DNA of 64,000 bases. It comes from Anaerolineales bacterium. Its GTDB lineage: Bacteria; Chloroflexota; Anaerolineae; Anaerolineales; UBA11579. Positions 1-64,000 of this stretch are shown in pieces (within the stretch, counting starts at the first letter, position 1; the number at the start of each line of letters is the position of its first letter). The translations under genes were made by a program, and so were the position numbers. The notes below the pieces were generated by a model, which was given only the letters and a program-made list of their open reading frames with translations, made no database searches and had not been told where the DNA came from. Where the stretch lies: assembly GCA_020059485.1 (NCBI GenBank), contig JAGVCA010000016.1, positions 51,890 through 115,889 on the forward strand. Reading direction: 5' to 3'.

Positions 1-46
1 ATAACCAGAATTATGATGATTGCGGGAGACATGCGTTCACCTTACC

Positions 47-1045
47 TTAGACTTCAATATCAGCGATCTTGTTCATCGCCATCGTACCGGCAACGATCAA
101 CAGGCCGCTGCAACCCAGCATGGATCCGCCACACCAGATCGGATCCTCGAAAAAGCTCATAATATACTCGCGGTTCATCATATACAACGCACCGACCAGA
201 AAAACAGGCATCAACGACAGTAATCGCCCGGAGGCCGAAACCTGGGTCGTCAGCGTCTTGATCTCACCTTTCAGACGGATGCGCTCCCGGATCGTGTGCG
301 AGATCGTTTCCAGGACCTCAGCCAGGTTACCGCCGACCTCACGCTGCACGTTGATCGCCGTCACAACCAGGTCCAGGTCTTCGCTCGGGATCCGCACAAG
401 CAGGTTATCGAGCGCTCCTTCCATCGGGATGCCAAGCTGCATTTCCTGCACGACCCGGCGAAACTCGCTGCTGATCGGTGCCGGGAGTTCTTTTGAAACC
501 GATTCAAGCGCCTGCATGGTGGAGAAACCAGCCCGCAAACCGTTGACCATCAGGTTAAGCATATCCGGCAATTGGGCATTGAAATCTTTCAGCCGCTTGG
601 ATTGCAATCGCCCGACAAAGATCCCAGGAATGAATAAGCCGACCACTGCACCTAACAAGGCGAACACAGCACCTAGGATATTGCGCTCGAGCTTGCCAAA
701 CAGCAGCCACGAGATCCCGGCTGTGGCCACACTCGAGATCACCATCAGGGCCACATATTCGCCCGGTTTGAGCTTCAGGTCAGCGCGGGCCAGTTTTTCA
801 GAGATCCGGCCGCCAAAACTGGTGGTCGACACCTGACCATCCAGCCAGGCCGACAACCGGGACTGCTTTGGACTGCCGTCATCCTCCAGAGCTGCGTTGC
901 TATATTCAAGCCCGGTTTCGGAGACCTCCAGGTAACGCTCAAGCCGTTCCTCTACCAGTTCCTTCTCGCTGGTGATGGTCACAATCACCCCCGCCACCAC
1001 CAGGATGACAAAAAATGCGATCCCAATCCAGATTATGGGTGACAT
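47..1045 (-). CDS. Tad/Flp pilus platform protein, type II secretion system F family (TadB/TadC-like)
   Basis: 332-aa ORF with an N-terminal TM helix, a soluble middle domain and C-terminal TM helices. It lies directly downstream of the cpaF-like ATPase on the same strand. Confidence 0.75.
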   Translation of the reverse strand: MSPIIWIGIAFFVILVVAGVIVTITSEKELVEERLERYLEVSETGLEYSNAALEDDGSPKQSRLSAWLDGQVSTTSFGGRISEKLARADLKLKPGEYVALMVISSVATAGISWLLFGKLERNILGAVFALLGAVVGLFIPGIFVGRLQSKRLKDFNAQLPDMLNLMVNGLRAGFSTMQALESVSKELPAPISSEFRRVVQEMQLGIPMEGALDNLLVRIPSEDLDLVVTAINVQREVGGNLAEVLETISHTIRERIRLKGEIKTLTTQVSASGRLLSLMPVFLVGALYMMNREYIMSFFEDPIWCGGSMLGCSGLLIVAGTMAMNKIADIEV

Positions 1046-1097
1046 GCCTGTTTACTCCAAACCTTTTTATCCATCACAACGATAATACATCCCGCCA

Positions 1098-2489
1098 TTA
1101 GCGGCGGGCTCCAATCCCAAAGATCTGCGGCGGCAGATGGATGCCAGCCGCTTCGAGTTTGTCCATGAACTTGGGCCGCAGGCCGGTGGGGCGCAGCCGA
1201 CCGATCACCTTGCCGCTTTCATATCCGGTCTGCTCGAACACAAACAAGTCGGTCAATGTGACGACATCGCCTTCCATGCCGGCCACCTCGGTAATATTGA
1301 CGACCTTGCGGGAACCGTCCTTGAGCCGGTCGGCATGCACGATCAGGTCAATGGCGGAAGCGATCTGCTCGCGGATCGCGCGAATTGGCAGGTCATAACC
1401 AGCCATCAGCGTCATCGTTTCAATACGCGCAATCGTATCGCGCGGGCCGTTGGAGTGGGCAGTGGTCATGGAACCGTCGTGACCGGTGTTCATCGCTTGC
1501 AGCATGTCCAGGGCAGCGCCATCGCGGATCTCACCGACGATGATACGGTCCGGTCGCATACGCAGCGAGTTGACCACCAGATTCTGGATAGTGACCTCGC
1601 CCCGGCCTTCGATATTGGGTGGGCGGGATTCAAGCGTGACCACATGATCCTGGCGGAGTTGCAGCTCGGCCGCGTTTTCGATCGTCACGATGCGCTCATC
1701 CGAGGGGATAAAGCCCGACAGGATGTTCAGCATAGTAGTTTTACCAGAACCGGTGCTGCCAGAAACCACAACGTTTAATTTGGCTTCCACACAGGCTTTC
1801 AGGAACTGGATAGACTCAGCCGTGATCGAGCCGAAATTGATCAGGTCTTGCACGGTAAAAGGCGTTTTGGAGAACAGACGAATCGTAATGGTCGGACCAA
1901 CCAGCGAGATCGGCGGGATGACCGCATTCACACGCGAACCGTCCGGAAGACGGGCGTCGACGGTTGGGCTGGATTCGTCGATCCGGCGTCCGAGCGGCGC
2001 CACGATCCGGTCGATGATCCGCATGACATGCTCATCGCTCTCAAATGCGATCGGCACGCGGGTCAGCTTGCCTTTGCGTTCCACATAGATATTCTTCGGC
2101 CCATTCACCATCACCTCGGTGACAGACTCGTCATCCAACAAGGGCTGGAGCGGGCCAAAGCCGATGATCTCGGCCACGATCTGTTCAAACAGACGGTGCT
2201 TTTCCTGCCGGGAAAGCACGATACTGTCTTCAACCAGGATCTGCTCATACAACGCCTGGATATTCTTGCGTACCTCGGCCGTCCGGGAGATGTCCATTCC
2301 CGGGTCCAATTCGGCGATCAGGCGGTTCTGCACCCGGGTTTTCAGATCCAGGTAAGTATCCCGCTGCCCGCCTGGAACCGGGGGGGCTGCCCGGCGCGCC
2401 TGCGAGGAAGAAAACCGCGCGCCCTGTCCGGATTCGGACTTATTGGTATTGTCCTCTTTTCCTTGTTCCAGCCGTCTGAGTAATGACAT
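1098..2489 (-). CDS. cpaF: CpaF/TadA family pilus assembly ATPase
   Basis: 463 aa. Walker [10 protein letters not shown]. Other conserved secretion-ATPase blocks present ([34 protein letters not shown]). Confidence 0.92.
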
Positions 2490-2575
2490 ACTTATCTCCT
2501 GCTCGACCTATCCGGTCCCGAGACCAGCCTTGACGAGACAATACAAATTATTCAATCAGTGATACCTTTAATATA

Positions 2576-3829
2576 CTACGCTTCTTCGAGTTCCTTTTCA
2601 AACGCCGCGATGCGCGCCTTAATGCTGCCGGCCAGGTCATAGATCCCTTTTGAGATCGGGTGTGTCCGGTTGTTAATGATAAATGGCACACCGCGGTCCA
2701 TCGCCGGGATCACCAGCCGGTCATCGAATGGCAGCACCGCAACTACCTCAAGCTTCGAAATGTCCGCCAGACGTTCGGGCGTGACAGTTGTGCGGCGTTT
2801 GTCGTACATATTCAGGACCAACAGCACCTTGTTGGTCGGAAAGCCCAACGCAGTCAGCAGATCCAGAAACAGGCGAACGTTCTTGACGGAGGGGATATCC
2901 TGCGTGGTGATCAGAGAGATCAGGTCAGCCTCATCAATGGCGGCCTGGGTGATCTCATCCAGCGTGGAAGCAGTATCCACGATCACATACGCAAACATCC
3001 GCTTCAGAAACAGCAGGATCTTGGAAAACTGCTCCCCGGAGACTGGTTCGGCCTGCTCAGGCCGGGGTGGCGCTGCCAGGATCCGGACGCCGGTATCCTT
3101 GTGTTTGAGCAGTACATCTTCGATGAATTCGGGATCCAGTTCGTCCGCACGCGTGGCAACATCACTGAGGTTATTCTTGATCTGCTCATTGAAAAAGAAC
3201 GAAAGATCGCCGAACTGCACCCGGCCATCCACAACCACCACCGGCGCTTCTTCAGTATGGAGCGCCACGGCCAGGTTGGCGGTGATCGAGGTCGTCCCGA
3301 TCCCGCCCTTGGGGCCAAAAACTGTGATCACCTTGCCGTTGTGGCGGGGCGGGAAATAACCGCCGCTGGCGGTGCCCATGCCGCTGGCCTGGACCGCAGC
3401 CATAGTTTGCGCCGCTTTGCGCTTTTCCTGCTGGGCCATTTCTCCCGCCCGTTTGATCGCTGAGATCAATTCATCCAGATCAGGCGGTTTGGTCAGGAAG
3501 TCCCTGGCACCGGCCAGCATGGCCTTGCGCATGTAGTTCGGGTCACTTTGGACAGACAGGATCACGATCTGGACGCCCGGCATCTTGGATCGGATGCGTT
3601 CGGTCGCCGTGATCCCATCCATATCCGGCATGTTGATATCCATCAAAACCACATCCGGGTTGGTTTCACCGGATACCCGGATGGCTTCGGTCCCAGACCG
3701 GGCTACTCCGATCACCTCGATATTCGCCTCAAACTGGAGCAGCTTGCGGATGTTTTCGCGTGTTTCAGCGATATCGTCGACAATCAGGACATTGATCTTC
3801 TGTGGTTCTGACATTAAATCACTCACCAA
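2576..3829 (-). CDS. Response-regulator receiver domain fused to a CpaE/TadZ-like ParA/MinD ATPase
   Basis: N-terminal REC with DD, LMDINMPDMDG, ILSVQ and LTKP motifs. C-terminal deviant Walker A GPKGGIGTTS. The ORF begins with TTG at 3829; an ATG at 3814 is an alternative start. Confidence 0.85.
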   Translation of the reverse strand: MVSDLMSEPQKINVLIVDDIAETRENIRKLLQFEANIEVIGVARSGTEAIRVSGETNPDVVLMDINMPDMDGITATERIRSKMPGVQIVILSVQSDPNYMRKAMLAGARDFLTKPPDLDELISAIKRAGEMAQQEKRKAAQTMAAVQASGMGTASGGYFPPRHNGKVITVFGPKGGIGTTSITANLAVALHTEEAPVVVVDGRVQFGDLSFFFNEQIKNNLSDVATRADELDPEFIEDVLLKHKDTGVRILAAPPRPEQAEPVSGEQFSKILLFLKRMFAYVIVDTASTLDEITQAAIDEADLISLITTQDIPSVKNVRLFLDLLTALGFPTNKVLLVLNMYDKRRTTVTPERLADISKLEVVAVLPFDDRLVIPAMDRGVPFIINNRTHPISKGIYDLAGSIKARIAAFEKELEEA

Positions 3830-3836
3830 ATCCAGG

Positions 3837-5015
3837 TTACTGGAAGATTACACCATTGTCGGCATCGTTCTCCAATACAGGCGGAACGAGTATGTCAATC
3901 CGGGGGTTGGTACCGTAGGGCAGCCGGACCGGCAGCGGGATGCGGTAGACATCCATCAAATACTGCAGCGTGACGGCATCGGTATCGGTACGAGCCTCAT
4001 TGACAGAACCCGCCCCGCGCAGCGCCAGGGTGATCTCGGCACCGGTGTACAGCAGGTAGTTGAGCGTAACGGCGTCCTGCGGCCACATGATCAACGTGAC
4101 GATATCCGGCGGTAACGACGTGACTGTAGTCGCCGTTGTTACACCGCCTTCAGGCGTCGGTTGGCCGACGGGTGTTGGGGTCACCAACTGCACTTCCCTT
4201 CCCCTGTCATCATATACCGGGAAAGTCCCCACCTGCAGCACGGCCAGGTTCTGGAAGACGCGCTGGCTGACCACACGGGCACGCTGCGGTTCAGTGGGCA
4301 CATAATAGAACGGCAGGTCCAGCAAAGCATCCAGTTCCGCCCGGCCCTGAGGTGAAAGGTCGGAGCCGGTAACAGTCTGGGCGACGCCATTATTCAGGCC
4401 AAATTCGCCAAACACCAGAGAACCTGATGTTTCTTGCTGACCCATGAGCACATTCGCGCCGGGAGTCAGTACACCGGCAGTCTGGTTGGGGGTCATCGAC
4501 TGGAACTGGGTGTCCAGATCGACAAAAGCCATCGTGACGATCACATCAACATAGTCGCCGCGGGTCAGGCCATAAGCCACCGAGGAAAATCGGTTGATCG
4601 GCACAGGGAAAGCCACCATCCCCTCAGAGATCAGCCAGGAATGGTCCGAACCCTGGAAATCCTGTTGGATGCTTGAATCTCCCGAAGCCCCAACCAGCAT
4701 ACTGCTGTTCAGGAAGGTGCCAGCCACCAGATCGATCCGGGCAGTTTCACCGACCACTTGAGAGAAAGCGGTGAAATTAGATCCGGCCACTACCTGTTCT
4801 CTGGGCAGAAAGCGGATCTCAAGTTTTTCTTCCGAAAATACCTCGCCGCGCGAGACCGGAAGTTTCACCACCACGACGGGCACACTTGCCAGCGCCTGTT
4901 CGGTCGCGGCAATGTCTGCCTGAGAACCCCGGTTGCCCTGGTTCAGCAGGAACAATGCCACCAGTGCGACAGCAACCACCAGGGCCACCAACAAAAGTAA
5001 TCTTCCAAGGCGCAT
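3837..5015 (-). CDS. cpaB: Flp pilus assembly protein CpaB/RcpC-like (N-terminal anchor plus SAF-type domain)
   Basis: 392 aa. It has a single N-terminal TM helix (LLLLVALVVAVALVALFLL), and the following region resembles the CpaB SAF domain. Its position between flp and cpaE fits. Confidence 0.75.
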   Translation of the reverse strand: MRLGRLLLLVALVVAVALVALFLLNQGNRGSQADIAATEQALASVPVVVVKLPVSRGEVFSEEKLEIRFLPREQVVAGSNFTAFSQVVGETARIDLVAGTFLNSSMLVGASGDSSIQQDFQGSDHSWLISEGMVAFPVPINRFSSVAYGLTRGDYVDVIVTMAFVDLDTQFQSMTPNQTAGVLTPGANVLMGQQETSGSLVFGEFGLNNGVAQTVTGSDLSPQGRAELDALLDLPFYYVPTEPQRARVVSQRVFQNLAVLQVGTFPVYDDRGREVQLVTPTPVGQPTPEGGVTTATTVTSLPPDIVTLIMWPQDAVTLNYLLYTGAEITLALRGAGSVNEARTDTDAVTLQYLMDVYRIPLPVRLPYGTNPRIDILVPPVLENDADNGVIFQ

Positions 5016-5288
5016 ACTGCCTCCTATCCAATCCTGATTTTAGTTTATGATACCCCCCTCAACATCACTGTCAATCAGAGGTGGGTACTATGGAGAGAGA
5101 TCCTGGAAATTAGTCTACAAGAGTTTTATCTTCTCTGCCATTTAAATTATACGAGGAATTACGCCCGAATTATTGCCATTTGTTTACAGCTACATTACAA
5201 CCAGGCATGAAAGTTTTGCCATTAAGGAGTGAAGCCCCTCGAAAGGGGCCTCACCTGTCTTGCTTTTTCTGATTTGGTGGGTCTTCGA

Positions 5289-5447
5289 TCAGGAAACGTC
5301 AGCCAGGGTGTTTCCGATGTCGGTGAAGACGTTACCAATGGTGGGGGCCAGGAACCGCATCGCAACGATCACGACGATGGCGATGAGGACGATGATCAGA
5401 GCGTACTCTACCAGACCTTGGCCTTTTTCTTCAGGGGTAAAAAACAT
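5289..5447 (-). CDS. flp: Flp family type IVb prepilin (copy 1)
   Basis: Not in the ORF track (52 aa). My minus-strand translation is MFFTPEEKGQGLVEYALIIVLIAIVVIVAMRFLAPTIGNVFTDIGNTLADVS. It carries the Flp motif G/LVEYALI, an RBS GGAGA 7 nt upstream and stop TGA at 5289-5291. Confidence 0.9.
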   Translation of the reverse strand: MFFTPEEKGQGLVEYALIIVLIAIVVIVAMRFLAPTIGNVFTDIGNTLADVS

Positions 5448-5501
5448 GATAATTCTCCTTTCATAAATGGATCACCTCACGGTGATTGAACGATTGCCCA
5501 C

Positions 5502-5530
5502 ATTATAGGATATTAGTATCTTAATATCAA
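5502..5530 (-). promoter_or_regulatory. Sigma-70-type promoter of flp copy 1
   Basis: Minus strand reads TTGATA (5525-5530), a 17-nt spacer, then TATAAT (5502-5507). The predicted 5' UTR contains the hairpin ATCACC-gtga-GGTGAT. Confidence 0.7.
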
Positions 5531-5789
5531 TAGCTTCCGGTTTACAGAATTGATAGGGTGTGTTCTATTGGGACCCCTGGAAACCGGACCCGGGTTCTGA
5601 TCAAAAGTTGGCAGCCGATCGCGCTTTTATCCCTAGTTTCCTTAATTAGTGCTCAACAAACTCACAATCATCGTACCTTTCCAAGCCCATCTGGTCCTGT
5701 GACAACAGGCGCGGACAATCGGGATTAAATAATTGAAGCCCCTCGAAAGGAGCCTCAATTATTTCAGAACTGGATTGTTGGGTCTTCGA

Positions 5790-5948
5790 TCAGGAAACGT
5801 CAGACAGGGTGTTTCCGATGGAGGTGAAGACGTTACCAATGGTGGGGGCCAGGAACCGCATCGCAACGATCACGACGATGGCGATCAGGACGATGATCAG
5901 AGCGTACTCTACCAGACCTTGGCCTTTTTCTTCAGGGGTAAAAAACAT
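5790..5948 (-). CDS. flp: Flp family type IVb prepilin (copy 2)
   Basis: 52 aa. Identical to copy 1 except D43S and A49S (NVFTSIGNTLSDVS). Same RBS context. Confidence 0.9.
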   Translation of the reverse strand: MFFTPEEKGQGLVEYALIIVLIAIVVIVAMRFLAPTIGNVFTSIGNTLSDVS

Positions 5949-6002
5949 GATGATTCTCCTTTTATAAATAGATCACCGGACGGTGATTGAACGATTGCCC
6001 AC

Positions 6003-6030
6003 ATTATAGGGTACTAGAACCTTAAATCAA
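6003..6030 (-). promoter_or_regulatory. Sigma-70-type promoter of flp copy 2
   Basis: Minus strand reads TTGATT (6025-6030), a 16-nt spacer, then TATAAT (6003-6008). Confidence 0.65.
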
Positions 6031-6297
6031 ATACCTTCAGGCTTACAAATTTGATAGGGTGTGTTCTATTGGGACCCCTGGAAACCGAACCCGGGTGCTG
6101 ATCGAAAGTTGTCAGCCGATCGCACTTCTATTCTCGGCTTTCTTAATCGATAATCGATGACCTACACACTCACCATGACCGCACCTTTTCTAAGCCAGCT
6201 GGTCCTGTGACAGCAGGTGAGGACAATCGGGATTAAGAAATTGAAGCCCTTCGATAGGGGCCTCAATTATAAAAAATCTGGATTGTTGGGTCTTCGA

Positions 6298-6456
6298 TCA
6301 GGAAACGTCAGCCAGGGTGTTTCCGATGTCGGTGAAGACATTCCCGATGGTGGGGGCCAGGAACCGCATCGCAACGATTACGACGATAGCGATCAGGACG
6401 ATGATCAGAGCGTACTCTACCAGACCTTGGCCTTTTTCTTCAGGGGTAAAAAACAT
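6298..6456 (-). CDS. flp: Flp family type IVb prepilin (copy 3)
   Basis: 52 aa. The protein is identical to copy 1 but has synonymous nucleotide differences. Confidence 0.9.
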   Translation of the reverse strand: MFFTPEEKGQGLVEYALIIVLIAIVVIVAMRFLAPTIGNVFTDIGNTLADVS

Positions 6457-6511
6457 GGCGAATTCTCCTTTCAAAAATCGGTCACCTGACGGTGAATGAA
6501 CGAGTGTACTA

Positions 6512-6540
6512 ATTATAGAATATTAGTACCTCGATTTCAA
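6512..6540 (-). promoter_or_regulatory. Sigma-70-type promoter of flp copy 3
   Basis: Minus strand reads TTGAAA (6535-6540), a 17-nt spacer, then TATAAT (6512-6517). Confidence 0.65.
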
Positions 6541-6572
6541 TAGTTCTAAAATTTACAAATATGTCAGGGAAA

Positions 6573-7622
6573 CTAGCCGGGCAGCCCAAAAATTGGGATC
6601 TGGATCTGGATCCTGGCACCCTGACCGGGCACGCTGTCCATCGTCATTGTTCCGTTCAGCATCACCACGCGTTCGCGGATCACGTTGATGCCGAAGGCAT
6701 CTTCCTGATTTTCAAGCGCTTCGGGGACAAACCCGGAACCATTGTCTTCCACCCCAAGTTTGATCCCATCCATCATATCCAACTGCAGCTTGATCTGCGT
6801 AGCCTGGCTGACGGTGACAGCGTAGTTAAGCAGTTCCTGCACCGCCCGGAAGACAAGCACTTCCAAATAGCTTTCGAGCCGCCGCTCGGTCCCGCTCAGG
6901 CTGACAATCACCTCCACGCTGTGTTTTTCGCGGAAGGAGTTGCTGTACTGCTTGATGGTCGGTAGCAATCCGAGGTCATCCAGCATCATCGGGCGCAGGT
7001 CGAAGATGAAATCCCGAATGTGCTGGAAGGTGCGGGAGGCAGAGTTTTTCAAGGAATTGAGTTCTTCACGCGCCCGGGTCTGATCAACCTCGAACAGACG
7101 CATGGCGATCTCGGTCTGGAGGATGAAATTGGAGAGCGCCTGTGCCGGCCCATCGTGCATCTGGCGGGAGAGCCGCTTGCGCTCGGTCTCCTGCGCCTGG
7201 ATCAGCATTTCAGCCTTTGCCAGGTTGGTATTCTCCCCACCGTTGGCCCCCAGGCCAAGCCCGGCATCGCCGGAAAGCGAGGACATCACGCGGCGCAGCA
7301 TCCCGAGGTAACGATTCAGGTGGTTCTGGTCGCTTTGAAGTTTTTCCAATTGGCCGCGCATCCCCACCAGACGCTGCTGCGCATCCAGAGCGGCATCGTA
7401 GGCCGTCTTGATCTCATTAATTGGCAGCTCATTGATCTTTGAGCCAACCTGCTGCAGGTGCATATTGATGGTAGCATTGCGCTGCGATAGTTTATCCACT
7501 TCCACCTGACTCTGATCCAGCATCAATTTGATCTCCCGCAGTTCACGGGCAGCATCGTCTATTTCCTGCTGGATCAGGTCGTGCAAATTGGTGTTGGGAT
7601 CGATCGGCGGGCTGCTTTCCAT
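6573..7622 (-). CDS. Cytoplasmic sensor histidine kinase, HisKA_3/DegS-LiaS type
   Basis: 349 aa with no TM helix. It has a coiled-coil-like N-terminus, the H-box RLSRQMHDGPAQAL and the ATPase motif VEDNGSGF. Confidence 0.88.
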   Translation of the reverse strand: MESSPPIDPNTNLHDLIQQEIDDAARELREIKLMLDQSQVEVDKLSQRNATINMHLQQVGSKINELPINEIKTAYDAALDAQQRLVGMRGQLEKLQSDQNHLNRYLGMLRRVMSSLSGDAGLGLGANGGENTNLAKAEMLIQAQETERKRLSRQMHDGPAQALSNFILQTEIAMRLFEVDQTRAREELNSLKNSASRTFQHIRDFIFDLRPMMLDDLGLLPTIKQYSNSFREKHSVEVIVSLSGTERRLESYLEVLVFRAVQELLNYAVTVSQATQIKLQLDMMDGIKLGVEDNGSGFVPEALENQEDAFGINVIRERVVMLNGTMTMDSVPGQGARIQIQIPIFGLPG

Positions 7623-7631
7623 GGTCTACCC

Positions 7632-8333
7632 CTAATCCTCCGGATTGGATTCCTGGTCGTGCAGGCGCATCCAACCCCGCCGCAGCGCATAGACTGCAGC
7701 CTGGGTGCGATCTTCGACCCGCAGTTTGCGCAGAATGGCGGTCACATGGTTCTTGACAGTCTGATGGCTGATCCCCAGCCTGGTGGCAATCTCCTTATTG
7801 CTTAATCCCTGGGTAACACAACCCAGAACTTCCATCTCTCGCACTGATAAGGGCGAGAACGGTTCTCCCGGATCACTGTAAGCTTTCAGCGAGGATTCCG
7901 TGCGATCGTCCAGCCAGTCTGTCACGCCTTTAGCATCCAGTTTCTCTTCCCCCACAAAATAATAACCTTCGGCTACAGCCCTGATCATCTCCACCAATTG
8001 TTCTGGCATGATGTCCTTGGCGCTGAAAGCATGCGCACCAACCCGCATCGAATGGATCACCTGTTCGAGATCGTCATAAGCGGTCAGCAGGATCACCCTG
8101 GTGGACAGCTTGTCTGTGATGATCTGGCGGGTGATCTGTTGGCCGTTCAATTCGGGCAGATTGACATCCAGAAGGGCGATATCAGGTTTTAGGAAGCGGA
8201 TCACTTCCAGCGCTTTTTCGCCGGAATCCGCCTCACCGACCACTTCCAGATCTGGCTCCAAAGACAAGGAATCGATGACTCCCTGCCGGAAGAGTGGATG
8301 GTCATCCACGACCACGATCGTAATCTTTTCCAT
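7632..8333 (-). CDS. NarL/LuxR-family response regulator
   Basis: REC domain (VVVDDHPL, LLDVNLPELNG). C-terminal LuxR HTH (LSVREMEVLGCVTQGLSNKEIA). The ORF extends to 8369, but the ATG at 8333 (MEKITIVVVDD) fits the domain start. Confidence 0.88.
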   Translation of the reverse strand: MEKITIVVVDDHPLFRQGVIDSLSLEPDLEVVGEADSGEKALEVIRFLKPDIALLDVNLPELNGQQITRQIITDKLSTRVILLTAYDDLEQVIHSMRVGAHAFSAKDIMPEQLVEMIRAVAEGYYFVGEEKLDAKGVTDWLDDRTESSLKAYSDPGEPFSPLSVREMEVLGCVTQGLSNKEIATRLGISHQTVKNHVTAILRKLRVEDRTQAAVYALRRGWMRLHDQESNPED

Positions 8334-8463
8334 GAATTCAGTCCCTAGCCTTCGCAACACGGGCCCCAATACCCGCTATTATGGTTGAGTATAGCACAGG
8401 GTGATAGGCCTAGCAACAAACAATCACCTGGCAACAATTGACCTGAAATAGGCCGCAGCAGAA

Positions 8464-9978
8464 CTAATCCTGGCAATCTTCCCACGCATAGACAGCCATA
8501 TTCATCTGGCCGAAGTCACGGGTCACCCTGCTATCAGTCTGGTACAGCACATCAAGGCCGGAGACAAGCTCCGGATACCAATCCGGGAAGGTGACCAGCA
8601 CACTCGGACAGCGCTGCTGCAGGTATGCGGCCAGTTGGGCTTCATCCCGGATAAAGGGGATCACATCCGGCGAGATCAATCCCGCCAGATCAACAATTTC
8701 CCGCTTTGCAAAATAACCGATCGCGCCAATGTCGTGGGCTGCGACCAGGTCATCCGGGGCGGTGTTTTCCACCAACCAGGCAGAGACAGCCACCATTTCC
8801 CCATTGATGACCTGCACGTCCTTACGATAGGCGTCCGCCCCAAACCACCAAAAAACCGTCAGCAGCACAGCCAGCGCCGCCCACCAAACTCGCCTCAGCA
8901 ACCACCCCAGCCGGCTGCCGGCCCTTGACCCGGTCAATGCCGCCACACCGGCCAGCCCCCATAATGCCAGCACCGGGACCGCCGGCATGATGTACCGTCC
9001 ATGCTGGTAGGTGACCGGAAGGCGGACGGCATACAGTGCGATGAAACCGAACAGCCACAGCAAGCCAGAGAGCCGGGCCCAACGCCTCACCCGGACATCA
9101 ACGTACAACTGGAACAGCAGACCCGGCAGCAGCAGCACACCCACCCCGACCAGCAGCGGCACCGGCTGGGCCAGCAATCGCTCCCAGATCGGGAACTGCC
9201 GCAGCTCGGCATACTCAGCCTGTTTGGCGAAAAATGTGTTAGGCCACCAGGTTCCTGCCAGCCAGCGGTTGAAGGCCAGATACGGCAGAAAAGCCGCCAG
9301 CCCGCCTGCCAGAGCCGCCAATCCCAGGCCCGCCCGGCGGGAGAAACGCTGCCGGGCGTCCAGCAGGACGGTGAACAGTACCGGCCCGAACAGGGTAACC
9401 GCTTCCGGGCGCAGCCAGATCCCAGCCCCGACCAGCGCGCCGACCCCCAGCCAGCGCCAGTGATCGTTCTGCCGGGGAGAGCGGGATTCCAGGTACAGCA
9501 AGCTGAACAAAACCGCCGGCACCAGAACCGCCATCAGTAAAGTTTCCATTCCTGAGAGGGCAGCCCACAGCAAGTGCCATTCCAGGGACAGCAGTAATCC
9601 GGCCGCCAGCGGCCAGACACCGCTGTGCGCGCTCAGATACGGCCAGCATTTCCAGGCCAGCACCGCGATCCCCCAGATCCCGATCAGGCCCAGGAACAGG
9701 ACCCAACAAAACGGCGATCCTGCCAGCCAATAACCGGGGACCAGCAGCAGCACCCACAACGGGGCAGTCGCTCCCGCCGAGGACTGCGCGAGATAATATG
9801 ACCAGCCCTGCCCGGCCGCCAGGCTGCGGGCGTAGGTCTGGTGGATCCAGCCGTCATCCAGCGGGAAGCCAACCGCATCGTTGACCACAGCCAGGGCGAT
9901 CCAGCCGGTCACCGAGAGCACCGCCGCCAGGCTGATGATCCAGAACTGAATGCGGTTTGACCTCATGGCTGCTCCCAT
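8464..9978 (-). CDS. Polytopic membrane protein, GT-C-fold glycosyltransferase-like
   Basis: 504 aa with many predicted TM helices followed by a C-terminal soluble domain. It overlaps the upstream gene by 16 nt. Confidence 0.5.
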   Translation of the reverse strand: MGAAMRSNRIQFWIISLAAVLSVTGWIALAVVNDAVGFPLDDGWIHQTYARSLAAGQGWSYYLAQSSAGATAPLWVLLLVPGYWLAGSPFCWVLFLGLIGIWGIAVLAWKCWPYLSAHSGVWPLAAGLLLSLEWHLLWAALSGMETLLMAVLVPAVLFSLLYLESRSPRQNDHWRWLGVGALVGAGIWLRPEAVTLFGPVLFTVLLDARQRFSRRAGLGLAALAGGLAAFLPYLAFNRWLAGTWWPNTFFAKQAEYAELRQFPIWERLLAQPVPLLVGVGVLLLPGLLFQLYVDVRVRRWARLSGLLWLFGFIALYAVRLPVTYQHGRYIMPAVPVLALWGLAGVAALTGSRAGSRLGWLLRRVWWAALAVLLTVFWWFGADAYRKDVQVINGEMVAVSAWLVENTAPDDLVAAHDIGAIGYFAKREIVDLAGLISPDVIPFIRDEAQLAAYLQQRCPSVLVTFPDWYPELVSGLDVLYQTDSRVTRDFGQMNMAVYAWEDCQD

Positions 9979-11579
9979 CTCAGGATGTGGGTCCCGTCAA
10001 CCGTTTCCAGGTACACAAAGGGCGGGTGATCGGACGGGTTTTCCACAAAACTTTCCAACTCCGCCGGGTGGGAATCCGCCTCCACCAGCACCCAGCGGGC
10101 ATCCAGGTCTGCCGCCAACTCCGCCGTCACATCCAGCCCGCCATCCGGAATTCCGTAAGCCGGCCTGCGGTTGATGACCACATACGCCGGCGGGTTGGCA
10201 CACACCACCACGTCGTCGGGGTTAGCGCCATACGCCAGCAAGACGGCTTCAACTGCCTGGTAACGGTCTTTGAGTTCGTTCCAGGCCAGGCCGCCATCCT
10301 CGGTCCCGATGACGCTGCCAGCGTACTGGACCAGGCTGAACCCGATCACAAAGACCACCGTCACGCCGGTTAGGAAGGGGCGGATGCGGTTGTCCCGCCA
10401 GTGGCTGAAACGCTGCAGCAGCCAGCCCACCAGCACGTCGATCCCGGCCGGGGTGAACGCCAGGATCAGCGGGACGAAAGCCGCGCCGGCATGGAAATAA
10501 CTGCCGCGCGTCCCCGAAAACGGGAACACCAAAGACAGCGAAAGGTACAGCGCCAGCCAGCCCCAGAACGCCAGCCGGACAGTTTTCTGGCGGCGGGCGT
10601 GCCACAACCCGATGGCCGCCAGCATCCCCGGGAGCATCACACCCATGGCAGCCACCGTGCCTGTCAGGTTGACCCACAACGCTTCCACCCGCGCCGAGAG
10701 GATCGTCCGCAGGCCGTTGGACAGCCAATACTGTGCAGTCAGTTTGGTGGCTGGATAGGAAAACAACTCATCGTACTCGCGCACCCACAGCGTTCGGCTG
10801 CCGCCCGGAGCCAGCAGACTGCCCACCTGGCTGAGGTTGCGGGCATACCAGGGCGCCATCACCAGCAGATATCCGCCAACCACCGTCAGCCCGAGCCGGA
10901 GATAGCCCCAGGTGAATATTCGCCCGAAGCGCGCCCGGATCGACGCATCGCCGTGGATCTCATGCAGGTCGAACAGCATACCCAGCCCGGCGATCGCCAG
11001 CCACAACAGCCCGTCGACCCGGGTGAGGTGCATCAGCCCGGCCAGGACGCCCAGCCCCAGTGCCCGCCATCCGGGCGCGGCCTGCCACCTCAGATATACC
11101 AGGAAGAACACAGCGCCGAGCAGCATTACGATCCCGAACGAGTCGGTGGTGGTCAGAAAAGCCTGGTGATAGCCGGTAAAAAGGGCCAGCAACCCGGCCA
11201 GCCAGCAGAAGGCCCGCCGCCCGCTAAAAGAATAAGCCAGGGCGGCGGTCAGCGGCGGGATGCAGGCGGCGATCAGGACAAACACCAGCTGGGCAGCCTC
11301 AAAATCCGGCAGGCCGCCTGAGAACACGGCCATCCCTACCGCCGCCAGCAGTGAGGTGAGCGGCATCCAGTAAGTATGCGAGGGGTGCGGCAGCCCGGCG
11401 GGGTCATCCAGGTAGTTCCACAGCAGCATTTCCTGAAAGCCCTGGCCTTCAACCAGTTGGCGGCCGCCATAGAAATAGTAATAGGCATCCATGTAACCGG
11501 GGTTAGACTGCAGCAGGCTGCCGCCCCAGGCCACCACCAGCCCGATCACGAACAGCAGTAGATACACTCGTTTCGACAT
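9963..11579 (-). CDS. Polytopic membrane protein, GT-C-fold (family 39 / ArnT-PMT-like) glycosyltransferase
   Basis: 538 aa with more than 10 hydrophobic helices and a C-terminal soluble domain. The architecture resembles dolichyl/undecaprenyl-phosphate-sugar transferases. Confidence 0.5.
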   Translation of the reverse strand: MSKRVYLLLFVIGLVVAWGGSLLQSNPGYMDAYYYFYGGRQLVEGQGFQEMLLWNYLDDPAGLPHPSHTYWMPLTSLLAAVGMAVFSGGLPDFEAAQLVFVLIAACIPPLTAALAYSFSGRRAFCWLAGLLALFTGYHQAFLTTTDSFGIVMLLGAVFFLVYLRWQAAPGWRALGLGVLAGLMHLTRVDGLLWLAIAGLGMLFDLHEIHGDASIRARFGRIFTWGYLRLGLTVVGGYLLVMAPWYARNLSQVGSLLAPGGSRTLWVREYDELFSYPATKLTAQYWLSNGLRTILSARVEALWVNLTGTVAAMGVMLPGMLAAIGLWHARRQKTVRLAFWGWLALYLSLSLVFPFSGTRGSYFHAGAAFVPLILAFTPAGIDVLVGWLLQRFSHWRDNRIRPFLTGVTVVFVIGFSLVQYAGSVIGTEDGGLAWNELKDRYQAVEAVLLAYGANPDDVVVCANPPAYVVINRRPAYGIPDGGLDVTAELAADLDARWVLVEADSHPAELESFVENPSDHPPFVYLETVDGTHILRWEQP

Positions 11580-11588
11580 CCCCCCTCC

Positions 11589-12830
11589 CTACAGCCGGCG
11601 CAATGCCTCGAGGTGGCTGGCCTTCAGCCGCAAGGACTCCAGCGCCCAGTGGCGGACCCAATACAGCAGCACCAGCGCCGATACCGGCAGCCAGATCAGC
11701 AGCGCGCTGGATGGCGGTCCGGTCAGACTGCCCCGCATCGTCAGCCAGAACAGCGCCCATTCTCCCGCCAGCAGCCCGGCCATCAATACCACCGAGATCC
11801 GGGGACCGGCCTGGTGCCAGCGCTGCGTCAGTGTGGAAAAGACCAGCGCAAACGGGATCAGCAAAACGGTCTGGCTTGAGAGTGACACCGGGATGCCGAT
11901 CAGGTGGGTGATGGTCAGGGTCAGGGCAGCCGTCCACAGGAACCAGCGCGCGCCTTTGCCGAAAGCCTGCCACCAGGAGATCAGTAAAATGGCCAGGAAG
12001 AGCACAGCCACCACACCCATGGCCCGCGGACCAGCCGCCGGGAACCACGTCCACGCCACTGCCGCCAGTGAAGAGGGGAAGCTAGCCCTGAAATGAGCCA
12101 GCAACTCAAAGTAATGGAAAGCCGGCCACTGGGGGAGCAGATACAGCGACCCGCCGATCAGGACCGCCAACGTCCCCACCAGCCCCCACACCAGCCCCTT
12201 CCGCCTCTTGGAGACCCCCCAGATAAACACAAACGGCAGCAGCAGCACGACCATCGCCGGCTGGAGGGCGGTCAGGCCGAACAGGATCCCGGCGGTGGTG
12301 TAGCGCTCTCGGACCACCAGGAGCAGGGCGGCAGCGATCAGCACGGCGATCACCGGCGAGGGATTGCCGAGGAACGCCGCCCGGATGGAGTGCAAGCCGC
12401 CAAAAGCGAATAACACATAGATCAGCGTTCCCACCGGTCCCGGCCGCCAGCGGGTCAACATCACAGCCACAAACGCCAGCCCGACCAGTGAGATCATGCC
12501 GAGTGTCATCCACACAGCCCGGGAGAGAGAATATGGTGAGATGGCGGCAAACGGCCCGAACAATGCCAGGCTGTAATACGGATACAGGAAGCGCGGGGGG
12601 ATCGGTTCGTGCGCCAGCAGCACGGTCGAACGGGGGAGCGCCCCCGGGAGATAGGGGTTGGCGTCAGCCTGCTGACTGACGAGCCGGGCCGCCTCCCAGA
12701 TCGGGGCATACACCTGGTCGCCGCCCAGCGGGACGACAATTGCCCGGTTGAAGACCGTCAGCAGCGCCCCCATCACGGCCAGCACCAGCAAAATGATCAG
12801 GAAAAGGATCTCGGGTCTGGTACGCGTCAC
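11589..12830 (-). CDS. Polytopic membrane protein (DUF2029/GT87-like)
   Basis: 413 aa and almost entirely TM helices. It is the first gene of a three-gene same-strand cluster. Confidence 0.4.
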   Translation of the reverse strand: MTRTRPEILFLIILLVLAVMGALLTVFNRAIVVPLGGDQVYAPIWEAARLVSQQADANPYLPGALPRSTVLLAHEPIPPRFLYPYYSLALFGPFAAISPYSLSRAVWMTLGMISLVGLAFVAVMLTRWRPGPVGTLIYVLFAFGGLHSIRAAFLGNPSPVIAVLIAAALLLVVRERYTTAGILFGLTALQPAMVVLLLPFVFIWGVSKRRKGLVWGLVGTLAVLIGGSLYLLPQWPAFHYFELLAHFRASFPSSLAAVAWTWFPAAGPRAMGVVAVLFLAILLISWWQAFGKGARWFLWTAALTLTITHLIGIPVSLSSQTVLLIPFALVFSTLTQRWHQAGPRISVVLMAGLLAGEWALFWLTMRGSLTGPPSSALLIWLPVSALVLLYWVRHWALESLRLKASHLEALRRL

Positions 12831-12944
12831 GAATACTCCTCAATGCAGCGAGAATTGATGCAATAGTAACACAACCGGGCCTGGCACAGGGCGGCGTCAA
12901 TCCGGCAGTTCCGAGAGAGATTCGTGACAATCGGTCGAGGCGGG

Positions 12945-12979
12945 GCAAAAAAACAGGCTCTGCCGGAGCAAAGCCTGTT
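12945..12979 (-). terminator. Intrinsic terminator after rpoD
   Basis: Minus strand reads AACAGGCT-12 nt loop-AGCCTGTT followed by T7. Confidence 0.75.
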
Positions 12980-12994
12980 TATAACCAATCTTGC

Positions 12995-14239
12995 TTACTC
13001 GCCCAGGTATTCGCGCAGTTTCCGGCGGATGACCGGGTGCCGCAATCGGCTGAGGGCTTGCGCCTCGATCTGGCGGACGCGCTCGCGCGTCACGCCCATC
13101 TTGCGGCCGACCTCTTCCAGTGTGTAGGCCTGCCCGTCCAGCAGCCCGTAACGCAATTGCAGGATGCGGACTTCGCGCGGCGGGAGCGTATTCAGCACCT
13201 CTTCAAGGTGCTCCTTCAGCAGGTTATAAGTGGCCGATTCGTCCGGCGCCGGGGCTTCCCGGTCCTGGATGAAATCACCGAGCACCGAGTCTTCCTCGTC
13301 GTCGGTGGGCGTCTCCAGCGAGAGCGGGCGGCGTGCCACCTGGATCATATTCTCGACCTTCTTGGGCGGCACATCCAGCGCTTCGGCCAGTTCTTCCACC
13401 GAGGGGTCGCGCCCCAGGCGCTGGGTCAGCTGGTGCTGGACGCGCAGCAGTTTGTTGATCTGGTCGCCCATATGCACCGGCACGCGGATCGTGCGTCCTT
13501 GGTCGGCAATTGCGCGGGTAACCGCCTGGCGGATCCACCAGGTGGCGTACGTGCTGAATTTGTGGCCGCGGCGGTAATCAAACTTCTTGGCGGCCCGGAT
13601 CAGGCCAATATTGCCTTCCTGGATCAGGTCCTGGAAGGGCACGCCCCGGCCCATGTACTTCTTCGCCACGCTGATCACCAGCCGGGAGTTGGCTGTGATC
13701 AGGTGTTCGCGGGCGGCCCAGCCATCTTCAATATTGTAACGGTGGTCATCCCGGTCTTCCATCCCCAGGCTGGCGCCGGTCTTGGCCATCTCTTCACGCG
13801 AGATCCGGCCCTTCTCGATCCGTTTCGCCAGCGAGACTTCCTCATCAGCCGTCAGCAGTGGAACCCGGCCGACCTCTTTCAGGTACAGGCCGATCATATC
13901 GTCAGTATCGATGTTGGCCAGATAATTATCTTCCAGCGCTGCCCGGCTTTCTTCTTCAGCCTCGTCTTCGTCTTCATCCACCTCAGCGAGCAGGTTGGCC
14001 TCGGAGGGTTCGATACTGGTATCATCATCCACATAGGGGATACCGGCACTGAGCAGGGCGGCAAAAGCCTCCTCCAGCTTATCTACATCTCGTTCGGCTT
14101 CCGGAAAGATCGTCAGAATATCGTCGATGGTCACATAGGTCTTCTGCCGGCCCAGCGCGATCAAGCGGGCAACCGGAGAGTAGTCCCCATCGTCACCATC
14201 ATCAAATTCATTGAGGATATCTTTATCGATCATATTCAT
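12995..14239 (-). CDS. rpoD: Primary RNA polymerase sigma-70 factor
   Basis: 414 aa. It has an acidic N-terminal region, region 2 [27 protein letters not shown] and a region 4 HTH. Confidence 0.95.
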
Positions 14240-14651
14240 TCTTTACTTAACCTCTGATCTTCTTATAAATGTCTGGCTTCCCCATATTCAGAATAGCCAG
14301 TCTTTGTTAATCTTACATATACACAATATAAAATTGTTGTCGTAATCAAGCCGACGCCACCTGCCCGTCCTTGCCCTTGTTCATCGTTCAGGCACAGTTG
14401 TACTTACACTCCTGGGGCAGTTAAACACCAGGGGCCTGATTGGTTCAGACTGGCGTGTTATGTGGGCGATGGCAACAAAAACCCAGCAACCTGTTCTCGG
14501 TGCTGGAATTGGCGTGCTTCTGTGAAGTGTCGCTGTTTCACTATACAATAAAAGCAAGACCAAAGTCAAGTATGAAAATGGTCAGGGATATAAGAGTTTT
14601 TTTAATCAGGAACAGGAGCGACTACATGAGAGCGATGGGAGTAAAAAACGA

Positions 14652-14930
14652 TTAGTGCGTGTGTTTGTGGATGATCTCGTCGATCTTCTGACGGTCGTAC
14701 CTCGCCAATAAGGTGATCTGAGCATCCTTCCGGAATTCTGGCGGAAGCATCATCCGGACTTCGTCCTTGTCTGCCGCCTCGACGATCACCCAGGCTTTGT
14801 GGACATCGTCGTCGCAGCCCCATTCCGAATTGGCAATGAAGTGTGACGCAGAATGCATAAAGGCGTACATCGCCTGAACGCAAGCCTGCATACTGGATCC
14901 GTGGGGAACTTCCACATGGTACTTTGGCAT
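14652..14930 (-). CDS. Hypothetical small protein (92 aa)
   Basis: ORF with RBS GGAGG 6 nt upstream of the ATG. I recognise no family. Confidence 0.5.
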   Translation of the reverse strand: MPKYHVEVPHGSSMQACVQAMYAFMHSASHFIANSEWGCDDDVHKAWVIVEAADKDEVRMMLPPEFRKDAQITLLARYDRQKIDEIIHKHTH

Positions 14931-15124
14931 ATCTGATCCTCCAATTTTTACCTATTAAGGTAAATTTTATTCTAAATATCTGATATTGACCAGTATACCA
15001 GAGACTCATGCGGGAAAACATTTCACCCAGGATGGAGATTGTCAGATCCATAAAAATCTCCAAAGGGGACTGTCGTCTTCAGGCGACAGGGGAATTTGGA
15101 AGTGGCGGGAGCAACTCCCTGATT

Positions 15125-16320
15125 GTGGCAGGGTAATCGCATTTGAAAATATAGTAAGCTAGGGGGATGAAAAAAGAAGAGCAACTGACCTTGATGAGGT
15201 GTTTCGCAGAAGTAGAAGATCCGCGAATCGGACCGGCACAACTGCATAATCTGGAAGACATCCTGACGATTGCGATCTGCGGGGTGATCTGTGGCGCCAA
15301 TGACTGGGTCAATATCGAACTATTTGGGCAAGCGAAAGAAGCATGGCTGAAGACGATTTTAGAATTGCCCAATGGGATCCCGTCCCACGATACGTTTGGG
15401 CGAGTCTTCCGGGCAATTGACCCCGAGCAATTTGAGCAAGCCTTTATGAAATGGATCATGAGCATCCAAGAAGTCACTGAAGGCGAAGTTGTGGCGATCG
15501 ATGGGAAGAGCTTGAGACGATCCCATGATGGGCTGTTGGGAAAAGATGCGATCTGGATGGTAGATGCCTGGGTCAGTGAGAACCAGGTCACCCTGGGACA
15601 GTTGAAAGTAGCAGAGAAGTCGAATGAGATCACAGCGATCCCCAAACTGCTCGAACTTCTGATGATCAAGGGATGCATTGTGACCATCGATGCCATCGGC
15701 TGCCAGACAAAAATAACTGAAAAAATCATTGAAGCGGGAGCTGATTACGTCCTGGCTGTCAAAGAGAACCAGGGCATTTTGTTCCGAGAGATGGAATGGT
15801 TGTTTGAGCTCGCCAAGCAGGTGAAATTTGAGCAAGTGCCCCATGAACACATCAAAACGGTCAGCAAACATGGGCGCTTAGAAATCCGGGAATGCTGGAG
15901 CATCTCTGATGGTGATTACATTGATTATCTCCAAAACCATCAGGACTGGAAAGGGCTCAAAACAATTGCGGTGGTCGAAACCGAATTTAGAAGCAAGGAG
16001 AAAATCACCCGTCAAAGGCGCTATTAATTCTCCAGCTTGGAGGGAGATGCTGAAACCATTTTGCATACCGTCCGCACACATTGGCAAGTTGAAAATACCC
16101 TCAACTGGTCCTTAGATGTGACTTTCCGTGAAGATGACAGTCGCATCCGGAACGGAGCGGGCCCACAAAATATGGCCGTGCTGCGCAGGCTTGCTCTCAA
16201 TTTGCTCAAGAAAGAAACTTCCATCAAGAGAAGTATTCAAGGAAAACGCTTTCTGGCAGGTTGGGACAATGATTATCGCTAAAAATTCTTTTCAATCCCT
16301 AAATGCGATTACCCTGTCAC
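15125..16320 (+). mobile_element. ISAs1-family insertion sequence
   Basis: Perfect 16-bp terminal inverted repeats CAGGGTAATCGCATTT at 15129-15144 and 16301-16316 (reverse complement). They enclose one transposase reading frame. The element is visibly more AT-rich than its flanks. Confidence 0.85.
15167..16282 (+). pseudogene. ISAs1-family (H-repeat-associated) transposase interrupted by an in-frame TAA
   Basis: The N-terminal region CFAEVEDPRIGPAQLHNLEDILTIAICGVICGANDW is typical of the family. ORFs 15167-16027 and 16037-16282 are in the same frame. They are separated only by TAA at 16025-16027 (RRY*FSSLEGDAE). Confidence 0.85.
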
Positions 16321-16371
16321 GATCCTGTCCAGGCTCTGCCGTTCTGATTTTACGTTATAATTTTCCTCGCA

Positions 16372-17388
16372 ATGCCGATCTCATCAAACCACTTCTCTCG
16401 CAGGGATTTCCTTCGTCTGGCTGGCCTTTCGATCCTCGGACTCAGTCTGGAGAGCGTGCTTTCCGCTTGTGGCAGTCCAGCGGACACTCCACAGCCAACC
16501 GCCACTTCCCTGCCCCCGACCGCCACGCCCACGATTATCCCTCCCACACCTACCATAGCACCTTCTGCCACCTCCGCCCCCACAGAACTGCCAATCTCCC
16601 CGCGCGACCAGCGCCGTCTGGCACTGATCGAGCAATACGGCACGGCCACCAAAGCCTTGCCGCTCGAGTTTCACGGCGACCATTACTGGTTCTACGACGG
16701 CGCCTATTCGATGGACCCGCCCACCTTCGTCTGGATGATGGAATGGTTCCAGGCAAACGATGTCTGGGCTGTCAGCGGGCCGGAACTGCTCGGTTTTCTG
16801 GATGGCACGCTGCAGCTGCCCCAGCGGAGCGTGATCCTGACCACCGATTCCGGCGCCGCCTCGATGGATTCGATCCTCCGCATGATCCCTGTACTGGAAC
16901 GGACCGGGATGCACTTCATCAGCCTGATCTGGACGATGCAGATGCTGGCCGAAGAGACTGCGGCTTGCCCGGCCAACCTGTGCTGGGATACCTTCAATCA
17001 GGCCAACGAAACCGGACTGTTCTCCTTCGGCACGCACAGTGAATACCACCTCCCGCTGGCTGAAAAAGACCAGGACTTCGGCTTCCGCGACCTGTCGCAA
17101 TCGGTCGCCGAGATCCGCGCCAACATGGGGATCGAACCCGAGATCCTCTCCTGGCCGAACGAGTCGTGCCCGGTTTGGATGGATCAGCTCCCCGTCCTGG
17201 GGATCAAAGCCGCCTTTGGCGGCCGCTCCCGCCCTTTCGACCGCTGCGCAGTTTACCCGAACGATGACCTGCGTTACTGCCTGCCGCGCCTGTTCCCCCC
17301 CAACCGGCAGGACCGCCTTTCCGGCCGCCCGCCAGGGATGACCCTGGAAGAGATGGCAGCCATCTATATGGACGGCTTCGAGGAATGA
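16372..17388 (+). CDS. TAT-signal lipoprotein, polysaccharide deacetylase (CE4/NodB)-like
   Basis: Twin-arginine signal SRRDFLRLAG plus lipobox LSAC. Thr/Pro-rich linker. NodB-like motifs TTDSG and HSEYH. Confidence 0.55.
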   Translation: MPISSNHFSRRDFLRLAGLSILGLSLESVLSACGSPADTPQPTATSLPPTATPTIIPPTPTIAPSATSAPTELPISPRDQRRLALIEQYGTATKALPLEFHGDHYWFYDGAYSMDPPTFVWMMEWFQANDVWAVSGPELLGFLDGTLQLPQRSVILTTDSGAASMDSILRMIPVLERTGMHFISLIWTMQMLAEETAACPANLCWDTFNQANETGLFSFGTHSEYHLPLAEKDQDFGFRDLSQSVAEIRANMGIEPEILSWPNESCPVWMDQLPVLGIKAAFGGRSRPFDRCAVYPNDDLRYCLPRLFPPNRQDRLSGRPPGMTLEEMAAIYMDGFEE

Positions 17389-18224
17389 CCAACGTCCAGC
17401 CCAATTTCCTGATCATCGGCTCGCAAAAAGCCGGCACCACCTCGATCTACCACATCCTCCGCCAGCACCCCCAGATCTTCATGCCCGTGCGCAAGGAGAT
17501 CAATTTTTTCTTCCTGGATGCCGAGTATGAGCGCGGCTATCAGGCTTACCTAGCGCATTTTGCACCTGCCCCGCCCGAAGCAGCCGCAATCGGCGAAGCC
17601 TCTCCGGGATATATCTGCCACCCGTTGGCCCCCAGCCGCATCCACCAGCGGCTGCCGGAGGTTCGGCTGGTCCTGACCGTCCGCAATCCGATCGAGCGGG
17701 CTTACTCCCAATATTGGGACAACCGCCGCTCGCTCTCCGAATACCGCACTTTTGACCAGGTGATCGAAACAGCTCTGGAAGCCGATTATCACCCCGGCCG
17801 GTTGGGCTATTTCTCCCGCGGGACCTACATCCAGTACATCGAACGTTACCTCGAGTTCTTCCCCCGTCAAAACCTTCTCGTGCTGCCTTTCGACGACCTG
17901 CGCCAGGACGCGGCCGGCTTCTACCGTCGCCTGTTCGACTTCCTGGGTGTCGACCCGGAATTCACGGCCTCAGGGATGGACCGCAGCTACAATCCGGCCG
18001 CCGTGTGGAAAAACCCGTTTTTCCGCTGGTTCCTGCACCATCCAGGCGCAACCCGCTATCTCCCCGCCCGCCTGCGCCGCCTGACATTCTGGGGCCAGCA
18101 GACCCGCTGGCGCTATCCTGAGATGTCGCCGCAGGCTCGACAGAAATTGATGGACTTCTTCCGCCCGTGGAATGCCCGCCTGGCCGAGTTCCTCGGGCGC
18201 GACCTCTCTCACTGGGATCAATAA
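17385..18224 (+). CDS. Sulfotransferase family protein
   Basis: 5'-PSB motif GSQKAGTTS and 3'-PB motif RNPIERAYSQY. The ATGA overlap with the upstream gene indicates translational coupling. Confidence 0.85.
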   Translation: MTNVQPNFLIIGSQKAGTTSIYHILRQHPQIFMPVRKEINFFFLDAEYERGYQAYLAHFAPAPPEAAAIGEASPGYICHPLAPSRIHQRLPEVRLVLTVRNPIERAYSQYWDNRRSLSEYRTFDQVIETALEADYHPGRLGYFSRGTYIQYIERYLEFFPRQNLLVLPFDDLRQDAAGFYRRLFDFLGVDPEFTASGMDRSYNPAAVWKNPFFRWFLHHPGATRYLPARLRRLTFWGQQTRWRYPEMSPQARQKLMDFFRPWNARLAEFLGRDLSHWDQ

Positions 18225-18302
18225 CCCGAAACTTTTTACGCCCATCTCCGTATAGTGTTGTGAATTAGGATATTGTGAACAACTAACTCACGGAGGTATG
18301 AA

Positions 18303-18485
18303 ATGGGTATCATCGAAGCGATTGTCGGCCTGATCACCGGGATCATTGCATTGGTCGTCGGGATCGTCGGGGCAGTCCTCGGGATCGTCGGCGGGATCAT
18401 CGGGATCGTGATTGCGGGAGTGGTCTTGCTCCTGGTCATCGGTCTGATCCTGCTCCCGATCTGGATCCTGGCAGCGATCTTTTAG
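18303..18485 (+). CDS. Small Gly/Ile/Val-rich hydrophobic protein (60 aa)
   Basis: RBS GGAGG upstream and followed by an intrinsic terminator. The coding DNA carries reiterated GGGATCGTCGG units. Confidence 0.5.
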   Translation: MGIIEAIVGLITGIIALVVGIVGAVLGIVGGIIGIVIAGVVLLLVIGLILLPIWILAAIF

Positions 18486-18508
18486 TGGCAGCCGACACCA
18501 ACTGAAAT

Positions 18509-18541
18509 GGGCGAGAGATCAATCACTCTCGCCCGTTTTTG
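18509..18541 (+). terminator. Intrinsic terminator
   Basis: GGGCGAGAG-8 nt loop-CTCTCGCCC followed by a T-run. Confidence 0.8.
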
Positions 18542-18630
18542 TTGAGTAAGACCTTAAATTCTAATATCCTCTTTACACACCAAGCGAAAGACCCCCCACC
18601 GAAAAACCATCAGAACGTATAGAGGTTATC

Positions 18631-19122
18631 ATGCCGAAAGTATCACTAAACACACCTGCGCCACAGTTCTGCCTGAATGATTATCGCGGCAACCCGGTTT
18701 CTATTGACGATTTCAGGGATCGTCAGAACGTGCTGCTGGTCTTTAACCGCACCTTCACCTGACCATTCTGCCGCGCGCACATGGCGCAGTTGCGCCAGGA
18801 CCATCCCAAATTCGTCGCCCAGGACACCGTCGTTGTGATCGTTGGCCCGGAGAGCGCTAAAGGCTTCGAGAAGTACTTCACCGAGCACGACCTGCCCTTC
18901 ATTGGCTTGCCAGACCCGACCGCCAGCGTGCTGAAACTGTACGGGCAGGAAGTTAACATCTTCAAACTGGGGCGGATGCCGGCCATGGCGGTACTGGATA
19001 AAGCAGGGATCGTGCGGTTCATCCACTACGGGCACAGCATGAGCGATATCCCGGAGAATGAAGAAGTACTGGAGACCTTGCGGGAGTTAAACCGCGAGCG
19101 GCAATCGTCGGACTCGCGCTAA
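18631..19122 (+). CDS. Peroxiredoxin-like / AhpC-TSA thioredoxin-fold protein with predicted selenocysteine (UGA at 18760-18762)
   Basis: ATG at 18631 with RBS AGAGG. This frame is continuous with track ORF 18781-19122 except for one TGA. The translation reads ...NVLLVFNRTFT-U-PFCRAHM..., which places the TGA at the first position of the redox CxxC/UxxC motif. The read-through product is 163 aa, a typical family size. Confidence 0.6.
18782..18797 (+). promoter_or_regulatory. Candidate bacterial SECIS hairpin core
   Basis: T-GGCGC-AGTT-GCGCC-A begins 22 nt after the TGA. The apical loop contains GU. Confidence 0.4.
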
Positions 19123-19214
19123 AGCCAGGGACAGGGAAAATGTCCTGTCCCCGCAAAACAAGCCCCTCCTTCCCGCGATCCATCATGGGGAGGAGTTTTT
19201 TTCCTTCGCCCGGC

Positions 19215-19243
19215 TTGACATTCTCCCCGCAACCTCGTACACT
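19215..19243 (+). promoter_or_regulatory. Promoter of the leaderless mini-ORF upstream of metG
   Basis: TTGACA (19215-19220), a 17-nt spacer, then TACACT (19238-19243). The ATG lies 7 nt downstream, where the transcription start is expected. Confidence 0.6.
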
Positions 19244-19249
19244 AGTCAC

Positions 19250-19360
19250 ATGGAAACCACACTGTACCTGCTTAACCTGCCAACGATTGCCGCGTTGCTA
19301 CTCTTCAGCATGATGATGATGGGGATGGAAACACGCGTCCGGGCAGCCCGCCGCAGGTAG
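19250..19360 (+). CDS. 36-codon Met-rich mini-ORF (candidate leader peptide, or a small membrane protein)
   Basis: My translation is METTLYLLNLPTIAALLLFSMMMMGMETRVRAARRR. Five of the six codons at 19310-19327 are ATG. Stop TAG at 19358-19360. Not in the track (under 60 aa). Confidence 0.5.
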   Translation: METTLYLLNLPTIAALLLFSMMMMGMETRVRAARRR

Positions 19361-19383
19361 ATCCACCCGTCTGCAAACCAAAA

Positions 19384-19408
19384 CTGCCCGGCCGCCGGGC
19401 AGTTTTTT
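19384..19408 (+). terminator. Intrinsic terminator between the mini-ORF and metG (candidate attenuator)
   Basis: CTGCCCGG-ccg-CCGGGCAG followed by T6. The 3'-arm octamer is duplicated at 19339-19346 inside the mini-ORF. Confidence 0.8.
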
Positions 19409-19466
19409 GTTGTCGAAATCCGGCAACCCAACTACAATACACACGCCATTATCGAGGAGCAGAACC

Positions 19467-21260
19467 ATGACTGAATCCAAACCAAAACACATCCTGGTCG
19501 CCGTTGCCTGGCCGTATGCCAGTTCGGAGATCCATGTCGGCAATATCACCGGCTCGTACCTGCCGGCCGATATCTTCGCCCGCTACAACCGCCTGCAAGG
19601 CAACTATGTCCTGATGGTCTCCGGGTCCGACGCGCACGGGACGCCGATCACCGTAAAATCCGACGCCCTCGGCATCACGCCCGAAGAAGTTTACAAACTT
19701 TACCACGCCGGCTTTCTGGAACTGTTCCAGAAGCTCGGGCTGCATTATGACCTGTTCACCTCCACCCACACCGAGAACCACACCACAGTCGCCCAGAGCA
19801 TCTTCCTGGCGCTCAAGGAGGGCGGCTACCTGTACACCGAGACCCAGAACCAGTGGTTCTCAGAGAGCGAAGGCCGCTTCCTGCCAGACCGCTACGTGGA
19901 GGGGACATGCTACATCTGCGGCTACACGCAGGCGCGCGGCGATCAGTGCGACAATTGCGGCACACTGCTGGACGCCAACGAATTGATCGATCCGCGCTCC
20001 AAGAACGACGGCTCCACCCCGCTGCTCCGGGAAACCGAGCATTTTTACCTCGACCTGGCCAAACTGGAACCGGCTGTGGTCGAATTCCTGGAAGCGCGGC
20101 AGGACCGCATCCGTCAGAATGTGCTGCGCCAGTCGCTCGGTCAGATCAAGGCCAACCCGCTGCGCGGCCGGGCCATCACCCGCGACCTGGATTGGGGTAT
20201 CCCCGTCCCGGTGGAAGGCTGGGAGGGCAAGTGCCTGTATGTCTGGTTCGAGGCTGTCATCGGCTACCTCTCTGCGGCGGTCGAGTGGGCCGCGTTGCAT
20301 GATGACACGGAAGCCTGGCACAACTGGTGGTACAACCCGGAGGCTCGGGCATATTACTTCATCGGCAAGGACAACATCCCCTTCCACGCTGTCATGTGGC
20401 CGGCCCAACTGCACGGCGCGGGTGAATGGTTTGGCAAGATCTTAGAAGAGAAGGACAGCACCCAGCTGACCCTGCCCTACGACGTCCCGGCCAACGAGTT
20501 CCTCAACATGCAGGACCAGAAGATCTCCGGCAGCCGCAACTGGGCTGTCTGGGGGCTGGATTTCCTCTCCCGGTACCAGCCGGACGCCTTGCGCTTCTAC
20601 CTGACCATTAACATGCCCGAGACCAAAGATGCAAACTGGGACTGGGACGATTTCGTCACCCGCAACAACTCCCAACTGGTCGCCACCTGGGGCAACCTGG
20701 TCAATCGGGTGCTCTCTTTTGCCCACAAACACTGGGAGGGGCACATCCCCGTCCCCGGCGATCTGACCAAAGCGGATCAAGCCGTCCTCGCAACAGTCGA
20801 AAATGGCTTCGAATCCATCGGCGAACTTCTGGAGGCGGTCAAACTGCGCGCCGCCCTGATCGCCGTGATTGAACTGGCCTCGGAGGTCAACAAATACCTC
20901 GACGAGACCGCCCCCTGGACCGAGGTCAAGACCGACAAAGCCCGCGCCGGGACAATCATCTACACCGCCATGCAGGCTATCGACCACCTCAAGACGATGT
21001 TTGCGCCCTTCCTGCCGTTCTCCAGCGAGGAACTGCACACGTATCTGGGGTACGACCAGCCGCTGTTCGGCGAACAGTACACCCGGCCGGTCAGCGACGC
21101 CCAGGGCGAGCACACCACCCTGCTCTACCGGCCCGGACAGGCTTCCGGCCGCTGGGCACCAGAGAAATTAGAGCCAGGTAAGGCTTTCCGAAAACCGAGC
21201 CCACTCTACCAGAAACTGGAACCGACCGTGGCTGAGGAAGAACGAAACCGGCTCGGTTAA
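19467..21260 (+). CDS. metG: Methionine--tRNA ligase
   Basis: Class I HIGH-type motif (EIHVGN) and KMSKS-type motif (KISGSRN), with a MetRS zinc knuckle CYICG...CDNCG. The start at 19467 has RBS GAGGAG. The track start at 19407 runs through the terminator T-run. Confidence 0.95.
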   Translation: MTESKPKHILVAVAWPYASSEIHVGNITGSYLPADIFARYNRLQGNYVLMVSGSDAHGTPITVKSDALGITPEEVYKLYHAGFLELFQKLGLHYDLFTSTHTENHTTVAQSIFLALKEGGYLYTETQNQWFSESEGRFLPDRYVEGTCYICGYTQARGDQCDNCGTLLDANELIDPRSKNDGSTPLLRETEHFYLDLAKLEPAVVEFLEARQDRIRQNVLRQSLGQIKANPLRGRAITRDLDWGIPVPVEGWEGKCLYVWFEAVIGYLSAAVEWAALHDDTEAWHNWWYNPEARAYYFIGKDNIPFHAVMWPAQLHGAGEWFGKILEEKDSTQLTLPYDVPANEFLNMQDQKISGSRNWAVWGLDFLSRYQPDALRFYLTINMPETKDANWDWDDFVTRNNSQLVATWGNLVNRVLSFAHKHWEGHIPVPGDLTKADQAVLATVENGFESIGELLEAVKLRAALIAVIELASEVNKYLDETAPWTEVKTDKARAGTIIYTAMQAIDHLKTMFAPFLPFSSEELHTYLGYDQPLFGEQYTRPVSDAQGEHTTLLYRPGQASGRWAPEKLEPGKAFRKPSPLYQKLEPTVAEEERNRLG

Positions 21261-21323
21261 CCCGCAAAAAGATCTTAAGGACCGCAAACGCGGTCCTTTT
21301 TTTGATTTTCTATTACAATACCA

Positions 21324-21911
21324 ATGCACCCGTTTGGAGGATTAACGTTGGTACAACCTGAATTTGGATCTGACACGATCGCCCTGCGACCATTTGAGCC
21401 GGGTGATGCGCCAGGCCTGTACGCTTACCTGACCCATCCAGAGCTAGCCGGACGGCGCTACATCCCCTGGAAATTCGAACAAACCCTGCCTTTCCCGCTC
21501 AAAACTGCCGGAGATATCATCGAGGACTGGAACGGGATGGAGAACGGTTTCTGTTTGGCCGTGACGCTCAAGACCGATGGCAGCCTGATCGGGCACGCCC
21601 GTGCCGGCTGGGGCTGGGACGCCCTCATGCCGGAAGTCGCCGTCGTGATCGCCCCTCCGCACCAGCGGAAAGGTTTCGGCCGGCAGGTCCTCAGCTGGCT
21701 GCTCGACTATCTGTTCGATTTCACCGTCGCCCGCAACGTCTCCAACGGCATTGAGGAGTGGAACGCCCCTGCACTCGCGTTCGCCCAACGGCTGGGTTTC
21801 AGTCAGGCCGGCGTACTGCGCCGCGTTGCATACCGGGGCGGCTGGTTTTACGACGAGCATCTCTACGAGATCCTGAAACCCGAATGGAGGGAGCGCAATC
21901 ATGCCGCTTGA
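21324..21911 (+). CDS. GNAT family N-acetyltransferase
   Basis: 195 aa. It has a RimJ/RimL-like layout, with a QRKGFG acetyl-CoA-binding motif. Confidence 0.8.
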   Translation: MHPFGGLTLVQPEFGSDTIALRPFEPGDAPGLYAYLTHPELAGRRYIPWKFEQTLPFPLKTAGDIIEDWNGMENGFCLAVTLKTDGSLIGHARAGWGWDALMPEVAVVIAPPHQRKGFGRQVLSWLLDYLFDFTVARNVSNGIEEWNAPALAFAQRLGFSQAGVLRRVAYRGGWFYDEHLYEILKPEWRERNHAA

Positions 21912-22467
21912 AGGCCAGAAGATCCGTTTGCGAGAGGTGCGTGAGAGCGACCTGCCCCTGCTGCTGGCCCTGCGCAATGACCTTGAGACCCAGGGCTGGA
22001 GCCAGACCCTGCCCACCGATTACACCCTCAACATGGTCCGCAAGCAGTATGAAGAAGAGACCTTTTCCTTCCAGCGCAACCGGGCGCGTTTCGTGATCGA
22101 GACCATCGACTCCGAGGAAGTGGTCGGGAATATGACTTACTACAGCCTGCGCTCCCGCCACGAGGTTACCATCGGGATCGCCATCGCCCGTCAGTTCTGG
22201 TCCGCCGGGCTGGCCTACGACGCCCAGGAGACCCTGCTGCGCTTTCTGTTCGAGGAACTGGGGGTGCGCGTCGTCCGGCTGTGGACGACCGGGTCGAATG
22301 AGAAAGCCATCGCCCTGGCAGAACGTTCCGGTTTCCAGGTTTCTGCCCGTCTGCGAGAGGCAGTCTTCCGCCGCGGTCAGCTGGCCGACAACGTGATGAT
22401 GGATTTGCTGCGCGAGGAATACTACGCCAGCCATCCCGAAATGGAAGACCATCTGCCCCCGCTATGA
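21901..22467 (+). CDS. GNAT family N-acetyltransferase
   Basis: 188 aa, a paralogous layout to the upstream GNAT, overlapping it by 11 nt. Confidence 0.8.
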   Translation: MPLEGQKIRLREVRESDLPLLLALRNDLETQGWSQTLPTDYTLNMVRKQYEEETFSFQRNRARFVIETIDSEEVVGNMTYYSLRSRHEVTIGIAIARQFWSAGLAYDAQETLLRFLFEELGVRVVRLWTTGSNEKAIALAERSGFQVSARLREAVFRRGQLADNVMMDLLREEYYASHPEMEDHLPPL

Positions 22468-22486
22468 ACATCAGGAGACGGCCGGT

Positions 22487-23326
22487 ATGGATACCATGAA
22501 AAAAACATCCCCTCGGATAGGTAAACCGGACAGGTCTATTCCCGCGCCGCTGCGGATTGCCATGATCTACCTCATTATCGGCTTTTTGTGGATCATCATC
22601 TCGGATGTGGTCATCCTCTCGATCGCATCGGATACCATGGGTCTCACCGTGTACCAGACCGCGAAAGGCGTCGTGTACGTGCTGATCACCGCGCTGGTGC
22701 TTTACATGCTCATTTTCAGGGATTACTCGGATATTCAGGCCTCCCGCCAGGCCCTGGAAGAATCCTACGATGCTACCCTGCGCGGGTGGGTCTCGGCGCT
22801 GGATTTGCGCGACCATGAAACTGAAGGCCACACCACGCGAGTCGCTGAGTTAACCCTCAACCTGGCCCATTCGATGGGCATCTCCGAAGAGGATCTGATC
22901 CATATCCGGCGCGGCGCGCTGCTGCATGACATTGGCAAAATGGCCGTCCCGGACAACATCCTGTACAAGCCTGGGAAATTAACCGAAGAAGAATGGCAGG
23001 TCATCCGGCAGCATCCGGTCCATGCCTACCACTTCCTCTCCGGGATCGAACACCTGCAACAGGCGATCGTGATCCCGTACTGCCACCACGAAAAGTGGGA
23101 CGGCAGCGGCTACCCGCGCGGCTTGGCGGGTGAAGAGATCCCGCTGGCGGCTCGCATCTTTGCCGTGGTGGATGTCTGGGATGCCCTAAGTTCAGACCGG
23201 CCCTATCGGCCAGCCTGGCCGCAGGACCAGGTGATTGCCTATTTGCAGGCCGAAAAGGGCAAATACTTTCAGCCCGAGATCGTGGACCAGTTCCTGGCGT
23301 TGCTGGCAGAGGAACCGGATCGCTAG
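22487..23326 (+). CDS. Membrane-anchored HD-GYP domain phosphodiesterase
   Basis: Two N-terminal TM helices. HD motif LLHDIGK and HHEKWDGSGYP. Confidence 0.9.
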   Translation: MDTMKKTSPRIGKPDRSIPAPLRIAMIYLIIGFLWIIISDVVILSIASDTMGLTVYQTAKGVVYVLITALVLYMLIFRDYSDIQASRQALEESYDATLRGWVSALDLRDHETEGHTTRVAELTLNLAHSMGISEEDLIHIRRGALLHDIGKMAVPDNILYKPGKLTEEEWQVIRQHPVHAYHFLSGIEHLQQAIVIPYCHHEKWDGSGYPRGLAGEEIPLAARIFAVVDVWDALSSDRPYRPAWPQDQVIAYLQAEKGKYFQPEIVDQFLALLAEEPDR

Positions 23327-23330
23327 GTCG

Positions 23331-23771
23331 CTAAAATCCCTTTAGCAGGTTTCCCAGTAGCAGCGCCAGGTACGCCAAAACCATCAGCACATAGGCAGAC
23401 AGCGGCAGCCCCAGGTTGCCGTAATTGGACATCAGGGAAAGCACGGCCAGGATCACCGAAAGGACGAAGACCAGCCTGGTGGGGGGAGTCAGCCCGAACC
23501 AGCCGCGACGCGAAAACAGCGCAACGACCGCCAGGAACAGGATCGCGCCGATCAAAGACCACACCAGGTGAAAATCAACCCCGCCGATATTGAGTGTGAA
23601 GATCTCCGGCAGGCCCATGCGCTCTGCGAGCCAGGACCCAAAGACAGCCCCGATAAACCCGATCGCGATCGAGACCAGCACCCCGCCGCTCCTGTATCCG
23701 GTGACCCGCTCTGCGATGATGCCAACGATGGCAGCAATCACCAATAGAAGTAACAGTTCGATAATAGTCAT
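23331..23771 (-). CDS. GlsB/YeaQ/YmgE-family (transglycosylase-associated) membrane protein with extra C-terminal helices
   Basis: The N-terminal 80 aa match the family pattern (IVGIIAERVTG...GFIGAVFGSWL), and there are two further TM helices. Confidence 0.7.
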   Translation of the reverse strand: MTIIELLLLLVIAAIVGIIAERVTGYRSGGVLVSIAIGFIGAVFGSWLAERMGLPEIFTLNIGGVDFHLVWSLIGAILFLAVVALFSRRGWFGLTPPTRLVFVLSVILAVLSLMSNYGNLGLPLSAYVLMVLAYLALLLGNLLKGF

Positions 23772-23830
23772 CTTCTCTCCTTTTTTGAGTCTCAGTGTCT
23801 AATTATAACAACACACTCCGCCCGATAAAG

Positions 23831-24661
23831 TTAGTTCCCCCGAGTCTGCCTGCCTCCAGTCAATTGCATCCTCCCCGCCAAAACCGGTGGGATCTGCGGC
23901 AGGCTGTACCACGATAACGGTCGGGCCGCCTGCTCCTGATCCGGCTCGAAACCCGGTTCTTCCAATGCATCCAACACCAGGCCGGCGGCAAAGGCTGGCG
24001 TCAGCAGTGCGCTCAGTGGCCGGTGGAAGTAGGTATGCGGGTTGGGTTCCTCCCTCGCTCCCATGGCCAGGGCCGGGGGCAGATCCAAGTACGCAGCGAC
24101 CTTAAGGAAATGGGTGGTGACCAGCTGGCCATCAATATCGGCCATCTCGGCCCCAAATACCGGGTTATTGGAATTGAAGGCTGGGTGCGCCGTGGCAAAA
24201 ACAAACCGCCCGCCCGGTTTGAGCACGCGGACAACACCCCGGAACAGCCCTTCCAGTCCAGGGATATCCATCAAAGCCATCGAACAGGTCACGGCAGAAA
24301 AAGCAGCTTCGCCCAGGGCGGCCAGGGCAGCCTCATCGGTCACGTCCACTTGCCGGTACACCACCGGGTTGCCGCGCAGCTGCTCATGCGCTTGGGCGCG
24401 CTCAAGCATCCCCTGACTGTAGTCCACGGCGGTCACATCCGCACCGAGTGCGGCCATGCGGCGGGCCAGGATGCCGGTCCCACAGGCGACATCCAGGACG
24501 CGTTCACCGGGCCGCAGTGACAGCAGCCGTTCCACCACCGGGCTGACCAGTTCACGGTGGAACCGGTTGCCATCGGTTCCCATCAATTGGTCCCAAAATG
24601 CCGCTTTGGTATCCCATTGGGATTGCACATCCTGGCTGGTTTGCTTTTCGTTCGGTTCCAT
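23831..24661 (-). CDS. Class I SAM-dependent methyltransferase
   Basis: Motif I VLDVACGTG. The start at 24661 has RBS AGGAG 5 nt upstream; the ORF extends to 24682. Confidence 0.85.
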   Translation of the reverse strand: MEPNEKQTSQDVQSQWDTKAAFWDQLMGTDGNRFHRELVSPVVERLLSLRPGERVLDVACGTGILARRMAALGADVTAVDYSQGMLERAQAHEQLRGNPVVYRQVDVTDEAALAALGEAAFSAVTCSMALMDIPGLEGLFRGVVRVLKPGGRFVFATAHPAFNSNNPVFGAEMADIDGQLVTTHFLKVAAYLDLPPALAMGAREEPNPHTYFHRPLSALLTPAFAAGLVLDALEEPGFEPDQEQAARPLSWYSLPQIPPVLAGRMQLTGGRQTRGN

Positions 24662-24776
24662 ACCATCTCCTGAGGTTCTCATTCACGACCTCACTATTAT
24701 AAGTCTGCCTCCCGCCGGCTTGCCATCCGTTTTTCGTGCGGTTACAATCAGGTCAGCCCTGCAAGGAGGACTGGAT

Positions 24777-26447
24777 TTGAAATTCCGCCACATCCTGCTC
24801 TGGATCGTTGTGCTCGTCACGCTGGCCGTGCCCCGCTTTGATCGGATCGAACGCCCGGTTACGGTGGACGAACTCACCTGGCTGACCTTTTCCGCCGATT
24901 TCTACTACGGCGCAGTCCAGGGGGAATACGACCGCACTTACCAGGACCACCACCCCGGTGTCACAACCCTGCTGGCCGGGATGGGTGCCTACCTGCTCGA
25001 GTTCCCCGCTTACCGGGCTTATGGGCAGGGCTACATGGAGAACGACACTTTCAAGCTGATCGATTTCCTCGAGTTTCACGGCATTGATATCTACGATATC
25101 CTGATCACCGCCCGCCGGCTAATGGCCGGGGCCAGCATCCTCGGCCTGCTGCTGGCATTTTGGTTCCTGTGGCGGCTGCTTGGTGAGCTGCCGGCCTTCA
25201 CCGTGATGTTGTTCATCGTCCTGGACCCGTTCGTCCTCGGCCAGACCCGGCTGTATTCGCATGAAGGGCTGATGTCCGTCCTGGTGCTGCTGTCATGGGT
25301 TAGTTTCTTCTACTATTTGCGGTCCGATAAACACTGGCTGGCCCTGGCAATTTCCGGGCTGGCAGCCGGTGCGGCCGCCCTGACCAAGATCACCGCCCTG
25401 GCCTTGCTCCCCCTGATCGGGTTGGTCTGGCTGGCCGAGACCCGGCGCGGCTGGAATCAAACCGGCAAAGACCGATCCTGGCAATCATACCTCAAGGCAC
25501 TCAGGCCGCTGCTGATCTGGGGCGTGCTGCTGGTCGGGCTGTTCTGTCTCCTCTGGCCGGCCATGTGGGCTGATCCGCTCGGGCGGATTGCCTACCTGAT
25601 CGATCACACCCGGGGCTTTAGCGGCGCTACCCGTATGCTGATCCCGCTCTCCGTCCGCCTCACCGGGATCACAGATTACCTCGCCAGCATCTGGGCGCAC
25701 GCTACACCGGTCACCTGGCTGGGGGTGGTCCTATTCCTGATTGCAGCCGCGTTCCGAAAGCGGTTTAACCCCGACCGGAGCACCCTCGCGCTGGCGGGTT
25801 GGCCTCATCTCTACAACCTGGTGGTGCTGCTGGTCATCTCACTTGTAGTGACCGCCATCCGAGGGCCGCGCTATATGGCCTCAATCCACCTCTTCCTGGC
25901 CCTGACAGCCGGGATCGGCTTCGCTTTAACGCTGGCGTGGATCCGGCAGTGGTCCTGGACGCAGCGCCGCGCCTGGCTGCCGTCAGTCATCCTCGCCGTC
26001 CTACTGACGACCCAGGCAGCCCTGATCCTGCCCGCCGCGCCGTATTATTACACCTACAACCAACCACTAACCGTCGGACGCTGGTGGGATGTGCACGGCG
26101 CATTCCTCGACCAGGCTGGCGAATATCTCGCCGCGCAGCCGAATGCCGAGGATCTGACTGTGATGACCTTTTCGCCTGGTTCGCTGATGGATTTCTTTCC
26201 CGGTGAGATCCGCCTGGTATTCCCGATTCCCCGCTGGGAGGAGCGCGATGTCCGCCACCTGACTGAGTCCGATTATCTGGTGCTGGATTCCACCATCCGT
26301 TTGATCCGCAACCCGCCGCGCGTGATCGCCGATATTGACCAGGCGAATATCAGCCCCGTTTTCACCGCCGGATTTGATGGGCGCACGCTGGTGTGGGTGT
26401 ACCGTGTATCGGACCTGCCGCCTGAGGCTTTCATCCCCGACCCCTGA
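24777..26447 (+). CDS. Polytopic GT-C-fold (family 39-like) glycosyltransferase
   Basis: TTG start at 24777 preceded by AAGGAGGA. Many TM helices plus a C-terminal soluble domain. The track ORF start at 24456 overlaps the convergent methyltransferase and is rejected. Confidence 0.55.
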   Translation: MKFRHILLWIVVLVTLAVPRFDRIERPVTVDELTWLTFSADFYYGAVQGEYDRTYQDHHPGVTTLLAGMGAYLLEFPAYRAYGQGYMENDTFKLIDFLEFHGIDIYDILITARRLMAGASILGLLLAFWFLWRLLGELPAFTVMLFIVLDPFVLGQTRLYSHEGLMSVLVLLSWVSFFYYLRSDKHWLALAISGLAAGAAALTKITALALLPLIGLVWLAETRRGWNQTGKDRSWQSYLKALRPLLIWGVLLVGLFCLLWPAMWADPLGRIAYLIDHTRGFSGATRMLIPLSVRLTGITDYLASIWAHATPVTWLGVVLFLIAAAFRKRFNPDRSTLALAGWPHLYNLVVLLVISLVVTAIRGPRYMASIHLFLALTAGIGFALTLAWIRQWSWTQRRAWLPSVILAVLLTTQAALILPAAPYYYTYNQPLTVGRWWDVHGAFLDQAGEYLAAQPNAEDLTVMTFSPGSLMDFFPGEIRLVFPIPRWEERDVRHLTESDYLVLDSTIRLIRNPPRVIADIDQANISPVFTAGFDGRTLVWVYRVSDLPPEAFIPDP

Positions 26448-26491
26448 TCTGCTCTCAACCAAAAAGGGCTCAGGCTGTCTCAATCCGTGGA

Positions 26492-27748
26492 TCAGCCGTA
26501 GATAGAATAGCGTTCTTGCGCGTTGGATTTGATCGTGTACAGCGCTTTATCCGCACAGTCGATCAGGGTGGTCGAATCACTGCCATGATCCGGGTAGATA
26601 CTGATCCCGATGCTGACACTGAGCTTGATCTGATTGCCCTCCAGAAGATAAGGCTGCTCGAGGATTGCAGTTACCCGGCGGGCGGATTCCAGCGCGCTGG
26701 CTGTATCTCCGACTTCCTCCAGGACCAGGACAAATTCGTCTCCACCGATCCGGCCAACTGTATCAGATTCACGGATACAGGTTCGCAGCCTTTCCGTAAA
26801 GATGACCAACAATTGATCACCAAAAGAATGGCCAAAGGTGTCATTGACCTGTTTGAACTTGTCCATGTCCATGAACAAGACCGCGAATTTCCGTTGGTAA
26901 CGTTGGCCCAATTGGATAGCCTTATCGATCCGGTCATAAATGTGTAACCGGTTTGGCAGACCGGTCAGCGAATCATGTCTGCTGAGATAATGCAGCGTTT
27001 CTTCCACCTGTTTGCGCGCGCTGATATCCCGCGTGATCGACTGGACATACTGCGGGTTGCCCTCACGGTCCCGCACCAGCGTGATATTGATCTCCACCGG
27101 CACCGCTGTGCCATCCTTTCGACGCAGCAGGCGCTCGTAGATCGGGACCTTCTCACCCGCCAGAACCTTCTCGTGGATATGCTCGGTCCGGTGGACCTCC
27201 TCTTCCGCGCTGAACTCCTGCACCTGCCGGCCGATCATTTCCTCAACACCTACGCCCAGGATCTCTGCCGCCCGCAGGTTGGCATCAATGATCAACCCAT
27301 CCAGATCGAAAAGAGTCACGCCGTCATTGACCTGCTCGAACAGCGCCCGATAACGCGCCTCCCCATCTGCCAGTGCTTTCTTGTCCTCGATCCAGTGCGT
27401 AAAGTCGCGCACGATACTCTGGATATATTCCGGGCTGCCGTTCCGGTCCTGGACGACCGAAACGCTGATCTCTCCGACCACTTTCCGGCCATCTTTTCGG
27501 ATGAAAGTGCGGTGGTAGGTTCCTAACACATCTCCCCGCAGCATGGCCTGGTATTTTTGCTGCGTATCGCCGAATTCATCTGTTTCGATCAAATTGGAAA
27601 TCAGCATCCCGACCAGCTCATCCCGGCGATAGCCCAGGAACTCGGTGCATTTATCGTTGGCCGCAATGATCACAAGATCCAGATCCACAAGAAAGATCGA
27701 GTCGCTGGACCGTTCAAACAAGGCTTGATATCGCAGTTCGGCATCCAT
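26492..27748 (-). CDS. PAS-PAS-GGDEF diguanylate cyclase
   Basis: Two PAS modules. GGDEF active site RIGGDEF with I-site RESD. The start at 27748 (MDAELRYQ) avoids overlapping the upstream gene; the ORF extends to 27961. Confidence 0.88.
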   Translation of the reverse strand: MDAELRYQALFERSSDSIFLVDLDLVIIAANDKCTEFLGYRRDELVGMLISNLIETDEFGDTQQKYQAMLRGDVLGTYHRTFIRKDGRKVVGEISVSVVQDRNGSPEYIQSIVRDFTHWIEDKKALADGEARYRALFEQVNDGVTLFDLDGLIIDANLRAAEILGVGVEEMIGRQVQEFSAEEEVHRTEHIHEKVLAGEKVPIYERLLRRKDGTAVPVEINITLVRDREGNPQYVQSITRDISARKQVEETLHYLSRHDSLTGLPNRLHIYDRIDKAIQLGQRYQRKFAVLFMDMDKFKQVNDTFGHSFGDQLLVIFTERLRTCIRESDTVGRIGGDEFVLVLEEVGDTASALESARRVTAILEQPYLLEGNQIKLSVSIGISIYPDHGSDSTTLIDCADKALYTIKSNAQERYSIYG

Positions 27749-27770
27749 GATGGTAAATCCCTTCTCAAGA

Positions 27771-28751
27771 TTATCCTGCCGGATCTGCTCGGCGCTTGTT
27801 TGATAATAACGCATAAAACGTGATCCATTTGTTCGCTTCACCGCGCGGCCCGGGCTTGAGGATCGCCTGCCCCGGAGCGTAATCCAACCGATACCGGCCC
27901 AGATCAACCTGCCTTTCCTCCAGCACCCGCCAGGCACGCGCCAGCCGGGGATCGTCCCCATACCCCATCGTGCTGAAGGCGTACAGCAATTCGAGCGCAG
28001 TGATCGTCCAGGTGAACGGGAAACAGGTGAAAATAATATTCTTGTCCACCAACGCCTTCGGGTCGCTGGTTTTGAACAACACTTCCCGGTCCAGGAAGTA
28101 CGCCACCAGACCCTGCACCCGGGGATGGTCCCAGGTCTCGGGCATTTCTGCGAAGGCTACCAGCATTTTGCCGCTGCCCCGGATGCAGCTTTTCACCGCG
28201 CGAGTCTTGTATTTGCCCTCGTGCATATCGCACAGGTAGCCATTGTCGGATCGGGTGGTATTCAGCATCAGGTCGAGCGTGCGCTGGAAGCGCGGATCGT
28301 CCCGGTAACCCAGCCGGAGGAAGTTGCGCAGATTATAACCGTTCAGACATGAGATGTGGTTCCAGAAATCGCCATCCGGCTGCTGCAGACTGAGATATCG
28401 GTCCGCCGCCCAAGCCACCTCCGGGTGACTCCGGTCCAGTCCCAGTTCAGCCAGGTATGCCAGAGCGAAATGGGTGGTGGCATATGAACCGTATTCCACC
28501 CCGTCTCCGATCATCTCGCCGGTGGAAGGTTTCTTCTGCAGCCAGTAACCCTCCGGGTGCATCTTCCTGAAAATCTTGCGGACCGGTTCGGAGTCCGGGA
28601 TCTCGGCTTTGGCGGCTGCCGCTTCCGGGTCATCCGCCGGACGGTCGAGCAGTTCCGTCAATGTCCGGTAGCGGACTGAAGGGTTCTCCTCTTCCAGCAG
28701 CCAGTCGATCACCGCAGATCGCTGTCCAGCGATTGTAACGTTTTTCGCCAT
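27771..28751 (-). CDS. Hypothetical protein, possibly alpha/alpha-toroid (prenyltransferase/terpenoid-cyclase-like) repeat fold
   Basis: The ATG at 28751 is preceded by GGGAGGAGG. An alternative GTG at 28781 overlaps the upstream stop (GTGA). The family call is from pattern memory only. Confidence 0.35.
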   Translation of the reverse strand: MAKNVTIAGQRSAVIDWLLEEENPSVRYRTLTELLDRPADDPEAAAAKAEIPDSEPVRKIFRKMHPEGYWLQKKPSTGEMIGDGVEYGSYATTHFALAYLAELGLDRSHPEVAWAADRYLSLQQPDGDFWNHISCLNGYNLRNFLRLGYRDDPRFQRTLDLMLNTTRSDNGYLCDMHEGKYKTRAVKSCIRGSGKMLVAFAEMPETWDHPRVQGLVAYFLDREVLFKTSDPKALVDKNIIFTCFPFTWTITALELLYAFSTMGYGDDPRLARAWRVLEERQVDLGRYRLDYAPGQAILKPGPRGEANKWITFYALLSNKRRADPAG

Positions 28752-28777
28752 CGGTACTGCCTCCTCCCTGCCGGGAA

Positions 28778-29143
28778 TCACTTCCTGGCGAGGTTCTCCT
28801 GCACCCGGAAGGCCACGAACCGCTTCACAAGGTCCAGCGGCAGCGGCTGATTCAGCGGGAACTGCACTGCACCCTTCGATTGCTTATATCCGGTCAGCTC
28901 TGCCCGGAATTCCTCGATCACGGAAGGCGTCGGATAAAAGCCGATATGCTTTTTGTAGCCGGCAAAATGCACCAGGTTGCCGTTTAGCCGGAAGGTCGGC
29001 GTGCCGTAGGCAATCGCTTCCTCCGCCTCCGGTGCAGCTTCCCAGATCGCATCCCGCAACGCCCTGAGCATTTGCTGGACCTCCTCCGGGAACCCGGCAA
29101 TGTAGGCATCCACTTCACCAATTCGCTTCTGATCACTCATCAT
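28778..29143 (-). CDS. DUF1801 (YdhG-like) domain protein
   Basis: 121 aa. It has the pattern VDAYIAGFPEEVQ...YGTPTFRLNGNLVHFAGYKKHIGFYP. Confidence 0.75.
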   Translation of the reverse strand: MMSDQKRIGEVDAYIAGFPEEVQQMLRALRDAIWEAAPEAEEAIAYGTPTFRLNGNLVHFAGYKKHIGFYPTPSVIEEFRAELTGYKQSKGAVQFPLNQPLPLDLVKRFVAFRVQENLARK

Positions 29144-29192
29144 TCCTCCAACATTGTTAATCTCTGAATACTGACTATCGGAATGCCTTGAT

Positions 29193-29234
29193 CCTCGTTC
29201 CTCGTTACTCGTTACCCATTACTCGTTACTCGCC
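29193..29234. repeat. Six tandem heptamers (consensus ACTCGTT, minus strand AACGAGT)
   Basis: The sequence reads cctcgtt cctcgtt actcgtt acccatt actcgtt actcgcc. It lies between the uvrC stop and the next gene. Confidence 0.8.
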
Positions 29235-31096
29235 TACCCCAGATGACTCTGAACTGCGTGTGCCAGCGCTTCATTGATCCCCCTGACTGCGGTCAGTTCG
29301 TCCAGGCTCGCGCTGCGGATCCGGTCGAGCGAGCCAAAATGAGACATCAGGGCTTTGCGTTTGGCCGGGCCGATCCCCGGGATAGTATCCAGAATTGACG
29401 TGATCCCCTCGCGAGAGCGGCGGTTGCGGTGTGCGGTGATCGCGAACCGGTGAGCCTCATCCCGAATGCGCTGCAGCAGGTACAGCCCTTCTGATTTGCG
29501 CGGCAGCAGCAGCCCTTCTTCTCGACCGTGGAGGAACAACTCCTCGTGCTGTTTGGCCAGGCCGGCCACCGGGAATTGACCGATCAGCCCAAATTCTTCA
29601 AGCACAGCCACCGCTCGGCTGAGCTGCCCTTTGCCGCCATCCACCACCAGCAGGTCCGGCAGCCGCGAAAAGGAGGGATCCGGTTTCTTCCCCGGCACGT
29701 CGGCCTGCTCCTCGGCGCCCTGCCAGCGTTTGAAGCGGCGGCGCAGCATCTCTTCCATACTGGCAAAATCGTCCGGACCGGTCACATTGCGGATATTAAA
29801 GCGCCGGTAGTGCGCCTTGCTCGGGATGCCCTGCTCAAAGACCACCATGCTGCCGACGATCGCCATGCCCTGGGTATTGGAAATATCGTAGCACTCGATC
29901 CTGTTGGGCGGCTGGTCCATGCCGAGCGCTTGTTGCAGGTCGGCCAGCGAATCGCTCTGGCGGTGGCGGTCGGCCTGCCACTGCTCCTGCAGTGAGGTCA
30001 GCGTTTCGGCTGCATTCTCGGTTGCCATCCGGATCAGGTCGCGCTTCTTGCCCCGCTGCGGGATCTTGATCTCGACCTTCTGGTCCGAGCGTTGGGCCAG
30101 CCACTGTTTGATGATCCCGGCTTCCTCGATCTCGGCTGGCAGCAGCACTTCTTTGGGGACCGCCGCAGCCTGCTCGTAAAATTGCTTGATGAACTCGGCC
30201 AGCACTTCCTGGTCATTGGTCTCGGTGTCCGCCCCTTCCATCAGGAAGTACTCCCGCCCGATCATCTTGCCGCCCCGGATGAAGAAGATCTGGATGCAGG
30301 CCTCACGCTCGCTGCGGGCGATGGCAATCACATCCGAATCGATATACTCGGTATCGAAGACCCGCTGCCGCTTGACGATCTCCTCGATCGCCCGCAGCTG
30401 GTCGCGCTTGATGGCGGCCTGCTCGAACTGCATCTGCTCGGAGTGGGCTGCCATCTCGAGCTGCAGCCGGGCGGTGATCTCATCGGTGCGGCCATTGAGG
30501 AAGGCGCACAGGTCGTCGATCATCTGGCGGTATTCCTGCTGGTCCACCTTGCCAATACACGGCGCGTTGCACAACTTGATGTCGTAATACAGGCAGGCCC
30601 GGCTGTCCTGCCCGGTGATCTCGCGGTCGCAGGTCAGATACGGGAAGATCTTGCGCAGCACATCCAGGGTCTTGTGCACCGCCCACACGCTGTAATACGG
30701 CCCGAAGTAGCGCGAGCCGTCATTGTGCATCTGGCGGGTAACCGTCACCTTTGGGAACGGCTCAGCCCAATGCACCTTGATGTACGGGTAGCGCTTGTCA
30801 TCCTTCAGCCGGACGTTGTAGCGCGGCCGGTGCTGCTTGATCAGGTTCATCTCCAGGATCAGGGCTTCCAGTTCCGAGCCGGTGATGATCCACTCAATAT
30901 CGGCGATCCGTTTGACCAGTTCAACTGTTTTGTGGGAATGCTGGGCGCTGTGATGGAAGTACGACCGCACCCGGGCGCGCAGGTTAACTGCCTTGCCGAC
31001 ATAGATGACCATGCCGCTTTCGTCCTTCATGATATAGCAGCCGGGTTTATCAGGCAGGGTGTCGAGGATCAGGGCGAGATGATCTGAGGCGGACAT
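29234..31096 (-). CDS. uvrC: Excinuclease ABC subunit C
   Basis: 620 aa. GIY-YIG N-terminus (GCYIMKDESGMVIYVGKAVNLRARV), a UVR domain and a C-terminal HhH. Confidence 0.95.
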   Translation of the reverse strand: MSASDHLALILDTLPDKPGCYIMKDESGMVIYVGKAVNLRARVRSYFHHSAQHSHKTVELVKRIADIEWIITGSELEALILEMNLIKQHRPRYNVRLKDDKRYPYIKVHWAEPFPKVTVTRQMHNDGSRYFGPYYSVWAVHKTLDVLRKIFPYLTCDREITGQDSRACLYYDIKLCNAPCIGKVDQQEYRQMIDDLCAFLNGRTDEITARLQLEMAAHSEQMQFEQAAIKRDQLRAIEEIVKRQRVFDTEYIDSDVIAIARSEREACIQIFFIRGGKMIGREYFLMEGADTETNDQEVLAEFIKQFYEQAAAVPKEVLLPAEIEEAGIIKQWLAQRSDQKVEIKIPQRGKKRDLIRMATENAAETLTSLQEQWQADRHRQSDSLADLQQALGMDQPPNRIECYDISNTQGMAIVGSMVVFEQGIPSKAHYRRFNIRNVTGPDDFASMEEMLRRRFKRWQGAEEQADVPGKKPDPSFSRLPDLLVVDGGKGQLSRAVAVLEEFGLIGQFPVAGLAKQHEELFLHGREEGLLLPRKSEGLYLLQRIRDEAHRFAITAHRNRRSREGITSILDTIPGIGPAKRKALMSHFGSLDRIRSASLDELTAVRGINEALAHAVQSHLG

Positions 31097-31140
31097 AAGG
31101 GAATTTTAACATAAGGAGCAGTCAACGAGGTTGACAGAAA

Positions 31141-31168
31141 ATGCCCCGGAGTGATCCGGGGCATTTTC
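31141..31168 (-). terminator. Intrinsic terminator after secreted-protein paralogue 1
   Basis: The hairpin contains GCCCCGGAGTGATCCGGGGC (31143-31162), with a T-run on the minus strand. Confidence 0.7.
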
Positions 31169-31205
31169 AAAAATCCAGTTCAGGAAGAAAGTTGGTTAAC
31201 AGGTG

Positions 31206-31787
31206 CTAATAATAACAAAACCCATAGTACCAGCCCAGACCGTATCCATTAACACCCGGACACGAGCCGTTCGGCATGAAGATATAGGTCCAGGTGCCGG
31301 GATAATATCCGGTTAAGATTGCCGTATCGCCGAAATTTGGTGGCGAAGGCGTACAATAGTCGCCGTAATACTCCCAAGACTCAGGCATCGGGCTGCCGTA
31401 GCCGGCATCATCGTATACCGGGTTGCAGAGCGGAATTGAAGGACTGATCTCCTCGATCGCGGTGACATACGTATCGAAGGAGAATCCGTTCACCACTACC
31501 TGGACGAACTTCCCGGCCAGTTCCTGATGCCCGCGACACAGCAGCACATCCGGTTTGTTACCCTTCGGTTTACAGTCCAGATCGAAGGCCTGCCCACTCC
31601 AGAATGCTTTTCCGTTGAAGGATTTGAATTCCCCGTAAATGATGAAGGTAAAGACTGTTTGGTCACCCCCACGAGAAACCGCATTGACCAGGGCCAATCT
31701 CTTTGATTCTGCCCCAGCCGCGGTGGTGGAAATTAACATGATCATCAAAGCCAGTAAAACCGCTACGAAAACACTTCGTTTTTTCAT
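31206..31787 (-). CDS. Secreted Cys/aromatic-rich protein of unknown family, paralogue 1
   Basis: The start at 31787 (MKKRSVFVAV) has RBS GGGAGGAAG and is followed by a signal peptide. It shares the N-domain and four conserved Cys with the two neighbouring genes. The track ORF start at 31988 is rejected. Confidence 0.7.
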   Translation of the reverse strand: MKKRSVFVAVLLALMIMLISTTAAGAESKRLALVNAVSRGGDQTVFTFIIYGEFKSFNGKAFWSGQAFDLDCKPKGNKPDVLLCRGHQELAGKFVQVVVNGFSFDTYVTAIEEISPSIPLCNPVYDDAGYGSPMPESWEYYGDYCTPSPPNFGDTAILTGYYPGTWTYIFMPNGSCPGVNGYGLGWYYGFCYY

Positions 31788-32017
31788 TTTCTTCCTCCCA
31801 ACTCTATAAATGGAAATATAGGTGATCCGTGCGGGTTCAAAATCCTGCAGACGGTCCTTTCCAGCCCGATCACCTCGTCGTTCACCATACGCGGGAGCCG
31901 GATGGTTACCCCGCTGTACAGTGTGTTGGCGGCAGTACCGCGATGAAATCAGATCAATCTTACCCAAATTATACAGTACCCTGGTCATAGTGTCTATCTA
32001 CCTTGACCTGAAGATTT

Positions 32018-32043
32018 AAAAAAGCCCCGGAGTGATCCGGGGC
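32018..32043 (-). terminator. Intrinsic terminator after paralogue 2
   Basis: The same 20-nt hairpin GCCCCGGAGTGATCCGGGGC (32024-32043), with a T6 run on the minus strand. Confidence 0.75.
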
Positions 32044-32081
32044 TGACTGAACTATTCGTTTTTCAGCGGTGAGTGATCGGG

Positions 32082-32636
32082 CTAATTTATGTAATACCAC
32101 CCAACCCCATACATGTTATAGGGCGGATAGTTACCATTAGGAAGGAACTCGTACCAATATGAGCTTCCCTCAGAATAATAGTCCGCCAGGTACGCAGTTG
32201 CTCCATATGCCGGTTGTGTCGGGGTGCAGTAGTCGCCGTAATATACCCAGGGATAATCTGCTGACCCACCACCCCAATCATACACCGGATTGCAGTAGCC
32301 CTCGTTGAGCCCGACAAAAGTGATGAAGCTGAATCCGTTGACCACCACCTGGACGGTCTTGCCGCCCAGCGTAGCCGCCCCCCGGCACAGCAGCACATCC
32401 GGTTTCTCACCACGCGGCGCGCAGCGCAGGTCATAGGCCTGACCGTTATAGTAAGCCGTCCCGTCGAAGTGATTAAACTCGCCGAAGATCATAAAAGTGA
32501 AGACCGCGTCACCGCCTGCCTTCGAGACTGCGCTGATGAATGCAAGTTTCTGCGTTTCCGCGCTGACTGCCGGAACCAGCATGGTTGCCAGGATCGCAAC
32601 CACCAGGATTGCCAATACAACAGATCTTGTCTTCAT
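32082..32636 (-). CDS. Secreted Cys/aromatic-rich protein of unknown family, paralogue 2
   Basis: 184 aa. Signal peptide ending VSA/ETQ. RBS GAGGAGG. Confidence 0.75.
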   Translation of the reverse strand: MKTRSVVLAILVVAILATMLVPAVSAETQKLAFISAVSKAGGDAVFTFMIFGEFNHFDGTAYYNGQAYDLRCAPRGEKPDVLLCRGAATLGGKTVQVVVNGFSFITFVGLNEGYCNPVYDWGGGSADYPWVYYGDYCTPTQPAYGATAYLADYYSEGSSYWYEFLPNGNYPPYNMYGVGWYYIN

Positions 32637-32724
32637 GAAAAACCTCCTCAGGTAGTTTGTAGGATGGTGACCAGGTACCGGGCAACCTGGTGCGCAGATA
32701 CCTTGTCGTTAATTTTTCCTTCTT

Positions 32725-33303
32725 TCAATTCGCTAAATCTGAGTGCCAATACCAACCTGAGCCAAATTGGTTAATGCCAGGAAGCATGCCATCCAGGAGA
32801 AACATATATGGCCTGACGATTGGACCCAAATAATAACCGGCAAGCCAGGCCATGTCACCATACTCTGGTTGGGTGGGTGTGCAGTAATCTCCGTGATCAA
32901 ACCACACATTCGGACTTAAAAAGTTGATATCATAAACCGGATAGCAGTAGCTCAGGCTTGGGGGACTCTCTGTGATCTCTACATAAGTGACGAAGCTGAA
33001 GCCGCTCACCACTACCTGGACGGTCTTCCCACCCAGCGCAGCCGCCCCCCGGCACAGCAGCACATCCGGTTTCTCACCGCGCGGCGCACAGCGCAGGTCA
33101 TACGCCTGGCCGTTATGGTAGGCGGTCCCGTCAAAGTTGTTTAACTCGCCGTAGATCAAAAAGGTGAAGACCGTCTCACCGCTTGCCTTCGAGACTGCGC
33201 TCATCAATGCAAGTTTCTGCGTTTCAGCGCTGACCGCGGGTACCGCCAGGGTCGCCAGCAACGCTACAACGAAAAACGCCAACACGACATTTTTCAATTT
33301 CAC
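32725..33303 (-). CDS. Secreted Cys/aromatic-rich protein of unknown family, paralogue 3
   Basis: 192 aa. GTG start with RBS AAGGAG. Signal peptide ending VSA/ETQ. Confidence 0.75.
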   Translation of the reverse strand: MKLKNVVLAFFVVALLATLAVPAVSAETQKLALMSAVSKASGETVFTFLIYGELNNFDGTAYHNGQAYDLRCAPRGEKPDVLLCRGAAALGGKTVQVVVSGFSFVTYVEITESPPSLSYCYPVYDINFLSPNVWFDHGDYCTPTQPEYGDMAWLAGYYLGPIVRPYMFLLDGMLPGINQFGSGWYWHSDLAN

Positions 33304-33715
33304 GTCTTTTCTCCTTAAACCAATCGGCCTGATAGATGTAGAAAACTTTTACTTATTCTGTACAGTGCAAGATCGCAGTCAATTTGCACCTCCTCCGGCA
33401 AGGCGGTCTCGAACACCGCCGTCCATGCCCAACTCCGTTACTTATAGCCCCGTTCCGATTAAGAATTTGGAAACTATACCTGAGACCAGCATAGCACAAT
33501 CTGAGCTTGAAGACTAGTACCAAAGTCCTATCAACCTTGATGGTTCGCTCACTAGCTTGAGAACTTGGCAGGGATTACCCCGGTCTTCCTGGCAGAGGAT
33601 AGGATCTTCATGAATCAAATAAGTCACCAGAAGCATCGGGATAACCAATCCTGCAACCCGGAGCGAGGATATCCGTATATACTGATAAAGTAGCAATTCC
33701 AAGGAGAATAGATCT

Positions 33716-34513
33716 ATGGAAACAAAAAGCAATAAACGAGATATCGGTTGGGGCGTGCTCATGATCACCTTCGGGGTGGCAGCACTGTTCAATATCTTTG
33801 GCAGCCTGACCGAATGGGCCATGGTTGGTCTGCTGGCACTCGGCGGCCTGGTCTGCCTGGTGATCTTCCTGACCGATCGCAAAGACTGGGTGCTGCTAAT
33901 CCCGGCGTACATCCTGCTGGCGATTGCCCTGATTGCCACACTGGCGATCACCAACCTGCTGCAGGGCGATATCCTGGCCTCAGGCGTTCTGGCGATCGTT
34001 GGGACCCCCTTCCTGGTCGTGTATCTTTTCAACCGGGCAGAAAATTGGTGGGCGCTGATCCCGGCTTGGGTACTGTTCTCGGTCGGTATCATGATCCTCG
34101 GGATTGGGCTGGGCATCTTGCAAGGCGGCATCCTCCCTCTGTACGTGCTGGCCGCCATCGGCTTGCCCTTCCTGGTGGTGTACTTCACCAACCGGGCCGA
34201 GAACTGGTGGGCGCTGATCCCGGCCTGGGTGATGATCTCGATTGGTTTCATGATCGCCCTGATCGATCTGCGCATCCTGAATGATCTGGCGATCCCGGCC
34301 TACGTGATGTTCGCCATCGCCCTGCCCTTCCTGGTGGTCTACTTCACCAACCGCAAGGGAAACCGCTGGGCACTGATCCCGGCCGGCGTCACCGGCGCGA
34401 TCGGGATCGGCTTCTTTGCCGGCACAAACCTGGCCCAATATGTTATCCCCCTGGTCCTGATTGGGGTCGGCGCACTGGTGCTGTTCGGCTCGTTCGCCCG
34501 CCGCGGCGCGTAA
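33716..34513 (+). CDS. Integral membrane protein built from four internal ~55-aa two-helix repeats
   Basis: The motif PFLVVYFTNR(A/K)(E/G)N(W/R)WALIPA recurs three times, with a degenerate first copy (LVIFLTDRKDWVLLIPA). Confidence 0.7.
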   Translation: METKSNKRDIGWGVLMITFGVAALFNIFGSLTEWAMVGLLALGGLVCLVIFLTDRKDWVLLIPAYILLAIALIATLAITNLLQGDILASGVLAIVGTPFLVVYLFNRAENWWALIPAWVLFSVGIMILGIGLGILQGGILPLYVLAAIGLPFLVVYFTNRAENWWALIPAWVMISIGFMIALIDLRILNDLAIPAYVMFAIALPFLVVYFTNRKGNRWALIPAGVTGAIGIGFFAGTNLAQYVIPLVLIGVGALVLFGSFARRGA

Positions 34514-34520
34514 TATCGCC

Positions 34521-35003
34521 GTGGACAAGACACTCGAAGCCCGCGTTGGAGAGCTCTTGCGCCAACGCGGGCTGACGCTGACCGCCGCTGAGTCTTGCAC
34601 CGGCGGTTTGGTCGGCCACCGGATCACCAATATCCCCGGCTCATCGGAATATTATCTAGGCTCGGTGACGGCTTATGCCTACGAAGCCAAGGTGCGCCTG
34701 CTCGGTGTCTCCTGGGAGACCCTCGAGAGCCATGGCGCGGTCAGCGATGCCACCGTGCTGGAGATGGCCCGCGGCGTCTGGACCGCGCTCGGTGCGGATA
34801 TCGGCATCGCCATCAGCGGCATCGCCGGCCCCGGCGGCGGCACCCCGGAAAAGCCGGTCGGCCTGGTACACTTTGGGCTGAGCACCGAACAGGGGCATCA
34901 GTCTGCCACCCACCGCATATTCCAGGGAGACCGCCTGGCTGTTAAGGAACAGTCCGCTGACTTTGTCCTTGGCTATCTGCTCGACTATCTCAAATCTGCC
35001 TGA
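34521..35003 (+). CDS. pncC: Nicotinamide-nucleotide amidohydrolase, CinA C-terminal (PncC) domain protein
   Basis: Motif LTLTAAESCTGGLVGHRITNIPGSS. The in-frame GTG at 34521 avoids overlapping the upstream gene; the track ATG at 34461 overlaps it. Confidence 0.85.
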   Translation: MDKTLEARVGELLRQRGLTLTAAESCTGGLVGHRITNIPGSSEYYLGSVTAYAYEAKVRLLGVSWETLESHGAVSDATVLEMARGVWTALGADIGIAISGIAGPGGGTPEKPVGLVHFGLSTEQGHQSATHRIFQGDRLAVKEQSADFVLGYLLDYLKSA

Positions 35004-35076
35004 TCCCGGCAGCCATTGTCCAACCGTCCAACATCCGCTATAATTCTGTCTCTCATGCCATCATGAAAGGTCACAA

Positions 35077-35598
35077 ATGAACCCAACTCCAGAAGAACTC
35101 CGCCGCGCCATGATCGCAGAGATGGACGCCAGTTTCGAACAGGTGCGCGCCTATCTCTCCACCCTCAGCGACCAGGAATGGCAGGGGCCAACCGACGACG
35201 AAGGCTGGACCATCCAGGACCATGTCATTCATATGGCTGTCTGGGCCGGTTCGATGGTCGCCGTGGCGGAGAAACAGCCGCGCTGGGAGGCGCTCGGCGT
35301 TGACCGCGACACCTGGAAGACCATCAAGCACGATTATGACCGCATCAACGCCGCCGTCCAGCGCAGATTCCAGGGATGGTCACGCAGTCAGGTATGGGCA
35401 GAATTCGAGCGCTCGCATCAAGCGCTGGTGGAAAAGGCCAGCACGATGACCATCGCGAACCTCGAACGGCCCTACTCCGAGTATCAGGACCTGGCGGAGA
35501 ACCAGAACGAGCCGCTGTATGCCTACATGAGCGGCAACAGCATCGGTCACTACGACGAACATCTCGGCTATATCCGCGCCATTCTTGGCGATCTTTGA
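35077..35598 (+). CDS. ClbS/DfsB-like or DinB-superfamily four-helix-bundle protein
   Basis: 173 aa. It has the pattern WTIQDHVIHMAVW ... SIGHYDEHLGYIR. The family assignment is tentative. Confidence 0.5.
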   Translation: MNPTPEELRRAMIAEMDASFEQVRAYLSTLSDQEWQGPTDDEGWTIQDHVIHMAVWAGSMVAVAEKQPRWEALGVDRDTWKTIKHDYDRINAAVQRRFQGWSRSQVWAEFERSHQALVEKASTMTIANLERPYSEYQDLAENQNEPLYAYMSGNSIGHYDEHLGYIRAILGDL

Positions 35599-35660
35599 AG
35601 GCCAGCCGGGTTTCGTTTGGTATAATAGTTGGGTTATTCCACTTCTCGAGGAGAAATCAT

Positions 35661-35810
35661 ATGGCTAAATCCAAGAAAAAAGGGCCGACACCGGTCAAGA
35701 AGGTCGAAACGAAACCGCGCAAATCCACCAGCCAGGTCATTTTCGCGGTTTTCGCAGTATTTATGGTCCTGTTGATGGTTGTGCCCTTGATCCTGAGCTT
35801 CTTCCAATAA
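35661..35810 (+). CDS. Small tail-anchored membrane protein (49 aa)
   Basis: ATG with RBS GAGGAG 6 nt upstream. Lys-rich N-terminus followed by one TM helix. It is embedded in a longer spurious track ORF (35376-35810). Confidence 0.5.
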   Translation: MAKSKKKGPTPVKKVETKPRKSTSQVIFAVFAVFMVLLMVVPLILSFFQ

Positions 35811-35866
35811 GCCAGACCGCAGTCCTGTCTTGTCCTAACAGGAGTGTTGGTAAACAAGACCACCTG

Positions 35867-36118
35867 ATGGATCAGCGGGGCACCAACCGGACGCTGATGA
35901 ACATGTCTTACGGCAACGCCTGGGGATTCTGCTTTGCCAATCGACCCAAATATCTCTTCACCGAATAGACTTTCGACCCTTCCGGAGATATTATCGTCTA
36001 CCAGCGCATCCCGCTGGAGACCGCCTTCGCCCGGCCCGAAATTTTGATGTATCATATTGATACGCAGGAGATTGTCTTCCTGACGGATAATGCCTCCCAG
36101 CCGACTTGGGTGCCCTAA
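35867..36118 (+). pseudogene. Remnant of a PD40/TolB-like beta-propeller protein with an in-frame TAG
   Basis: A single frame reads ...RPKYLFTE*TFDPSGDIIVYQRIPLETAFARPEILMYHIDTQEIVFLTDNASQPTWVP*. The TAG is at 35966-35968. The C-terminal part resembles a PD40 repeat. Confidence 0.35.
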
Positions 36119-36130
36119 CGGATCGGGACT

Positions 36131-36574
36131 ATGAGCAAACCAGCAGATCACCAGCAGCTCTTCGAAAACGCACTTGATCGTCTCCGTACATCCGGTTACA
36201 AGGTTACCGCCGCCCGGAGAGACCTCCTGAAGATCCTTTGCCAGACAGGTGACCATCTGACCTCTACCGATGTAATCGAAAAAGCCGCTCAAGCGAAACG
36301 CCCAATCGGTCGAGCCAGCGTATTCCGCACCCTGGACCTGCTGACCGAGTTGGGGATCATCCGCCCGACCTACCTGCACCGGGGCGCGCCAAACTACATC
36401 GTCATGCCTGAGAACGGCCACCATGCCCATATTATCTGCCGGGATTGCAGTCAGGTGATCGAGATCAATGAATGCAGCATTGATGAAATGATTGATGCGC
36501 TTGAAGTCCGGCACAATATAGAGATCACCGGTCACCTGCTTGAGCTGTATGGCAAATGTAAGGACTGTGAGTAA
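36131..36574 (+). CDS. zur: Fur-family metalloregulator, probably Zur
   Basis: 147 aa. It has a winged-helix N-terminus, HHAH, and CxxC...CxxC (CRDC, CKDC). It sits immediately upstream of the znuA-like gene. Confidence 0.75.
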   Translation: MSKPADHQQLFENALDRLRTSGYKVTAARRDLLKILCQTGDHLTSTDVIEKAAQAKRPIGRASVFRTLDLLTELGIIRPTYLHRGAPNYIVMPENGHHAHIICRDCSQVIEINECSIDEMIDALEVRHNIEITGHLLELYGKCKDCE

Positions 36575-36599
36575 GATTCCCGGCCCGTTCCCACTCTAT

Positions 36600-36677
36600 A
36601 ATTGAGACTCAGTATCGTTTACCTTGACAGTTCAGACTGATCCGGGTACACTATCTTATTGATACTTAATCTCAATT
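36600..36677 (+). promoter_or_regulatory. znuA promoter bracketed by inverted 17-mers (candidate Zur operators)
   Basis: TTGACA (36624-36629), a 17-nt spacer, then TACACT (36647-36652). AATTGAGACTCAGTATC at 36600-36616 matches the reverse complement of 36661-36677 (AATTGAGATTAAGTATC) at 15 of 17 positions. Confidence 0.5.
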
Positions 36678-36689
36678 GGAGTGATTGTG

Positions 36690-37697
36690 ATGACCTTCAG
36701 AAAATTACTCATCCTGACCATACTGGCAACACTGCTGGCGGCATGCAGCCCGGCTGATCACATCAATCCGCCAGGCGATTTGGCCCTGCCCGAGAACGGC
36801 GCGGTTTCCCTGGCATCTGGCGAAAAACTCACTGTCGTCGCCACCACCAGTTTCATCGGCGATGTCGCCGCCCAGGTTGCCGGGGACGCCATCAACCTGA
36901 CCACCCTGATCGGCGTTGGCCAAGATCCTCACGGCTTTGAACCCACCCCGCAGGACCTGGCCGCCATCGAGCGCGCCGATCTGATCCTGGTCAACGGCCT
37001 CGGCCTGGAAGAGGTTCTGCTGGAGGCGATTGGTGAGACCGCCGCCGCGCCGGTCGTCCCGGTTTCCGCCGGGATCGAACCCCTCGGGCATAACGATGAA
37101 CATGAAGAAAAAGAAGAAGACCACGAAGAAGGCGAGGACCACGGACACACAGCTGGCGATCCCCACTTTTGGGTAGACCCGAACAATGTCATCATCTGGG
37201 TAGAAAATATCCGCCAGGCTCTCTCGGTGGCTGACCCCAACAATGCCGAGCTGTACGCGGCCAATGCTGCCGCTTACCGCCAGCAGTTGGAAGAACTGGA
37301 TGCCTACATCCGGCAGCAGGTCGAAACCATCCCGCCCGCCAACCGCGAACTGATCACCGACCATGGCACCTTTTCCTATTTCGCGGAGGAGTATGGCTTC
37401 GAGATGATCGGCACGGTCATCCCGGGCTTTACCACCACTGCCGGCCCTTCCGCTGGTGATCTGGCTGACCTGCTGGCTTTGATCGCAGAGCACCAGGTCC
37501 CAGCCATTTTCGTCGGCGAGACCGCCCCGGAGAGCACCCGCAAACTGGCGGCTACCCTGGCCGTGGAATCCGGCACCGAGATCCAGGTCCTGACCTTGCT
37601 GACCGGGTCACTCGCCCCCGCAGGCCAGCCCGGCGACACCTACCTGGGCTACATGCGGTACAATATCGAGAAGATTGCCGCCGGGCTGTCTGAATAA
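36690..37697 (+). CDS. znuA: Metal ABC transporter substrate-binding lipoprotein, ZnuA-like
   Basis: Lipobox LLAAC. TroA-fold pattern. The His/acidic loop HNDEHEEKEEDHEEGEDHGH is typical of zinc-specific ZnuA. Confidence 0.85.
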   Translation: MTFRKLLILTILATLLAACSPADHINPPGDLALPENGAVSLASGEKLTVVATTSFIGDVAAQVAGDAINLTTLIGVGQDPHGFEPTPQDLAAIERADLILVNGLGLEEVLLEAIGETAAAPVVPVSAGIEPLGHNDEHEEKEEDHEEGEDHGHTAGDPHFWVDPNNVIIWVENIRQALSVADPNNAELYAANAAAYRQQLEELDAYIRQQVETIPPANRELITDHGTFSYFAEEYGFEMIGTVIPGFTTTAGPSAGDLADLLALIAEHQVPAIFVGETAPESTRKLAATLAVESGTEIQVLTLLTGSLAPAGQPGDTYLGYMRYNIEKIAAGLSE

Positions 37698-37756
37698 TCT
37701 CCCTAACTTCAACCACGCGGCAACAGGCGTAAATCCGTTGCCATTTATGAGGCCAG

Positions 37757-38554
37757 ATGGTCACCAGGATCTTTGATTACGGTAAACCGTGTACGACGCC
37801 CCCCATCGAGGATACCCCTGCCCTGCAAGTGGAGGGACTGACTTTCCGTTACCCGGATCTGGACCTGCCGGTACTGGACCAGATCAACCTGACGATCCAC
37901 CCTGGGGAACGGGTGGCGATGGTTGGACCGAACGGGGCCGGTAAGTCCACGCTGATCAAACTGGTCGCCGGGCTGGAGAAGATCCAGTCAGGCCGCATCC
38001 AGGTCTACGGCCACCCGGCCCACGAGTGCAAACACCGCGTAGCGCTTGTTCCGCAGCGCTCGGAGGTGGACTGGCGCTTCCCGGTCACTGCCCGTGAGGT
38101 AGTGATGATGGGACGCTACGCCAACCTCGGTTGGGTAAAACGCCCCCGTCCGATCGATCACCAGAAAGTCGCTGAAGCCCTCGAACGGCTCCAGATCACC
38201 CGCCTGGCCGACCGCCGTGTCGGGGACCTCTCCGGCGGGCAGCAGCAGCGCGTCATGCTGGCGCGCGCTCTGGCTCATGATGCCGATCTGCTGCTGCTGG
38301 ACGAACCACTCAACCATGTCGATTTTTCCACCCAGGAACTGATCTTCCACCTGCTGGAAGACCTGTGCAACCTAGGCAAAGCCGCCATCGTCAGTACCCA
38401 TGACCTGGGGATCCTCCCGGTGCACTTTTGCCGGGCGGTCTTTCTCGACCGCCATATTATCGCGGACGGCGAAGTCAGCGATGTGCTGACCGCAGAAAAC
38501 ATCGCCCGGGCTTATGGTTTTGAGTTCCACGGGGAGGAGAACACCAGCAAGTGA
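37757..38554 (+). CDS. znuC: Metal ABC transporter ATP-binding protein
   Basis: Walker A GPNGAGKST, signature LSGGQQQR and Walker B LLLLDEP. Confidence 0.9.
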   Translation: MVTRIFDYGKPCTTPPIEDTPALQVEGLTFRYPDLDLPVLDQINLTIHPGERVAMVGPNGAGKSTLIKLVAGLEKIQSGRIQVYGHPAHECKHRVALVPQRSEVDWRFPVTAREVVMMGRYANLGWVKRPRPIDHQKVAEALERLQITRLADRRVGDLSGGQQQRVMLARALAHDADLLLLDEPLNHVDFSTQELIFHLLEDLCNLGKAAIVSTHDLGILPVHFCRAVFLDRHIIADGEVSDVLTAENIARAYGFEFHGEENTSK

Positions 38555-38583
38555 CGACTCTATCGCCTGAAGGCGACAGCTTC

Positions 38584-39765
38584 TCAAGACACGCTCGGCG
38601 CAGCCGCCCACGTTAGGTCTTGATCGCTCCGTCCGAGCGAGCTGAATGCACTTGCCAACACATTCCGGGCAGCATTCACATCCCGGTCCAATACCAGTCC
38701 ACATTCAGGACAATCATGAACACGCACAGACAAACGCTTTTCGACCCTCTCTCCACACCGGCTGCACCGCTGGCTGGTGCGGGCCGGGTTCACCACAACC
38801 AGTCGGCAACCAGTCTCTTCCACTTTGTATGCCAACATTTGGGTGAACATCCCCAGGCCCGCATCGTGCGAGGACAGCGCGAGATGCCGGTTCGTGTTGA
38901 GGAACTTGAGGTTGAGGTCTTCGATCGCAATCAGGGCATGCCTTTCAGCCAGTTCCCGGGTGAGCTTGTGCCAGTAGTCATGACGTTGGTTGGCGATCTG
39001 CTCATGCAGACGGGCCACCTGCCGGACCGCTTTGCGCCGGCGATTGCTGCCCTGCTTCCGTCTGGACACCCGGCGCTGGGCCACCCGCAGCCTGGACAGC
39101 GAGCCTCTCAGCCAGCGGGGGTTGTCAATCAGCTCGCCTTCGCTGGTCGCCAGCAGGGAGCGCAGGCCCATGTCAATCCCAATCGGGCCGATCTCGATCG
39201 GACTGCCTTTTTGCTGTGGCTTTTGCTCCTGATCGGGCAGTTCCAGCATCAGGCAGAGATACCATTTGTCGTTGACCCGTTTGACGACCACATGCTTGAT
39301 GACCGCTCGCTCCGGGATCGGGCGGTGGAAGATCAGCTTGATCTCGCCGACATGCTGCAGGTAGAAGCGTTTCTGTCCGTTGTCCTTCTCCCGCAGCTTG
39401 CAGCCGTCACCGTAGCGGTACTCGACGCTCTTGAAGCGGTGATCGCCTTTGTAGCGCGGGAAGCCGGGAGTTTCTCCAGCTTTGACCCGGCGGAAGAAGG
39501 CCGCGAAGGCTTTGTCCAGCCGGCGCAGCAGCTGCTGCACGCTGCTGGCATTCAGCAGGCCGTATTCCTCCGGGCATTTGTTGCGCTGATCGCGGAAGTG
39601 CACCCATTGGGCAGGATAGCGGATCCCTTCACCGCTCTCCTGGTAGGCGGTGATGCGCTGTTCCAGGGCGGCGTTGTACAGCCGGCGCGCCTGGCAGAAC
39701 AGGCTGTCGAGGGCAGCGGTTTGCGCTCTGTTGGGACGCAGGCGGTACTTGTAGGTCCGGATCAT
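38584..39765 (-). CDS. tnpB: TnpB (OrfB_IS605) RNA-guided-endonuclease-family protein
   Basis: 393 aa. N-terminus MIRTYKYRLRPN. RuvC motifs GIDMG, IAIEDL and DRDVNAARN. Zinc ribbon CSRCG...CPECG. Confidence 0.92.
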   Translation of the reverse strand: MIRTYKYRLRPNRAQTAALDSLFCQARRLYNAALEQRITAYQESGEGIRYPAQWVHFRDQRNKCPEEYGLLNASSVQQLLRRLDKAFAAFFRRVKAGETPGFPRYKGDHRFKSVEYRYGDGCKLREKDNGQKRFYLQHVGEIKLIFHRPIPERAVIKHVVVKRVNDKWYLCLMLELPDQEQKPQQKGSPIEIGPIGIDMGLRSLLATSEGELIDNPRWLRGSLSRLRVAQRRVSRRKQGSNRRRKAVRQVARLHEQIANQRHDYWHKLTRELAERHALIAIEDLNLKFLNTNRHLALSSHDAGLGMFTQMLAYKVEETGCRLVVVNPARTSQRCSRCGERVEKRLSVRVHDCPECGLVLDRDVNAARNVLASAFSSLGRSDQDLTWAAAPSVS

Positions 39766-40113
39766 TCAGCTGCGGTTCTCTTGTGTTTCGATGGATTTCC
39801 TGACCGTTTCTTCGGAGACGTGCCGACGCTGCCCACATCACCCAATCTGCTCCACAGTACAGCTATCCTGGTTTGCCATCTGCTGTGGCGCTGTGGTTGG
39901 ATCGCCAGCCTCAAACTGGCGACTGTGATCAGATCCGCTCTCCAAGACCTCAATGTCCATCTTGGGTTGGCTTGCTTTGTTCTGAAGCAGTTCTTTCAGA
40001 CGCACAGCCGCACTCCCCACAAGAACTTTCCGCCTGTACTTTGGGCACCAGACCAGATGATATTTGAGAGAAAACACACTGCCTGCGTTGGTTTTGGATT
40101 GAGTGCCAGACAT
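39766..40113 (-). pseudogene. tnpA: Decayed IS200-type Y1 transposase (tnpA)
   Basis: The N-terminus YHLVWCPKYRRKVL is intact. The expected HUH region reads SDHSRQ. There is an in-frame TGA at 39838-39840. The middle part is missing or frameshifted (LWSR in another frame). The C-terminal HVSEETVRKSIETQENRS is back in frame 1. Confidence 0.8.
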
Positions 40114-40216
40114 AGAACAATTGTACTACAAATGTGTCGAAACGACAATTGCGACAAAACAATCAGGGAGTGCCGTTTGCCACTGCCAATTTCCTCGGCT
40201 CCCTTTGGAGTATTTT

Positions 40217-41038
40217 ATGATTGAATGGTTGACCGAACCCCTGACCTACGGCTTCATCGTGCGCGGGCTGGCGGCCGCCATCCTGACCGGCATCGCCTGC
40301 GCCGTGTTGAGCGCTTTCGTGGTCTGGCGCGGGATGGCCTTTGTTGGCGATGCCATCGCCCACGCCATACTGCCCGGGATCGTACTGGCCTTCATCGCCG
40401 GCGTGAGCCTGTTTGCCGGCGCGCTGGTCACGGCGGTGCTGGTAGCGGCCTTGATCGGCTGGCTCTCACGCCACGGGGATATTCGCGAGGACACTGCCAT
40501 CGGCGTGGTCTTTACCGGATTCTTTGCCCTGGGTATCCTGCTGATGAGCATTGTGACCAGCTACCAGGATCTGACCCACATCCTGTTCGGCGATATCCTG
40601 GGGGTCAGCCGCTCCGACCTGGGCATCATGGTGGCGATCATGGCCATTGTGCTGGTGGCGGTCTTTCTGTTCTATAAGGAGCTGGTCGTGACCTCCTTTG
40701 ATCCGGGTCATTCGGTGGCGATCGGACTATCGCCTGAACTGGTGCGCTATGGCCTGCTGCTGCTGATCGCCCTGACCGTAGTGGCCGCTATCCAGGTCGT
40801 TGGTGTCGTTCTGGTGTTGGCGTTGTTGATCACTCCGGCGGCGGCAGCCTCCCAGTTGGCCAAACGACTGCCAGCCATCATGGGGCTTGGTGTGGTCTTC
40901 TCTGTGCTCTCCGCCCTGGTTGGATTCTATGCTTCGTATTATGCCAATGTTGCTTCCGGCCCGGCGGTCGTGCTGACCCTGACGGTGATCTTCCTCCTGA
41001 CGCTGCTGGCCCGCACCATCCGCCACCGGCTGGCCTGA
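40217..41038 (+). CDS. znuB: Metal ABC transporter permease
   Basis: Start at 40217 with RBS GGAG. About 8 TM helices with the ZnuB/TroC pattern (FMxxALxxG..., LVLALLITPAAAA). The track ORF start at 40103 lies inside the IS end. Confidence 0.88.
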   Translation: MIEWLTEPLTYGFIVRGLAAAILTGIACAVLSAFVVWRGMAFVGDAIAHAILPGIVLAFIAGVSLFAGALVTAVLVAALIGWLSRHGDIREDTAIGVVFTGFFALGILLMSIVTSYQDLTHILFGDILGVSRSDLGIMVAIMAIVLVAVFLFYKELVVTSFDPGHSVAIGLSPELVRYGLLLLIALTVVAAIQVVGVVLVLALLITPAAAASQLAKRLPAIMGLGVVFSVLSALVGFYASYYANVASGPAVVLTLTVIFLLTLLARTIRHRLA

Positions 41039-41156
41039 CCGCACCACTCCCGAACCGATACACACCTGAGTGCTTAATCTACATGCCCTGAATGGTTTTC
41101 ATCCCTGGTTGGATGCCGTACAATCACAGCATCTCAAAGTATAAGGAGCAGTGACA

Positions 41157-42818
41157 ATGACGGAATCCACCTCTTCCGAGACCCTAATCCTGAAAAACAA
41201 ATCGGTCCTCATTTGGGCCGTCCTGGCCGCCGGCTGGCTGTTCGACTTCCTGTTTTGGGACAAAACGGCCGGCATCTCCATGGCGATCTATCTGCTGGTG
41301 CTGGCCGCAGTCGGTTTTGTGCTGGCACGCTACCAGGGCATCACCCCGGCCCGCAGCATATACTGGTTGCTGATCCCGCTGACCTTCTTCAGCATCATGA
41401 CCTTCATTCGCGCCGAGCCGATGACCACTTTCCTCAATATTGCCGCCTCGCTCTTCCTGTTGGGCGTGATCGCCCACTCTTTCACAGGCGGCCGCTGGTG
41501 GCAGTACCGCTTTAAGGATTATCTCACCGGGGCCTTCTCCGTGACGCTGGATACCCTCTTCCGCCAGATCTCGATCTTCGCCGGGCAGCCCAAAGCGGCG
41601 GAAGCGCCGAACACCCGCAAGCAGGGCATGCGGACCTCACTCTCGATCCTGCGCGGGGTCCTGATCGCTCTGCCGGTAGTCCTGATCTTTGCCGCCATGC
41701 TCTCCGAAGCCGACCCGATCTTCGGCCAGGCCTTTGAGAAGTTCGTCGATTTCTTCGATATCGAGAACCTGGGCGAGTACATCTTCCGCGCGGTGCTGAT
41801 CTGTTTTCTGGGCTATCTGCTGCTGGGCGTTTATCTGCATGCCTACTACAAGGACCATGACACCGCCATCACCGACGAGGAACAGCGCGTCGTGCCGCGC
41901 TTCCTCGGCATCACCGAGGCGGCCATCGTGCTCGGTGCGGTCAACCTGCTGTTCCTGGCATTTGTCAGCATCCAGTTTCAGTACTTTTTCGGCGGGCAGA
42001 CCAATATCAACCTCGAAGGCTATACCTATGCCGAATATGCCCGGCGCGGCTTTGGCGAGCTGGTGGCTGTGGCGGTCTTCAGCCTGCTTTTGTTCCTCGG
42101 GCTGTCATTTGTGACCAAAAAAGAACACCAGACCGCCCGCCGGGTATTCTCCGGGATGGGTGTGCTGCTGTTTGCCCTGGTCAGCGTGATCCTGGTTTCG
42201 TCCTTCCAGCGGTTGCTGCTGTATGAGGCCGTCTACGGCTTTACCCAACTGCGCACCTATACGCATGTCTTCATCATCTGGCTGGGCGCGCTGCTGCTGG
42301 CTGTCAGTGCGCTGGAGGTGCTGCAAAAGCAGCGCTACTTCGCCCTGGCCGGATTGGTTGCCGCAATCGGGTTCGTTGCCACGCTGAATATCCTGAATGT
42401 GGATGCCTTCATCGTCCGGCAGAACGTCGAGCGGATGGTCGAGGGCGAACCGCTGGATGTCGGCTACCTGTCCTCGCTGACCGAGGATGCCGTCCCGGTC
42501 ATGTCCGACCTGTACAATCAGGCCGAGGATCCCGCCGTGCAGGAGGCCCTGGCCGGTGCGCTGGCCTGCCACGCCGTGGTCAATGAGTTTTATGATTATG
42601 CCAATCGCCCCTACCAGAACTACACCTGGCAGTCCTTCCACCTGGCCCGTCACCAGGCCCAGCAGGACTGGCAGGACCGCCAATCCACTGCTGACGCAGA
42701 CCGATTCTCGGTGCAATACTATGACGATGAGTACAGCGAGCCGGAATCGTGGTGGAATGCCTACGTGATCGTGGGCGGTGAAGAAGTCGGCTGCGGCGGG
42801 TACTACGGCTGGGATTAA
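41157..42818 (+). CDS. Large polytopic membrane protein (DUF4153/DUF4173-like)
   Basis: ATG at 41157 with RBS AAGGAG. About 12 TM helices and a C-terminal soluble region. Confidence 0.5.
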   Translation: MTESTSSETLILKNKSVLIWAVLAAGWLFDFLFWDKTAGISMAIYLLVLAAVGFVLARYQGITPARSIYWLLIPLTFFSIMTFIRAEPMTTFLNIAASLFLLGVIAHSFTGGRWWQYRFKDYLTGAFSVTLDTLFRQISIFAGQPKAAEAPNTRKQGMRTSLSILRGVLIALPVVLIFAAMLSEADPIFGQAFEKFVDFFDIENLGEYIFRAVLICFLGYLLLGVYLHAYYKDHDTAITDEEQRVVPRFLGITEAAIVLGAVNLLFLAFVSIQFQYFFGGQTNINLEGYTYAEYARRGFGELVAVAVFSLLLFLGLSFVTKKEHQTARRVFSGMGVLLFALVSVILVSSFQRLLLYEAVYGFTQLRTYTHVFIIWLGALLLAVSALEVLQKQRYFALAGLVAAIGFVATLNILNVDAFIVRQNVERMVEGEPLDVGYLSSLTEDAVPVMSDLYNQAEDPAVQEALAGALACHAVVNEFYDYANRPYQNYTWQSFHLARHQAQQDWQDRQSTADADRFSVQYYDDEYSEPESWWNAYVIVGGEEVGCGGYYGWD

Positions 42819-42852
42819 CATCCACATCTCTGGCTTTGTGATCAAACAAAAC

Positions 42853-42896
42853 GAGAGGAGCGATCCCGGTTTTCAACCAACGGGATCGCTCCTCTC
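42853..42896. terminator. Strong bidirectional hairpin between convergent genes
   Basis: Perfect 16-bp inverted repeat GAGAGGAGCGATCCCG / CGGGATCGCTCCTCTC with a 12-nt loop. Confidence 0.7.
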
Positions 42897-42916
42897 AGCG
42901 TATTCCAGGCTTACTG

Positions 42917-43750
42917 TTATTTAGATTTCTCTAAAAACCACTCGTAAAGAGCGGGGTCAGCGTAGGCAATTGGCCAGGTACCCGAGTGATCGACATCAGG
43001 ATACAAGGTGAATTTAATGTCAGCCCCGCAATTTTCCAACTCTGACACCGTTGCTTGATTCAATTCAGATGAAATATCGTCAGCATCTCCATGAAAAACC
43101 CAGATAGAAAGATTACTTAACGTGCAAATATTCTCTGGAACTGTTGAGCCTGAAAAGGACGGGCTCCCGGCAACAGGAGCAATTGCTGCAAAACGGTCGG
43201 GGTATTCCAGAGCATACTGCCAGGTACCAAGAGCACCTAAGCTTAAACCAGTCAGATAAAGGCGGTTGGTATCGACCGTAAGTATGCTGGATAAATGAAG
43301 GATTAGTTCATCAACAATCCCAATATATTTTCCCCAACGTCCAGAGGGCAACTGGGGAGAAAGAACGATGAATGCAAAATCCGGATCATCTTCCACGAAT
43401 GCCGGTAAACCGCCTTGTCCGATGAGCAGATCAAGATTTCCGCCATAGGAGCCAGCGCCATGCAAGAATACGATCATCGGCCAGGAGTCGTGTTGCTGAT
43501 AATCTTCCGGGAGATATAACAGGTATGGCACCTCTTCCCCCGTGGTCGCGATATAGGAATACGGGTTCTGGCCAGGCATTAAATTGTCTGCAGATAATTC
43601 TGAAAACAGCGTCGGCGTTATGGAGGCAAGTTCCTCGTTTTCGGCTATGGAGGTATTTTCTTCTGGTTCAGCCACTTGTGAAGCGCACGAGGCAAGTAGG
43701 ATTGCGGACAAAAGGAACATCAAGAAACCGAGTTTTTCGAATTTCATCAT
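42917..43750 (-). CDS. Secreted/lipoprotein alpha/beta hydrolase (esterase/depolymerase-like)
   Basis: Start MMKFEKLGF with RBS GGGAGGG. Lipobox LLASC. Nucleophile elbow GLSLG. The region is visibly AT-richer. The track start at 43888 is rejected. Confidence 0.75.
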   Translation of the reverse strand: MMKFEKLGFLMFLLSAILLASCASQVAEPEENTSIAENEELASITPTLFSELSADNLMPGQNPYSYIATTGEEVPYLLYLPEDYQQHDSWPMIVFLHGAGSYGGNLDLLIGQGGLPAFVEDDPDFAFIVLSPQLPSGRWGKYIGIVDELILHLSSILTVDTNRLYLTGLSLGALGTWQYALEYPDRFAAIAPVAGSPSFSGSTVPENICTLSNLSIWVFHGDADDISSELNQATVSELENCGADIKFTLYPDVDHSGTWPIAYADPALYEWFLEKSK

Positions 43751-43826
43751 GGTTGGTCCCTCCCATGAGACACTAAGCCAATCCTTTGCTGTGATTGTGA
43801 TATTATCACAATTTTCATCTATATGA

Positions 43827-44183
43827 TCTAATATCTCTAGGCTGCATGTCATCCAGCCAATCGATCCCCGCATCCACATTGCACTCAACTGCGCTTCGGT
43901 CTCCTGTCCGCCAATCTCCTTCTATGACCCGGATTGACTGGACAACCAGCTGGACCTTGCCACCCGCAGCTACCTCCACAATGAGACTGAATTGCGCGAG
44001 GGCTAGTTGTTCGTTTCCCGGCTGTTCCAATGGTACCGGCGGGACTTCGGCGGCCGCCGCGGGGTGGCTGATTTCCTGATCCACTATTTGCCCGAGGATG
44101 AACGCACGGAGTGGTTGACCGAGCGCGCCCGCCCGCGTTTCCGTTACCTGCCCTATCACTGGAGCTTGAATAATGTCACCTAA
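43827..44183 (+). pseudogene. 5'-truncated DUF547-family remnant with two in-frame stops
   Basis: A single frame reads ...RIHIALNCASVSCPPISFYDPD*LDNQLDLATRSYLHNETELREG*LFVSRLFQWYRRDFGG...YLPYHWSLNNVT*. TGA at 43935-43937 and TAG at 44004-44006. Confidence 0.65.
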
Positions 44184-44278
44184 GAAACCTCAAAAAAATC
44201 AGCCTCCAGCCTAACCCACAGCTGTTAAAAAAGTGCTACCATAAGGGGAGAAAACCAATAACCCTCAGGAGCCATCCC

Positions 44279-46087
44279 ATGTCCCAACCGATCAAACGCG
44301 CTGATTTCCCCCCTGCCAGCAAATGGAAGCCCGAAGCAGTATACCCCGACTGGAAGGCCTTCGAAACCGATTTTGAGGCCCTCAAAGCCCGGCTGCCCGA
44401 AATCGCCAAATTCAAAGGCCGGTTGAAGGAAGGCCCCGGTGTCATCGCCGATTATTTCGAAACGCTGGAACAGCACCTGCCGCGCGGTATGAAACTGGCC
44501 ATGTTCGCTCAGTTTGCCATGGCGGTGGACAACGCTGACCAGCAGCCCAAGGCACATGTCGGTCAGGTGATGGGGCTGATGGGTCAATTCCAGGCTCTGA
44601 CCGCCTTCGCCGAACCGGAACTGCTCGAGATAGGCGCCCAGCTCCTTGAGTGGGCGGACAAAGAACCGCGCCTCAAGATCTACAAGCACTACTTCGATAA
44701 CCTGCTGCGGATGAAAACCCACACCCGTTCCACCGAAGTGGAAGAGGTGATGGGCATGATGCAGGAGCCGATCGGCCAGATGCAGCAGACCGCCTCCGAA
44801 CTCTCGGAAGCGGACATCAAGTTCCAGGACGCGCTGGACGAAAAAGGCCAGAAGTTCCCGGTCACCCAGGGCCTGCTGATGAAGAATGCCACCCACACCG
44901 ACCGGATGGTGCGCCGCACCGCCTGGGAGAACTTTTGCGACGGCTACGCCAGCCACATCAACACCTTCGCCAGCAACTACCTGGCCTACGTCAAGACCCA
45001 GGTGGTCGAGATGCGTGTCCGGGGATTTAATTCGGTGCTCGAATCCCAGCTCAAGCCCTTTAATGTGCCGCTGGATGTCTTCCACAACCTGATCGACACC
45101 TTCAAGGCCAATCTGCCCACCTGGCATCGCTATTGGGACGTCAAACGGCGCGCCCTGGGCTACGACGAGATCCATCCTTACGACATCTGGGCGCCGCTCG
45201 GTAAAGGTTCGCCCAAAGTGACCTTCGAAGAAGCGGTCGAAATGATCGCCGAAGGCAACGCCGAACTTGGCGAGGAATACACTTCCGTGCTGCGGCGCGG
45301 CTGTCTGGAAGAGAACTGGGTCGACTGGGCACCCAACGACACCAAGAGCCAGGGCGCATTCTCAATGCCCGGCAAGGAGAACCTGCCGCCCCTGATCAAA
45401 ATGTCCTTCACCAACGATGTGCCGGCCATGAGCACGCTCTCGCACGAACTCGGCCACTCGATGCATGCCTACTTCACCAACCACAACCAGCCCGAGATCT
45501 ATGCTGGCTTTGGCCTCTCGATGACCCTGGCCGAGACCGCCTCCAACACCAACCAGGCCATGACCCGGGCCTACCTGCGCGAGTCCCGCCGCGAGGACAG
45601 TGAATTCCAGCTGGCGCTGCTGGAAGAAGCGATGTCCAACTACCACCGCTACCTGTTCCAGATGCTTAACCTGGCGACTTTCGAGTTGGAGGTCTTCACC
45701 CGCGCCGAGCAGAACAAACCGCTCTCCGCCGGCATCCTCCAGGACATCATGAAGGACATCTACAAGGCCGGCTACGGCGAGACGATGACCGATGACCCCG
45801 ACCGCACCGCCACCACCTGGGCGCAGTTCGGGCACCTGTACATCCCGTTCTACACCTTCCAGTACTCGGTTGGCATCTCCGCCGCTGACATGCTGACCGC
45901 CAGGGTCCGCGCTGGCGAGCCGAATGCCGCCGATAACTATCTGGCGTTCATCTCCAAAGGATCTTCCATGTATACCATGGACCAGTTCCGCCTGGCCGGG
46001 GTGGACATGACCTCGCCCGAGCCGGTCAAAGCCGCCTTTGGCGTGCTGGCTAGCATGGTCGACCAGATCGAGGAGTTGACAAGTTAG
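44279..46087 (+). CDS. pepF: Oligoendopeptidase F family (M3B) metallopeptidase
   Basis: 602 aa with the zinc motif HELGHSMH. Confidence 0.9.
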   Translation: MSQPIKRADFPPASKWKPEAVYPDWKAFETDFEALKARLPEIAKFKGRLKEGPGVIADYFETLEQHLPRGMKLAMFAQFAMAVDNADQQPKAHVGQVMGLMGQFQALTAFAEPELLEIGAQLLEWADKEPRLKIYKHYFDNLLRMKTHTRSTEVEEVMGMMQEPIGQMQQTASELSEADIKFQDALDEKGQKFPVTQGLLMKNATHTDRMVRRTAWENFCDGYASHINTFASNYLAYVKTQVVEMRVRGFNSVLESQLKPFNVPLDVFHNLIDTFKANLPTWHRYWDVKRRALGYDEIHPYDIWAPLGKGSPKVTFEEAVEMIAEGNAELGEEYTSVLRRGCLEENWVDWAPNDTKSQGAFSMPGKENLPPLIKMSFTNDVPAMSTLSHELGHSMHAYFTNHNQPEIYAGFGLSMTLAETASNTNQAMTRAYLRESRREDSEFQLALLEEAMSNYHRYLFQMLNLATFELEVFTRAEQNKPLSAGILQDIMKDIYKAGYGETMTDDPDRTATTWAQFGHLYIPFYTFQYSVGISAADMLTARVRAGEPNAADNYLAFISKGSSMYTMDQFRLAGVDMTSPEPVKAAFGVLASMVDQIEELTS

Positions 46088-46139
46088 GATTTACCTGCCA
46101 AAACAAAAGGACTGCCCGCACACACACCTTTTGATCAGC

Positions 46140-46619
46140 TCAGCCAGCCGAGCCGATACTGCCCAGGATCATGAGCAGGATCACACAAGCCGCCAGGGTC
46201 AGCCCGAACGCCCCGCAAAGGATCCCGGCCCACGCCTGCCCCTTGCCAGCCAGCGGCGTAGGCGACTCTTTGATCTCGCGCAGGGCGAGCACCCCCATGA
46301 TGATCGCCGGGATGCCAGCAAAGATGCCTCCACCGCACAGGCTGACGAATGCCAGCACCCCGGCAATCACAGCTTTGTTGTTCTTGGGCAGATTTGGCCT
46401 GACCGGCGCAGAACGCCTCGACAGGTCCTCCTGGGAAGACCCGGGGATCTCAACATGAGTATTGCACCTCGGGCAGCGGTTGATGTTTTTGATGAATTCG
46501 GACTTTGTGCCAGTGTAATTGCACGCCTCGCACACTACCCCCAGAATGATCGCCCCGCATACCGGACAATTTTCCTGTGGCACGGACATTGAGCCGCCGC
46601 AGTTGGAACAGCGATACAT
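46140..46619 (-). CDS. Zinc-ribbon protein with a C-terminal DUF4190-like membrane domain
   Basis: Three CxxC pairs in the N-terminal 60 aa and two C-terminal TM helices. Confidence 0.6.
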   Translation of the reverse strand: MYRCSNCGGSMSVPQENCPVCGAIILGVVCEACNYTGTKSEFIKNINRCPRCNTHVEIPGSSQEDLSRRSAPVRPNLPKNNKAVIAGVLAFVSLCGGGIFAGIPAIIMGVLALREIKESPTPLAGKGQAWAGILCGAFGLTLAACVILLMILGSIGSAG

Positions 46620-46828
46620 GGTTGTTCTCCTCCTCTACGTACACAACAAAGCTCGCGCAACCACCGGCGTTGCGCCTGTTCCATCATACAGCCATTTTGA
46701 TCCCAAAGCAATCTGCAGTTGTCAGTTCATCCCGCGGAGGCGGATTTGGCTCACCCCCCTGCAGCCCCATACCCAAATCCTGCCTGACCTGCTAGAATCT
46801 GGCTCAATTCCACATCAGGAGCAGCACC

Positions 46829-48532
46829 ATGACCGACCTCAAATGGTGGCAGACCGCCATCTTCTACCAGATCTACCCCCGCTCATTCGCCGATGGCAAC
46901 GGCGACGGGTCCGGCGATTTCCCCGGCATGATCGCCAAACTGGATTACCTGCAAGCCCTGGGCGTGAACGCCATCTGGCTCTCGCCACATTTCCCCTCCC
47001 CCAACTGGGACTGCGGCTACGACATCTCCGACTACTGCGGCGTCGCCCCGGAGTACGGTACCCTGGCCGACTTCCGCCGCTTCCTGGACGGGCTGCACCA
47101 GCGCGGCATGCGCCTGATCCTCGACCTGGTGCTCAACCACACCTCGGACGAGCATCCCTGGTTCCTGGAATCAAAGTCCAGCCGCGACAACCCCAAAGCG
47201 GACTGGTATGTGTGGGCCGACACACCGCCCAATAACTGGCAGTCGTGCTTCGACGGCGAGGCCTGGACCTACACCCCCGAGCGCGGCCAGTATTACTACC
47301 ACTACTTCATGCAGCAGCAGCCCGACCTCAACTGGCACAGCCCGGCGGTCAAGCAAGCCATGTGGGACGCGGCCCGCTTCTGGCTGGAGCTGGGCGTGGA
47401 CGGTTTCCGGCTGGACGCCATCGGCACGATCTACGAAGACCCCGACCTGACCCCGCACGATGCCCCGGTCAACCTGGCGGAACTGCGCCGCCTCTCTGAG
47501 ACCGCCAGCACACCTGCCGAGATCCAGCGCAAGGATAAATACTGGGAGGATCTGTTCCGCCACCAGATCGGCCAGCCCGGTTTGCATGCCCTGATGAAGG
47601 AACTGCGCGCCGTTGTGGACGAATACCCCGGCGACCGCATGTTGGTCGGAGAGGACGAGGATATCGCCTATCTGGGCGAGGGCGAGGACGAATTGAACAT
47701 CGTCTTCAACTTCCCGCTGATGCGCGCCGACCGGATCACACCCGACCACATCCGGCGCAACCAGCGCGAGCGCCTGGCTCTCCTCGACGAACTGCCAGTG
47801 CGCGGCTGGCCGTGCAACACGCTCGGCAACCATGACTCCTCCCGCATCAGCACCCGCTTCGGCGACCGGGAACACGAGGTCGAACTGGCCCGCCTGAACG
47901 CCGCCCTGGTGCTGACGCTGCGCGGCACGCCCTTTCTCTACAACGGCGAGGAAATCGGAATGACCGACCTGATCATCACCGAACCGGGCCAACTGCGGGA
48001 CACGATGGCGGTCTGGTACCACCAGCAGATGATCGCTGACCTGGGCGTGGACCCCGCCGAGGCTGCTCTGCGCGCCGGGGAAATGACCCGCGACAAGAAC
48101 CGCACCCCCTTCCAATGGGCGGACGCGCCAAACGGCGGTTTCTGCCCGCCCGGCGTGCAGCCATGGCTGCCGGTCAACCCGGATTTCTCCGCGGGCGTCA
48201 ACGCCGCCGATCAGGAGACCGACCCGGATTCCTTCCTGAATTACTACCGCCGCCTGATCGCCGTCCGCAAAGCCAGCCCGGCCCTGACCGGCGGCGAATA
48301 CCAGCCGCTGGACGAACACGCCAAGGACTATTTCGCCTTCCTGCGCACAACGGACGACCAGACCGTGCTGGTGGCCCTCAACTATGCCAGCAAACCCGTG
48401 CAGAACACCGCCCCCCTGCCAGGCAGCATCCTCCGCAAGTTGTTCTCCTCCCACCACAGGCCGGCAGACACCGCCGCCGGAGATCTAAGCCTGGCCCCGT
48501 TCGAGGTGTATATCGCCGAGGTGGGCCGCTGA
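46829..48532 (+). CDS. GH13 alpha-glucosidase / oligo-1,6-glucosidase family enzyme
   Basis: N-terminus WWQTAIFYQIYPRSFADGNGDGSGD. Conserved regions DLVLNHTSDEH, GFRLDAIG and GNHDSSR. Confidence 0.9.
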   Translation: MTDLKWWQTAIFYQIYPRSFADGNGDGSGDFPGMIAKLDYLQALGVNAIWLSPHFPSPNWDCGYDISDYCGVAPEYGTLADFRRFLDGLHQRGMRLILDLVLNHTSDEHPWFLESKSSRDNPKADWYVWADTPPNNWQSCFDGEAWTYTPERGQYYYHYFMQQQPDLNWHSPAVKQAMWDAARFWLELGVDGFRLDAIGTIYEDPDLTPHDAPVNLAELRRLSETASTPAEIQRKDKYWEDLFRHQIGQPGLHALMKELRAVVDEYPGDRMLVGEDEDIAYLGEGEDELNIVFNFPLMRADRITPDHIRRNQRERLALLDELPVRGWPCNTLGNHDSSRISTRFGDREHEVELARLNAALVLTLRGTPFLYNGEEIGMTDLIITEPGQLRDTMAVWYHQQMIADLGVDPAEAALRAGEMTRDKNRTPFQWADAPNGGFCPPGVQPWLPVNPDFSAGVNAADQETDPDSFLNYYRRLIAVRKASPALTGGEYQPLDEHAKDYFAFLRTTDDQTVLVALNYASKPVQNTAPLPGSILRKLFSSHHRPADTAAGDLSLAPFEVYIAEVGR

Positions 48533-48565
48533 TCGTGTGACAAATGGACCGGCATGCCCGTTCAG

Positions 48566-48590
48566 CCCTCGCCGCGTGCGGGGGTTTTTT
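48566..48590 (+). terminator. Intrinsic terminator after the GH13 gene
   Basis: CCCTCGC-cgcgt-GCGGGGG followed by T6. Confidence 0.7.
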
Positions 48591-48686
48591 GTTCTCCCCA
48601 ACCGTTTCGATCATCACTGTTTGGTCATGATACTGATTTGAACACCCCTGCCATTCTGGTTGATAATGAGCCAAAGTGAGGTAATC

Positions 48687-50294
48687 ATGACCAACCTGCA
48701 TTCACGCACGAGAGTGCTGTTTCTTGTTGGGGGTTTTTTAGGAGGTCTGGCGGCACCCGCCCTAGCCTGGCTGATCCTGACGCTGGAAGCGGGACGTTTC
48801 CTCCAATTTCCGGAATTGGTTGCCCAACTGAGGGATCAACCACTGCTGTGGGTCATCGCGGTCATCCCGCTCTTCATGGGCTTTGCCGGCTGGCTGATCG
48901 GCATCCAGACCAAACGTTACCAGGCCGTTTCGCGGCAGCTCACCGCCCACTTTGAAGAACAAGCCAAAAGCCTGGAGAACGAATACCAATTCTTCCAGGC
49001 TCTGATCACCAACGCGCCGTTTGCCGTCGTCCAGCTGGATGCCGACCACTGCATTGTTAATTTTAACCCGGCCTTTCAAGCGCTGTTTGGCTTTTCCGGG
49101 CAGGAAATTATCGGCCATCCCGTGGACGAGATCGTCGCCTCCGGCGATCTGTTTGACGAAGCGAGTACTATCAGCAGTCAAGTCACCTCGGGGAAAATCG
49201 TCCGGCAGGTCAGCCGCCGCAGGCGCAAGGACGGCGTCCTGCTGGATGTCGAGATCTTCGGCGTCCCGGTGATTGTCGGCGGCGAGAAGATCGGCGCGCT
49301 GGGGATGTATCTCGACATCAGCAGCCAGCTGGCCACCGAACGCGCCATCCAGGACAGCGAGGCCCGCTTCCGCAGCCTGTTCGACAATTCCCCCATCGCC
49401 CTGTGGGAAGAGGATTTCTCACAGGTCAAAGCACTTTTGGATCAGGTTGCCCAGGAAGGCGGCCTGATCGAATCCCTGCAGACCGATGACGCCCTGATCA
49501 GGCAGTGCATCGAGCGGGTGCAGGTACTGAACGTTAACCAGGCCACCCTCGACCTGTATCACGCCGCCTCAAAATCAGACTTGCTGACCGGGCTGGGAGA
49601 GATCCTGGCGGAGGAAGCGATTGGATCCTTCCGCAACGAAATGCTGGCCATGACCCAGGGCGACACCTTTTTCGAGACCGAGATCGCCCAGCGCAAACTG
49701 AACGGTGAGATCATCCACGGCCTGCTGCGCCTGTCGATCGCCCCCGGCTACGAAGAGACCTGGGAAAAGATCTTCATCTCGATCCTCGACATCACCGACC
49801 GCAAACAGGTCGAGGACGAGCTGCGCTATCTGAGCTTCCACGACTCGCTCAGCGGGCTGTATAACCGGGCCTACTTTGAGGAGGAACTCCACCGCCTGGA
49901 GCGCAGCCGGCAGTTCCCGGTCAGCGTGATCAACTGCGACCTGGACGGCCTGAAGCAGATCAACGACACCTTCGGCCATGCCGCCGGCGATACCGCCATC
50001 ACCGGCGCGGCCGAGATCCTGCGGCACGTATTCCGCGCCGAGGACGTGGTCGCCCGCATCGGCGGCGACGAGTTTGCCATCATCCTGCCGAATACCGATA
50101 TCGAGAACACCCCCAACATCATCCACCGCCTGGAAAGCGCCATCGCGGCCCACAATGCCACCCTGCCGGACGGGCAGGCCCGCCCACTCTCGCTCTCCTA
50201 CGGCTATGTGACCGTCCCGGTCGGGGAGTCGCTGATCGACGGACACAAGCTGGCCGATACGCGCATGTATGAGGCCAAGGCGAAGAAAAAGTGA
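48687..50294 (+). CDS. Membrane-anchored PAS-PAS-GGDEF diguanylate cyclase
   Basis: The ATG at 48687 follows GAGG. Two N-terminal TM helices and two PAS modules. RIGGDEF with I-site RAED. Confidence 0.88.
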   Translation: MTNLHSRTRVLFLVGGFLGGLAAPALAWLILTLEAGRFLQFPELVAQLRDQPLLWVIAVIPLFMGFAGWLIGIQTKRYQAVSRQLTAHFEEQAKSLENEYQFFQALITNAPFAVVQLDADHCIVNFNPAFQALFGFSGQEIIGHPVDEIVASGDLFDEASTISSQVTSGKIVRQVSRRRRKDGVLLDVEIFGVPVIVGGEKIGALGMYLDISSQLATERAIQDSEARFRSLFDNSPIALWEEDFSQVKALLDQVAQEGGLIESLQTDDALIRQCIERVQVLNVNQATLDLYHAASKSDLLTGLGEILAEEAIGSFRNEMLAMTQGDTFFETEIAQRKLNGEIIHGLLRLSIAPGYEETWEKIFISILDITDRKQVEDELRYLSFHDSLSGLYNRAYFEEELHRLERSRQFPVSVINCDLDGLKQINDTFGHAAGDTAITGAAEILRHVFRAEDVVARIGGDEFAIILPNTDIENTPNIIHRLESAIAAHNATLPDGQARPLSLSYGYVTVPVGESLIDGHKLADTRMYEAKAKKK

Positions 50295-50453
50295 TTGGGG
50301 ATGATTAAGGAAGGCGAAACCCAACAAAGGCGGAAACAACCTCATCAGCGCCATCACGGTCTGGACGTTTGGCCGATGGCCAAACTCCTGGATTGAACTG
50401 AAAGTTCGATCATCCTACGCCTGGATCAGGAGAAGGGTCGGGGATGAGGTCAG

Positions 50454-50996
50454 TTAACCCATTCTTTCTAATTCTATCTCTTCCTCAGCCCGAGGCAGCA
50501 GCGCCGCGATCTGAGCCTGGTCGAAGCGCGCCTCCTCGTACAGGAAGAGCTGCAGCGCTTCGGAGGTGAGATTATCGTTGCACTTCGCCATCAGTTTATC
50601 CACCAGTTCTCCCAGGCTGACCCAGGAGTCCGGATCGTACTTGCGGGCCTCAAGAATGTAAGGCTGGGACACCAGGTAATAGCGGATCATCCAGTATTCT
50701 TGCAGGTCCAGGACCAGCTGGCGGTCGATCGCCCGGCGCTTGAGCAGTGAAGTCATCGTGGCGTGGAAATCGAGGACTTCGGACAGTTCGTGATTGAATG
50801 CATCGCCATCGATCAGCTTTCGGGCGGCGCTCTGACGGGTGGCGATCATCTCAGGCGAGTAGAAGCGTTCTTCCAGCCGCAGGGCGGTCTCGGTCATCAG
50901 CGCCACCCGGGAGCGGCGCAGTTCGACCCACAGCCCAATGACGGCCAGCAGCGAGGCAATCCCGCTGATTAGGGCTGCCAGGGTGGCAAGGTCCAT
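50454..50996 (-). CDS. Hypothetical N-terminally anchored protein (180 aa)
   Basis: The ATG at 50996 lies 4 nt after the upstream stop, with AAGGAGGA inside the upstream gene end. One N-terminal TM helix. The longer 340-aa track ORF overlaps the upstream kinase gene out of frame. Confidence 0.6.
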   Translation of the reverse strand: MDLATLAALISGIASLLAVIGLWVELRRSRVALMTETALRLEERFYSPEMIATRQSAARKLIDGDAFNHELSEVLDFHATMTSLLKRRAIDRQLVLDLQEYWMIRYYLVSQPYILEARKYDPDSWVSLGELVDKLMAKCNDNLTSEALQLFLYEEARFDQAQIAALLPRAEEEIELERMG

Positions 50997-51000
50997 CGGC

Positions 51001-51579
51001 TTATCCTCCTTGATCCCGCAGACGGCGCAGTGCCTGGGGCGGGCCGGATTCCATCCGGGCGATGATCCAGGCGGCACATGCCTCCGGATCGAGCAGAGAG
51101 GTATCCACTTCCAGATCGTACACGCCGTGAGCATGCACGAGCGGAAATTGGGCTCGGGCTTGGCCGAGGGTGCGGTCTTTGCGGGATCGCTCCCTATCCT
51201 CCAGCACCTCCAGCGGGCAGCGCACGCCGACCAGGTAGGCCGGCAGGCCGTCCAGCGCTTCGGCCAGGTCCAGCACCCAGGCCGGCTCGACCAGAACATG
51301 GTCGGCCACCAGCGGGATACCCGCCCGGGAGAGGGCGGCCATCGCCTGGTGCATGCCGCACACCAGGGTGTGCCCGGTCTCCCCGGCCTCGACCGCCCGG
51401 CCGAGCACATCATCCCACAACGGCAGGTCGAGGTAGCGTCCGGGCAGCATCCACAGGAACTTGTCCAGCCCGGCATCCAGCCACGGGCCGGGCAGGATTT
51501 GCTGTAAAACCTTGAGCAGGGTGCTTTTGCCTGAACTGGATGTCCCGTTCAGGATCACGATCGGGGCGGGTGCGGTCAT
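51001..51579 (-). CDS. Chloramphenicol-phosphotransferase-like (CPT family) P-loop kinase
   Basis: 192 aa. N-terminus IVILNGTSSSGKSTL followed by LDAGLDKF. Confidence 0.75.
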   Translation of the reverse strand: MTAPAPIVILNGTSSSGKSTLLKVLQQILPGPWLDAGLDKFLWMLPGRYLDLPLWDDVLGRAVEAGETGHTLVCGMHQAMAALSRAGIPLVADHVLVEPAWVLDLAEALDGLPAYLVGVRCPLEVLEDRERSRKDRTLGQARAQFPLVHAHGVYDLEVDTSLLDPEACAAWIIARMESGPPQALRRLRDQGG

Positions 51580-51629
51580 GGGCGGTTTCCTCCTGAGGAG
51601 GGATTATACTACCGGAGGGGAGGCCGGTT

Positions 51630-51785
51630 GGGGGGAATTAACCCAATCCGCACTCCGCGGTGAATCATTTCACTCCTAGAGAAACGAAGTCCACCCTAAG
51701 GTGGACTGAAAGACCATCTCGTAACCTGCGAAGGCAGGTTGAACCAGCACGCTGGTTTCAATAGCCTGGGAATTAATTCCCCGGC
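51630..51785. other. Densely structured about 150-nt element in the divergent intergenic region upstream of the AOR gene (candidate riboswitch, sRNA or operator array)
   Basis: Four consecutive hairpins: GTGAA-tcat-TTCAC (51659-51672), AGTCCACC-ctaa-GGTGGACT (51688-51707), AACCTGC-gaag-GCAGGTT (51723-51740) and AACCAG-cacg-CTGGTT (51743-51758). They are enclosed by GGGGAATTAA (51632-51641) and TTAATTCCCC (51772-51781). There is a 14-bp palindrome GGGAATTAATTCCC at 51767-51780. Confidence 0.4.
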
Positions 51786-51860
51786 ACAAACCAATCACCC
51801 CCCCGATCCCATAGTATAATCTTTCACACACTCACCCACCCCCGCACAAGGATTATCCCG

Positions 51861-54026
51861 ATGACCGACCTGACCAAAACCCACCTCAACATCCTGGCCG
51901 AGTTCGACTACGACCTCCAGCCGGTCGACAAAGGCTACACCAACCGCTCGCTGTACGTCAACGTCTCCGACAACACCATCCAATCCAAACCCGTCACCCA
52001 GCACATGAAAGACATCTTCATCGGCGGGCGCGGCTTCGGCCTCAAACTCCTCTGGGACGCCGTCACCGGCGCCACTAAATGGGACGACCCCGAAAACGAG
52101 ATCGTCATCTCCTCCGGCCCGATTGGCGGCATCACCCAATACCCCGGCACCGGCAAATCGATCGTCGTCAGCCTCTCCCCCACCACCAACATCGTCGTCG
52201 ACAGCAACGTCGGCGGCTACTACGGCCCCTACCTCAAGTTCGCCGGCTGGGACGCCATCGAGCTGCAGGGCATCGCCGACCGTGAAGTGATCGTCTTTGT
52301 CGATGGCGAGCGCGGCAAGGTCCAGATCATCGAAGCCCCGATGGACACCGTCGACACCCACCTGCTGACCGAAGAACTGCTCGAGCTGTTCGCCGACCCG
52401 AAGAAACCTAATTTGGTCTCTTCCGTCACCGCCGGCACCGGCGCCGATCACACTCTGATCGGCTGCCTGAATGTCTCCTATTTCGACCTGCCCCGCCGGC
52501 TGATCAAGGTCAAACAGGCCGGGCGCGGCGGCACCGGCACGGTCTTCCGCCATAAAAACCTCAAAGCCCTCGTCGTCAGGATCCCCAAGATGTCCGGCAC
52601 GCTCAACAACGCCGACGACCAGTCCCTGCTCAACGAGACCGGCCGGCGCATGAACAAAGAGATGCACGAGAACGACCCGGTCCAGAACTCGATGGCTACC
52701 AAGGGCACCCCGGTGCTGGTCGAGATCATGGACAAGTTCGACCTCCTCCCGACCCATAACTTCAAGTTCGGCGCCCACCCCGACGCCCACAAGATCGCCA
52801 GCACCGTCTGGGAGAGCCTGTTCGATCTCTCCGCCCCGGATGGCTGCTGGTACGGCTGCACCATGGCCTGCGCCCACGGCGTCCAGGATCTGGAACTCCA
52901 GACCGGTCCCTACCAGGGCCAGCCGGTCTTCGTAGACGGCCCAGAATACGAGACCGTCGGCGGGGTTGGCTCCAACCTCGGCATCTTCGATCCGCTCCAG
53001 ATCCTCGAACTCAATTTCTACTGCGACACCTACGGCCTGGACGTCATCTCCTACGGCACCTTGACCGCCTTCCTGATGGAATGCTACGAAAAAGACATCC
53101 TGAACCTGGAACGCACCGGTGGGCTGGACCTCACCTGGGGCAAATTCGAGGCTGCCGCCGAACTGCTCCACCAGATGGGTTCCGGCACCGGTTTCGGCAA
53201 GATCGCCGGGCTGGGCATCCGCCGGATGAAGCAGTACTTCGCCGAGGAATTCGGCGCTGACCCGCAGCTGGTGCAGGATATCGGCATGGAAGCCAAGGGG
53301 ATGGAATACTCCGAATACATGACCAAGGAATCCCTCGCCATGCAGGGCGGCTACGGCCTGGCCAACAAGGGCGCTCAGCATGACGAGGCCTGGCTGATCT
53401 TCATGGACCAGGTGCTCAAGCTGATCCCGACCTTTGAGGACAAAGCCGAGGCCCTGCACTACTTCCCCATGTTCCGCACCTGGTTCGGCCTCAACGGGCT
53501 GTGTAAGCTGCCCTGGAATGACGTCGAGCCAACCGACAACCGCACCAAATACAAGGGCATCGAGGCCGCCAAGGTCCCCGAGCACGTCCAGAACTACGTC
53601 AACCTGTTCGTCGGCGTCACCGGGCGCATGGATGTGCAGCGCGGCGAGGACCTGATCGAGATGTCCGAAGCGGTCTACAACTTCCAACGAGTTTTCAACC
53701 TGCGGATGGGCTACGGCCGCCGCGAACATGATGCCATCCCCTACCGCTCGGCCGGCCCGGTCACAGTGGAGGAATACGAATCCCGCCAGGAACGCTACGA
53801 TACCCAGATGAAGGAACTGGTCGGGGTGGATCCGGAAGGCAAGACCACCGAAGATAAGGTGGCGATCATGCGCCAGTATCGCGAGGACCAGTATCAGCGC
53901 CTGTGCGATGCAGTCTATAAGCGGCGCGGCTGGACGCAGGACGGCATCCCCACCCTGGAGACGCTCAAACGCCTGCGGATCGACTTCCCCGAAGTAGTGG
54001 ACGTCGTCACAGCGGCGCAGAACTGA
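51861..54026 (+). CDS. Aldehyde:ferredoxin oxidoreductase family (tungstopterin) enzyme
   Basis: 721 aa with an AOR N-terminal domain pattern (GYTNRSLYVNVSDN...IGGRGFGLKLLWD). It is longer than my recollection of classical AORs. Confidence 0.85.
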   Translation: MTDLTKTHLNILAEFDYDLQPVDKGYTNRSLYVNVSDNTIQSKPVTQHMKDIFIGGRGFGLKLLWDAVTGATKWDDPENEIVISSGPIGGITQYPGTGKSIVVSLSPTTNIVVDSNVGGYYGPYLKFAGWDAIELQGIADREVIVFVDGERGKVQIIEAPMDTVDTHLLTEELLELFADPKKPNLVSSVTAGTGADHTLIGCLNVSYFDLPRRLIKVKQAGRGGTGTVFRHKNLKALVVRIPKMSGTLNNADDQSLLNETGRRMNKEMHENDPVQNSMATKGTPVLVEIMDKFDLLPTHNFKFGAHPDAHKIASTVWESLFDLSAPDGCWYGCTMACAHGVQDLELQTGPYQGQPVFVDGPEYETVGGVGSNLGIFDPLQILELNFYCDTYGLDVISYGTLTAFLMECYEKDILNLERTGGLDLTWGKFEAAAELLHQMGSGTGFGKIAGLGIRRMKQYFAEEFGADPQLVQDIGMEAKGMEYSEYMTKESLAMQGGYGLANKGAQHDEAWLIFMDQVLKLIPTFEDKAEALHYFPMFRTWFGLNGLCKLPWNDVEPTDNRTKYKGIEAAKVPEHVQNYVNLFVGVTGRMDVQRGEDLIEMSEAVYNFQRVFNLRMGYGRREHDAIPYRSAGPVTVEEYESRQERYDTQMKELVGVDPEGKTTEDKVAIMRQYREDQYQRLCDAVYKRRGWTQDGIPTLETLKRLRIDFPEVVDVVTAAQN

Positions 54027-54041
54027 GCCAACACACCAACC

Positions 54042-54070
54042 AAAAGCCCCGGGAATCCGGGGCTTTTTTT
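54042..54070. terminator. Bidirectional intrinsic terminator
   Basis: A4-GCCCCGG-gaat-CCGGGGC-T7, between convergent genes. Confidence 0.85.
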
Positions 54071-54073
54071 CTT

Positions 54074-55783
54074 CTAGTGCCGTTTCCTGCGTTTCTTCCA
54101 GGCCGCCCCCAGCGGCAGCAGTAAGATTCCCAATGGCAGGGATGGGCAGATCGTGAATCCTCCGGGTTGTGCTGCTGCATCGCCCTCCTCGGCACGCCCT
54201 TCCACTGCATCCGCCGCGGTTTCTGAGTTGGCATCCTCCTCAACCACCGGGGGCGTTTCTGTCATTTCCTGCCCGGATCCCTCGGCCGGGGCTGCTTCTT
54301 CCGGCATCTCCGGAAGGTGCGGCACTTCCAGTTCGAGGGGCAGGCGGGTCTCCAGGGTCGCCCGGCCGCCAGTCGCCCAATAGAACGGGGCCAACGAGGT
54401 CTCGTATTCGGAAACAGGCTGACGGCTGGTGAGCTGGTAGGAGATCAGCGAGAAGAAGGCATACGCGGCGTCATCATACGGCCGGTCCTGGGTGACGATG
54501 AAAGCCATGCTGAAGTCTTTCGGCGAGTCCACATGAGACGGCACCCGCGGTCCGCCTTCGGAGGCCATGATCTCCTCGATCGTCACCGTGCGGTAGGATG
54601 CTGGTTTGATCATCTCGGTGTTGGCGGTATCCGGGCTAGAGAGAATATGGATCGGCGGGACCTCCTCAGGCGGGATCAGTCCCATGACGTACAGTTCCAA
54701 CGGAGAATACGGCTCGGCCACATAGTTCGGGATCAGCCGCCAGATCTCATCACCGTTGTAGCCGAAATGCCCGACCGCCCCGGAATTATCAAAGTAGTAA
54801 TTCCCCAGCTGCCCCTCCATATCGGCGTTCGGATTCCAGTGCCCCTGGTTGACATCCCAGGTATATTGGTCGCCCAGCAGCCCGAGGTTCTGCCCGATGG
54901 CTGCGCCCCAGGTATGGGCGATCTCGTGGTCGAAGATCGCGATCGTGCCGAAAGACTGGTAAGTGACCGACTTTAATTTGCCGGCTGACCCAAAGGCAGC
55001 TGTATTATCGAAGATATCAATCCCGATATGCTGAACCTCATTTTTTACCAGTACGTTGTACGGCACATTCTCGGCAAGGTCCTGCGGCCGGAAGATGACC
55101 ATCCCGGGCATCAGGGCAGCGAAGTCAAACACATCCGGGAACACTGAGTACAACTTTTGGAAGGCAACAAAGTTGCTTGTGCCGCAGTACACCGTTGCCA
55201 CGGGGTAGTCATCGATCACCTCATGGGCAGTATCTTCGATAAAAAATGAGTAAGCCGTTGCAGTCAGGCCAGGCCCCAGCTCTACCACTTCAAAGGCGTC
55301 CTTATATTTGGGGTCCACCGTCCCCACCAGCAGCCCGTAATTGTTTCCCGTCGCGCGCCCATCTACCAGCTCGACTCGTAAAAATCCAAGCCAGTTTGCC
55401 CAACCGTGAAACATGAAATTGCTCACACGACAAGGGAGGACGACATCGCTCAGCGTGAAGATATTATCTCCAGCGATCTGGTCCCCGTGGGTACCATCGT
55501 CGAACAACTCACCTCGCCCTTCCTCCTCGCTGGTCCCCAGGTCGGTCATCCACACCCGGGCAACATCCTCACGCCCTACGATATGCACCTCAAGAGTTGT
55601 CGTGGATTGAGCATCCCCGCACCATACGACCGATGGAGTTGCCTGATACCAGGCATTCCGTTGAGGAAATTCCTCTTCCTGTGCAGCGACCGGAATAGCC
55701 AACCCGATACACGCCAGAAAAAAACACCCTGCCAGTATCCGTACCAACTTCAGAAATATATCCATCATCGCCCTCCAAGCCAT
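54074..55783 (-). CDS. Secreted HExxH zinc metalloprotease-like protein with a C-terminal sorting-type tail
   Basis: N-terminal signal peptide and FDHEIAHTWG. An acidic Pro/Glu/Ala linker is followed by PGGFTICPSLPLGILLLPLGAAWKKRRKRH at the extreme C-terminus. Confidence 0.6.
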   Translation of the reverse strand: MAWRAMMDIFLKLVRILAGCFFLACIGLAIPVAAQEEEFPQRNAWYQATPSVVWCGDAQSTTTLEVHIVGREDVARVWMTDLGTSEEEGRGELFDDGTHGDQIAGDNIFTLSDVVLPCRVSNFMFHGWANWLGFLRVELVDGRATGNNYGLLVGTVDPKYKDAFEVVELGPGLTATAYSFFIEDTAHEVIDDYPVATVYCGTSNFVAFQKLYSVFPDVFDFAALMPGMVIFRPQDLAENVPYNVLVKNEVQHIGIDIFDNTAAFGSAGKLKSVTYQSFGTIAIFDHEIAHTWGAAIGQNLGLLGDQYTWDVNQGHWNPNADMEGQLGNYYFDNSGAVGHFGYNGDEIWRLIPNYVAEPYSPLELYVMGLIPPEEVPPIHILSSPDTANTEMIKPASYRTVTIEEIMASEGGPRVPSHVDSPKDFSMAFIVTQDRPYDDAAYAFFSLISYQLTSRQPVSEYETSLAPFYWATGGRATLETRLPLELEVPHLPEMPEEAAPAEGSGQEMTETPPVVEEDANSETAADAVEGRAEEGDAAAQPGGFTICPSLPLGILLLPLGAAWKKRRKRH

Positions 55784-55967
55784 TTAATTCATTATTGATG
55801 ATTAAAATCCCACTGTCAATCCCTCATCACAGATTCCATGCAGGAAAAACCCAGATCAAGACAGCCATTCTTCATGGTTAACAAATCATCCCCTGGATTA
55901 ATCTTTGCCTAATCCTCATAGACTATACTGATAGAGATCAAACACTGCAGGATTCAAAGGACACGCC

Positions 55968-58900
55968 ATGCAGGAACCCAACCGCGTACGCGCTAATGAT
56001 GAAGATAGCGGCCTGTTTGTGCCCAAAGTGCCCAGCGCGATTCGCCGGGTAGCCTCCTTTGCTGCCGTCCGTCTGCTAACTATCGGCGCGACCATCATAG
56101 TCGGTGTGTTCATCGCCATCGTCGTCGCTAATAAGGGCGACGGGATCGATGTCAGCATGCAGGATAAGCTCCAGGATCAGGCCCGGCGCGAATCTTTCCT
56201 TTATATTGTTCCAGAAAATTATGATGAACGTGAGCGCATCATCCAGGAGCGCTATCAGGAACTCGCCGAGGAATACGGCCTGTACGATCCCTTCATCAAG
56301 AAGCATATCCGCTGGACGGCTCGCGCCTTGACGCTCGATTTCGGCGACGCCGTTTTTACCAATATCCGCTCAGCCTGGAACCGGCAGCAAGACCGGGACG
56401 ACCTCCGCAGCATCCTGCTCGAACGCATGCCCAACACAATGGCACTGGTTGGCCTGGCCGACTTTCTGGTGTTTGTGGTCGGCATCCCTTTGGCGCTCAA
56501 CCTCTCGCGCAACTACGGCGGCTGGTTCGATAAGCTCCTCAACATCCTCTCACCGCTCTCATCCGTGCCCAGTTGGGTGCACGGCGTCCTGCTGATCCTG
56601 ATCTTCGCGGTCACCTTCAGGCTGCTGCCTCCCGGCGGCATGATCGAATCGCCCATGCCCGAAACGCGCCAGGAGATCCTGGCCAGCCGGCTGGAGCACA
56701 TGATCCTCCCCACCCTGGCGATCTTCCTCAGCTTGCTGTTCCAGCTAGTCTATACCTGGCGCAACTACTTCATGATCTACGCCAATGAGGATTATGTCGA
56801 TCTGGCCGTTGCCAAGGGGTTGTCTTCCAGAGTGATCGAGAACAAATACATCCTGCGGCCCGCAATGCCGTATGTCCTGACCAGCTTCGCTCTCACCCTG
56901 GTCAGCTTCTGGCAGATGGCCACCGCGCTGGAAGTCGTATTTAATTGGGACGGTATAGGCCGGCTGTATATCCTCTCTTTGCCGCACTTCTTTGGCGAAA
57001 GCATGTTCCCGGGCGAGGTTGGGCTGACCATCGGTATCGTGGTGATCTTTGCCTACATCCTCGGATTGGTAGTCTTCCTGCTAGATATCGCCTACGCCCT
57101 GGTGGACCCGCGCATCCGGATCGGCGGTCAGCAGCAGCGTCTCCGGCCCACCCGAGCCACCCACCGCCGCCGCTGGAAGCTCAAACCGCTCCGCACCATT
57201 CTGCCGCTGCTCATCGTTGGGATCCTGCTCGGGTTGGGAGCCGGCTGGTGGCTGTGGCCGGCGAAGGCTGTCAGCATTACCCCGGCCGACCTGCGCCCCG
57301 ATCACCAGCTCGAATACACCCGCATGCTGGTCGATTCCTATGCCGTCAATGGCGATAACAGCCTGGCCGCGGCCCGGCTGAACGCCCTCGGCGAGGATGC
57401 CGCCACCTGTCTCGCGACCCTGGCTGAGGTTTCCGCCGAGGACCCCGAAGCCTGGAGCGGTCTGCAGACCTTTGCCATCAATTTTGTCCCCGACGATTCC
57501 GCCTCCCTGCTCGCGCCGCCACCCGCCGACCCGCTGCCCGTGATCCTGAGGCGTTTGGGCGGAGTGCTGGCCCTGGCCGCCGGTGCCGCCCTGCTGATCG
57601 GTGGCGGGTTGTGGCTGGTCTCGCGGGTCATGGACGGCGGCAGCACCCGGCCGGTCAAAGCCCAACGGAAAGTCCGACAGCCAAAGGAGCCAACCGCGCA
57701 CAGTTCGTCCCGGGCTGCCGTCGCCCGTGTGGCTGCCGTCATCAGAGAAATGGCTCGCTATCCCTCGGCGGTTGTCGGGATGGTCATCCTCGGCATCATG
57801 CTCGCCGGGTCGCTGTTTGCCGTCATCCGTTACCCTTACAAGGAGATCGGAGTCAGCTGGTCTGCCGACGCCTCAGAAAACAGCGCCTATGTCCCCCGAA
57901 CCGCGCTACCGACCTGGATCAACTTTTTCCGCCGGAACGACCTGCCTGAAACCATCCGGATCAACAGCGAGATGACGCCCGGGATCAAATCCGTCCAGAT
58001 GCTGGAGAACGGTAACCCAGACTACACTTTCCTGTTTGAGATCGATTACCCCTACGCCGGCTTTCCGACTGAAGGCGTGATTTACGTCAAAACCCGCAAC
58101 ACCATCAAAGAGCCGTTCGCCTCGTTCACCTGGACCACGCCTAGCGGCGAGGTCTACACCTTGAAGAGTGCCGGCTTATCGGATGGCGAACGCTATGCGC
58201 TGGATGACTATATCGACCGCAGGCAGTTTGCCAGCCATCAAGTCGATTACCGTCTGCAGTCAAACGACCTTGATCGTTCAACCCTGTTACAAGGTCTGTT
58301 CATGGACCCGGACGAAGCAGAACCCGGCGCGGTCCCCGGCCGCTACCTGTTGGAAGTCAGGGTGCTGGGATTTGAGCCGGGCACCGACCTGGACCTCGAA
58401 TTGGTGCTGCTCGGACAACTGCATGGCTGGGCCGGGACTGATTTCTACCGCCGTGACCTGTCCGTGCCGCTATTATGGGGGATGCCATTCGCCCTCGGGA
58501 TCGGCTTGTTTGGTGCGTTGCTGACCACAATCGTCTCAATGATGTTCGCTGCCTTCGGTGTCTGGTTCGGCGGCTGGGCCGACAGCCTTGTCCAGCGCAT
58601 CACCGAGGCCAATATGATCCTGCCAGTAGTGGCGATCGCAGTGCTGTTTTATGCCTTTTACGGTGCCAGCCTGTGGGCGATCCTGACCGTGATCGTCGTG
58701 CTGAACGCTTTCGGCAGCCCGACCAAGACTTTCCGGGCAGCCTTCCTGCAGATCAAAGATGCCAGCTATATCGAAGCCGCCCAGGCCTACGGTGCGCCGA
58801 ACCACCGGATTATTATGCGCTATATGATCCCGCGCATCCTCCCTGTGCTGATCCCGCAGCTGGTCACCCTGATCCCTGGATTCATCTTCCTGGAAGCCAC

Positions 58901-59102
58901 CCTGGGGATGTTCAATGTCCATTCCACCCTGCCCACCTGGGGCAAGGTGATCTACGAAGCCCTGTACCATGGCGCAGCCTGGGGCTCCAAATTCTGGGTG
59001 CTTGAGCCGATCGCCCTGCTGCTGCTGACCGGCTTTGCCTTTTCGATGATGGGCTTCGCCCTGGATCGCGTCCTCAACCCGCGCTTGCGGGAGGGGGCGT
59101 GA
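55968..59102 (+). CDS. Fused OppB/DppB-like plus OppC/DppC-like ABC transporter permease (1044 aa)
   Basis: The N-half ends with the LDIAYALVDPRIRIGG signature. The C-half has GTDFYRRDLSVPLLWG, the EAA-loop YIEAAQAYGAPNHRII and an LNPRLR end. About 430 aa of linker carries extra TM helices. Confidence 0.8.
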   Translation: MQEPNRVRANDEDSGLFVPKVPSAIRRVASFAAVRLLTIGATIIVGVFIAIVVANKGDGIDVSMQDKLQDQARRESFLYIVPENYDERERIIQERYQELAEEYGLYDPFIKKHIRWTARALTLDFGDAVFTNIRSAWNRQQDRDDLRSILLERMPNTMALVGLADFLVFVVGIPLALNLSRNYGGWFDKLLNILSPLSSVPSWVHGVLLILIFAVTFRLLPPGGMIESPMPETRQEILASRLEHMILPTLAIFLSLLFQLVYTWRNYFMIYANEDYVDLAVAKGLSSRVIENKYILRPAMPYVLTSFALTLVSFWQMATALEVVFNWDGIGRLYILSLPHFFGESMFPGEVGLTIGIVVIFAYILGLVVFLLDIAYALVDPRIRIGGQQQRLRPTRATHRRRWKLKPLRTILPLLIVGILLGLGAGWWLWPAKAVSITPADLRPDHQLEYTRMLVDSYAVNGDNSLAAARLNALGEDAATCLATLAEVSAEDPEAWSGLQTFAINFVPDDSASLLAPPPADPLPVILRRLGGVLALAAGAALLIGGGLWLVSRVMDGGSTRPVKAQRKVRQPKEPTAHSSSRAAVARVAAVIREMARYPSAVVGMVILGIMLAGSLFAVIRYPYKEIGVSWSADASENSAYVPRTALPTWINFFRRNDLPETIRINSEMTPGIKSVQMLENGNPDYTFLFEIDYPYAGFPTEGVIYVKTRNTIKEPFASFTWTTPSGEVYTLKSAGLSDGERYALDDYIDRRQFASHQVDYRLQSNDLDRSTLLQGLFMDPDEAEPGAVPGRYLLEVRVLGFEPGTDLDLELVLLGQLHGWAGTDFYRRDLSVPLLWGMPFALGIGLFGALLTTIVSMMFAAFGVWFGGWADSLVQRITEANMILPVVAIAVLFYAFYGASLWAILTVIVVLNAFGSPTKTFRAAFLQIKDASYIEAAQAYGAPNHRIIMRYMIPRILPVLIPQLVTLIPGFIFLEATLGMFNVHSTLPTWGKVIYEALYHGAAWGSKFWVLEPIALLLLTGFAFSMMGFALDRVLNPRLREGA

Positions 59103-59176
59103 TCTACAATCGTCATAAAAATGGTAAGATAGCGTTGTCTGATCGACCCATCAATCCCGATTAGAACGAGTCTGCC

Positions 59177-59931
59177 ATGCCAAACCGGTTATCACGCTTT
59201 TTCTCCAGAAAAGATGTGCCTGAAACGCCCGATATTGAGGTTAGTCTGCCACAGGACAGTATGAGAGGAGTAAATAACTATTGGCGGCAGCTCACTCCTG
59301 ACGAGATTGATGCCAACGTTCACCGACACCGGGTTGGCGCAATGTGGGACGAGTTAGGTGAAATCCAATTTCAGTTCATGCTGGCCCAGGGGCTCAAGCC
59401 CGAACACAAATTACTTGATATTGGCTGCGGTTCACTCAGGGGTGAGGTCAGGTTTGTTGAATATTTGTCTCCGGGGAATTACTATGGCCTGGATATCAAC
59501 GCCTCCCTGATCAAGGCGGGGTGGATCGAAATCGACAGGCTAGATGCGCGGGACAAGCATCCAAATCTTCTGTTAAATGACCAATTCCAGTTCTCCGAAT
59601 TTGACGCCCAATTCGATTACGCCCTAGCTTTCTCAGTCTTCACACACCTTTTTAACAATCAAATCCAGCGTTGTCTGGTCGAGTTAAAAAAGGCACTCAA
59701 GCCGGGCGGACAATTCTTCGCCACCTTTTTCGAAGCCCCCAACGTCTCACATCTCGCTCCGCTCAGCCATGATCCCGGGGGATTGTTACCCATTTCGATA
59801 AAGTCCCCTTCCATTACCATCCGGAAAAGATCGATGCTATCGCAAAGTTTGCCGGATTTCAGGTGACGGCTGTGAATGGTTTCGATCACCCCCTGGCACA
59901 AAAGATGTTGACCATCCAACACCGGAACTGA
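59177..59931 (+). pseudogene. Class I SAM-dependent methyltransferase with an apparent frameshift at a C3G5 run
   Basis: Motif I LLDIGCGS. After HDPGG (59768-59782) the frame degenerates. The other frame reads on as IVTHFDKVPFHYHPEKIDAIAKFAGFQVTAVNGFDHPLAQKMLTIQHRN* to 59931. The track ORF ends at 59866. Confidence 0.65.
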
Positions 59932-59967
59932 CCACCATCTCTCTGATTCAATCTGGAGGATCCCACC

Positions 59968-60483
59968 ATGATCGACCTGCTGCGAGACACACTTCCCATC
60001 CTTCAGATCACCCCCGCCCGCTGGACCACCCTGACCGCCATATTGTCCCCCGACCTGCTCGACCGAAAACCCGCTCCGGGTGAGTGGTCCGCCCTGGACT
60101 GCCTGCAGCACCTGGTGGATACCGAGCGCTGGGTCTTCCCGGTGCGGGTGCGCTGCTTCCTGGCCGGGGAGAACTTCCCCGCCTTCGACCCCGACGCCCA
60201 GGGCGAGATCTCGTCCCGGACGAAAACCAGCCACGAACTGGCCACCGAGTTCGCCGCCATGCGGGTGGAGAGCGTCGCCTTGCTGAAAACCCTCACCCCC
60301 GCCGACCTGGAGCGCACCGCCGTGCACGGCGAACTGGGTCCGGTCACCCTGGCCGAGATGCTGGCGGAGTGGGCTGCCCACGACCTGATGCACACCGTCC
60401 AGGCCGAGCGCGCCCTGATGCAGCCTTTCATTCCCGCCAGCGGGCCGTGGGAGGTGTATTTCGAGGACCATCGCCATGCATAA
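59968..60483 (+). CDS. DinB family protein
   Basis: 171 aa with the pattern WSALDCLQHLVDTE...AAHDLMH. Confidence 0.75.
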   Translation: MIDLLRDTLPILQITPARWTTLTAILSPDLLDRKPAPGEWSALDCLQHLVDTERWVFPVRVRCFLAGENFPAFDPDAQGEISSRTKTSHELATEFAAMRVESVALLKTLTPADLERTAVHGELGPVTLAEMLAEWAAHDLMHTVQAERALMQPFIPASGPWEVYFEDHRHA

Positions 60484-61066
60484 ACTCGGTCCGGAACTTG
60501 GTTATCGAAGGCCTGACCTAAGATCAGGCAGAGAGACTTTTCATCAAAAAGGTCATACCCTGGATTTCGACATTCAGTCCTTCTGGCAGTGGGGGTTTTC
60601 CGATCTCCTCAGCAATAGTTTGCGAGGGGTGTTGGCCGAATTTTTGGTTGCCCAGGCATTGGGGCTTGATTTGGCAATGCCGCGGGACGAATGGGGTAGT
60701 TACGACCTGGTTTTACCAGACGGCAGAAAGATCGAAGTCAAAGCTTCAGGTTATTTGCAGAGCTGGCATCAGGACCAATTATCAAAAGTGGTCTTTGATA
60801 TTAAACCAACCCTTGCCTGGGACCCCGCGACGAACAAATTCGAGAAGCGCAAAAAACGGCAATCGGATATCTACATTTTCGCGTTGCTTCAATCCAAAGA
60901 TAAAACCCGCGTTGACCCGATGGATCTTGACCAATGGGCTTTCTATATTCTCCCAACCCAGATATTAGATCAGAAAATGGGCGAGAAAAAATCGGTTTCT
61001 TTGAAGCAGCTTGAAGCACTCACCAGTCCAGTACAATTCGGACATTTGAGAGACCAAATCATTTAA
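60476..61066 (+). CDS. Hypothetical protein with a PD-(D/E)xK nuclease-like core
   Basis: 196 aa. YDLVLPDGRKIEVKAS supplies a D...ExK motif. It overlaps the DinB gene (ATGCATAA). It is visibly AT-richer than its surroundings. Confidence 0.45.
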   Translation: MHKLGPELGYRRPDLRSGRETFHQKGHTLDFDIQSFWQWGFSDLLSNSLRGVLAEFLVAQALGLDLAMPRDEWGSYDLVLPDGRKIEVKASGYLQSWHQDQLSKVVFDIKPTLAWDPATNKFEKRKKRQSDIYIFALLQSKDKTRVDPMDLDQWAFYILPTQILDQKMGEKKSVSLKQLEALTSPVQFGHLRDQII

Positions 61067-61067
61067 A

Positions 61068-61110
61068 CAAAAAAAGCCCCCCGCTGATTTCCCTCTCTTC
61101 AGCGGGGGGC
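61068..61110 (-). terminator. Intrinsic terminator after rsgA
   Basis: Perfect 12-bp stem GCCCCCCGCTGA / TCAGCGGGGGGC with an 11-nt loop and a T-run on the minus strand. Confidence 0.85.
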
Positions 61111-61118
61111 GATTTGGC

Positions 61119-62330
61119 TCATCCCGGCAGGTCTGCCCGTATCTTGAGATACGACTCGTACCGCAGCGGCGAAATCTCCCCCCGCTCCACCGCTGCCTTG
61201 ACGGCACAGTCCGGTTCGTGTTCGTGTGTGCAATCGGAAAAGGCACATTGTCCGAGCAGTTCAGCGAACTCCGGGTAGTAAGCCGAGAGTTCCCTTTTCT
61301 CGAGGAACGCCAGCCCAAACCCCCGGATGCCGGGCGTATCGATCACGGCGCCGCCCTGCGCCAGCGGGTAGAGCGTCGCCAGCGTAGTGGTGTGGCGGCC
61401 CTGGTTGCGGTTGCTGCCGCGCTCGCCCACAGTCAGGGCACGCAGTGCCAATCCGGGCTGGACCTGCGAGAGAAGTGAGGATTTCCCCACCCCCGAAAGC
61501 CCGGCAAACACGGTCACGGCATCCCCCAGCAGTTCCCGCAGCGCGTCGATCCCGACACCGCTCTCGGCGCTGGTCAGCAGCACCTGGTAACCGGCATCTC
61601 GGTATGGCTGCGCCACTTCTTCCAGTTCGGCTGGGTCTTCCACCAGGTCGATCTTGTTGATACAGATGACCGCCTCCAGGCTGCTGCGGGCAGCCGCGAT
61701 CAGATAGCGGTCGATCAGTTCCGGCCAAACGGCCGGCTTGCGCCATGAAGCCACCACCAGCACCCGGTCGACATTCGCCGCCATGATCTGGCGCAGCCCT
61801 TTAGCGCCCTCGTGATGCCGGCGCGCCAGGACGGTTTTACGGGGGAGCACTTTTTCCACCACGCCCTCTCCGGTCCCGGTCCGGGTCACGGCAGCCTGGT
61901 CTCCGGCCACCACCACACTGGTGAATGTGGTCTCCTCGACCAGCAGCGAACGGCGCACCGTGCACTCGATCTCTTCCCCGTCCAGCAGCACGGCGCAGCG
62001 CTCCCCGGCCGCTTCGATCACCAGCGCCTGAGATGTGCCCTCAGGCAGGTCGCTTTCATCCACCGCAGTTGTGTCGCTCGCCTTTTCGATCGACTGGCGG
62101 GCCATCGCTTCCACCACCTTGTGGCGCGATTGGCTCCCCAGCGGCATAACGCGTTCATCCTGGATGAAGCCGGGGGAAGCCCATTCCTCATCCGCCAATT
62201 CTTCCCAGTCGCGCTGGCGCGGTTTGCGCCTGGCCGCGTTGGGCCGCATCCCGCCTTTGCGGGCTTTTTTCAGGCGGTCCTTGCGCTCCTGGATCTGTTG
62301 TCCTTTGTGATATTTTTCCAAGTCAGGCAT
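61119..62330 (-). CDS. rsgA: Ribosome small-subunit-dependent GTPase A with a roughly 100-aa basic N-terminal extension
   Basis: G-motifs NKIDL and GLSGVGKSSL. Zinc knuckle CAFSDCTHEHEPDC. Confidence 0.9.
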   Translation of the reverse strand: MPDLEKYHKGQQIQERKDRLKKARKGGMRPNAARRKPRQRDWEELADEEWASPGFIQDERVMPLGSQSRHKVVEAMARQSIEKASDTTAVDESDLPEGTSQALVIEAAGERCAVLLDGEEIECTVRRSLLVEETTFTSVVVAGDQAAVTRTGTGEGVVEKVLPRKTVLARRHHEGAKGLRQIMAANVDRVLVVASWRKPAVWPELIDRYLIAAARSSLEAVICINKIDLVEDPAELEEVAQPYRDAGYQVLLTSAESGVGIDALRELLGDAVTVFAGLSGVGKSSLLSQVQPGLALRALTVGERGSNRNQGRHTTTLATLYPLAQGGAVIDTPGIRGFGLAFLEKRELSAYYPEFAELLGQCAFSDCTHEHEPDCAVKAAVERGEISPLRYESYLKIRADLPG

Positions 62331-62350
62331 TGTCCTGGTCCTTAATTTAA

Positions 62351-62374
62351 AGTCGTCAGTCTACAGTCGTCAGT
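62351..62374. repeat. Direct repeat AGTCGTCAGT-ctac-AGTCGTCAGT just upstream of the rsgA start
   Basis: Exact 10-bp units at 62351-62360 and 62365-62374. Confidence 0.85.
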
Positions 62375-62468
62375 AAATTCCTTAAGATCACTCTCACCAC
62401 ACTCATCATTCACCTCCTGAGAATCAAAACGGCCCAGCAAGTTTCTCCAGGCCGTTTCCACGATTAAT

Positions 62469-62500
62469 AAAAAAACGGCCGCGGGGTGTGCCCACGGCCG
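62469..62500 (-). terminator. Intrinsic terminator in the gatB-rsgA spacer
   Basis: Minus strand reads CGGCCGTGGG-cacac-CCCGCGGCCG (one G-U pair) followed by T7. Confidence 0.8.
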
Positions 62501-62523
62501 ATAGGTACGCGCTTTCGTTTGCG

Positions 62524-62583
62524 TTATCCTGCCAGCAGGCACACTTCAACAAGGTCCAATGCAATTTCTTTTCGATTTTCCAT
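62524..62583 (-). CDS. Possible 19-codon small ORF
   Basis: Minus strand has AAGGAGG, 10 nt, then ATG. Translation MENRKEIALDLVEVCLLAG*. A candidate promoter TTGCGT-17-TATAGT lies upstream and the terminator lies downstream. It may be coincidental. Confidence 0.25.
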   Translation of the reverse strand: MENRKEIALDLVEVCLLAG

Positions 62584-62701
62584 TAGAAGCGTGCCTCCTT
62601 TCGTTCAGATGGGCAAACTATACCACCATCAATTTCAAAACGCAAGCCGAGAAACTTCTTTCTCAACCTGTTTTAATCGTCAACCGTCTTCTGCCAACTC
62701 C

Positions 62702-64000
62702 TTACCCCTTCAGCAACTCCTCTAGCACCTCGCGCGCCAGGTTCGGATCGGCCTTGCCCTTCGACTCGCGCATCACCTGACCGACGAACCAGCCCATCAG
62801 CCCTTCCTTCCCGCCGCGGAACTTCTCCACGCTGTCCGGATTCTCGGCCACGATCCGCGCCGCGATCTCCCGGATCAGCCCGGTGTCGCTGACCTGCGCC
62901 AGCCCTTCAGCCTCGACGATCTCTTTCGGCGGCTGGCCGGTCTGCTGGACCTTCTCCAGCAGCGCCTTCCCGGTCGGGGTATTGATCGTGTTGGCGTCCA
63001 CCAGTTTGATGATCTCTGCCAGGTAACCAGGCGTGACCTTCAGATCCTTCGCCTCCAGCCCCTGCTCGTTCAGCAGGCGCAGCACATCGTTCATCAGCCA
63101 GTTCGAGACCCGCTTCGGATCCCCGCCGTAGGCCTGGTTGACGCTCTCAAAATAATCCGACAGGCTGCGCTCGCTGGTCAGGATATCGGCGTCATATTCC
63201 GGCAGCCCATACTCGCGGACAAAACGCTCCCGCCGCGCCAGCGGTAGTTCCGGGAAATCTGCCAGGATCGCGGACTCCCAGGCCTCATCCAGGCGCACCA
63301 CCAGCAGGTCCGGCTCCTTGAAATAGCGGTAATCGGCCATCGTCTCTTTCGAGCGCATCTTGCTCAGGCTCTGGGTGTCCTCGTCCCAGTCCAGCGTCCA
63401 GGCCTCGATGGCGTTGCCGGCTTCCACCTCCCTGATCTGCCGGGCGATCTCCTTTTCCACCGCCGTCCGCAGCGACTCGATCGAATTGACATTCTTGATC
63501 TCGGTCTTCTCGTTCAGCCCGGTCTCGCCCTTCAGCCGGATCGAGACATTCGCATCCGCCCGCAGGTGACCTTTTTCCATGTCCGCCTCAGAAATATCCA
63601 GCCAGCGCAGCAACTGCCGCAGGCGGATCAGGTAAGCGGCCACCTCGTCGGCGCTTCGCAGGTCGGGAGCCGTGACCATCTCGATCAGCGGCACCCCGCA
63701 GCGGTTGAAGTCCACCAGCCGGCGGCCGTGCTCGTGTTTGGTCTTGCCGGCGTCCTCTTCCATATGCAGTTTGGTGATCCCCACTTTGCGGGTACCGCCA
63801 TCCGGCAGCGGCAGGTCCATATAGCCACCCAGTGCGATCGGGTGGTCGTTCTGGGTGATCTGGTAGCCCTTCGGCAAGTCGGGATAGAAATAGTTCTTGC
63901 GGTCAAAATACGAATCGCTCTGCACCTCGGCATGCATCGCCTTGGCCAGCAGCACGGCTTTCTCGACCACCGCCCGATTGAGCACCGGCAGCACGCCCGG
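62702..64000 (-). CDS. gatB: Asp/Glu-tRNA amidotransferase subunit B (5' end outside the window)
   Basis: It has DRKNYFYPDLPKGYQITQ and the C-terminal GatB/YqeY domain. The reading frame is open to the window edge. Confidence 0.93.
   Translation of the reverse strand, partial: PGVLPVLNRAVVEKAVLLAKAMHAEVQSDSYFDRKNYFYPDLPKGYQITQNDHPIALGGYMDLPLPDGGTRKVGITKLHMEEDAGKTKHEHGRRLVDFNRCGVPLIEMVTAPDLRSADEVAAYLIRLRQLLRWLDISEADMEKGHLRADANVSIRLKGETGLNEKTEIKNVNSIESLRTAVEKEIARQIREVEAGNAIEAWTLDWDEDTQSLSKMRSKETMADYRYFKEPDLLVVRLDEAWESAILADFPELPLARRERFVREYGLPEYDADILTSERSLSDYFESVNQAYGGDPKRVSNWLMNDVLRLLNEQGLEAKDLKVTPGYLAEIIKLVDANTINTPTGKALLEKVQQTGQPPKEIVEAEGLAQVSDTGLIREIAARIVAENPDSVEKFRGGKEGLMGWFVGQVMRESKGKADPNLAREVLEELLKG

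Follow-up and report, generated by a model that had tools for sequence, protein, structure and literature searches.

Three tandem flp prepilin genes, each with its own promoter-like site, at the head of a Chloroflexota tad locus

Within a 64-kb stretch of DNA (hereafter the window), we identified three complete flp pilin cassettes arranged in tandem at the head of a tad pilus locus. We consider it probable, at roughly 0.7, that tandem duplication produced three co-regulated, complete flp expression units that supply pilin at high dosage, uncoupled from the assembly genes. Dosage amplification was one of two explanations put forward in an earlier note on this DNA. Together with independent expression of the copies, it is the most economical reading of the sequence, because the same cassette anatomy recurs around flp in many related genomes (our comparison set comprised 160 related Chloroflexota loci, 84 of them with enough flank for copy counts).

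Three Flp prepilin genes in a tad locus

The three 52-codon genes lie on the minus strand, where the earlier note had placed them:

5289..5447, minus strand: flp copy 1, a 52-aa Flp prepilin (ORF and Pfam PF04964) with a predicted 43-aa mature pilin after Gly9 cleavage
5790..5948, minus strand: flp copy 2, a D43S + A49S variant in the C-terminal, outward-facing tail
6298..6456, minus strand: flp copy 3, encoding the same protein as copy 1 with six synonymous third-position nucleotide differences

We confirmed these ORFs as bona fide Flp (Tad-type) prepilin genes. Copies 1 and 2 scored 34.1 and 34.6 bits against PF04964 (Flp_Fap), above the cut-off of 32.2, and copy 3 is covered through its protein identity with copy 1. 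All three contain the prepilin processing motif G/XXXXEY, also found in ~100 relatives, and a hydrophobic helix (MFFTPEEKG/QGLVEYALIIVLIAIVVIVA); the cleavage motif reads G9/QGLVEY here. The predicted mature Flp has 43 residues, within the ~40–60 range, and no globular C-terminal domain. Copy 1 matched the Tad pilin structures 8u1k and 8u2b (E=0.002–0.003), the alignment to these 45-aa mature Caulobacter pilins beginning at flp residue 10+3 and running end to end with the predicted mature protein. The likeness to Caulobacter crescentus PilA (8U1K, 8U2B; PMC10710030) lies in a 43–45-residue, all-helical mature pilin with an Flp motif and a polar C-terminal surface, although similarity is ~35–40% over 36 residues and Caulobacter has one pilA, under cell-cycle control. 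A motif scan of the 64-kb window for further pilin or pseudopilin genes returned nothing beyond the three flp copies.

The tad assembly genes (cpaB/rcpC, tadZ/cpaE, tadA/cpaF, tadB/C) all follow directly downstream on the same strand, and a two-component pair precedes the array:

47..3829, minus strand: TadB/C-like T2SSF protein (47–1045), CpaF/TadA ATPase (1098–2489) and REC-CpaE/TadZ (2576–3829)
3837..5015, minus strand: cpaB/rcpC (Flp pilus assembly), Pfam RcpC, TIGR03177 at 86.5 bits against a cut-off of 71
6573..8369, minus strand: RR-HK pair, candidate flp regulators, with a soluble DegS-like HisKA_3 kinase (6573–7622) and a NarL/LuxR-type response regulator (7632–8369)

The resulting order, RR-HK-flp x3-cpaB-REC/cpaE-cpaF-tadB, is syntenic in relatives, as are three GT-C-like or GT87 membrane proteins upstream of RR-HK-flp. 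The locus is a tad cluster of monoderm type in an Anaerolineae-like Chloroflexota genome, and no secretin gene was seen in the 64-kb window. The window begins inside the tad cluster, at tadB, so that any gene for TadC or a peptidase would be expected outside it, before coordinate 1.

The flp genes had been overlooked because their 52 aa fall below the 60-aa default of the ORF lister, whose track accordingly shows only antisense plus-strand ORFs here, of 85–90 aa. We ruled these out as true genes: none matched Pfam, and they incur amino-acid changes where the flp frame changes third positions only.

As had been noted from the sequence, copies 1 and 3 encode identical proteins, and the 6 nt by which they differ are all third-position. 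Copy 2 deviates, again as described, solely at D43S (GAC>TCC) and A49S (GCT>TCT) in the exposed C-terminus; the C-terminal peptides of the two pilin variants are FLAPTIGNVFTDIGNTLADVS and FLAPTIGNVFTSIGNTLSDVS. Three nucleotide changes are specific to copy 2, two of them within the D43S codon. That all three are non-synonymous, with both codons becoming Ser, invites the idea that copy 2 is functionally specialised, for example as an O-glycosylated or surface-altering serine variant that co-assembles with the copy 1/3 pilin or replaces it conditionally. In Tad pilins it is the C-terminal end that makes up the surface of the filament (PMC10710030), the tails of relatives' pilins are Ser-rich (…NSSLSSV), and the GT-C-like or GT87 proteins lie nearby. 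However, two residues are a very small number, the glycosyltransferase link is one of synteny only, and the Caulobacter Tad pilus showed no glycan density (PMC10710030). Copy 2 also shares its box, promoter and leader with copy 1 (below), so differential regulation is not evident. On balance, we think specialisation of copy 2 rather unlikely.

Expression signals of each copy

Each gene is flanked by the same series of elements, listed here in the direction of transcription, together with a separate promoter-like site for the assembly genes:

5541..5556, minus strand: upstream 6-4-6 box of copy 1 (candidate operator), CTATCA-ATTC-TGTAAA, ending 10 nt before the -35
6042..6057, minus strand: upstream box of copy 2, CTATCA-AATT-TGTAAG
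6552..6567, minus strand: upstream box of copy 3, CTGACA-TATT-TGTAAA, located 5 nt past the stop codon of the kinase gene
5502..5530, minus strand: promoter-like site of copy 1, TTGATA-17-TATAAT, 11/12
6003..6030, minus strand: promoter-like site of copy 2, TTGATT-16-TATAAT, 10/12
6512..6540, minus strand: promoter-like site of copy 3, TTGAAA-17-TATAAT, 11/12
5047..5074, minus strand: promoter-like site of cpaB and the downstream assembly genes, TTGACA-16-TATCAT, 11/12, separate from the flp sites
5471..5486, minus strand: leader stem-loop of copy 1, ATCACC GTGA GGTGAT; A/U-rich sequence comes next, then the SD AAGGAG (5455–5460)
5972..5987, minus strand: leader stem-loop of copy 2, ATCACC GTCC GGTGAT
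6482..6495, minus strand: leader stem-loop of copy 3, TCACC GTCA GGTGA
5228..5255, minus strand: downstream GC hairpin of copy 1, 12-bp stem and UUCG loop, with the weakest U-rich tail of the three, before the cpaB promoter; z -2.4
5727..5764, minus strand: downstream hairpin of copy 2, 17-bp stem with an A-tract/U-rich extension, terminator-like; z -4.8
6239..6268, minus strand: downstream hairpin of copy 3, terminator-like; z -4.6

The three near-consensus promoter strings proposed in the earlier note are present exactly as given, and each may mark a separate transcription start. Every copy has hexamers near TTGACA/TATAAT with a 16–18 nt spacer upstream of the gene, the arrangement of a sigma-70-type promoter. 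Sites matching at 10/12 or better number 12 in the 64-kb window, against 3.5 expected from shuffles, and 4 of the 12 fall in the 1.5-kb flp stretch on the correct strand and in the correct position.

The conserved 5' UTR hairpin, another element already proposed, was found in all three copies (ATCACC-N4-GGTGAT; TCACC-N4-GGTGA in copy 3). We scored leader hairpins sequence by sequence, with dinucleotide-shuffle and positional controls. The window's own do not exceed shuffled sequence in stability (z -0.15 to -0.45) and start ~15 nt after the -10, ~8–9 nt into the predicted transcript. Among close relatives, 31 of 55 have a leader hairpin, against 5.7 expected from dinucleotide shuffles; in 25 of 36 it starts 7–9 nt after the -10 (predicted +1 to +3), and the stems comprise 31 distinct sequences. 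The ratio of G.U to A.C in this inverted repeat (6:2, not significant) and of sense to antisense (22:10, p=0.05) weakly suggest that it acts as RNA rather than as a DNA palindrome. MAFFT with RNAalifold predicted zero pairs in the leaders across three alignments, because stems of differing length and register are misaligned by 1–2 columns. A scan of the leaders and hairpins against Rfam 15 gave no family at gathering score; what hits there were stood at chance level (S15 leader, 18–19 bits vs 39.5).

Directly 3' of each gene is a stable, GC-rich stem-loop (-22 to -26 kcal/mol). The earlier note had called these hairpins lacking a U-tract, which holds in the strict sense: the hairpins are strong, but a consensus terminator scan called none of them, and none has a U-run (>=5 of 8) right after the stem. 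Copies 2 and 3 do, however, have interrupted U-rich 3' sides (UUCAAUUAUUUAAU, UUCAAUUUCUUAAU); the tail of copy 1 is U-poor. A downstream hairpin followed flp in 47 of 55 and 34 of 45 relatives (3.7 and 3.0 expected), in all 81 of 100 relatives' flp genes (~7 expected). Many of these are classic A-tract/GC-stem/U-tract terminators, and their stems show G.U:A.C = 33:3 across relatives, a bias suggesting that selection acts on the sense strand as RNA.

These signals bear on the possibility of a single operon, with one start upstream of copy 3, read-through of all copies and perhaps into cpaB, hairpins that process or stabilise the transcript, and internal sites that are relics. The hairpins of the window have no clean U-run and were not called as terminators, some relatives' downstream flp copies have no promoter-like site (the third copy at one locus and second copies at three others), and Pasteurellaceae flp genes sit in one long operon (PMC3201912). 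Against this, the internal promoter-like sites still match at 10–11/12 while the spacers have diverged to 81% identity, the upstream box is retained at each internal copy, cpaB has its own 11/12 site, and the corresponding hairpins of relatives are of the classic terminator type. A single operon thus appears unlikely.

A conserved upstream box and a candidate regulator

All three copies, like many relatives, carry a conserved 6-4-6 palindrome of the CTAACA-N4-TGTTAG type upstream of the -35, which the earlier note does not mention. Matches in the 64-kb window number 4–5, against 0.17 expected; three of them are at the flp copies, and a further box lies at 35835. The exact box core occurs in 25 loci, nearly always ~105–125 nt upstream of flp start codons, and with up to 2 mismatches the box precedes 27 of 100 flp genes, compared with 8 of 1812 control windows. 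The window's boxes differ from the strict consensus at 2–3 of 12 positions: copy 2 passes the two-mismatch cut-off, and copies 1 and 3 miss it, so their gaps to the -35 (10 and 11 nt) were taken from coordinates. The gap is 19–21 nt in 22 of the 27 relatives and 10–11 nt in the window, about one helical turn less. The three window boxes, being duplicates of one another, do not count as independent evidence for the box.

The box is an inverted repeat of ~16 bp at a helically phased distance from the promoter, as in NarL/LuxR operators, and a candidate cognate regulator is encoded nearby and conserved with its target. The RR-HK pair lies directly upstream of flp in ~19 loci from diverse Chloroflexota. 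Its response regulator matched the NarL model at E=2.5e-49, below the equivalog cut-off, and the HTH/recognition helix is nearly invariant among 28 homologues. A second upstream motif, TAGTAC-N10-TTG, is present at the cpaB promoter of the window and in relatives that are more distant. It is conjecture, from synteny and motif position, that the adjacent NarL-type regulator might bind the 6-4-6 box, with TAGTAC-N10-TTG as a rival target.

Repeat structure, selection and copy number

The tandem repeat is real, with a unit of ~505 bp and start-to-start spacings of 501 and 508 bp. What was amplified is the complete expression cassette, from upstream box and promoter through leader and ORF to hairpin and spacer, and not the ORF alone, in agreement with the earlier proposal. 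Copies 1 and 2 share the entire unit; in copy 3 the shared part spans about -110 to +90 around its ORF. Between copies 1 and 3, the upstream 112 nt are 74% identical and the downstream 80 nt 65%. The combination of six synonymous changes in the ORFs with flanks only 65–74% identical indicates that copies 1 and 3 are under purifying selection. It follows that the copies are old and their reading frame has been maintained.

The spacers are parts of the duplicated unit for which we found no function:

5557..5726, minus strand: spacer from the copy 2 hairpin to the copy 1 box, 81% identical to the other spacer
6058..6238, minus strand: spacer from the copy 3 hairpin to the copy 2 box, 81% identical to the 5557..5726 spacer

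No similarity to them was found elsewhere in the 64-kb window or in the 160 related loci. We rejected a remnant of the kinase 3' end left at a duplication junction (local alignment score 17 vs a shuffle mean of 16.8), a structured RNA (fold z = +1.5, -0.15 and +1.2) and a small gene (plus-strand ORF lengths differ between copies, with no Pfam hit).

Comparison of copy number with related genomes gave one to four flp copies per locus: of the 84 loci, 65 have one copy, 14 two, 3 three and 2 four. Tandem flp genes (2–4 copies) thus occur in 19 of 84 loci (~23%), where a promoter-like site, a leader hairpin and a terminator usually accompany each copy, and they are known in Haemophilus ducreyi and Aggregatibacter (PMC3201912); the array is not as unusual as had been implied. 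The nearest genome hit is 82% identical and has a single flp copy. An exact 32-mer scan of metagenome contigs for the array found nothing, a protein-based metagenome scan for closer relatives reached at most 70% identity, and the copy 2 protein and CpaB were not on record. A 907-bp Logan contig from another sample encodes the exact copy 1/3 protein, with spacings as expected for a single-copy HK-flp-cpaB arrangement.

The second explanation offered earlier was pilin variant switching, or antigenic variation, in which recombination among the cassettes, or their alternative expression, changes the displayed pilin. Tandem repeats are able to recombine, copy 2 differs solely in its surface-exposed tail, and the 907-bp contig hints that the identical pilin may also exist in single-copy form. 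The array nevertheless includes no promoter-less, silent cassette, since promoter-like and translation signals are complete at every copy; nor did we find a recombinase, an invertible segment or inverted repeats flanking the array, whose neighbours are tad and two-component genes. Only two residues vary in total, both in one copy, two of the three proteins are identical, and near-identical tandem copies are common in relatives. We regard switching as very improbable. A meaningless array (an assembly artefact of an error-prone repeat region, or a recent neutral duplication not yet lost) would fit the lack, in our searches, of a closer relative carrying this array, but it is hardly credible: the units differ throughout (spacers 81%, promoter regions 69–86% identical) and are therefore not collapsed or duplicated reads, and synonymous-only ORF changes between copies 1 and 3 beside flanks diverged by 26–35% speak for long maintenance under selection.

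A model for pilin supply

We propose the following sequence for dosage amplification by complete cassettes. The ~505-bp unit would have been duplicated in tandem to give three paralogous Flp prepilin genes at the head of the tad locus, each probably keeping the lineage-typical unit of box, sigma-70-type promoter, ~50-nt leader in which a small stem-loop and A/U-rich sequence precede a strong SD, 52-codon ORF and GC hairpin. One trans-acting regulator would switch on all three copies together, the best candidate being the neighbouring NarL-type response regulator once the soluble DegS-like kinase has phosphorylated it. Each copy would yield a short, abundant monocistronic mRNA, which the downstream hairpin may terminate and/or stabilise, and the assembly genes would be driven from their own promoter. 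The result would be a ~threefold rise in pilin supply, uncoupled from the machinery, which is needed in low copy. A TadV/CpaA-type peptidase, whose gene is absent from the window, would cleave the prepilins after Gly9, and the mature pilins would then polymerise as Tad pili, with copy 2 as a putative minor subunit adding two extra serines to the filament surface.

More tentatively, the three cassettes may answer to a control module for Tad pili that is lineage-wide in Chloroflexota and so far undescribed, a reading we consider possible but doubtful with all its parts taken jointly. The DegS-like kinase and NarL-type regulator may act through the phased 6-4-6 palindrome on every flp promoter, and the same box may also sit at 'orphan' multi-copy flp clusters far from tad genes. 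The 5'-terminal stem-loop, conserved in structure and variable in sequence, may lengthen mRNA life. Possibly the same kinase also signals to the canonical receiver domain of the CpaE/TadZ fusion and in this way couples pilin supply with assembly. Copy 2 may be a serine-enriched, possibly glycosylated surface variant.

Three real and probably very highly expressed genes were thus recovered from below a 60-aa cut-off, where longer antisense ORFs had masked them, and pilin copy number proves variable (1–4) in Anaerolineae-type genomes. This is relevant to adhesion, floc formation and aggregation of these filamentous bacteria, which are studied in wastewater and digester systems. The palindrome, the leader stem-loop and the syntenic DegS/NarL-type pair make a testable model of Tad-pilus regulation in a phylum with almost no genetics.

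Current understanding is not overturned, because tandem flp paralogues, post-flp terminators and adjacent two-component control are known elsewhere. In A. actinomycetemcomitans, Kram and colleagues are said to have described in 2008 a tad locus with one promoter and attenuating terminators, pilin mRNA being abundant relative to the downstream assembly genes. That termination cascade resembles the window in having hairpins after the pilin gene(s), whereas the window has one promoter-like site per pilin copy and a separate one for cpaB, and termination here is putative. Stabilising 5'-terminal stem-loops are known on abundant bacterial mRNAs such as the E. coli ompA and B. subtilis aprE leaders. 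The flp leaders of relatives are like these in having a hairpin at the predicted first transcribed nucleotides, then an A/U-rich stretch and a strong SD; the window's hairpin differs in being short (5–6 bp) and ~8–9 nt into the predicted transcript, and its role, in RNA or in DNA, is putative.

Two flp genes are present in several species, and three in H. ducreyi (PMC3201912). The flp1-flp2-flp3 genes of H. ducreyi and flp-1/flp-2 of A. actinomycetemcomitans are likewise tandem paralogous prepilin genes at the 5' end of a tad locus. They belong to one 15-gene operon and are 50–80% similar, whereas the window's Flp proteins are 96–100% identical, and its copies, ~505 bp apart in a locus of monoderm type, each have their own promoter-like site, box and hairpin. 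A two-component system adjoining the tad cluster is reported to activate flp/tad transcription in Pectobacterium (PMC3767616) and, as PprAB, in P. aeruginosa (Bernard et al. 2009). The likeness lies in a two-component system beside a flp/tad cluster; here, by comparison, the pair is a soluble DegS-like HisKA_3 kinase with a NarL/LuxR-type regulator, and its putative link to the box comes from synteny and motif position.

The Anaerolineae pilA(Flp)-cpaB-cpaE-cpaF-tadB-tadC cluster of Xia et al. (2016; PMC4877987) has the same gene order and belongs to the same lineage. The accessible portion of that paper makes no mention of tandem copies, of promoter, box, leader or terminator anatomy, or of an adjacent two-component pair; it does report, from Anaerolineae metatranscriptomes, that flp/pilA is by far the most transcribed gene of this type of cluster (PMC4877987).

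Three flp genes in a tad locus

Listing ORFs of at least 30 amino acids between 5000 and 6900 returned three 52-codon minus-strand ORFs at exactly the positions proposed in the earlier note. As also proposed, the products of copies 1 and 3 are identical (MFFTPEEKGQGLVEYALIIVLIAIVVIVAMRFLAPTIGNVFTDIGNTLADVS), copy 2 departs from them at D43S and A49S, and the ORF track shows only antisense ORFs here. The flp genes fall below the lister's default of 60 amino acids, which accounts for their absence from the track. The antisense ORFs (85–90 amino acids, plus strand) overlap all three flp copies. A Pfam search with them gave no match and their amino acids are altered at sites where the flp frame varies in third codon positions alone, which together ruled them out as genuine genes; we regard them as shadows of the flp genes. 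The flp proteins score 34.1 bits (copies 1 and 3) and 34.6 bits (copy 2) against Flp_Fap in Pfam (curated threshold 32.2) and carry the processing motif G/XXXXEY as G9/QGLVEY. They align to the 45-residue mature Tad pilins 8u1k and 8u2b, from solved filament structures (E=0.002–0.003), in a register that places the mature N-terminus at Gln10. The locus is a monoderm-type tad locus.

Features of the flp locus
5289–5447, minus strand: flp copy 1
5790–5948, minus strand: flp copy 2
6298–6456, minus strand: flp copy 3
Downstream of flp, same strand: cpaB/rcpC (TIGR03177 above cut-off)
2576–3829, minus strand: receiver-domain–CpaE/TadZ fusion, downstream of flp
Downstream of flp, same strand: CpaF/TadA ATPase
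Downstream of flp, same strand: TadB/C-type platform protein
Upstream of flp, same strand: soluble DegS-like HisKA_3 histidine kinase
7632–8369, same strand: NarL/LuxR-type response regulator, upstream of flp
8464–9978, 9963–11579 and 11589–12830, minus strand: three consecutive multi-pass membrane proteins, just upstream of the regulator, kinase and flp genes
12995–14239, minus strand: full-length primary-type sigma-70 (regions 1.1–4), 6.5 kb from the flp array

The N-terminus of the CpaE/TadZ homologue matches Pfam Response_reg over its full length (104 bits). The receiver described for TadZ is degenerate, whereas this one shows every canonical residue (DD, the phospho-acceptor Asp in VLMDINMP, and K-P) and the adjacent kinase might act on it as a second target. 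Among the membrane proteins, one weakly matches the LA_3751/LA_3752 putative glycosyltransferase family, one has no match and one is GT87; the first two keep their synteny with the pilin locus in 9–12 relatives. Pilin tails are Ser-rich in the lineage, and the three GT-C-like or GT87 proteins may possibly serve pilin or envelope glycosylation.

Promoters, leaders and 3' hairpins

The promoter strings reported for the three copies are exact, each agreeing at 10–11 of 12 consensus positions. The whole 64-kb window holds 12 sites with at least 10 of 12 matches (3.5 expected from shuffles), four of them in the flp region: one per flp copy and one before cpaB. The nearby sigma-70 is consistent with TTGACA/TATAAT-type promoter use in the host organism. 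Of the conserved leader hairpin claimed for each copy, the inverted repeat held up in all three (ATCACC-N4-GGTGAT in copies 1 and 2, TCACC-N4-GGTGA in copy 3), but taken alone its stability does not exceed that of shuffled sequence (z –0.15 to –0.45). In each copy an A/U-rich stretch separates the repeat from AAGGAG, which stands 7 nt ahead of the ATG. The window copies are duplicates, so motifs that they share are not independent evidence.

For comparison we used 160 loci with related pilins, 80 from genomes and 80 from metagenomes. A leader hairpin of comparable strength precedes 31 of 55 flp genes of close relatives (5.7 expected from dinucleotide shuffles), and its rate is 41% for flp versus 18% for other genes of the same loci (Fisher p=7e-6). 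Of 36 well-defined hairpins, 25 start 7–9 nt past the –10 hexamer, where transcription is predicted to begin, and 19 end 26–28 nt short of the ATG; the window's hairpin is shorter and begins about 15 nt past the –10. The stems comprise 31 distinct sequences, with four or five pair types at each stem position, and this conservation of structure rather than sequence favors an RNA element. A DNA-level palindrome is a credible alternative, as tests of strand asymmetry were only marginal (G·U to A·C, 6:2; sense over antisense, 22:10, p=0.05).

Strong hairpins follow the stop codons (–22 to –26 kcal/mol; z –2.4, –4.8 and –4.6) and, as first described, have no U-tract: there is no uninterrupted U-run, and a consensus terminator scan called none. 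In copies 2 and 3, interrupted U-rich 3' sides are paired to A-rich sequence upstream; the poorest tail is that of copy 1, the last copy before cpaB. In relatives, downstream hairpins follow 47 of 55 and 34 of 45 flp genes (3.7 and 3.0 expected), most of them textbook A-tract/GC-stem/GNRA-loop/U-tract terminators, and their stem mismatches are G·U in 33 cases versus A·C in 3, as expected of sense-strand RNA structures. Locus L050, from the closest relative, has a GAGGCCCC/GGGGCTTC-type stem as in the window, likewise without a U-run.

A candidate operator upstream of flp

Anchoring upstream regions on the –35 revealed a 6-4-6 palindrome, or box, with the consensus CTAACA-N4-TGTTAG and common variants TAACA-N4-TGTAAG. 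We found its exact core in 25 loci, nearly always 105–125 nt upstream of flp start codons, and at two or fewer mismatches it occurs in 27 of 100 flp upstream regions versus 8 of 1812 control windows. A one-mismatch search of the window found boxes before copy 1 (CTATCA-ATTC-TGTAAA), copy 2 (CTATCA-AATT-TGTAAG) and copy 3 (CTGACA-TATT-TGTAAA) and one further site, against 0.17 matches expected by chance. That palindromic, intergenic site, CTAACAGGAGTGTTGG (35835–35850), follows a small lysine-rich membrane ORF (35661–35810, plus strand), and nothing obviously pilus-related was found downstream of it; it is probably a chance match, yet a candidate regulon member. The gap from box to –35 is 19–21 nt in 22 of 27 relatives and 10, 11 and 11 nt in copies 1, 2 and 3, about one helical turn less, which would keep the box on the same DNA face, as expected of an activator site.

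NarL sites are 7-2-7, and a 16-bp inverted repeat is a geometry used by dimers of the NarL/LuxR family. In about 19 loci across distant Chloroflexota, the NarL-type regulator and its kinase directly precede flp. Across 28 regulator homologues (the window's and 27 from the loci) that are only 50–73% identical overall, the HTH is almost invariant (LGIS[HR]QTVKNH[VM]T[SA]ILRK...DRTQAAVYAL[RK]RGW). His or Arg at one recognition-helix position loosely follows two upstream motif classes. The box also precedes flp genes of orphan multi-copy clusters that lack tad genes within 6 kb (four in locus L001, three each in L004 and L010), and at least one copy in the L066 array; the factor therefore acts in trans, and we infer that the adjacent NarL-type regulator is a candidate for it.

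A second element, TAGTAC-N10-TTG with a CTATTG-type –35 (often TAGTAC-N4-nnCCTA-TTG), stands before 16 of 45 flp genes in more distant Chloroflexota (loci L038–L079) versus 10 of 2771 control windows. The window has TAGTAC at 5085–5090, 10 nt upstream of the cpaB –35 (5069–5074), and its flp promoters carry TGTAAA-N4-AAGCTA-TTG at the element's position. Lying directly against the –35, it may be a site of the same or another regulator.

Pilin arrays in relatives

Every one of the nearest relatives found belongs to the Chloroflexota, and most are Anaerolineales MAGs; the closest match, a contig of 'Chloroflexota bacterium MAG109', has 82% pilin and 80% CpaF identity, and no genome above 82% pilin identity was found among genomes and metagenome contigs. 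Of the 84 loci flanked by 1.2 kb or more on each side, 65 have one flp gene, 14 two, three have three and two have four, so a three-copy array is unremarkable in the lineage. Start-to-start spacing in relatives is 272–512 bp (median 346), and the cassette anatomy is common to them and the window. Most extra copies have their own promoter; exceptions are copy 3 of L006 and the second copies of L024, L026 and L030. Tandem arrays of three or four genes lie in L001 (5452–6497), L004 (6001–6803), L010 (5291–6156), L066 (1570–2927) and L088 (2018–2852), with no tad assembly genes found within about 6 kb of the first four; amplified pilin genes at a distance from the assembly genes seem to be common in Anaerolineales. 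The Logan contig As1nCIxw (run ERR15459714, 907 bp) carries the exact pilin of copies 1 and 3, with partial genes 119 nt upstream and 273 nt downstream. Judged by these two distances, which match the kinase-to-copy-3 and copy-1-to-cpaB spacings of the window, a related strain may have a single-copy kinase-flp-cpaB arrangement.

Probable pilin supply and copy divergence

Most likely, the array supplies pilin at high output under common regulation. A single signal relayed by the two-component pair would switch on three strong promoters, each yielding a short monocistronic transcript that carries a good ribosome-binding site and a 3' hairpin boundary; the assembly genes would be driven apart, from their own promoter, and thousands of pilin subunits per machine would be possible. 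This fits metatranscriptomes of Anaerolineae, in which Flp/pilA is by far the top-transcribed gene of this type of tad cluster (PMC4877987). Tandem flp paralogues, which the window shares with H. ducreyi (flp1-3), also occur as pairs in several species (PMC3201912), and an adjacent two-component system exerts positive control in Pectobacterium and, as cited there, through PprB in P. aeruginosa (PMC3767616). Particular to this case are the marked modularity of the array, in which each flp copy has a complete regulatory unit, and the lineage-specific box and leader, a modest regulatory by-product of which we found no description in the literature. Hairpins reportedly uncouple pilin from assembly genes in the 'termination cascade' of A. 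actinomycetemcomitans (Kram, 2008), and this uncoupling, like tandem flp, adjacent two-component control and the Anaerolineae tad cluster, is established.

A single read-through transcript over the flp copies, processed at the hairpins, is unlikely. The hairpins without clean U-runs and the promoterless extra copies in some relatives speak for it, but the internal promoter-like sites and boxes all stayed near consensus while the spacers diverged (81% identity over 240 nt; no similarity to them was found in the rest of the window or in 160 fetched loci). Where dosage amplification or variant switching had been suggested, dosage is the likely role; switching, for which the existence of repeats is the sole argument, is very improbable, since no silent cassettes, recombinase or invertible segment were found at the array.

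The tandem repeat has spacings of 501 and 508 bp. The whole unit is common to copies 1 and 2, and copy 3 matches from about –110 to +90 around the ORF, since the kinase gene is its upstream neighbor. Six nucleotides, every one third-position synonymous, separate the ORFs of copies 1 and 3, and the flanks of these two copies are only 74% (upstream 112 nt) and 65% (downstream 80 nt) identical, a pattern that shows selection keeping the reading frame as the flanks drifted. An assembly artefact or a fresh, neutral duplication is thus contradicted by the divergence of copies, flanks and spacers, and is the least probable explanation.

As part of a high-output supply, copy 2 would provide pilin with two additional serines in its C-terminal segment; in the Caulobacter Tad pilus, that segment forms the polar outer filament surface (PMC10710030). 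Its three private substitutions, too few for a formal test, are all non-synonymous, and both replacements are to serine. Given the syntenic GT-C-like/GT87 membrane proteins, glycosylation is a possibility.

Follow-up and report, generated by a model that had tools for sequence, protein, structure and literature searches.

A candidate methionine-codon attenuator upstream of metG in Anaerolineales bacteria

A conserved leader unit upstream of metG

In a 64,000-nucleotide stretch of DNA (henceforth the window) we describe a short leader unit upstream of metG, the gene for methionyl-tRNA synthetase (MetRS), which is probably a ribosome-mediated transcription attenuator that uses Met codons to adjust metG to the supply of Met-tRNA. 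No description of it turned up in the literature we searched. The unit is carried by a group of Anaerolineales bacteria, in which it most likely serves to raise output of the enzyme when charged methionine tRNA is short.

All features described here lie on the forward (+) strand. The unit opens with a promoter (P1), whose −35 hexamer TTGACA (19215..19220) is followed after 17 nt by a −10 hexamer TACACT (19238..19243). Six nucleotides further on, the ATG at 19250 begins a leader ORF of 36 codons plus TAG (METTLYLLNLPTIAALLLFSMMMMGMETRVRAARRR; 19250..19360, TAG at 19358-19360), in which five of six consecutive codons are ATG (ATG ATG ATG ATG GGG ATG; 19310..19327). We refer to these, the proposed sensing codons, as the Met run. 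Downstream of it, still within the ORF, lies region 2 (CCGGGCAG; 19339..19346), the 5′ half of a predicted antiterminator, which is identical to the 3′ arm of an intrinsic terminator (region 4, CCGGGCAG; 19395..19402). Region 3 (CTGCCCGG; 19384..19391) is common to both structures, pairing with region 2 in the antiterminator and with region 4, across a ccg loop, in the terminator; a T6 tract (19403..19408) completes the latter, which a terminator scan of the window listed with 12 pairs. The apical hairpin of the antiterminator (19357..19374) holds the leader stop codon and in the window is weak, with 6 pairs including 2 G.U. A promoter scan placed a second promoter (P2, TTGTCG-17-TACAAT; 19410..19438) between the terminator and metG, and the Shine-Dalgarno sequence of metG, GAGGAG, follows at 19454..19459. 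The gene itself (19467..21260) encodes a methionine--tRNA ligase of 597 aa (TIGR00398, 477 bits against a cutoff of 336; PF09334, E = 1e-135). As the terminator scan found a further terminator after it (21277..21305), metG would be the sole gene in a read-through unit. On the other side of P1, a terminator-like hairpin (CCCCTCC ... GGGGAGG, before a T tract at 19196) with a T7 tract (19163..19202; dG −17.4 kcal/mol) may end the upstream gene and insulate P1.

The first-pass annotation had named the P1 promoter, the ORF with its five ATG codons at 19310-19327, the terminator at 19384-19408 and the octamer duplicated at 19339-19346, and when we checked the sequence all the features it listed were present where it had placed them. 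Taken alone, these features make a modest, suggestive case. Promoter-like sites are about as frequent as expected (2 in 4 kb versus 1.5) in the promoter scan. Octamer CCGGGCAG occurs 19 times in 64 kb, both strands counted, so that the chance of a same-strand copy within a 111-nt ORF is ~1-2%. The window contains 25 terminator-like hairpins, and only two of them, this one included, have at least 8 nt of the 3′ arm repeated 10-90 nt upstream. Apart from the leader unit, a search of the window found neither another combination of a P1-type promoter and ATG nor another amino-acid-run ORF with a terminator after it. It is the conservation of the unit in 17 distinct loci that lifts it above chance.

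These 17 distinct copies come from Anaerolineales/Chloroflexota genomes and metagenomes. Geometry and ribosome-masked folds were scored in 15 units, to which loci L145 and L146 were added to make 17. In every contig that reaches far enough, the next gene on the same strand encodes MetRS (83-92% identity by tblastn), and the upstream neighbours differ (AhpC-TSA, Cupin_2, UPF0236, sigma-70, rve_3 integrase, hydrolase). The metG Shine-Dalgarno sequence is kept in most relatives, with variants in the outgroups L134, L003 and L001. A DNA-pattern scan of metagenomes (ATGATGATGGRRAT N8-30 YGGGCRG) yielded, among the matches listed, unrelated chance matches throughout, which say nothing about how the unit is distributed.

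The leader reading frame and its peptide

Across the 17 distinct loci, the leader ORF spans 33-43 codons and contains 5-9 Met codons, i.e., 14-24% of its codons compared with 1.2% in MetRS (17/17 loci). One observation that would have spoken against attenuation, namely relatives in which the ORF persists and the Met run or the duplicated octamer is gone, was not made: the Met run and a complementary segment are kept in 17/17. Several lines of evidence indicate that the ORF is a coding sequence. Its start and stop positions are conserved, all alignment indels are in frame, and third-position variation is found beside conserved amino acids. For the N-terminal 19 codons we obtained pS of 0.63 and pN of 0.34; the resulting pN/pS of 0.55 for the N-terminal half, with pS near saturation, indicates moderate amino-acid constraint. 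Given the in-frame indels and the excess of pS over pN, the alignment identifies the leader ORF as a coding sequence under selection, with translation predicted.

Protein searches recovered homologous ORFs of 33-49 aa, with a 43-aa relative leading the alignment. Neither Pfam nor NCBIfam holds a family matching the leader peptide, and a profile search run exhaustively over 1.84 billion representative proteins returned 10 clusters only, so that the family is either small or seldom called by gene finders. Conservation of residues L5, Y6, Y9 and S20 extends over synonymous and non-synonymous codon families (Ser20, for example, is kept across AGC and TCN codons), and the Ser and Glu that flank the Met run are conserved too. 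Between subgroups, peptide identity falls to 34-43%. The 19-aa Kyte-Doolittle maximum is at least 1.6 in 13/17 leader peptides, making them hydrophobic and transmembrane-like, and the C-terminus is basic. The warning in the first-pass annotation that the product resembles a small transmembrane protein with a basic tail was thus well founded: the peptide is transmembrane-like and constrained at the amino-acid level. Judged by its sequence, it is atypical for a passive leader in being hydrophobic and itself under selection. We return below to a function that it may have on top of attenuation.

Promoters and the predicted leaderless start

P1 is among the most constant parts of the unit. Its −35 hexamer is invariant in 15/15 aligned loci and also present in L145 and L146, its −10 hexamer reads TA[C/A]ACT in all loci, and the exact arrangement TTGACA-17-TA[C/A]ACT is found in all 15 scored units. 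The gap between the −10 hexamer and the ATG is 6 nt in 15/17 loci (13/15 aligned loci), and none of the loci with this gap has a Shine-Dalgarno sequence before the leader ATG. L003 has a 25-nt leader with AAAGG. Because the ATG follows the −10 hexamer so closely, transcription is expected to start on or next to its A, giving a leaderless mRNA; the start at 19250 that had been proposed for the window therefore agrees with the sequence, the position itself being an expectation from promoter spacing.

P2 had likewise been raised as a caveat, and it is real. By eye, a P2-like element (TTGTCG/TTTACG-17-TACAAT/TAAAAT) can be read in ~10-12 of 14 alignable loci, i.e., in most of them, and those of L006 and L137 have weaker −35 hexamers. 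In L003 and L001 the stretch from terminator to metG contains no promoter that the scan detects. Since this is so in L003, where 45 nt separate the T tract from the metG ATG, the essential metG gene must rely there on read-through for its expression.

Alternative pairings of the leader transcript

A terminator hairpin followed by T5-T9 is present in all loci, with 91.9% of terminator cells in the alignment paired. The spacing of the elements is nearly constant: GGGCAG starts 13 nt after the last Met of the run in 11/15 units and lies 11 nt from the stop in 14/15, while the CTGCCC/GGGCAG core of the terminator lies 23-27 nt after the stop in 14/15. The GGGCAG core of region 2 pairs with CUGCCC in 15/15 aligned loci and 17/17 overall, and the in-ORF segment forms 7-9 contiguous pairs with the 5′ arm of the terminator in 17/17. 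The pairing that had been proposed between the duplicated octamer and this arm is therefore general among the relatives.

Aligning the regions upstream of metG, as the first-pass annotation had recommended, showed that the Met run is kept, that region 2 pairing is kept, and that changes within the pairing are either wobble-only or covary three ways. The region 2 core has three substitutions in all among the 15 units, each giving a G.U pair. At the flanking position the antiterminator pair is C-G in seven units, U-A in six, U-G in one and unpaired in one, and the same region 3 base faces region 4 as A-U in seven, G-C in seven and G-U in one; tabulated over the 17 loci, this one position covaries three ways, among regions 2, 3 and 4. 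Covariation within the terminator is seen at column pair 208:228. Shifting the partners by 1-3 columns reduces pairing from 83% to 24-45%, where it should be borne in mind that the covariation rests on few independent events (~1-3) and that the shuffle control is permissive for related sequences.

Codon usage in region 2 points in the same direction. One codon alternates between CGG and TGG (R/W), and the Ala codon is GCA in 12 units, GCG in two and replaced by GTA in one, never GCC or GCU, with the other Ala codons of the leader ORF varying freely. Given the CGG/TGG alternation and the restriction to GCA/GCG, selection on region 2 acts on the RNA and not on the peptide.

In trpL, a hairpin between regions 1 and 2 serves as pause or anti-antiterminator. 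A possible region 1, CTGCC (19277..19281), occurs in the minimum free energy (MFE) structure of the window and could pair with region 2 while region 3 has yet to be transcribed. A CUGCC-like partner of this sort is limited to the 'METTLY' subgroup and absent from the 'MSEALY' subgroup, and neither the alignment nor RNAalifold revealed a region 1 or pause hairpin conserved across both. The consensus fold of the alignment consists of the terminator and weak long-range pairs only; the latter show some covariation in RNAalifold, derived from the same alignment.

Folding and ribosome position

In predicted folds the antiterminator hairpin (−16.5 to −30.4 kcal/mol) is stabler than the terminator (−11.8 to −19.0 kcal/mol) in 16/17 loci, and in 15/17 (not in L132 or L001) the 2:3 helix encloses an apical hairpin that includes the stop codon. 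The basal antiterminator helix of 7-9 bp, together with the identity in sequence of region 4, could allow fast strand displacement.

We then masked the ribosome in silico, taking its footprint as −12 to +15 relative to the P site. When it occupies the last Met codon of the run, the nascent RNA has the antiterminator in its MFE structure in 13/15 units; the 2:3 helix is absent in L002 and L001, and the last Met of L001 was mis-assigned by the script. When it sits at the stop instead, all 15 units are left with 0-2 of the 6 core pairs, so that the antiterminator is present in 0/15, and in the full transcript the terminator forms in 15/15. If no ribosome is placed, the antiterminator appears in the nascent RNA of 11/15 loci. 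In these models the switch thus depends on ribosome position as expected, and the logic that had been put forward for the window (a ribosome stalled on the Met run versus one that reaches the stop codon) is reproduced by masked folding and accompanied by the near-constant spacings.

Proposed mechanism and competing readings

Taking these observations together, we propose the following mechanism, for which we infer the transcription start, the coupling of translation to transcription, the stalling and the response in vivo. Transcription from P1, a strong promoter, would begin on or beside the AUG of the 36-codon ORF. In the transcript, regions 2 and 3 could form the antiterminator, with the stop codon in its apical hairpin, or regions 3 and 4 could form the intrinsic terminator. 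When Met-tRNA is plentiful, the ribosome would reach the stop codon, melt the apical hairpin and cover region 2; the terminator would then form, and P1 transcripts would end at 19408. When Met-tRNA is scarce, the ribosome would stall in the Met run and leave region 2 free, the stabler antiterminator would form, and RNA polymerase would read through into metG. Such read-through would add to basal transcription from P2. More tentatively, scarce fMet-tRNA would lead to poor initiation, which would also favour read-through, since without a ribosome the antiterminator is predicted to form in most scored loci.

The last point can be extended to a possible, though rather doubtful, picture of a two-input sensor encoded by a dual-function small gene. 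Here either a failure of initiation or a stall in the Met run would free the antiterminator, so that both products of MetRS would feed the switch because the leaderless first codon needs fMet-tRNA. The peptide would in addition be active, either tuning the stall from within the exit tunnel or acting in trans as a membrane protein. If true, this would amount to a self-referential sensor.

The constraint on the peptide can also be read as the mark of an independent small-protein gene, in which a Met-rich membrane peptide of ~36 aa is the product, P2 drives metG, and the ORF and terminator are complementary without any regulatory consequence for metG. The transmembrane-like character and basic C-terminus of the peptide, the amino-acid-level constraint at L5, Y6, Y9 and S20 and the strength of the terminator accord with such a gene, as does the conservation of P2, as a result of which metG would not depend on read-through in most loci and the leader unit could stand alone. 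We nevertheless consider it improbable, as it does not account for the constant placement of the unit, directly upstream of metG and in the same orientation, amid varying upstream neighbours, for the RNA-level constraint on region 2 and its covariation with both arms of the terminator, for an antiterminator that is almost always the stabler structure, for the fixed spacings between Met run, region 2, stop and terminator, or for the lack of a promoter between terminator and metG in L003. A very improbable variant keeps the output of the switch and changes its input: as an arrest peptide, the hydrophobic N-terminus would stall the ribosome at the Met run from within the exit tunnel, either intrinsically or in response to a small molecule such as free methionine or SAM, and not simply to a shortage of Met-tRNA. 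Constrained residues 5-20 would indeed sit in the tunnel while codons 21-26 are decoded, and the Ser and Glu beside the Met run are conserved. However, we identified no known arrest motif in the peptide, its sequence diverges strongly between subgroups, the regulated gene is a synthetase, whose natural signal is tRNA charging, and three to four consecutive cognate codons with one or two just after are the signature of a charging-dependent attenuator.

That the ORF is fortuitous, and the unit a non-coding small RNA, a riboswitch or a T-box-like leader, is hardly credible. A short transcript of ~160 nt that has a promoter and a terminator to itself and contains conserved sequence blocks would suit a non-coding RNA, yet the in-frame indels, the conserved start and stop and the third-position variation with amino acids kept are those of a coding sequence, and a consensus fold with little besides the terminator is a poor match to a structured leader. 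We rejected a non-coding small RNA on codon periodicity and in-frame indels. Neither the window nor any of 13 related loci gave an Rfam match at gathering score, T-box and SAM riboswitches included, and a permissive search of positions 18500-20000 at E <= 10 gave no T-box (RF00230) match. We thus excluded T-box, SAM riboswitch and known leader families, the Rfam searches having returned nothing beyond chance. Attenuation by Met codons remains our preferred reading of the unit.

If correct, it would show how MetRS synthesis is linked to Met-tRNA supply in a lineage without a T-box at the metG locus, and would offer a compact, testable case in which initiation of the sensing ORF itself depends on the regulated enzyme. 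A family of 'hypothetical' proteins of 35-49 aa would be re-annotated as leader peptides, and the unit could be the starting point of a covariance model with which to annotate Anaerolineales genomes.

Comparison with known systems

In the literature we searched, we found neither a Met-codon attenuator, or any attenuator for metG, nor a leader-peptide attenuator in Chloroflexota. Leader-peptide attenuators are textbook cases for Trp, His, Phe, Thr, Leu and Ile/Val, and known or predicted examples among synthetase genes are those of pheST, trpS, leuS and hisS paralogues. A close parallel is pheM-pheST of Escherichia coli, in which the leader ORF is Phe-rich, has 14 codons and is led by a Shine-Dalgarno sequence. 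The first-pass annotation had likened the metG unit to this system with Met in place of Phe, and our results support the likeness: both have an upstream ORF rich in cognate codons, a synthetase as target and mutually exclusive hairpins read by ribosome position. The metG unit differs in sensing Met and not Phe, in being apparently leaderless, in the length, hydrophobicity and conservation of its leader (33-43 codons), in placing the stop codon inside the apical hairpin of the antiterminator, in having an extra conserved promoter after the terminator, and in its host phylum, Chloroflexota. With trpL, hisL, thrL, leuL and pheL it shares a logic in which 2:3 and 3:4 pairings are alternatives, the regulatory codons stand in a run and the terminator is intrinsic; unlike them, it gives no match to the Rfam leader models, has no region 1 common to the whole family, and targets a synthetase and not a biosynthetic operon. 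T-box riboswitches before Met-tRNA synthetase genes in Firmicutes serve the same regulatory goal, i.e., more read-through into the synthetase gene when tRNA-Met is uncharged, but they bind the tRNA directly and have no ORF, whereas the metG unit has an ORF and no T-box match.

Precedents for individual aspects of the unit come from further afield. Bearing on the amino-acid-level constraint of the leader peptide, peTrpL of Sinorhizobium meliloti is a reported precedent for a leader peptide with a function of its own (PMC7298713); it has no sequence similarity to the metG leader peptide, and its role in trans is one that the latter may or may not share. Outside Proteobacteria, comparative genomics has predicted trpS and leuS attenuators in Streptomyces (PMC1262725) and a His leader upstream of hisS paralogues in bacilli (PMC2965389), which are likewise leader-peptide attenuators before synthetase genes and differ from the metG unit in amino acid and phylum. 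The Streptomyces study also mentions the class of pheM-pheST and that of T-box riboswitches. In mycobacteria, leaderless poly-Cys short ORFs use stalling at cognate codons as an amino-acid sensor and control the translation of Cys metabolic genes by unmasking a sequestered ribosome-binding site (bioRxiv 10.1101/834739; PMC4633059). The metG unit resembles these in its short ORF with a predicted leaderless start, its run of cognate codons and its predicted sensing by ribosome stalling. Unmasking of the ribosome-binding site can be rejected as its output, as the Shine-Dalgarno sequence of metG takes part in neither alternative pairing and the intrinsic terminator lies at least 58 nt upstream of the metG start; where the mycobacterial ORFs act on translation, the metG unit combines a terminator with an antiterminator and has a synthetase as its target.

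A methionine-rich leader unit directly upstream of metG

The metG gene, which encodes methionyl-tRNA synthetase (MetRS), is directly preceded by a promoter, a short open reading frame and a terminator (coordinates are window positions on the + strand unless marked). The promoter P1 (TTGACA at 19215, a 17-nt spacer and TACACT at 19243), seen both in the sequence and in a promoter scan, is followed by a 36-codon leader ORF whose ATG (19250) lies 6 nt past the -10 and whose TAG occupies 19358-19360. The Met run at 19310-19327 holds five ATG among six codons, and the terminator, CTGCCCGG-ccg-CCGGGCAG-T6, lies at 19384-19408, with a copy of its 3' arm (region 2) inside the ORF at 19339-19346. A second promoter-like site, P2 (TTGTCG-17-TACAAT, 19410-19438), is found between the terminator and the start of metG at 19467, which has a GAGGAG Shine-Dalgarno sequence before it. 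Every element listed in the first-pass annotation was found in its place. The identity of metG is firm (TIGR00398 at 477 bits vs. a cut-off of 336; PF09334 also matches).

From the window alone, the case for an attenuator is only suggestive. Promoter-like sites were no commoner in the scanned window region than in shuffles, and 19 copies of the octamer CCGGGCAG were counted over both strands of the 64 kb vs. 4.9 expected from dinucleotide-preserving shuffles, an excess to which codon or amino-acid usage may contribute. Of the window's 25 terminator-like hairpins, only the leader terminator and one other had a 3'-arm copy of at least 8 nt just upstream. The other, at 61075-61190 (-), is a strong terminator (GCCCCCCGCTGA ... 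TCAGCGGGGGGC + T7) after a gene at 61119-62330 (-), and its 9-nt copy, AGCGGGGGG, lies about 60 nt upstream within the coding region; this duplication is probably due to chance in a G-rich stretch.

Conservation and linkage to metG

The MetRS relatives place the window in Anaerolineales (Chloroflexota), and the leader unit precedes metG in 6 of the 7 genome loci that take in the upstream region. The exception (L004, MetRS 62% identical) is without a Met leader, and its 5' region differs and contains an 8-bp hairpin (2830-3000); a tRNA-Gln lies there at 2758-2830 (-), on the strand opposite to metG. A peptide profile search matched 15 small “hypothetical” proteins, and contigs encoding matched peptides supplied further loci, giving 17 distinct units in total. 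When 1.84 billion representative proteins were searched exhaustively, only 10 clusters came up, meaning that the leader-peptide family is of narrow extent or that gene finders seldom call it. The peptide had no match among Pfam or NCBIfam models. Wherever the contig extends, MetRS is the next same-strand gene (Pfam; tblastn 83-92% identity), while the upstream neighbour differs by locus (AhpC-TSA, Cupin_2, UPF0236 transposase, sigma-70, rve_3 integrase or hydrolase), which indicates linkage specifically to metG. Two related loci, L143 and L142, are identical until the leader-terminator loop and diverge completely from ~1130, probably reflecting an assembly chimera at the hairpin.

The anatomy of the unit is closely shared. 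Every unit has an exact TTGACA as its -35 and TA[C/A]ACT as its -10, and in 15 of 17 the ATG lies 6 nt beyond the -10 without a Shine-Dalgarno sequence, so that the mRNA is apparently leaderless; the exceptions have a 9-nt gap (L001) and a 25-nt leader with AAAGG (L003). ORF length ranges from 33 to 43 codons, with all indels in frame, and each ORF contains 5-9 Met (14-24% vs. 1.2% in MetRS). Spacing was also held in the 15 scored units: 13 nt from the last Met of the run to the core motif GGGCAG (11/15), 11 nt from GGGCAG to the stop (14/15) and 23-27 nt from the stop to the start of the terminator core (14/15).

Several side observations concern neighbouring genes. ORFs of 43 and 113 aa at 18631-19122 (+) form a single frame broken by one in-frame TGA (18760-18762; VFNRTFT*PFCRAHM), and a related locus (L131, 626-1105) has an in-frame stop at the matching position (VFNRGFM*PFCRAHM). 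Its product matches AhpC-TSA and a SelL-related redox family and is a selenoprotein candidate (U-x-x-C motif). Past the UGA, a simple fold was no better than shuffles. At 18303-18485 (+), a very hydrophobic, Gly/Ile/Val-rich ORF of 60 aa is followed by a terminator-like hairpin; in L001 and L008, too, an ORF with an ...AIF* ending comes just before the leader unit. Past the metG terminator, two overlapping GNAT-family acetyltransferase genes (21324-22467, +) are found, a pair that L131 also has after metG.

Alternative pairing and ribosome position

Region 2 can pair with the terminator 5' arm (region 3) as an antiterminator, and region 3 with the 3' arm (region 4) as the terminator. The core GGGCAG of region 2 pairs with CUGCCC of region 3 in all 15 aligned units; region 2 varies only by one C-to-U and two A-to-G substitutions, each of which yields a G.U pair. 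The flanking 2:3 pair is C-G in seven units, U-A in six, U-G in one and unpaired in one (the window, which gains two C-G pairs at the opposite helix end in compensation); with region 4, that region-3 base forms A-U (seven), G-C (seven) or G-U (one). The three positions thus vary in concert, with wobble pairs as intermediates. Pairing fell from 83% to 24-45% when the partner columns were shifted by 1-3. As the covariation comes from few events, perhaps one to three independent changes, it is supportive rather than overwhelming.

Codon usage also bears on region 2. The residue before its Ala is Arg (CGG) or Trp (TGG), a radical swap that keeps the pairing, and the Ala codon itself is GCA (12), GCG (2) or GUA (1); GCC and GCU do not occur there, while other Ala codons of the ORF vary freely. 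Both patterns show that region 2 is constrained as RNA rather than as peptide. When the segment spanning regions 2 and 3 was folded alone, a basal 2:3 helix of 7-10 bp formed in 17/17 loci, enclosing an apical hairpin that holds the stop codon in 15/17. The antiterminator (-16.5 to -30.4 kcal/mol) was predicted to be more stable than the terminator (-11.8 to -19.0 kcal/mol) in 16/17 loci.

The first-pass annotation had proposed that a ribosome stalled on the Met run gives read-through and one at the stop codon gives termination, and masked folding of 15 units (assumed footprint -12 to +15 nt around the P site) matched this in silico. With the A site on the last Met of the run and nascent RNA ending before region 4, the minimum free energy fold held the full antiterminator core in 13/15 units. 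Placing the ribosome on the stop codon left 0-2 core pairs out of six, and the complete transcript then formed the terminator (both 15/15). Without a ribosome, nascent RNA formed the antiterminator in 11/15, and failed initiation, e.g., from scarce fMet-tRNA at a leaderless AUG, might also yield read-through. We found no family-wide region 1, i.e., an upstream segment able to pair with region 2; a CUGCC-like segment at ORF nt 28-42 does so only in “METTLY”, one of two leader-peptide subgroups. Long-range RNAalifold pairs were weak and derived from the same alignment used to test them.

A probable second promoter and a conserved peptide

Two caveats raised at first pass, a possible promoter after the terminator and a small transmembrane-like peptide with a basic tail, both proved real. 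P2-like elements (TTGTCG/TTTACG, 17-nt spacer, TACAAT/TAAAAT) were seen by eye in roughly 10-12 of 14 alignable loci, with weaker -35 hexamers in L006 and L137. A separate basal promoter for metG is therefore probable, to which read-through from the stronger P1 would add inducibly. In L003, the promoter scan found none between the terminator and metG, and the T tract lies 45 nt from the metG ATG; there the essential metG must depend on read-through, an argument for a conditional terminator. A conserved motif, CGCAAT(T/C)AT(T/C)C (window 19439-19453, CGCCATTATC; same position in L005, L006, L131, L132, L134, L142 and L144), sits between the -10 of P2 and the Shine-Dalgarno sequence of metG and may act as an additional regulatory site in transcripts from P2.

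The 19-residue Kyte-Doolittle maximum is at least 1.6 in 13/17 peptides, and most C-termini are basic. Over the N-terminal 19 codons pS is 0.63 vs. a pN of 0.34; conservation covers L5, Y6, Y9 and Ser20, the last across both Ser codon families. The peptide is not a typical passive leader: it may tune stalling within the exit tunnel or, alternatively, have its own function, as described for the leader peptide peTrpL (PMC7298713).

Comparison with known systems

The comparative evidence supports the initial reading, and we consider it likely that the unit is a Met-codon, apparently leaderless, ribosome-mediated transcription attenuator of metG, so far confined to one clade of Anaerolineales. No Rfam family matched the window or 13 related loci, and no Met or metG leader peptide was found in the literature covered, many subscription-journal papers lying outside that coverage; the element is apparently undescribed. 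It is clean and testable, and its logic is what a specialist would expect; its unusual traits are that initiation of the sensing ORF relies on the regulated enzyme and that a hydrophobic peptide is conserved. The mechanism is that of classical attenuators, of which pheM-pheST of E. coli is the closest. Among aminoacyl-tRNA synthetase genes, attenuators have been predicted before trpS and leuS in Streptomyces (PMC1262725), and a His leader is reported before hisS paralogues in bacilli (PMC2965389). Mycobacterial poly-Cys elements share the leaderless sensing ORF, but there the output is translational, through unmasking of a ribosome-binding site (10.1101/834739), whereas that of the metG unit would be transcriptional.

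Follow-up and report, generated by a model that had tools for sequence, protein, structure and literature searches.

A tandem array beside uvrC in an Anaerolineales genome: putative exported two-domain proteins of a rare family, with gene conversion limited to one domain

What do three adjacent, related genes lying next to uvrC in an Anaerolineales genome encode, and why are two of them so alike in one half and so different in the other? The genes lie in a 64,000-nucleotide stretch of contig JAGVCA010000016.1 (hereafter the window), where the initial annotation had described them as secreted proteins with a conserved N-terminal scaffold and a variable C-terminal tip, and had suggested a diversifying surface, adhesion or binding function. 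The open reading frames were found exactly where that annotation had placed them, and the features of the locus are as follows.

29234-31096, minus strand: uvrC, the conserved downstream neighbour and anchor of the locus, outside the family
31137-31168, minus strand: terminator 3' of copy 1 (inverted repeat)
31206-31787, minus strand: copy 1, 193-aa precursor, the paralogue furthest from the other two (ORF list, alignment)
31968-31996, minus strand: promoter-like TAGACA-17-TATAAT, 11/12 matches (consensus scan, pattern match only)
32023-32044, minus strand: intrinsic terminator 3' of copy 2 (terminator scan, repeat analysis)
32082-32636, minus strand: copy 2, 184-aa precursor (ORF list, sequence, alignment)
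32085-32312, minus strand: C-domain of copy 2, residues 109-184
32313-32558, minus strand: N-domain of copy 2, residues 27-108
32559-32636, minus strand: signal peptide of copy 2
32301-32600, minus strand: gene-conversion tract, copy 2 side (direct repeat, third-position profile, dS)
32725-33303, minus strand: copy 3, 192-aa precursor (ORF list, sequence, alignment)
33226-33303, minus strand: signal peptide of copy 3, codons 1-26
32968-33267, minus strand: gene-conversion tract, copy 3 side (direct repeat, third-position profile, dS)

The three paralogues are real, functional genes. Intact frames, strong Shine-Dalgarno sequences in all three copies, terminators, and dN/dS values of 0.11-0.43 wherever dS is measurable argue both that they are real and that they are under selection. 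Copy 3 starts with GTG behind the Shine-Dalgarno sequence AAGGAG, and its exact protein is present in public collections as a JGI ‘hypothetical protein’ (P0002); copy 1 starts with the ATG at 31787, preceded by GGGAGGA. A longer in-frame reading of copy 1 from 31988 was rejected as unsupported by homologues. The copies align over their full length with few gaps, at pairwise identities of 49-64%. Copies 2 and 3, separated by 88 nt without a terminator, are probably co-transcribed, and their transcription unit ends at the copy 2 terminator (9-bp G+C-rich stem, 4-nt loop, T6 tail, -18.3 kcal/mol). Just downstream of it, the site at 31968-31996 is a candidate for a separate copy 1 promoter with a leader of about 175 nt; such promoter-like sites are not more numerous in the region than expected from shuffling. 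An Rfam scan of 30500-34500 returned no RNA element.

All three products have the layout of a Sec-type signal peptide, an N-domain of about 82 aa and an acidic, Tyr/Trp/Pro-rich C-domain of about 75 aa. By inspection, each copy opens with a 26-aa n-h-c signal peptide of the pattern MK(T/K/L)(R/K), 17-18 hydrophobic residues and (V/A)(S/G)A, this AxA end being followed by E27; at least 90% of 50 homologues keep the Ala at -1. The mature proteins are of 17.5-18.5 kDa, with computed values for copy 3 of 166 aa, 18.4 kDa and pI 4.6. The C-domain is composed of 11.8% Y, 4.7% W and 9.9% P with 2.4% K+R, and has a pI of 4.05 as compared to 6.8-8.7 for the N-domain. Four cysteines (C72, C84, C115 and C137 in copy 2) are kept in all three copies; C115 is kept in at least 90% of the 50 homologues, and C72, C84 and C137 in all of them. 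Copy 1 has six, with an extra pair in ‘SCPG’ and the C-terminal ‘FCYY’ that is present in most family members, and across the family 4 or 6 cysteines follow the signal peptide, except in two members with 7. None of the copies has a lipobox, or any Cys within or beside its signal peptide, and the three C-termini (...GWYYIN, ...GWYYGFCYY and ...GWYWHSDLAN) carry no sortase signal, hydrophobic tail or transmembrane anchor.

These proteins form a small, rare and previously unnamed family, seen so far only in Anaerolineae (Chloroflexota). A profile search among 1.84 billion representatives gave 51 matches at E<=1e-3, 50 of which are 95-220 aa long (nearly all 180-210 aa) and consist of a signal peptide and two domains; the named relatives are hypothetical proteins of Anaerolineae or Anaerolineaceae MAGs. 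The lone match from outside the family (P0050) arose via repeats beside Big_2 domains, overlapping sub-threshold Big_11/CBM_X2 matches. An exhaustive profile search was needed to reveal the family, word-index protein searches having given just 4-10 members; scanning genomes and metagenomes with the window-clade alignment yielded no relatives. The initial annotation had not recognised the family, and we likewise found no family match for the three copies in Pfam (0 families at E<=10), NCBIfam, PADLOC or PHROGs; in the last two, which cover anti-phage defence and phage families, the sole exception was a PHROGs match at E=0.26. None of the 50 members matched an Ig-like Pfam model even at E=10, and one had a single TIG match (E=0.15). 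Searches of PDB sequences with 3- and 50-sequence profiles returned only AcrIIC5 at E=0.12, which we rejected as noise, and neither profile nor PDB searches gave a clear match to a characterised family.

The relatives help to show how the array arose. The window UvrC is nearest to Anaerolineales MAGs, and in two loci whose UvrC is 88% and 84% identical to it (L087 and L089) a single family gene, followed by a hairpin, lies directly upstream of uvrC. The window contains the 20-nt hairpin GCCCCGGAGTGATCCGGGGC at exactly two places (31143-31162 and 32024-32043; chance expectation 0.01), behind copies 1 and 2 as the annotation had it; at copy 1 this core sits in a 14-bp perfect stem (-25.6 kcal/mol), with the start of uvrC 40 nt downstream. 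This core also follows the family gene of L001 and of L087; at L089 the hairpin in that place is another one of like type. Repeats and hairpin search together bear out the earlier suggestion of cassette duplication, the terminator having been carried along. Elsewhere in the family, tandem gene pairs occur in six loci (L088, L090, L092, L096, L111 and L120), and gene neighbourhoods are otherwise not conserved, though in hindsight the genes give the impression of being neighbours of DNA-repair genes. No convincing uvrC remnants were found in the intergenic spacers of the window, nor any secreted look-alikes in the cinA-uvrC gaps of 28 related MAG loci. The history of the array is that of a single gene upstream of uvrC, a tandem duplication with its terminator, and then gene conversion: the ancestral gene lay directly upstream of uvrC, its duplication gave the three copies, and a later conversion of about 300 nt homogenised the N-domain-coding region of copies 2 and 3.

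The 39-nt run that had been noted in copies 2 and 3 (32373-32411 and 33040-33078) is exactly identical, and sits within a 300-nt direct repeat of 85% identity (32301-32600 and 32968-33267) that in copy 2 takes in the end of the signal peptide, the N-domain and the stretch up to the CNPVYD motif. Third-codon-position identity between the two copies is 0.6-0.92 over codons ~18-121 and 0.27-0.47 outside, changing abruptly near codons 18 and 121; dS reaches 2.4 in the C-domain and 1.46 in the signal peptide, against 0.31 in the N-domain. Gene conversion over this tract accounts for the close similarity of the N-domains of copies 2 and 3, and the contrast between their two domains, which had been taken as the sign of a diversifying tip, is its product. 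The array is a tidy case of domain-limited gene conversion giving a false appearance of a conserved scaffold with a variable tip. The C-terminal region, first described as largely unalignable, aligns at 41-50% identity, and several motifs are common to copies 1-3 (CxPVYD, GDYCTP, P..[YF]G, [AT]..L..YY, Y.F...G and N.[YF]G.GWY). Its divergence is not frameshift decay, since the frame is intact and motifs are shared by ~50 distant homologues.

Both domains are under purifying selection. The proposed per-domain comparison of copies 2 and 3 gave similar dN/dS values for the N-domain (0.26) and C-domain (0.23), and every measurable comparison was below 1. Part of the scaffold-and-tip description nevertheless stands, as within the window clade the amino-acid sequence of the C-domain changes about three times faster than that of the N-domain (dN 0.50 versus 0.15, copy 2 against L001) and its constraint is looser. 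Family-wide, however, conservation is almost equal, with a mean top-residue frequency of 0.46 in the N-domain versus 0.43 in the C-domain and 16 versus 13 columns at >=70%, and it is the C-domain that has the most recognisable motifs (YCYxVYDW, CQDxPAxYGD and GxGYYY).

The faster change of the C-domain could be explained by a surface adhesin or recognition protein whose tip, at the C-terminus, is diversified by positive or balancing selection, driven for instance by phages or by the recognition of neighbours. The C-domains of copies 1-3, L001 and P0005 are nearly equidistant (41-50% identity) and their N-domains hierarchical (47-83%), a pattern that would fit old C-domain lineages being maintained while the N-domains recombine. 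Likewise, family genes only ~35-47% identical stand beside UvrC of 84-88% identity, and the C-domain holds most indels (144 alignment columns for 76 residues). We still consider such selection unlikely: no dN/dS exceeds 0.43, the C-domain of copies 2 and 3 included, the family-wide conservation of the two domains is equal, and the contrast in copies 2 and 3 is explained by conversion. Individual C-domain sites may have been positively selected, which is not demonstrable because dS is saturated in most comparisons.

An AlphaFold2 model of copy 2, built on the 50-sequence alignment, has a pLDDT of 89.7 and a pTM of just 0.61, which leaves it uncertain how the two domains are oriented towards each other. 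Past a signal helix (3-19) the model is all-β, with seven strands (30-107) in an Ig-like β-sandwich and further strands (109-182) in a second β-domain. Foldseek matches are all to Ig-like domains, with probabilities of up to 1.0 but E>=0.009 and TM-scores of 0.3-0.5, none reaching E<=0.001. Neighbours of the N-domain were nanobodies, filamin, titin, flavivirus E domain III and CopC, and the C-domain had no significant structural neighbour. We predict the N-domain to be a seven-stranded Ig-like β-sandwich braced by a C72-C84 disulfide, and the C-domain to be an unrelated β-domain with a C115-C137 disulfide plus an optional C-terminal pair. Homology of the two domains by internal duplication was tried with hhalign and rejected.

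Small, exported, all-β proteins whose genes have strong Shine-Dalgarno sequences and strong terminators, as is usual for structural proteins made in quantity, might alternatively build an extracellular fibre or sheath of the TasA, camelysin or pilin kind, with tandem paralogues, common within the family, as major and minor subunits. The Anaerolineae lineage is filamentous. The best PDB match in Foldseek is a Sulfolobus pilus subunit (E 0.018, TM 0.29-0.38, not significant), but this is driven by the signal-peptide helix and lost in a mature-only model. Moreover, HMM searches matched none of the TasA, camelysin or pilin families, and none of the neighbouring genes checked encodes a dedicated signal peptidase, a sortase or an usher. 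An N-terminal donor-strand extension is also missing, the mature N-terminus being strand 1 of the sandwich in the model. A fibre or sheath role is accordingly quite unlikely.

There is only a very slim chance that the genes encode secreted antagonistic proteins, that is, large bacteriocin- or toxin-like proteins diversified by duplication. Small, secreted, disulfide-rich, lineage-restricted and fast-evolving proteins in tandem arrays would fit such a role, and copy 2 weakly matches the lactococcin 972 family (TIGR01653, E 0.16). That match, however, spans the signal peptide only (residues 1-42) and scores 12.3 bits against a cut-off of 32.1. The genes are surrounded by housekeeping genes rather than mobile islands, the products have no toxin fold or motif, and in the contexts examined the family is not accompanied by a small membrane gene of immunity type or by a dedicated ABC exporter.

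A link to the cell surface can be inferred from one subclade (P0033/P0055), in which the family gene lies directly downstream of a lipoprotein gene encoding an FGE-sulfatase fold and a Cys-rich tail. The pairing is found in at least 9 of the 13 loci with enough upstream sequence, where the lipoproteins are 42-99% identical and the outer flanks differ. The lipoprotein lacks the two catalytic Cys that true FGEs have, and its matches include PorK/GldK chains (E~8e-8). No homologue of it is present in the 64-kb window, so the partner link may not apply to copies 1-3; tblastn of the window for partner-gene homologues (sulfotransferase, FGE, PolX, Lgt and aminotransferase) found none.

These partners raise the idea that the proteins are substrates of sulfur-ester modification, by Tyr O-sulfation or formylglycine formation. 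The C-domain is Tyr-rich, L090 and L092 have a divergently oriented sulfotransferase gene next to the family gene, a sulfatase is near in L093, the FGE-domain lipoprotein is directly upstream throughout its subclade, and CTP(T/S) and CAPRG in the window copies faintly resemble the sulfatase CxPxR. Yet CxPxR itself is missing, the window copies reading CAPRG/CKPKG and CTPTQ/CTPSP and the family consensus LxC.. and YCQDxPA, with unconserved positions. The lipoprotein lacks the catalytic cysteines, the L090 and L092 adjacencies count as one event on account of long-range synteny between both, and the divergent sulfotransferase of the window (17385-18224) is 13 kb from the array. We find the substrate idea scarcely probable.

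Our preferred reading, held tentatively at a little short of an even chance, is that the three paralogues encode exported two-domain, non-enzymatic extracellular or cell-surface binding proteins. They would be exported via the Sec pathway and cleaved after AxA, the Ig-like domain would be a stalk or spacer, and contact with a ligand would fall to the aromatic, acidic C-domain; that ligand would be a glycan of the cell envelope or matrix, or else a surface protein acting as partner. Non-enzymatic binding seems the most likely role because the proteins are without lipobox, membrane anchor, sortase signal or catalytic motif; the C-domain having no significant structural neighbour, ligand binding is suggested by its composition and the absent catalytic features. 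Of the function first proposed, the secreted character agrees with the signal peptides, and the diversifying part is not supported in the form first given. We can also speculate, with a slim chance of being right, that the family is a new recognition module acting outside the cell in monoderm, filamentous Anaerolineae, as a polymorphic surface system for self/non-self discrimination or phage decoy, in which at the same time the C-domain may be a new fold docking on the dead FGE-fold lipoprotein or a sulfated glycan, and old divergent C-domain lineages may be kept on N-domains repeatedly homogenised by recombination.

Sludge, sediments and subsurface habitats are rich in Anaerolineae, whose cell surface is little known. 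A lineage-specific exported family with a confident model, a C-domain without relatives and a lipoprotein partner in one subclade is therefore a reasonable candidate for work on Chloroflexota envelopes, filaments and matrix binding. There is no sign of a novel type of mechanism, and the family alone does not open a long-standing question.

Among known systems, the predicted seven-stranded sandwich of the N-domain resembles bacterial Ig-like/E-set domains (Big_2, Big_3, Big_11 and filamin/TIG-type), but it has no Pfam match, and its intradomain disulfide and VFxFxVxG...VNGFSF signature are specific to this family. The C-domain, at ~75 aa, all-β, disulfide-braced, acidic and Tyr/Trp-rich, is like small aromatic CBM-type modules, and also has conserved Asp, Trp and the GxGYYY motif; acidic, Tyr/Trp-rich composition is typical of glycan-binding modules. 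Unlike CBMs, it matches no CBM model or solved CBM in sequence or fold, and glycoside hydrolases are neither fused to it nor regularly encoded next to it. The subclade's partner lipoprotein, without the catalytic Cys pair, recalls PorK/GldK-type FGE-fold lipoproteins but has a unique Cys-rich C-terminal half, and a type IX secretion system is not known in Anaerolineae. Finally, a tandem array whose unit includes the terminator, with a sharply bounded one-domain conversion tract, is like concerted-evolution surface families. In contrast to programmed variation, it has no silent cassettes, invertible-promoter machinery or repeats driving variation, and the conversion between copies 2 and 3 looks like an ordinary sporadic event.

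The three tandem paralogues are real genes under purifying selection, and their open reading frames, which the initial annotation had placed correctly, are each preceded by a strong Shine-Dalgarno sequence:

31206-31787, minus strand: copy 1, open reading frame of 193 aa
32082-32636, minus strand: copy 2, open reading frame of 184 aa
32725-33303, minus strand: copy 3, open reading frame of 192 aa, GTG start

The copies are 49-64% identical in alignments that span their full length. In each, the N-terminal 26 residues are signal-peptide-like (MK.R/K, 17-18 hydrophobic residues and AxA, then Glu27), and are followed by a domain of ~82 aa (the N-domain, residues 27-108 in copy 2) and a Tyr/Trp/Gly/Pro-rich domain of ~75 aa (the C-domain, residues 109-184). 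The C-terminal region had been described as largely unalignable; since it aligns at 41-50% identity with several common motifs, this is the sole point of fact in the initial annotation that we correct. The array and its spacers (window 31100-33700) have a lower G+C content (0.45-0.54) than the uvrC and cinA genes on either side (0.59-0.64), a difference that may stem from the Tyr/Asn/Phe-rich composition and intergenic DNA rather than from a foreign origin.

The family went unrecognised at first reading, and we likewise found no match for the three window proteins and 50 homologues in Pfam, NCBIfam, PADLOC, PHROGs or PDB sequences. Word-indexed searches of 5.8 billion proteins returned just the three window proteins and one relative, P0003, encoded at locus L001 (a Logan contig of 985 nt). 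When 1.84 billion cluster representatives were searched exhaustively with a profile, 51 matched at E<=1e-3, 50 of them 95-220 aa long (nearly all 180-210) with the identical layout of signal peptide and two domains; the other, P0050, is a 1587-aa surface protein that falls outside the family, its match being confined to Ig-like repeats. The only named members, RJP49596.1 and MBK9005692.1, are each a “hypothetical protein” of Anaerolineae or Anaerolineaceae MAGs, and the nearest relatives of the window UvrC are found in Anaerolineales/Chloroflexota MAGs (63-68% identity). The family is undescribed within the curated libraries searched, and its C-domain is without recognisable relatives. At locus L053 (3102-3530, minus strand), in a more distant Anaerolineae MAG, a gene divergent from uvrC encodes a signal peptide and ~90 aa related to the N-domain only (E 4.7e-14 against the family HMM), which suggests that this domain is able to exist as a stand-alone module.

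The family consensus reads VFxFxVxG..F..G....G..Y.L.C.......C....G..V.V...GF.F.T.V......YCY.VYDW......W...G..CQ...A..GD.I...NP......Y.F...G........G.GYYY..C. with three Cys and one Gly invariant, and a fourth Cys, an Asp and a Trp at least 90% conserved. Members have four or six Cys after the signal peptide (two exceptions have seven), counts that fit one disulfide per domain and an optional C-terminal pair. In an AlphaFold2 model from a 50-sequence alignment (pLDDT 89.7, pTM 0.61), residues 3-19 form the signal helix, 30-107 seven strands and 109-182 five to six; there is no homology between the two domains. The products share an export signal, paired Cys and a two-domain architecture that is all-β. 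The C-domain is rich in aromatic residues (Y 11.8%, W 4.7%) and acidic (pI 4.05), with P at 9.9% and K+R at 2.4%; the N-domain has a pI of 6.8-8.7. Exported proteins of this build might be fibre subunits, which we consider distinctly unlikely, or bacteriocin-like antagonists, which seems less likely again.

The reported 39-nt identity between copies 2 and 3 is exact, and lies within a 300-nt repeat of 85% identity. Third-codon-position identity of these copies is 0.6-0.92 over codons ~18 to ~121 and 0.27-0.47 outside. By the Nei-Gojobori method, their N-domains differ at a dS of 0.31, as compared to 1.46 for the signal peptides and a saturated 2.4 for the C-domains; dN/dS is 0.26 (N) and 0.23 (C). 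The contrast between their two halves reflects a sharply bounded ~300-nt gene-conversion tract, not differing selective constraint. Since dN/dS is <=0.43 in all comparisons with measurable dS and the frames are intact, decay or pseudogene status is excluded. The proposal of a conserved scaffold with a variable tip survives in part: against L001, dN is 0.15 in the N-domain and 0.50 in the C-domain, and therefore the C-domain is ~3 times less constrained inside this clade, but family-wide the two domains are equally conserved. A diversifying adhesin tip, which the clade-level difference would favor and the family-wide conservation and conversion tract would not, is unlikely.

The 20-nt hairpin occurs, as first noticed, exactly twice in 64 kb (0.01 expected); both copies have strong stems followed by T-runs (-25.6 and -18.3 kcal/mol), and L001 has the same core 3' of its family gene. 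In two metagenomic loci, L087 (P0005) and L089 (P0009), a single family gene is followed by a hairpin terminator and then uvrC, whose product is 88% and 84% identical, respectively, to that of the window; therefore a single gene 5' of uvrC is the ancestral state. Tandem duplication, which carried the terminator along, and subsequent gene conversion produced the window's three-copy array. Among 80 more distant Anaerolineales genomes (UvrC <=68%; L002-L081), no family member was found, with the sole exception of the L053 relative. The divergent arrangement of cinA and uvrC is a conserved one across Anaerolineales, and 37 of the 80 retain it, with a spacer that ranges from 113 nt to 8.9 kb and so marks a hotspot of variable gene content.

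A 20-aa piece of the UvrC N-terminus (80% identical; L001 3-62) lies upstream of the L001 family gene, and in L088 the stretch that separates two tandem copies contains a weakly UvrC-like sequence (39% over 51 aa; L088 1122-1274). Both may be traces of duplications that took in the uvrC 5' end; in the window we detected no remnant of this kind. In three genomes a conserved TATGTTAAAAT precedes the uvrC start codon by 6-10 nt, directly after the family-gene terminator, and resembles a -10 box that would give a uvrC mRNA with a very short leader or none:

window 31103-31113, minus strand: TATGTTAAAAT element
L087 663-673: TATGTTAAAAT element
L089 1220-1230: TATGTTAAAAT element

The window's cinA-uvrC spacer (31096-34461) contains the array and a gene divergent from copy 3 (33716-34513, plus strand) whose product is a polytopic membrane protein of 265 aa, within which a ~55-aa repeat (PFLVVY(L/F)(F/T)NRAENWWALIPAWV...) occurs three times. 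This protein matches nothing in Pfam, PADLOC or PHROGs, and its gene was not found beside the family gene in relatives. Further off, an IS605-family OrfB/TnpB gene (38584-39765, minus strand; Cas12f-like TNB domain) is inserted between znuA-type ABC transporter genes (36681-38554 and 40103-41038).

Tandem pairs recur (L088, L090, L092, L096/97, L111, L120), and outer neighbours are mostly not conserved. In 3 of about 7 independent contexts, the family gene is immediately adjoined by a DNA-repair/recombination gene (uvrC, polX or recJ); a fourth has sbcC two genes off, and elsewhere cinA, dprA and smr lie nearby:

window 29234-31096, minus strand: uvrC
L090 9573-11294: DNA-repair/recombination gene
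L092 7106-8839: DNA-repair/recombination gene
L096 5090-6871: DNA-repair/recombination gene
L098 8611-11178: DNA-repair/recombination gene

The pattern is post hoc, there is no obvious reason for it in the case of a secreted protein, and it may simply reflect core-genome location.

One association is robust. In the P0033/P0055 subclade, the family gene directly follows, in the same orientation, a gene for a lipoprotein of 535-551 aa that combines an FGE-sulfatase-fold domain with a Cys-rich C-terminal half of ~230 aa:

L082 8232-9887: FGE-fold partner lipoprotein
L093 5102-6709: FGE-fold partner lipoprotein
L100-L102, L110, L111, L113-L116: FGE-fold partner lipoprotein

The pairing is seen in at least 9 of the 13 loci with enough upstream sequence, across lipoprotein identities of 42-99% and in two settings that differ in what lies downstream (amidase or aminotransferase). 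An alignment to Streptomyces FGE (2q17/6muj) shows that the lipoprotein is missing both catalytic cysteines, and it bears a weak resemblance to PorK/GldK lipoproteins, which makes it a surface scaffold of a non-catalytic kind. That the family proteins are sulfation or FGly substrates, as an FGE-fold partner might suggest, is very improbable. The window has no homologue of this lipoprotein. It does have a polysaccharide deacetylase-like gene followed by one for a 279-aa sulfotransferase (16372-18224, plus strand), 13 kb from the array; in L090 and L092, too, the family gene is flanked by a sulfotransferase gene.

We speculate that the mature proteins would be soluble or non-covalently surface-associated, disulfide-stabilised, non-enzymatic binders, with the aromatic, acidic C-domain as the putative ligand-contacting part and a glycan, envelope polymer or partner lipoprotein as the candidate ligand. 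This binding role is tentative and, on balance, doubtful, while we hold the family and its evolution with high confidence; the two taken jointly fall slightly short of even. In kind the family is a familiar one: an exported protein with an Ig-like domain, confined to one lineage, duplicated in tandem and subject to concerted evolution.
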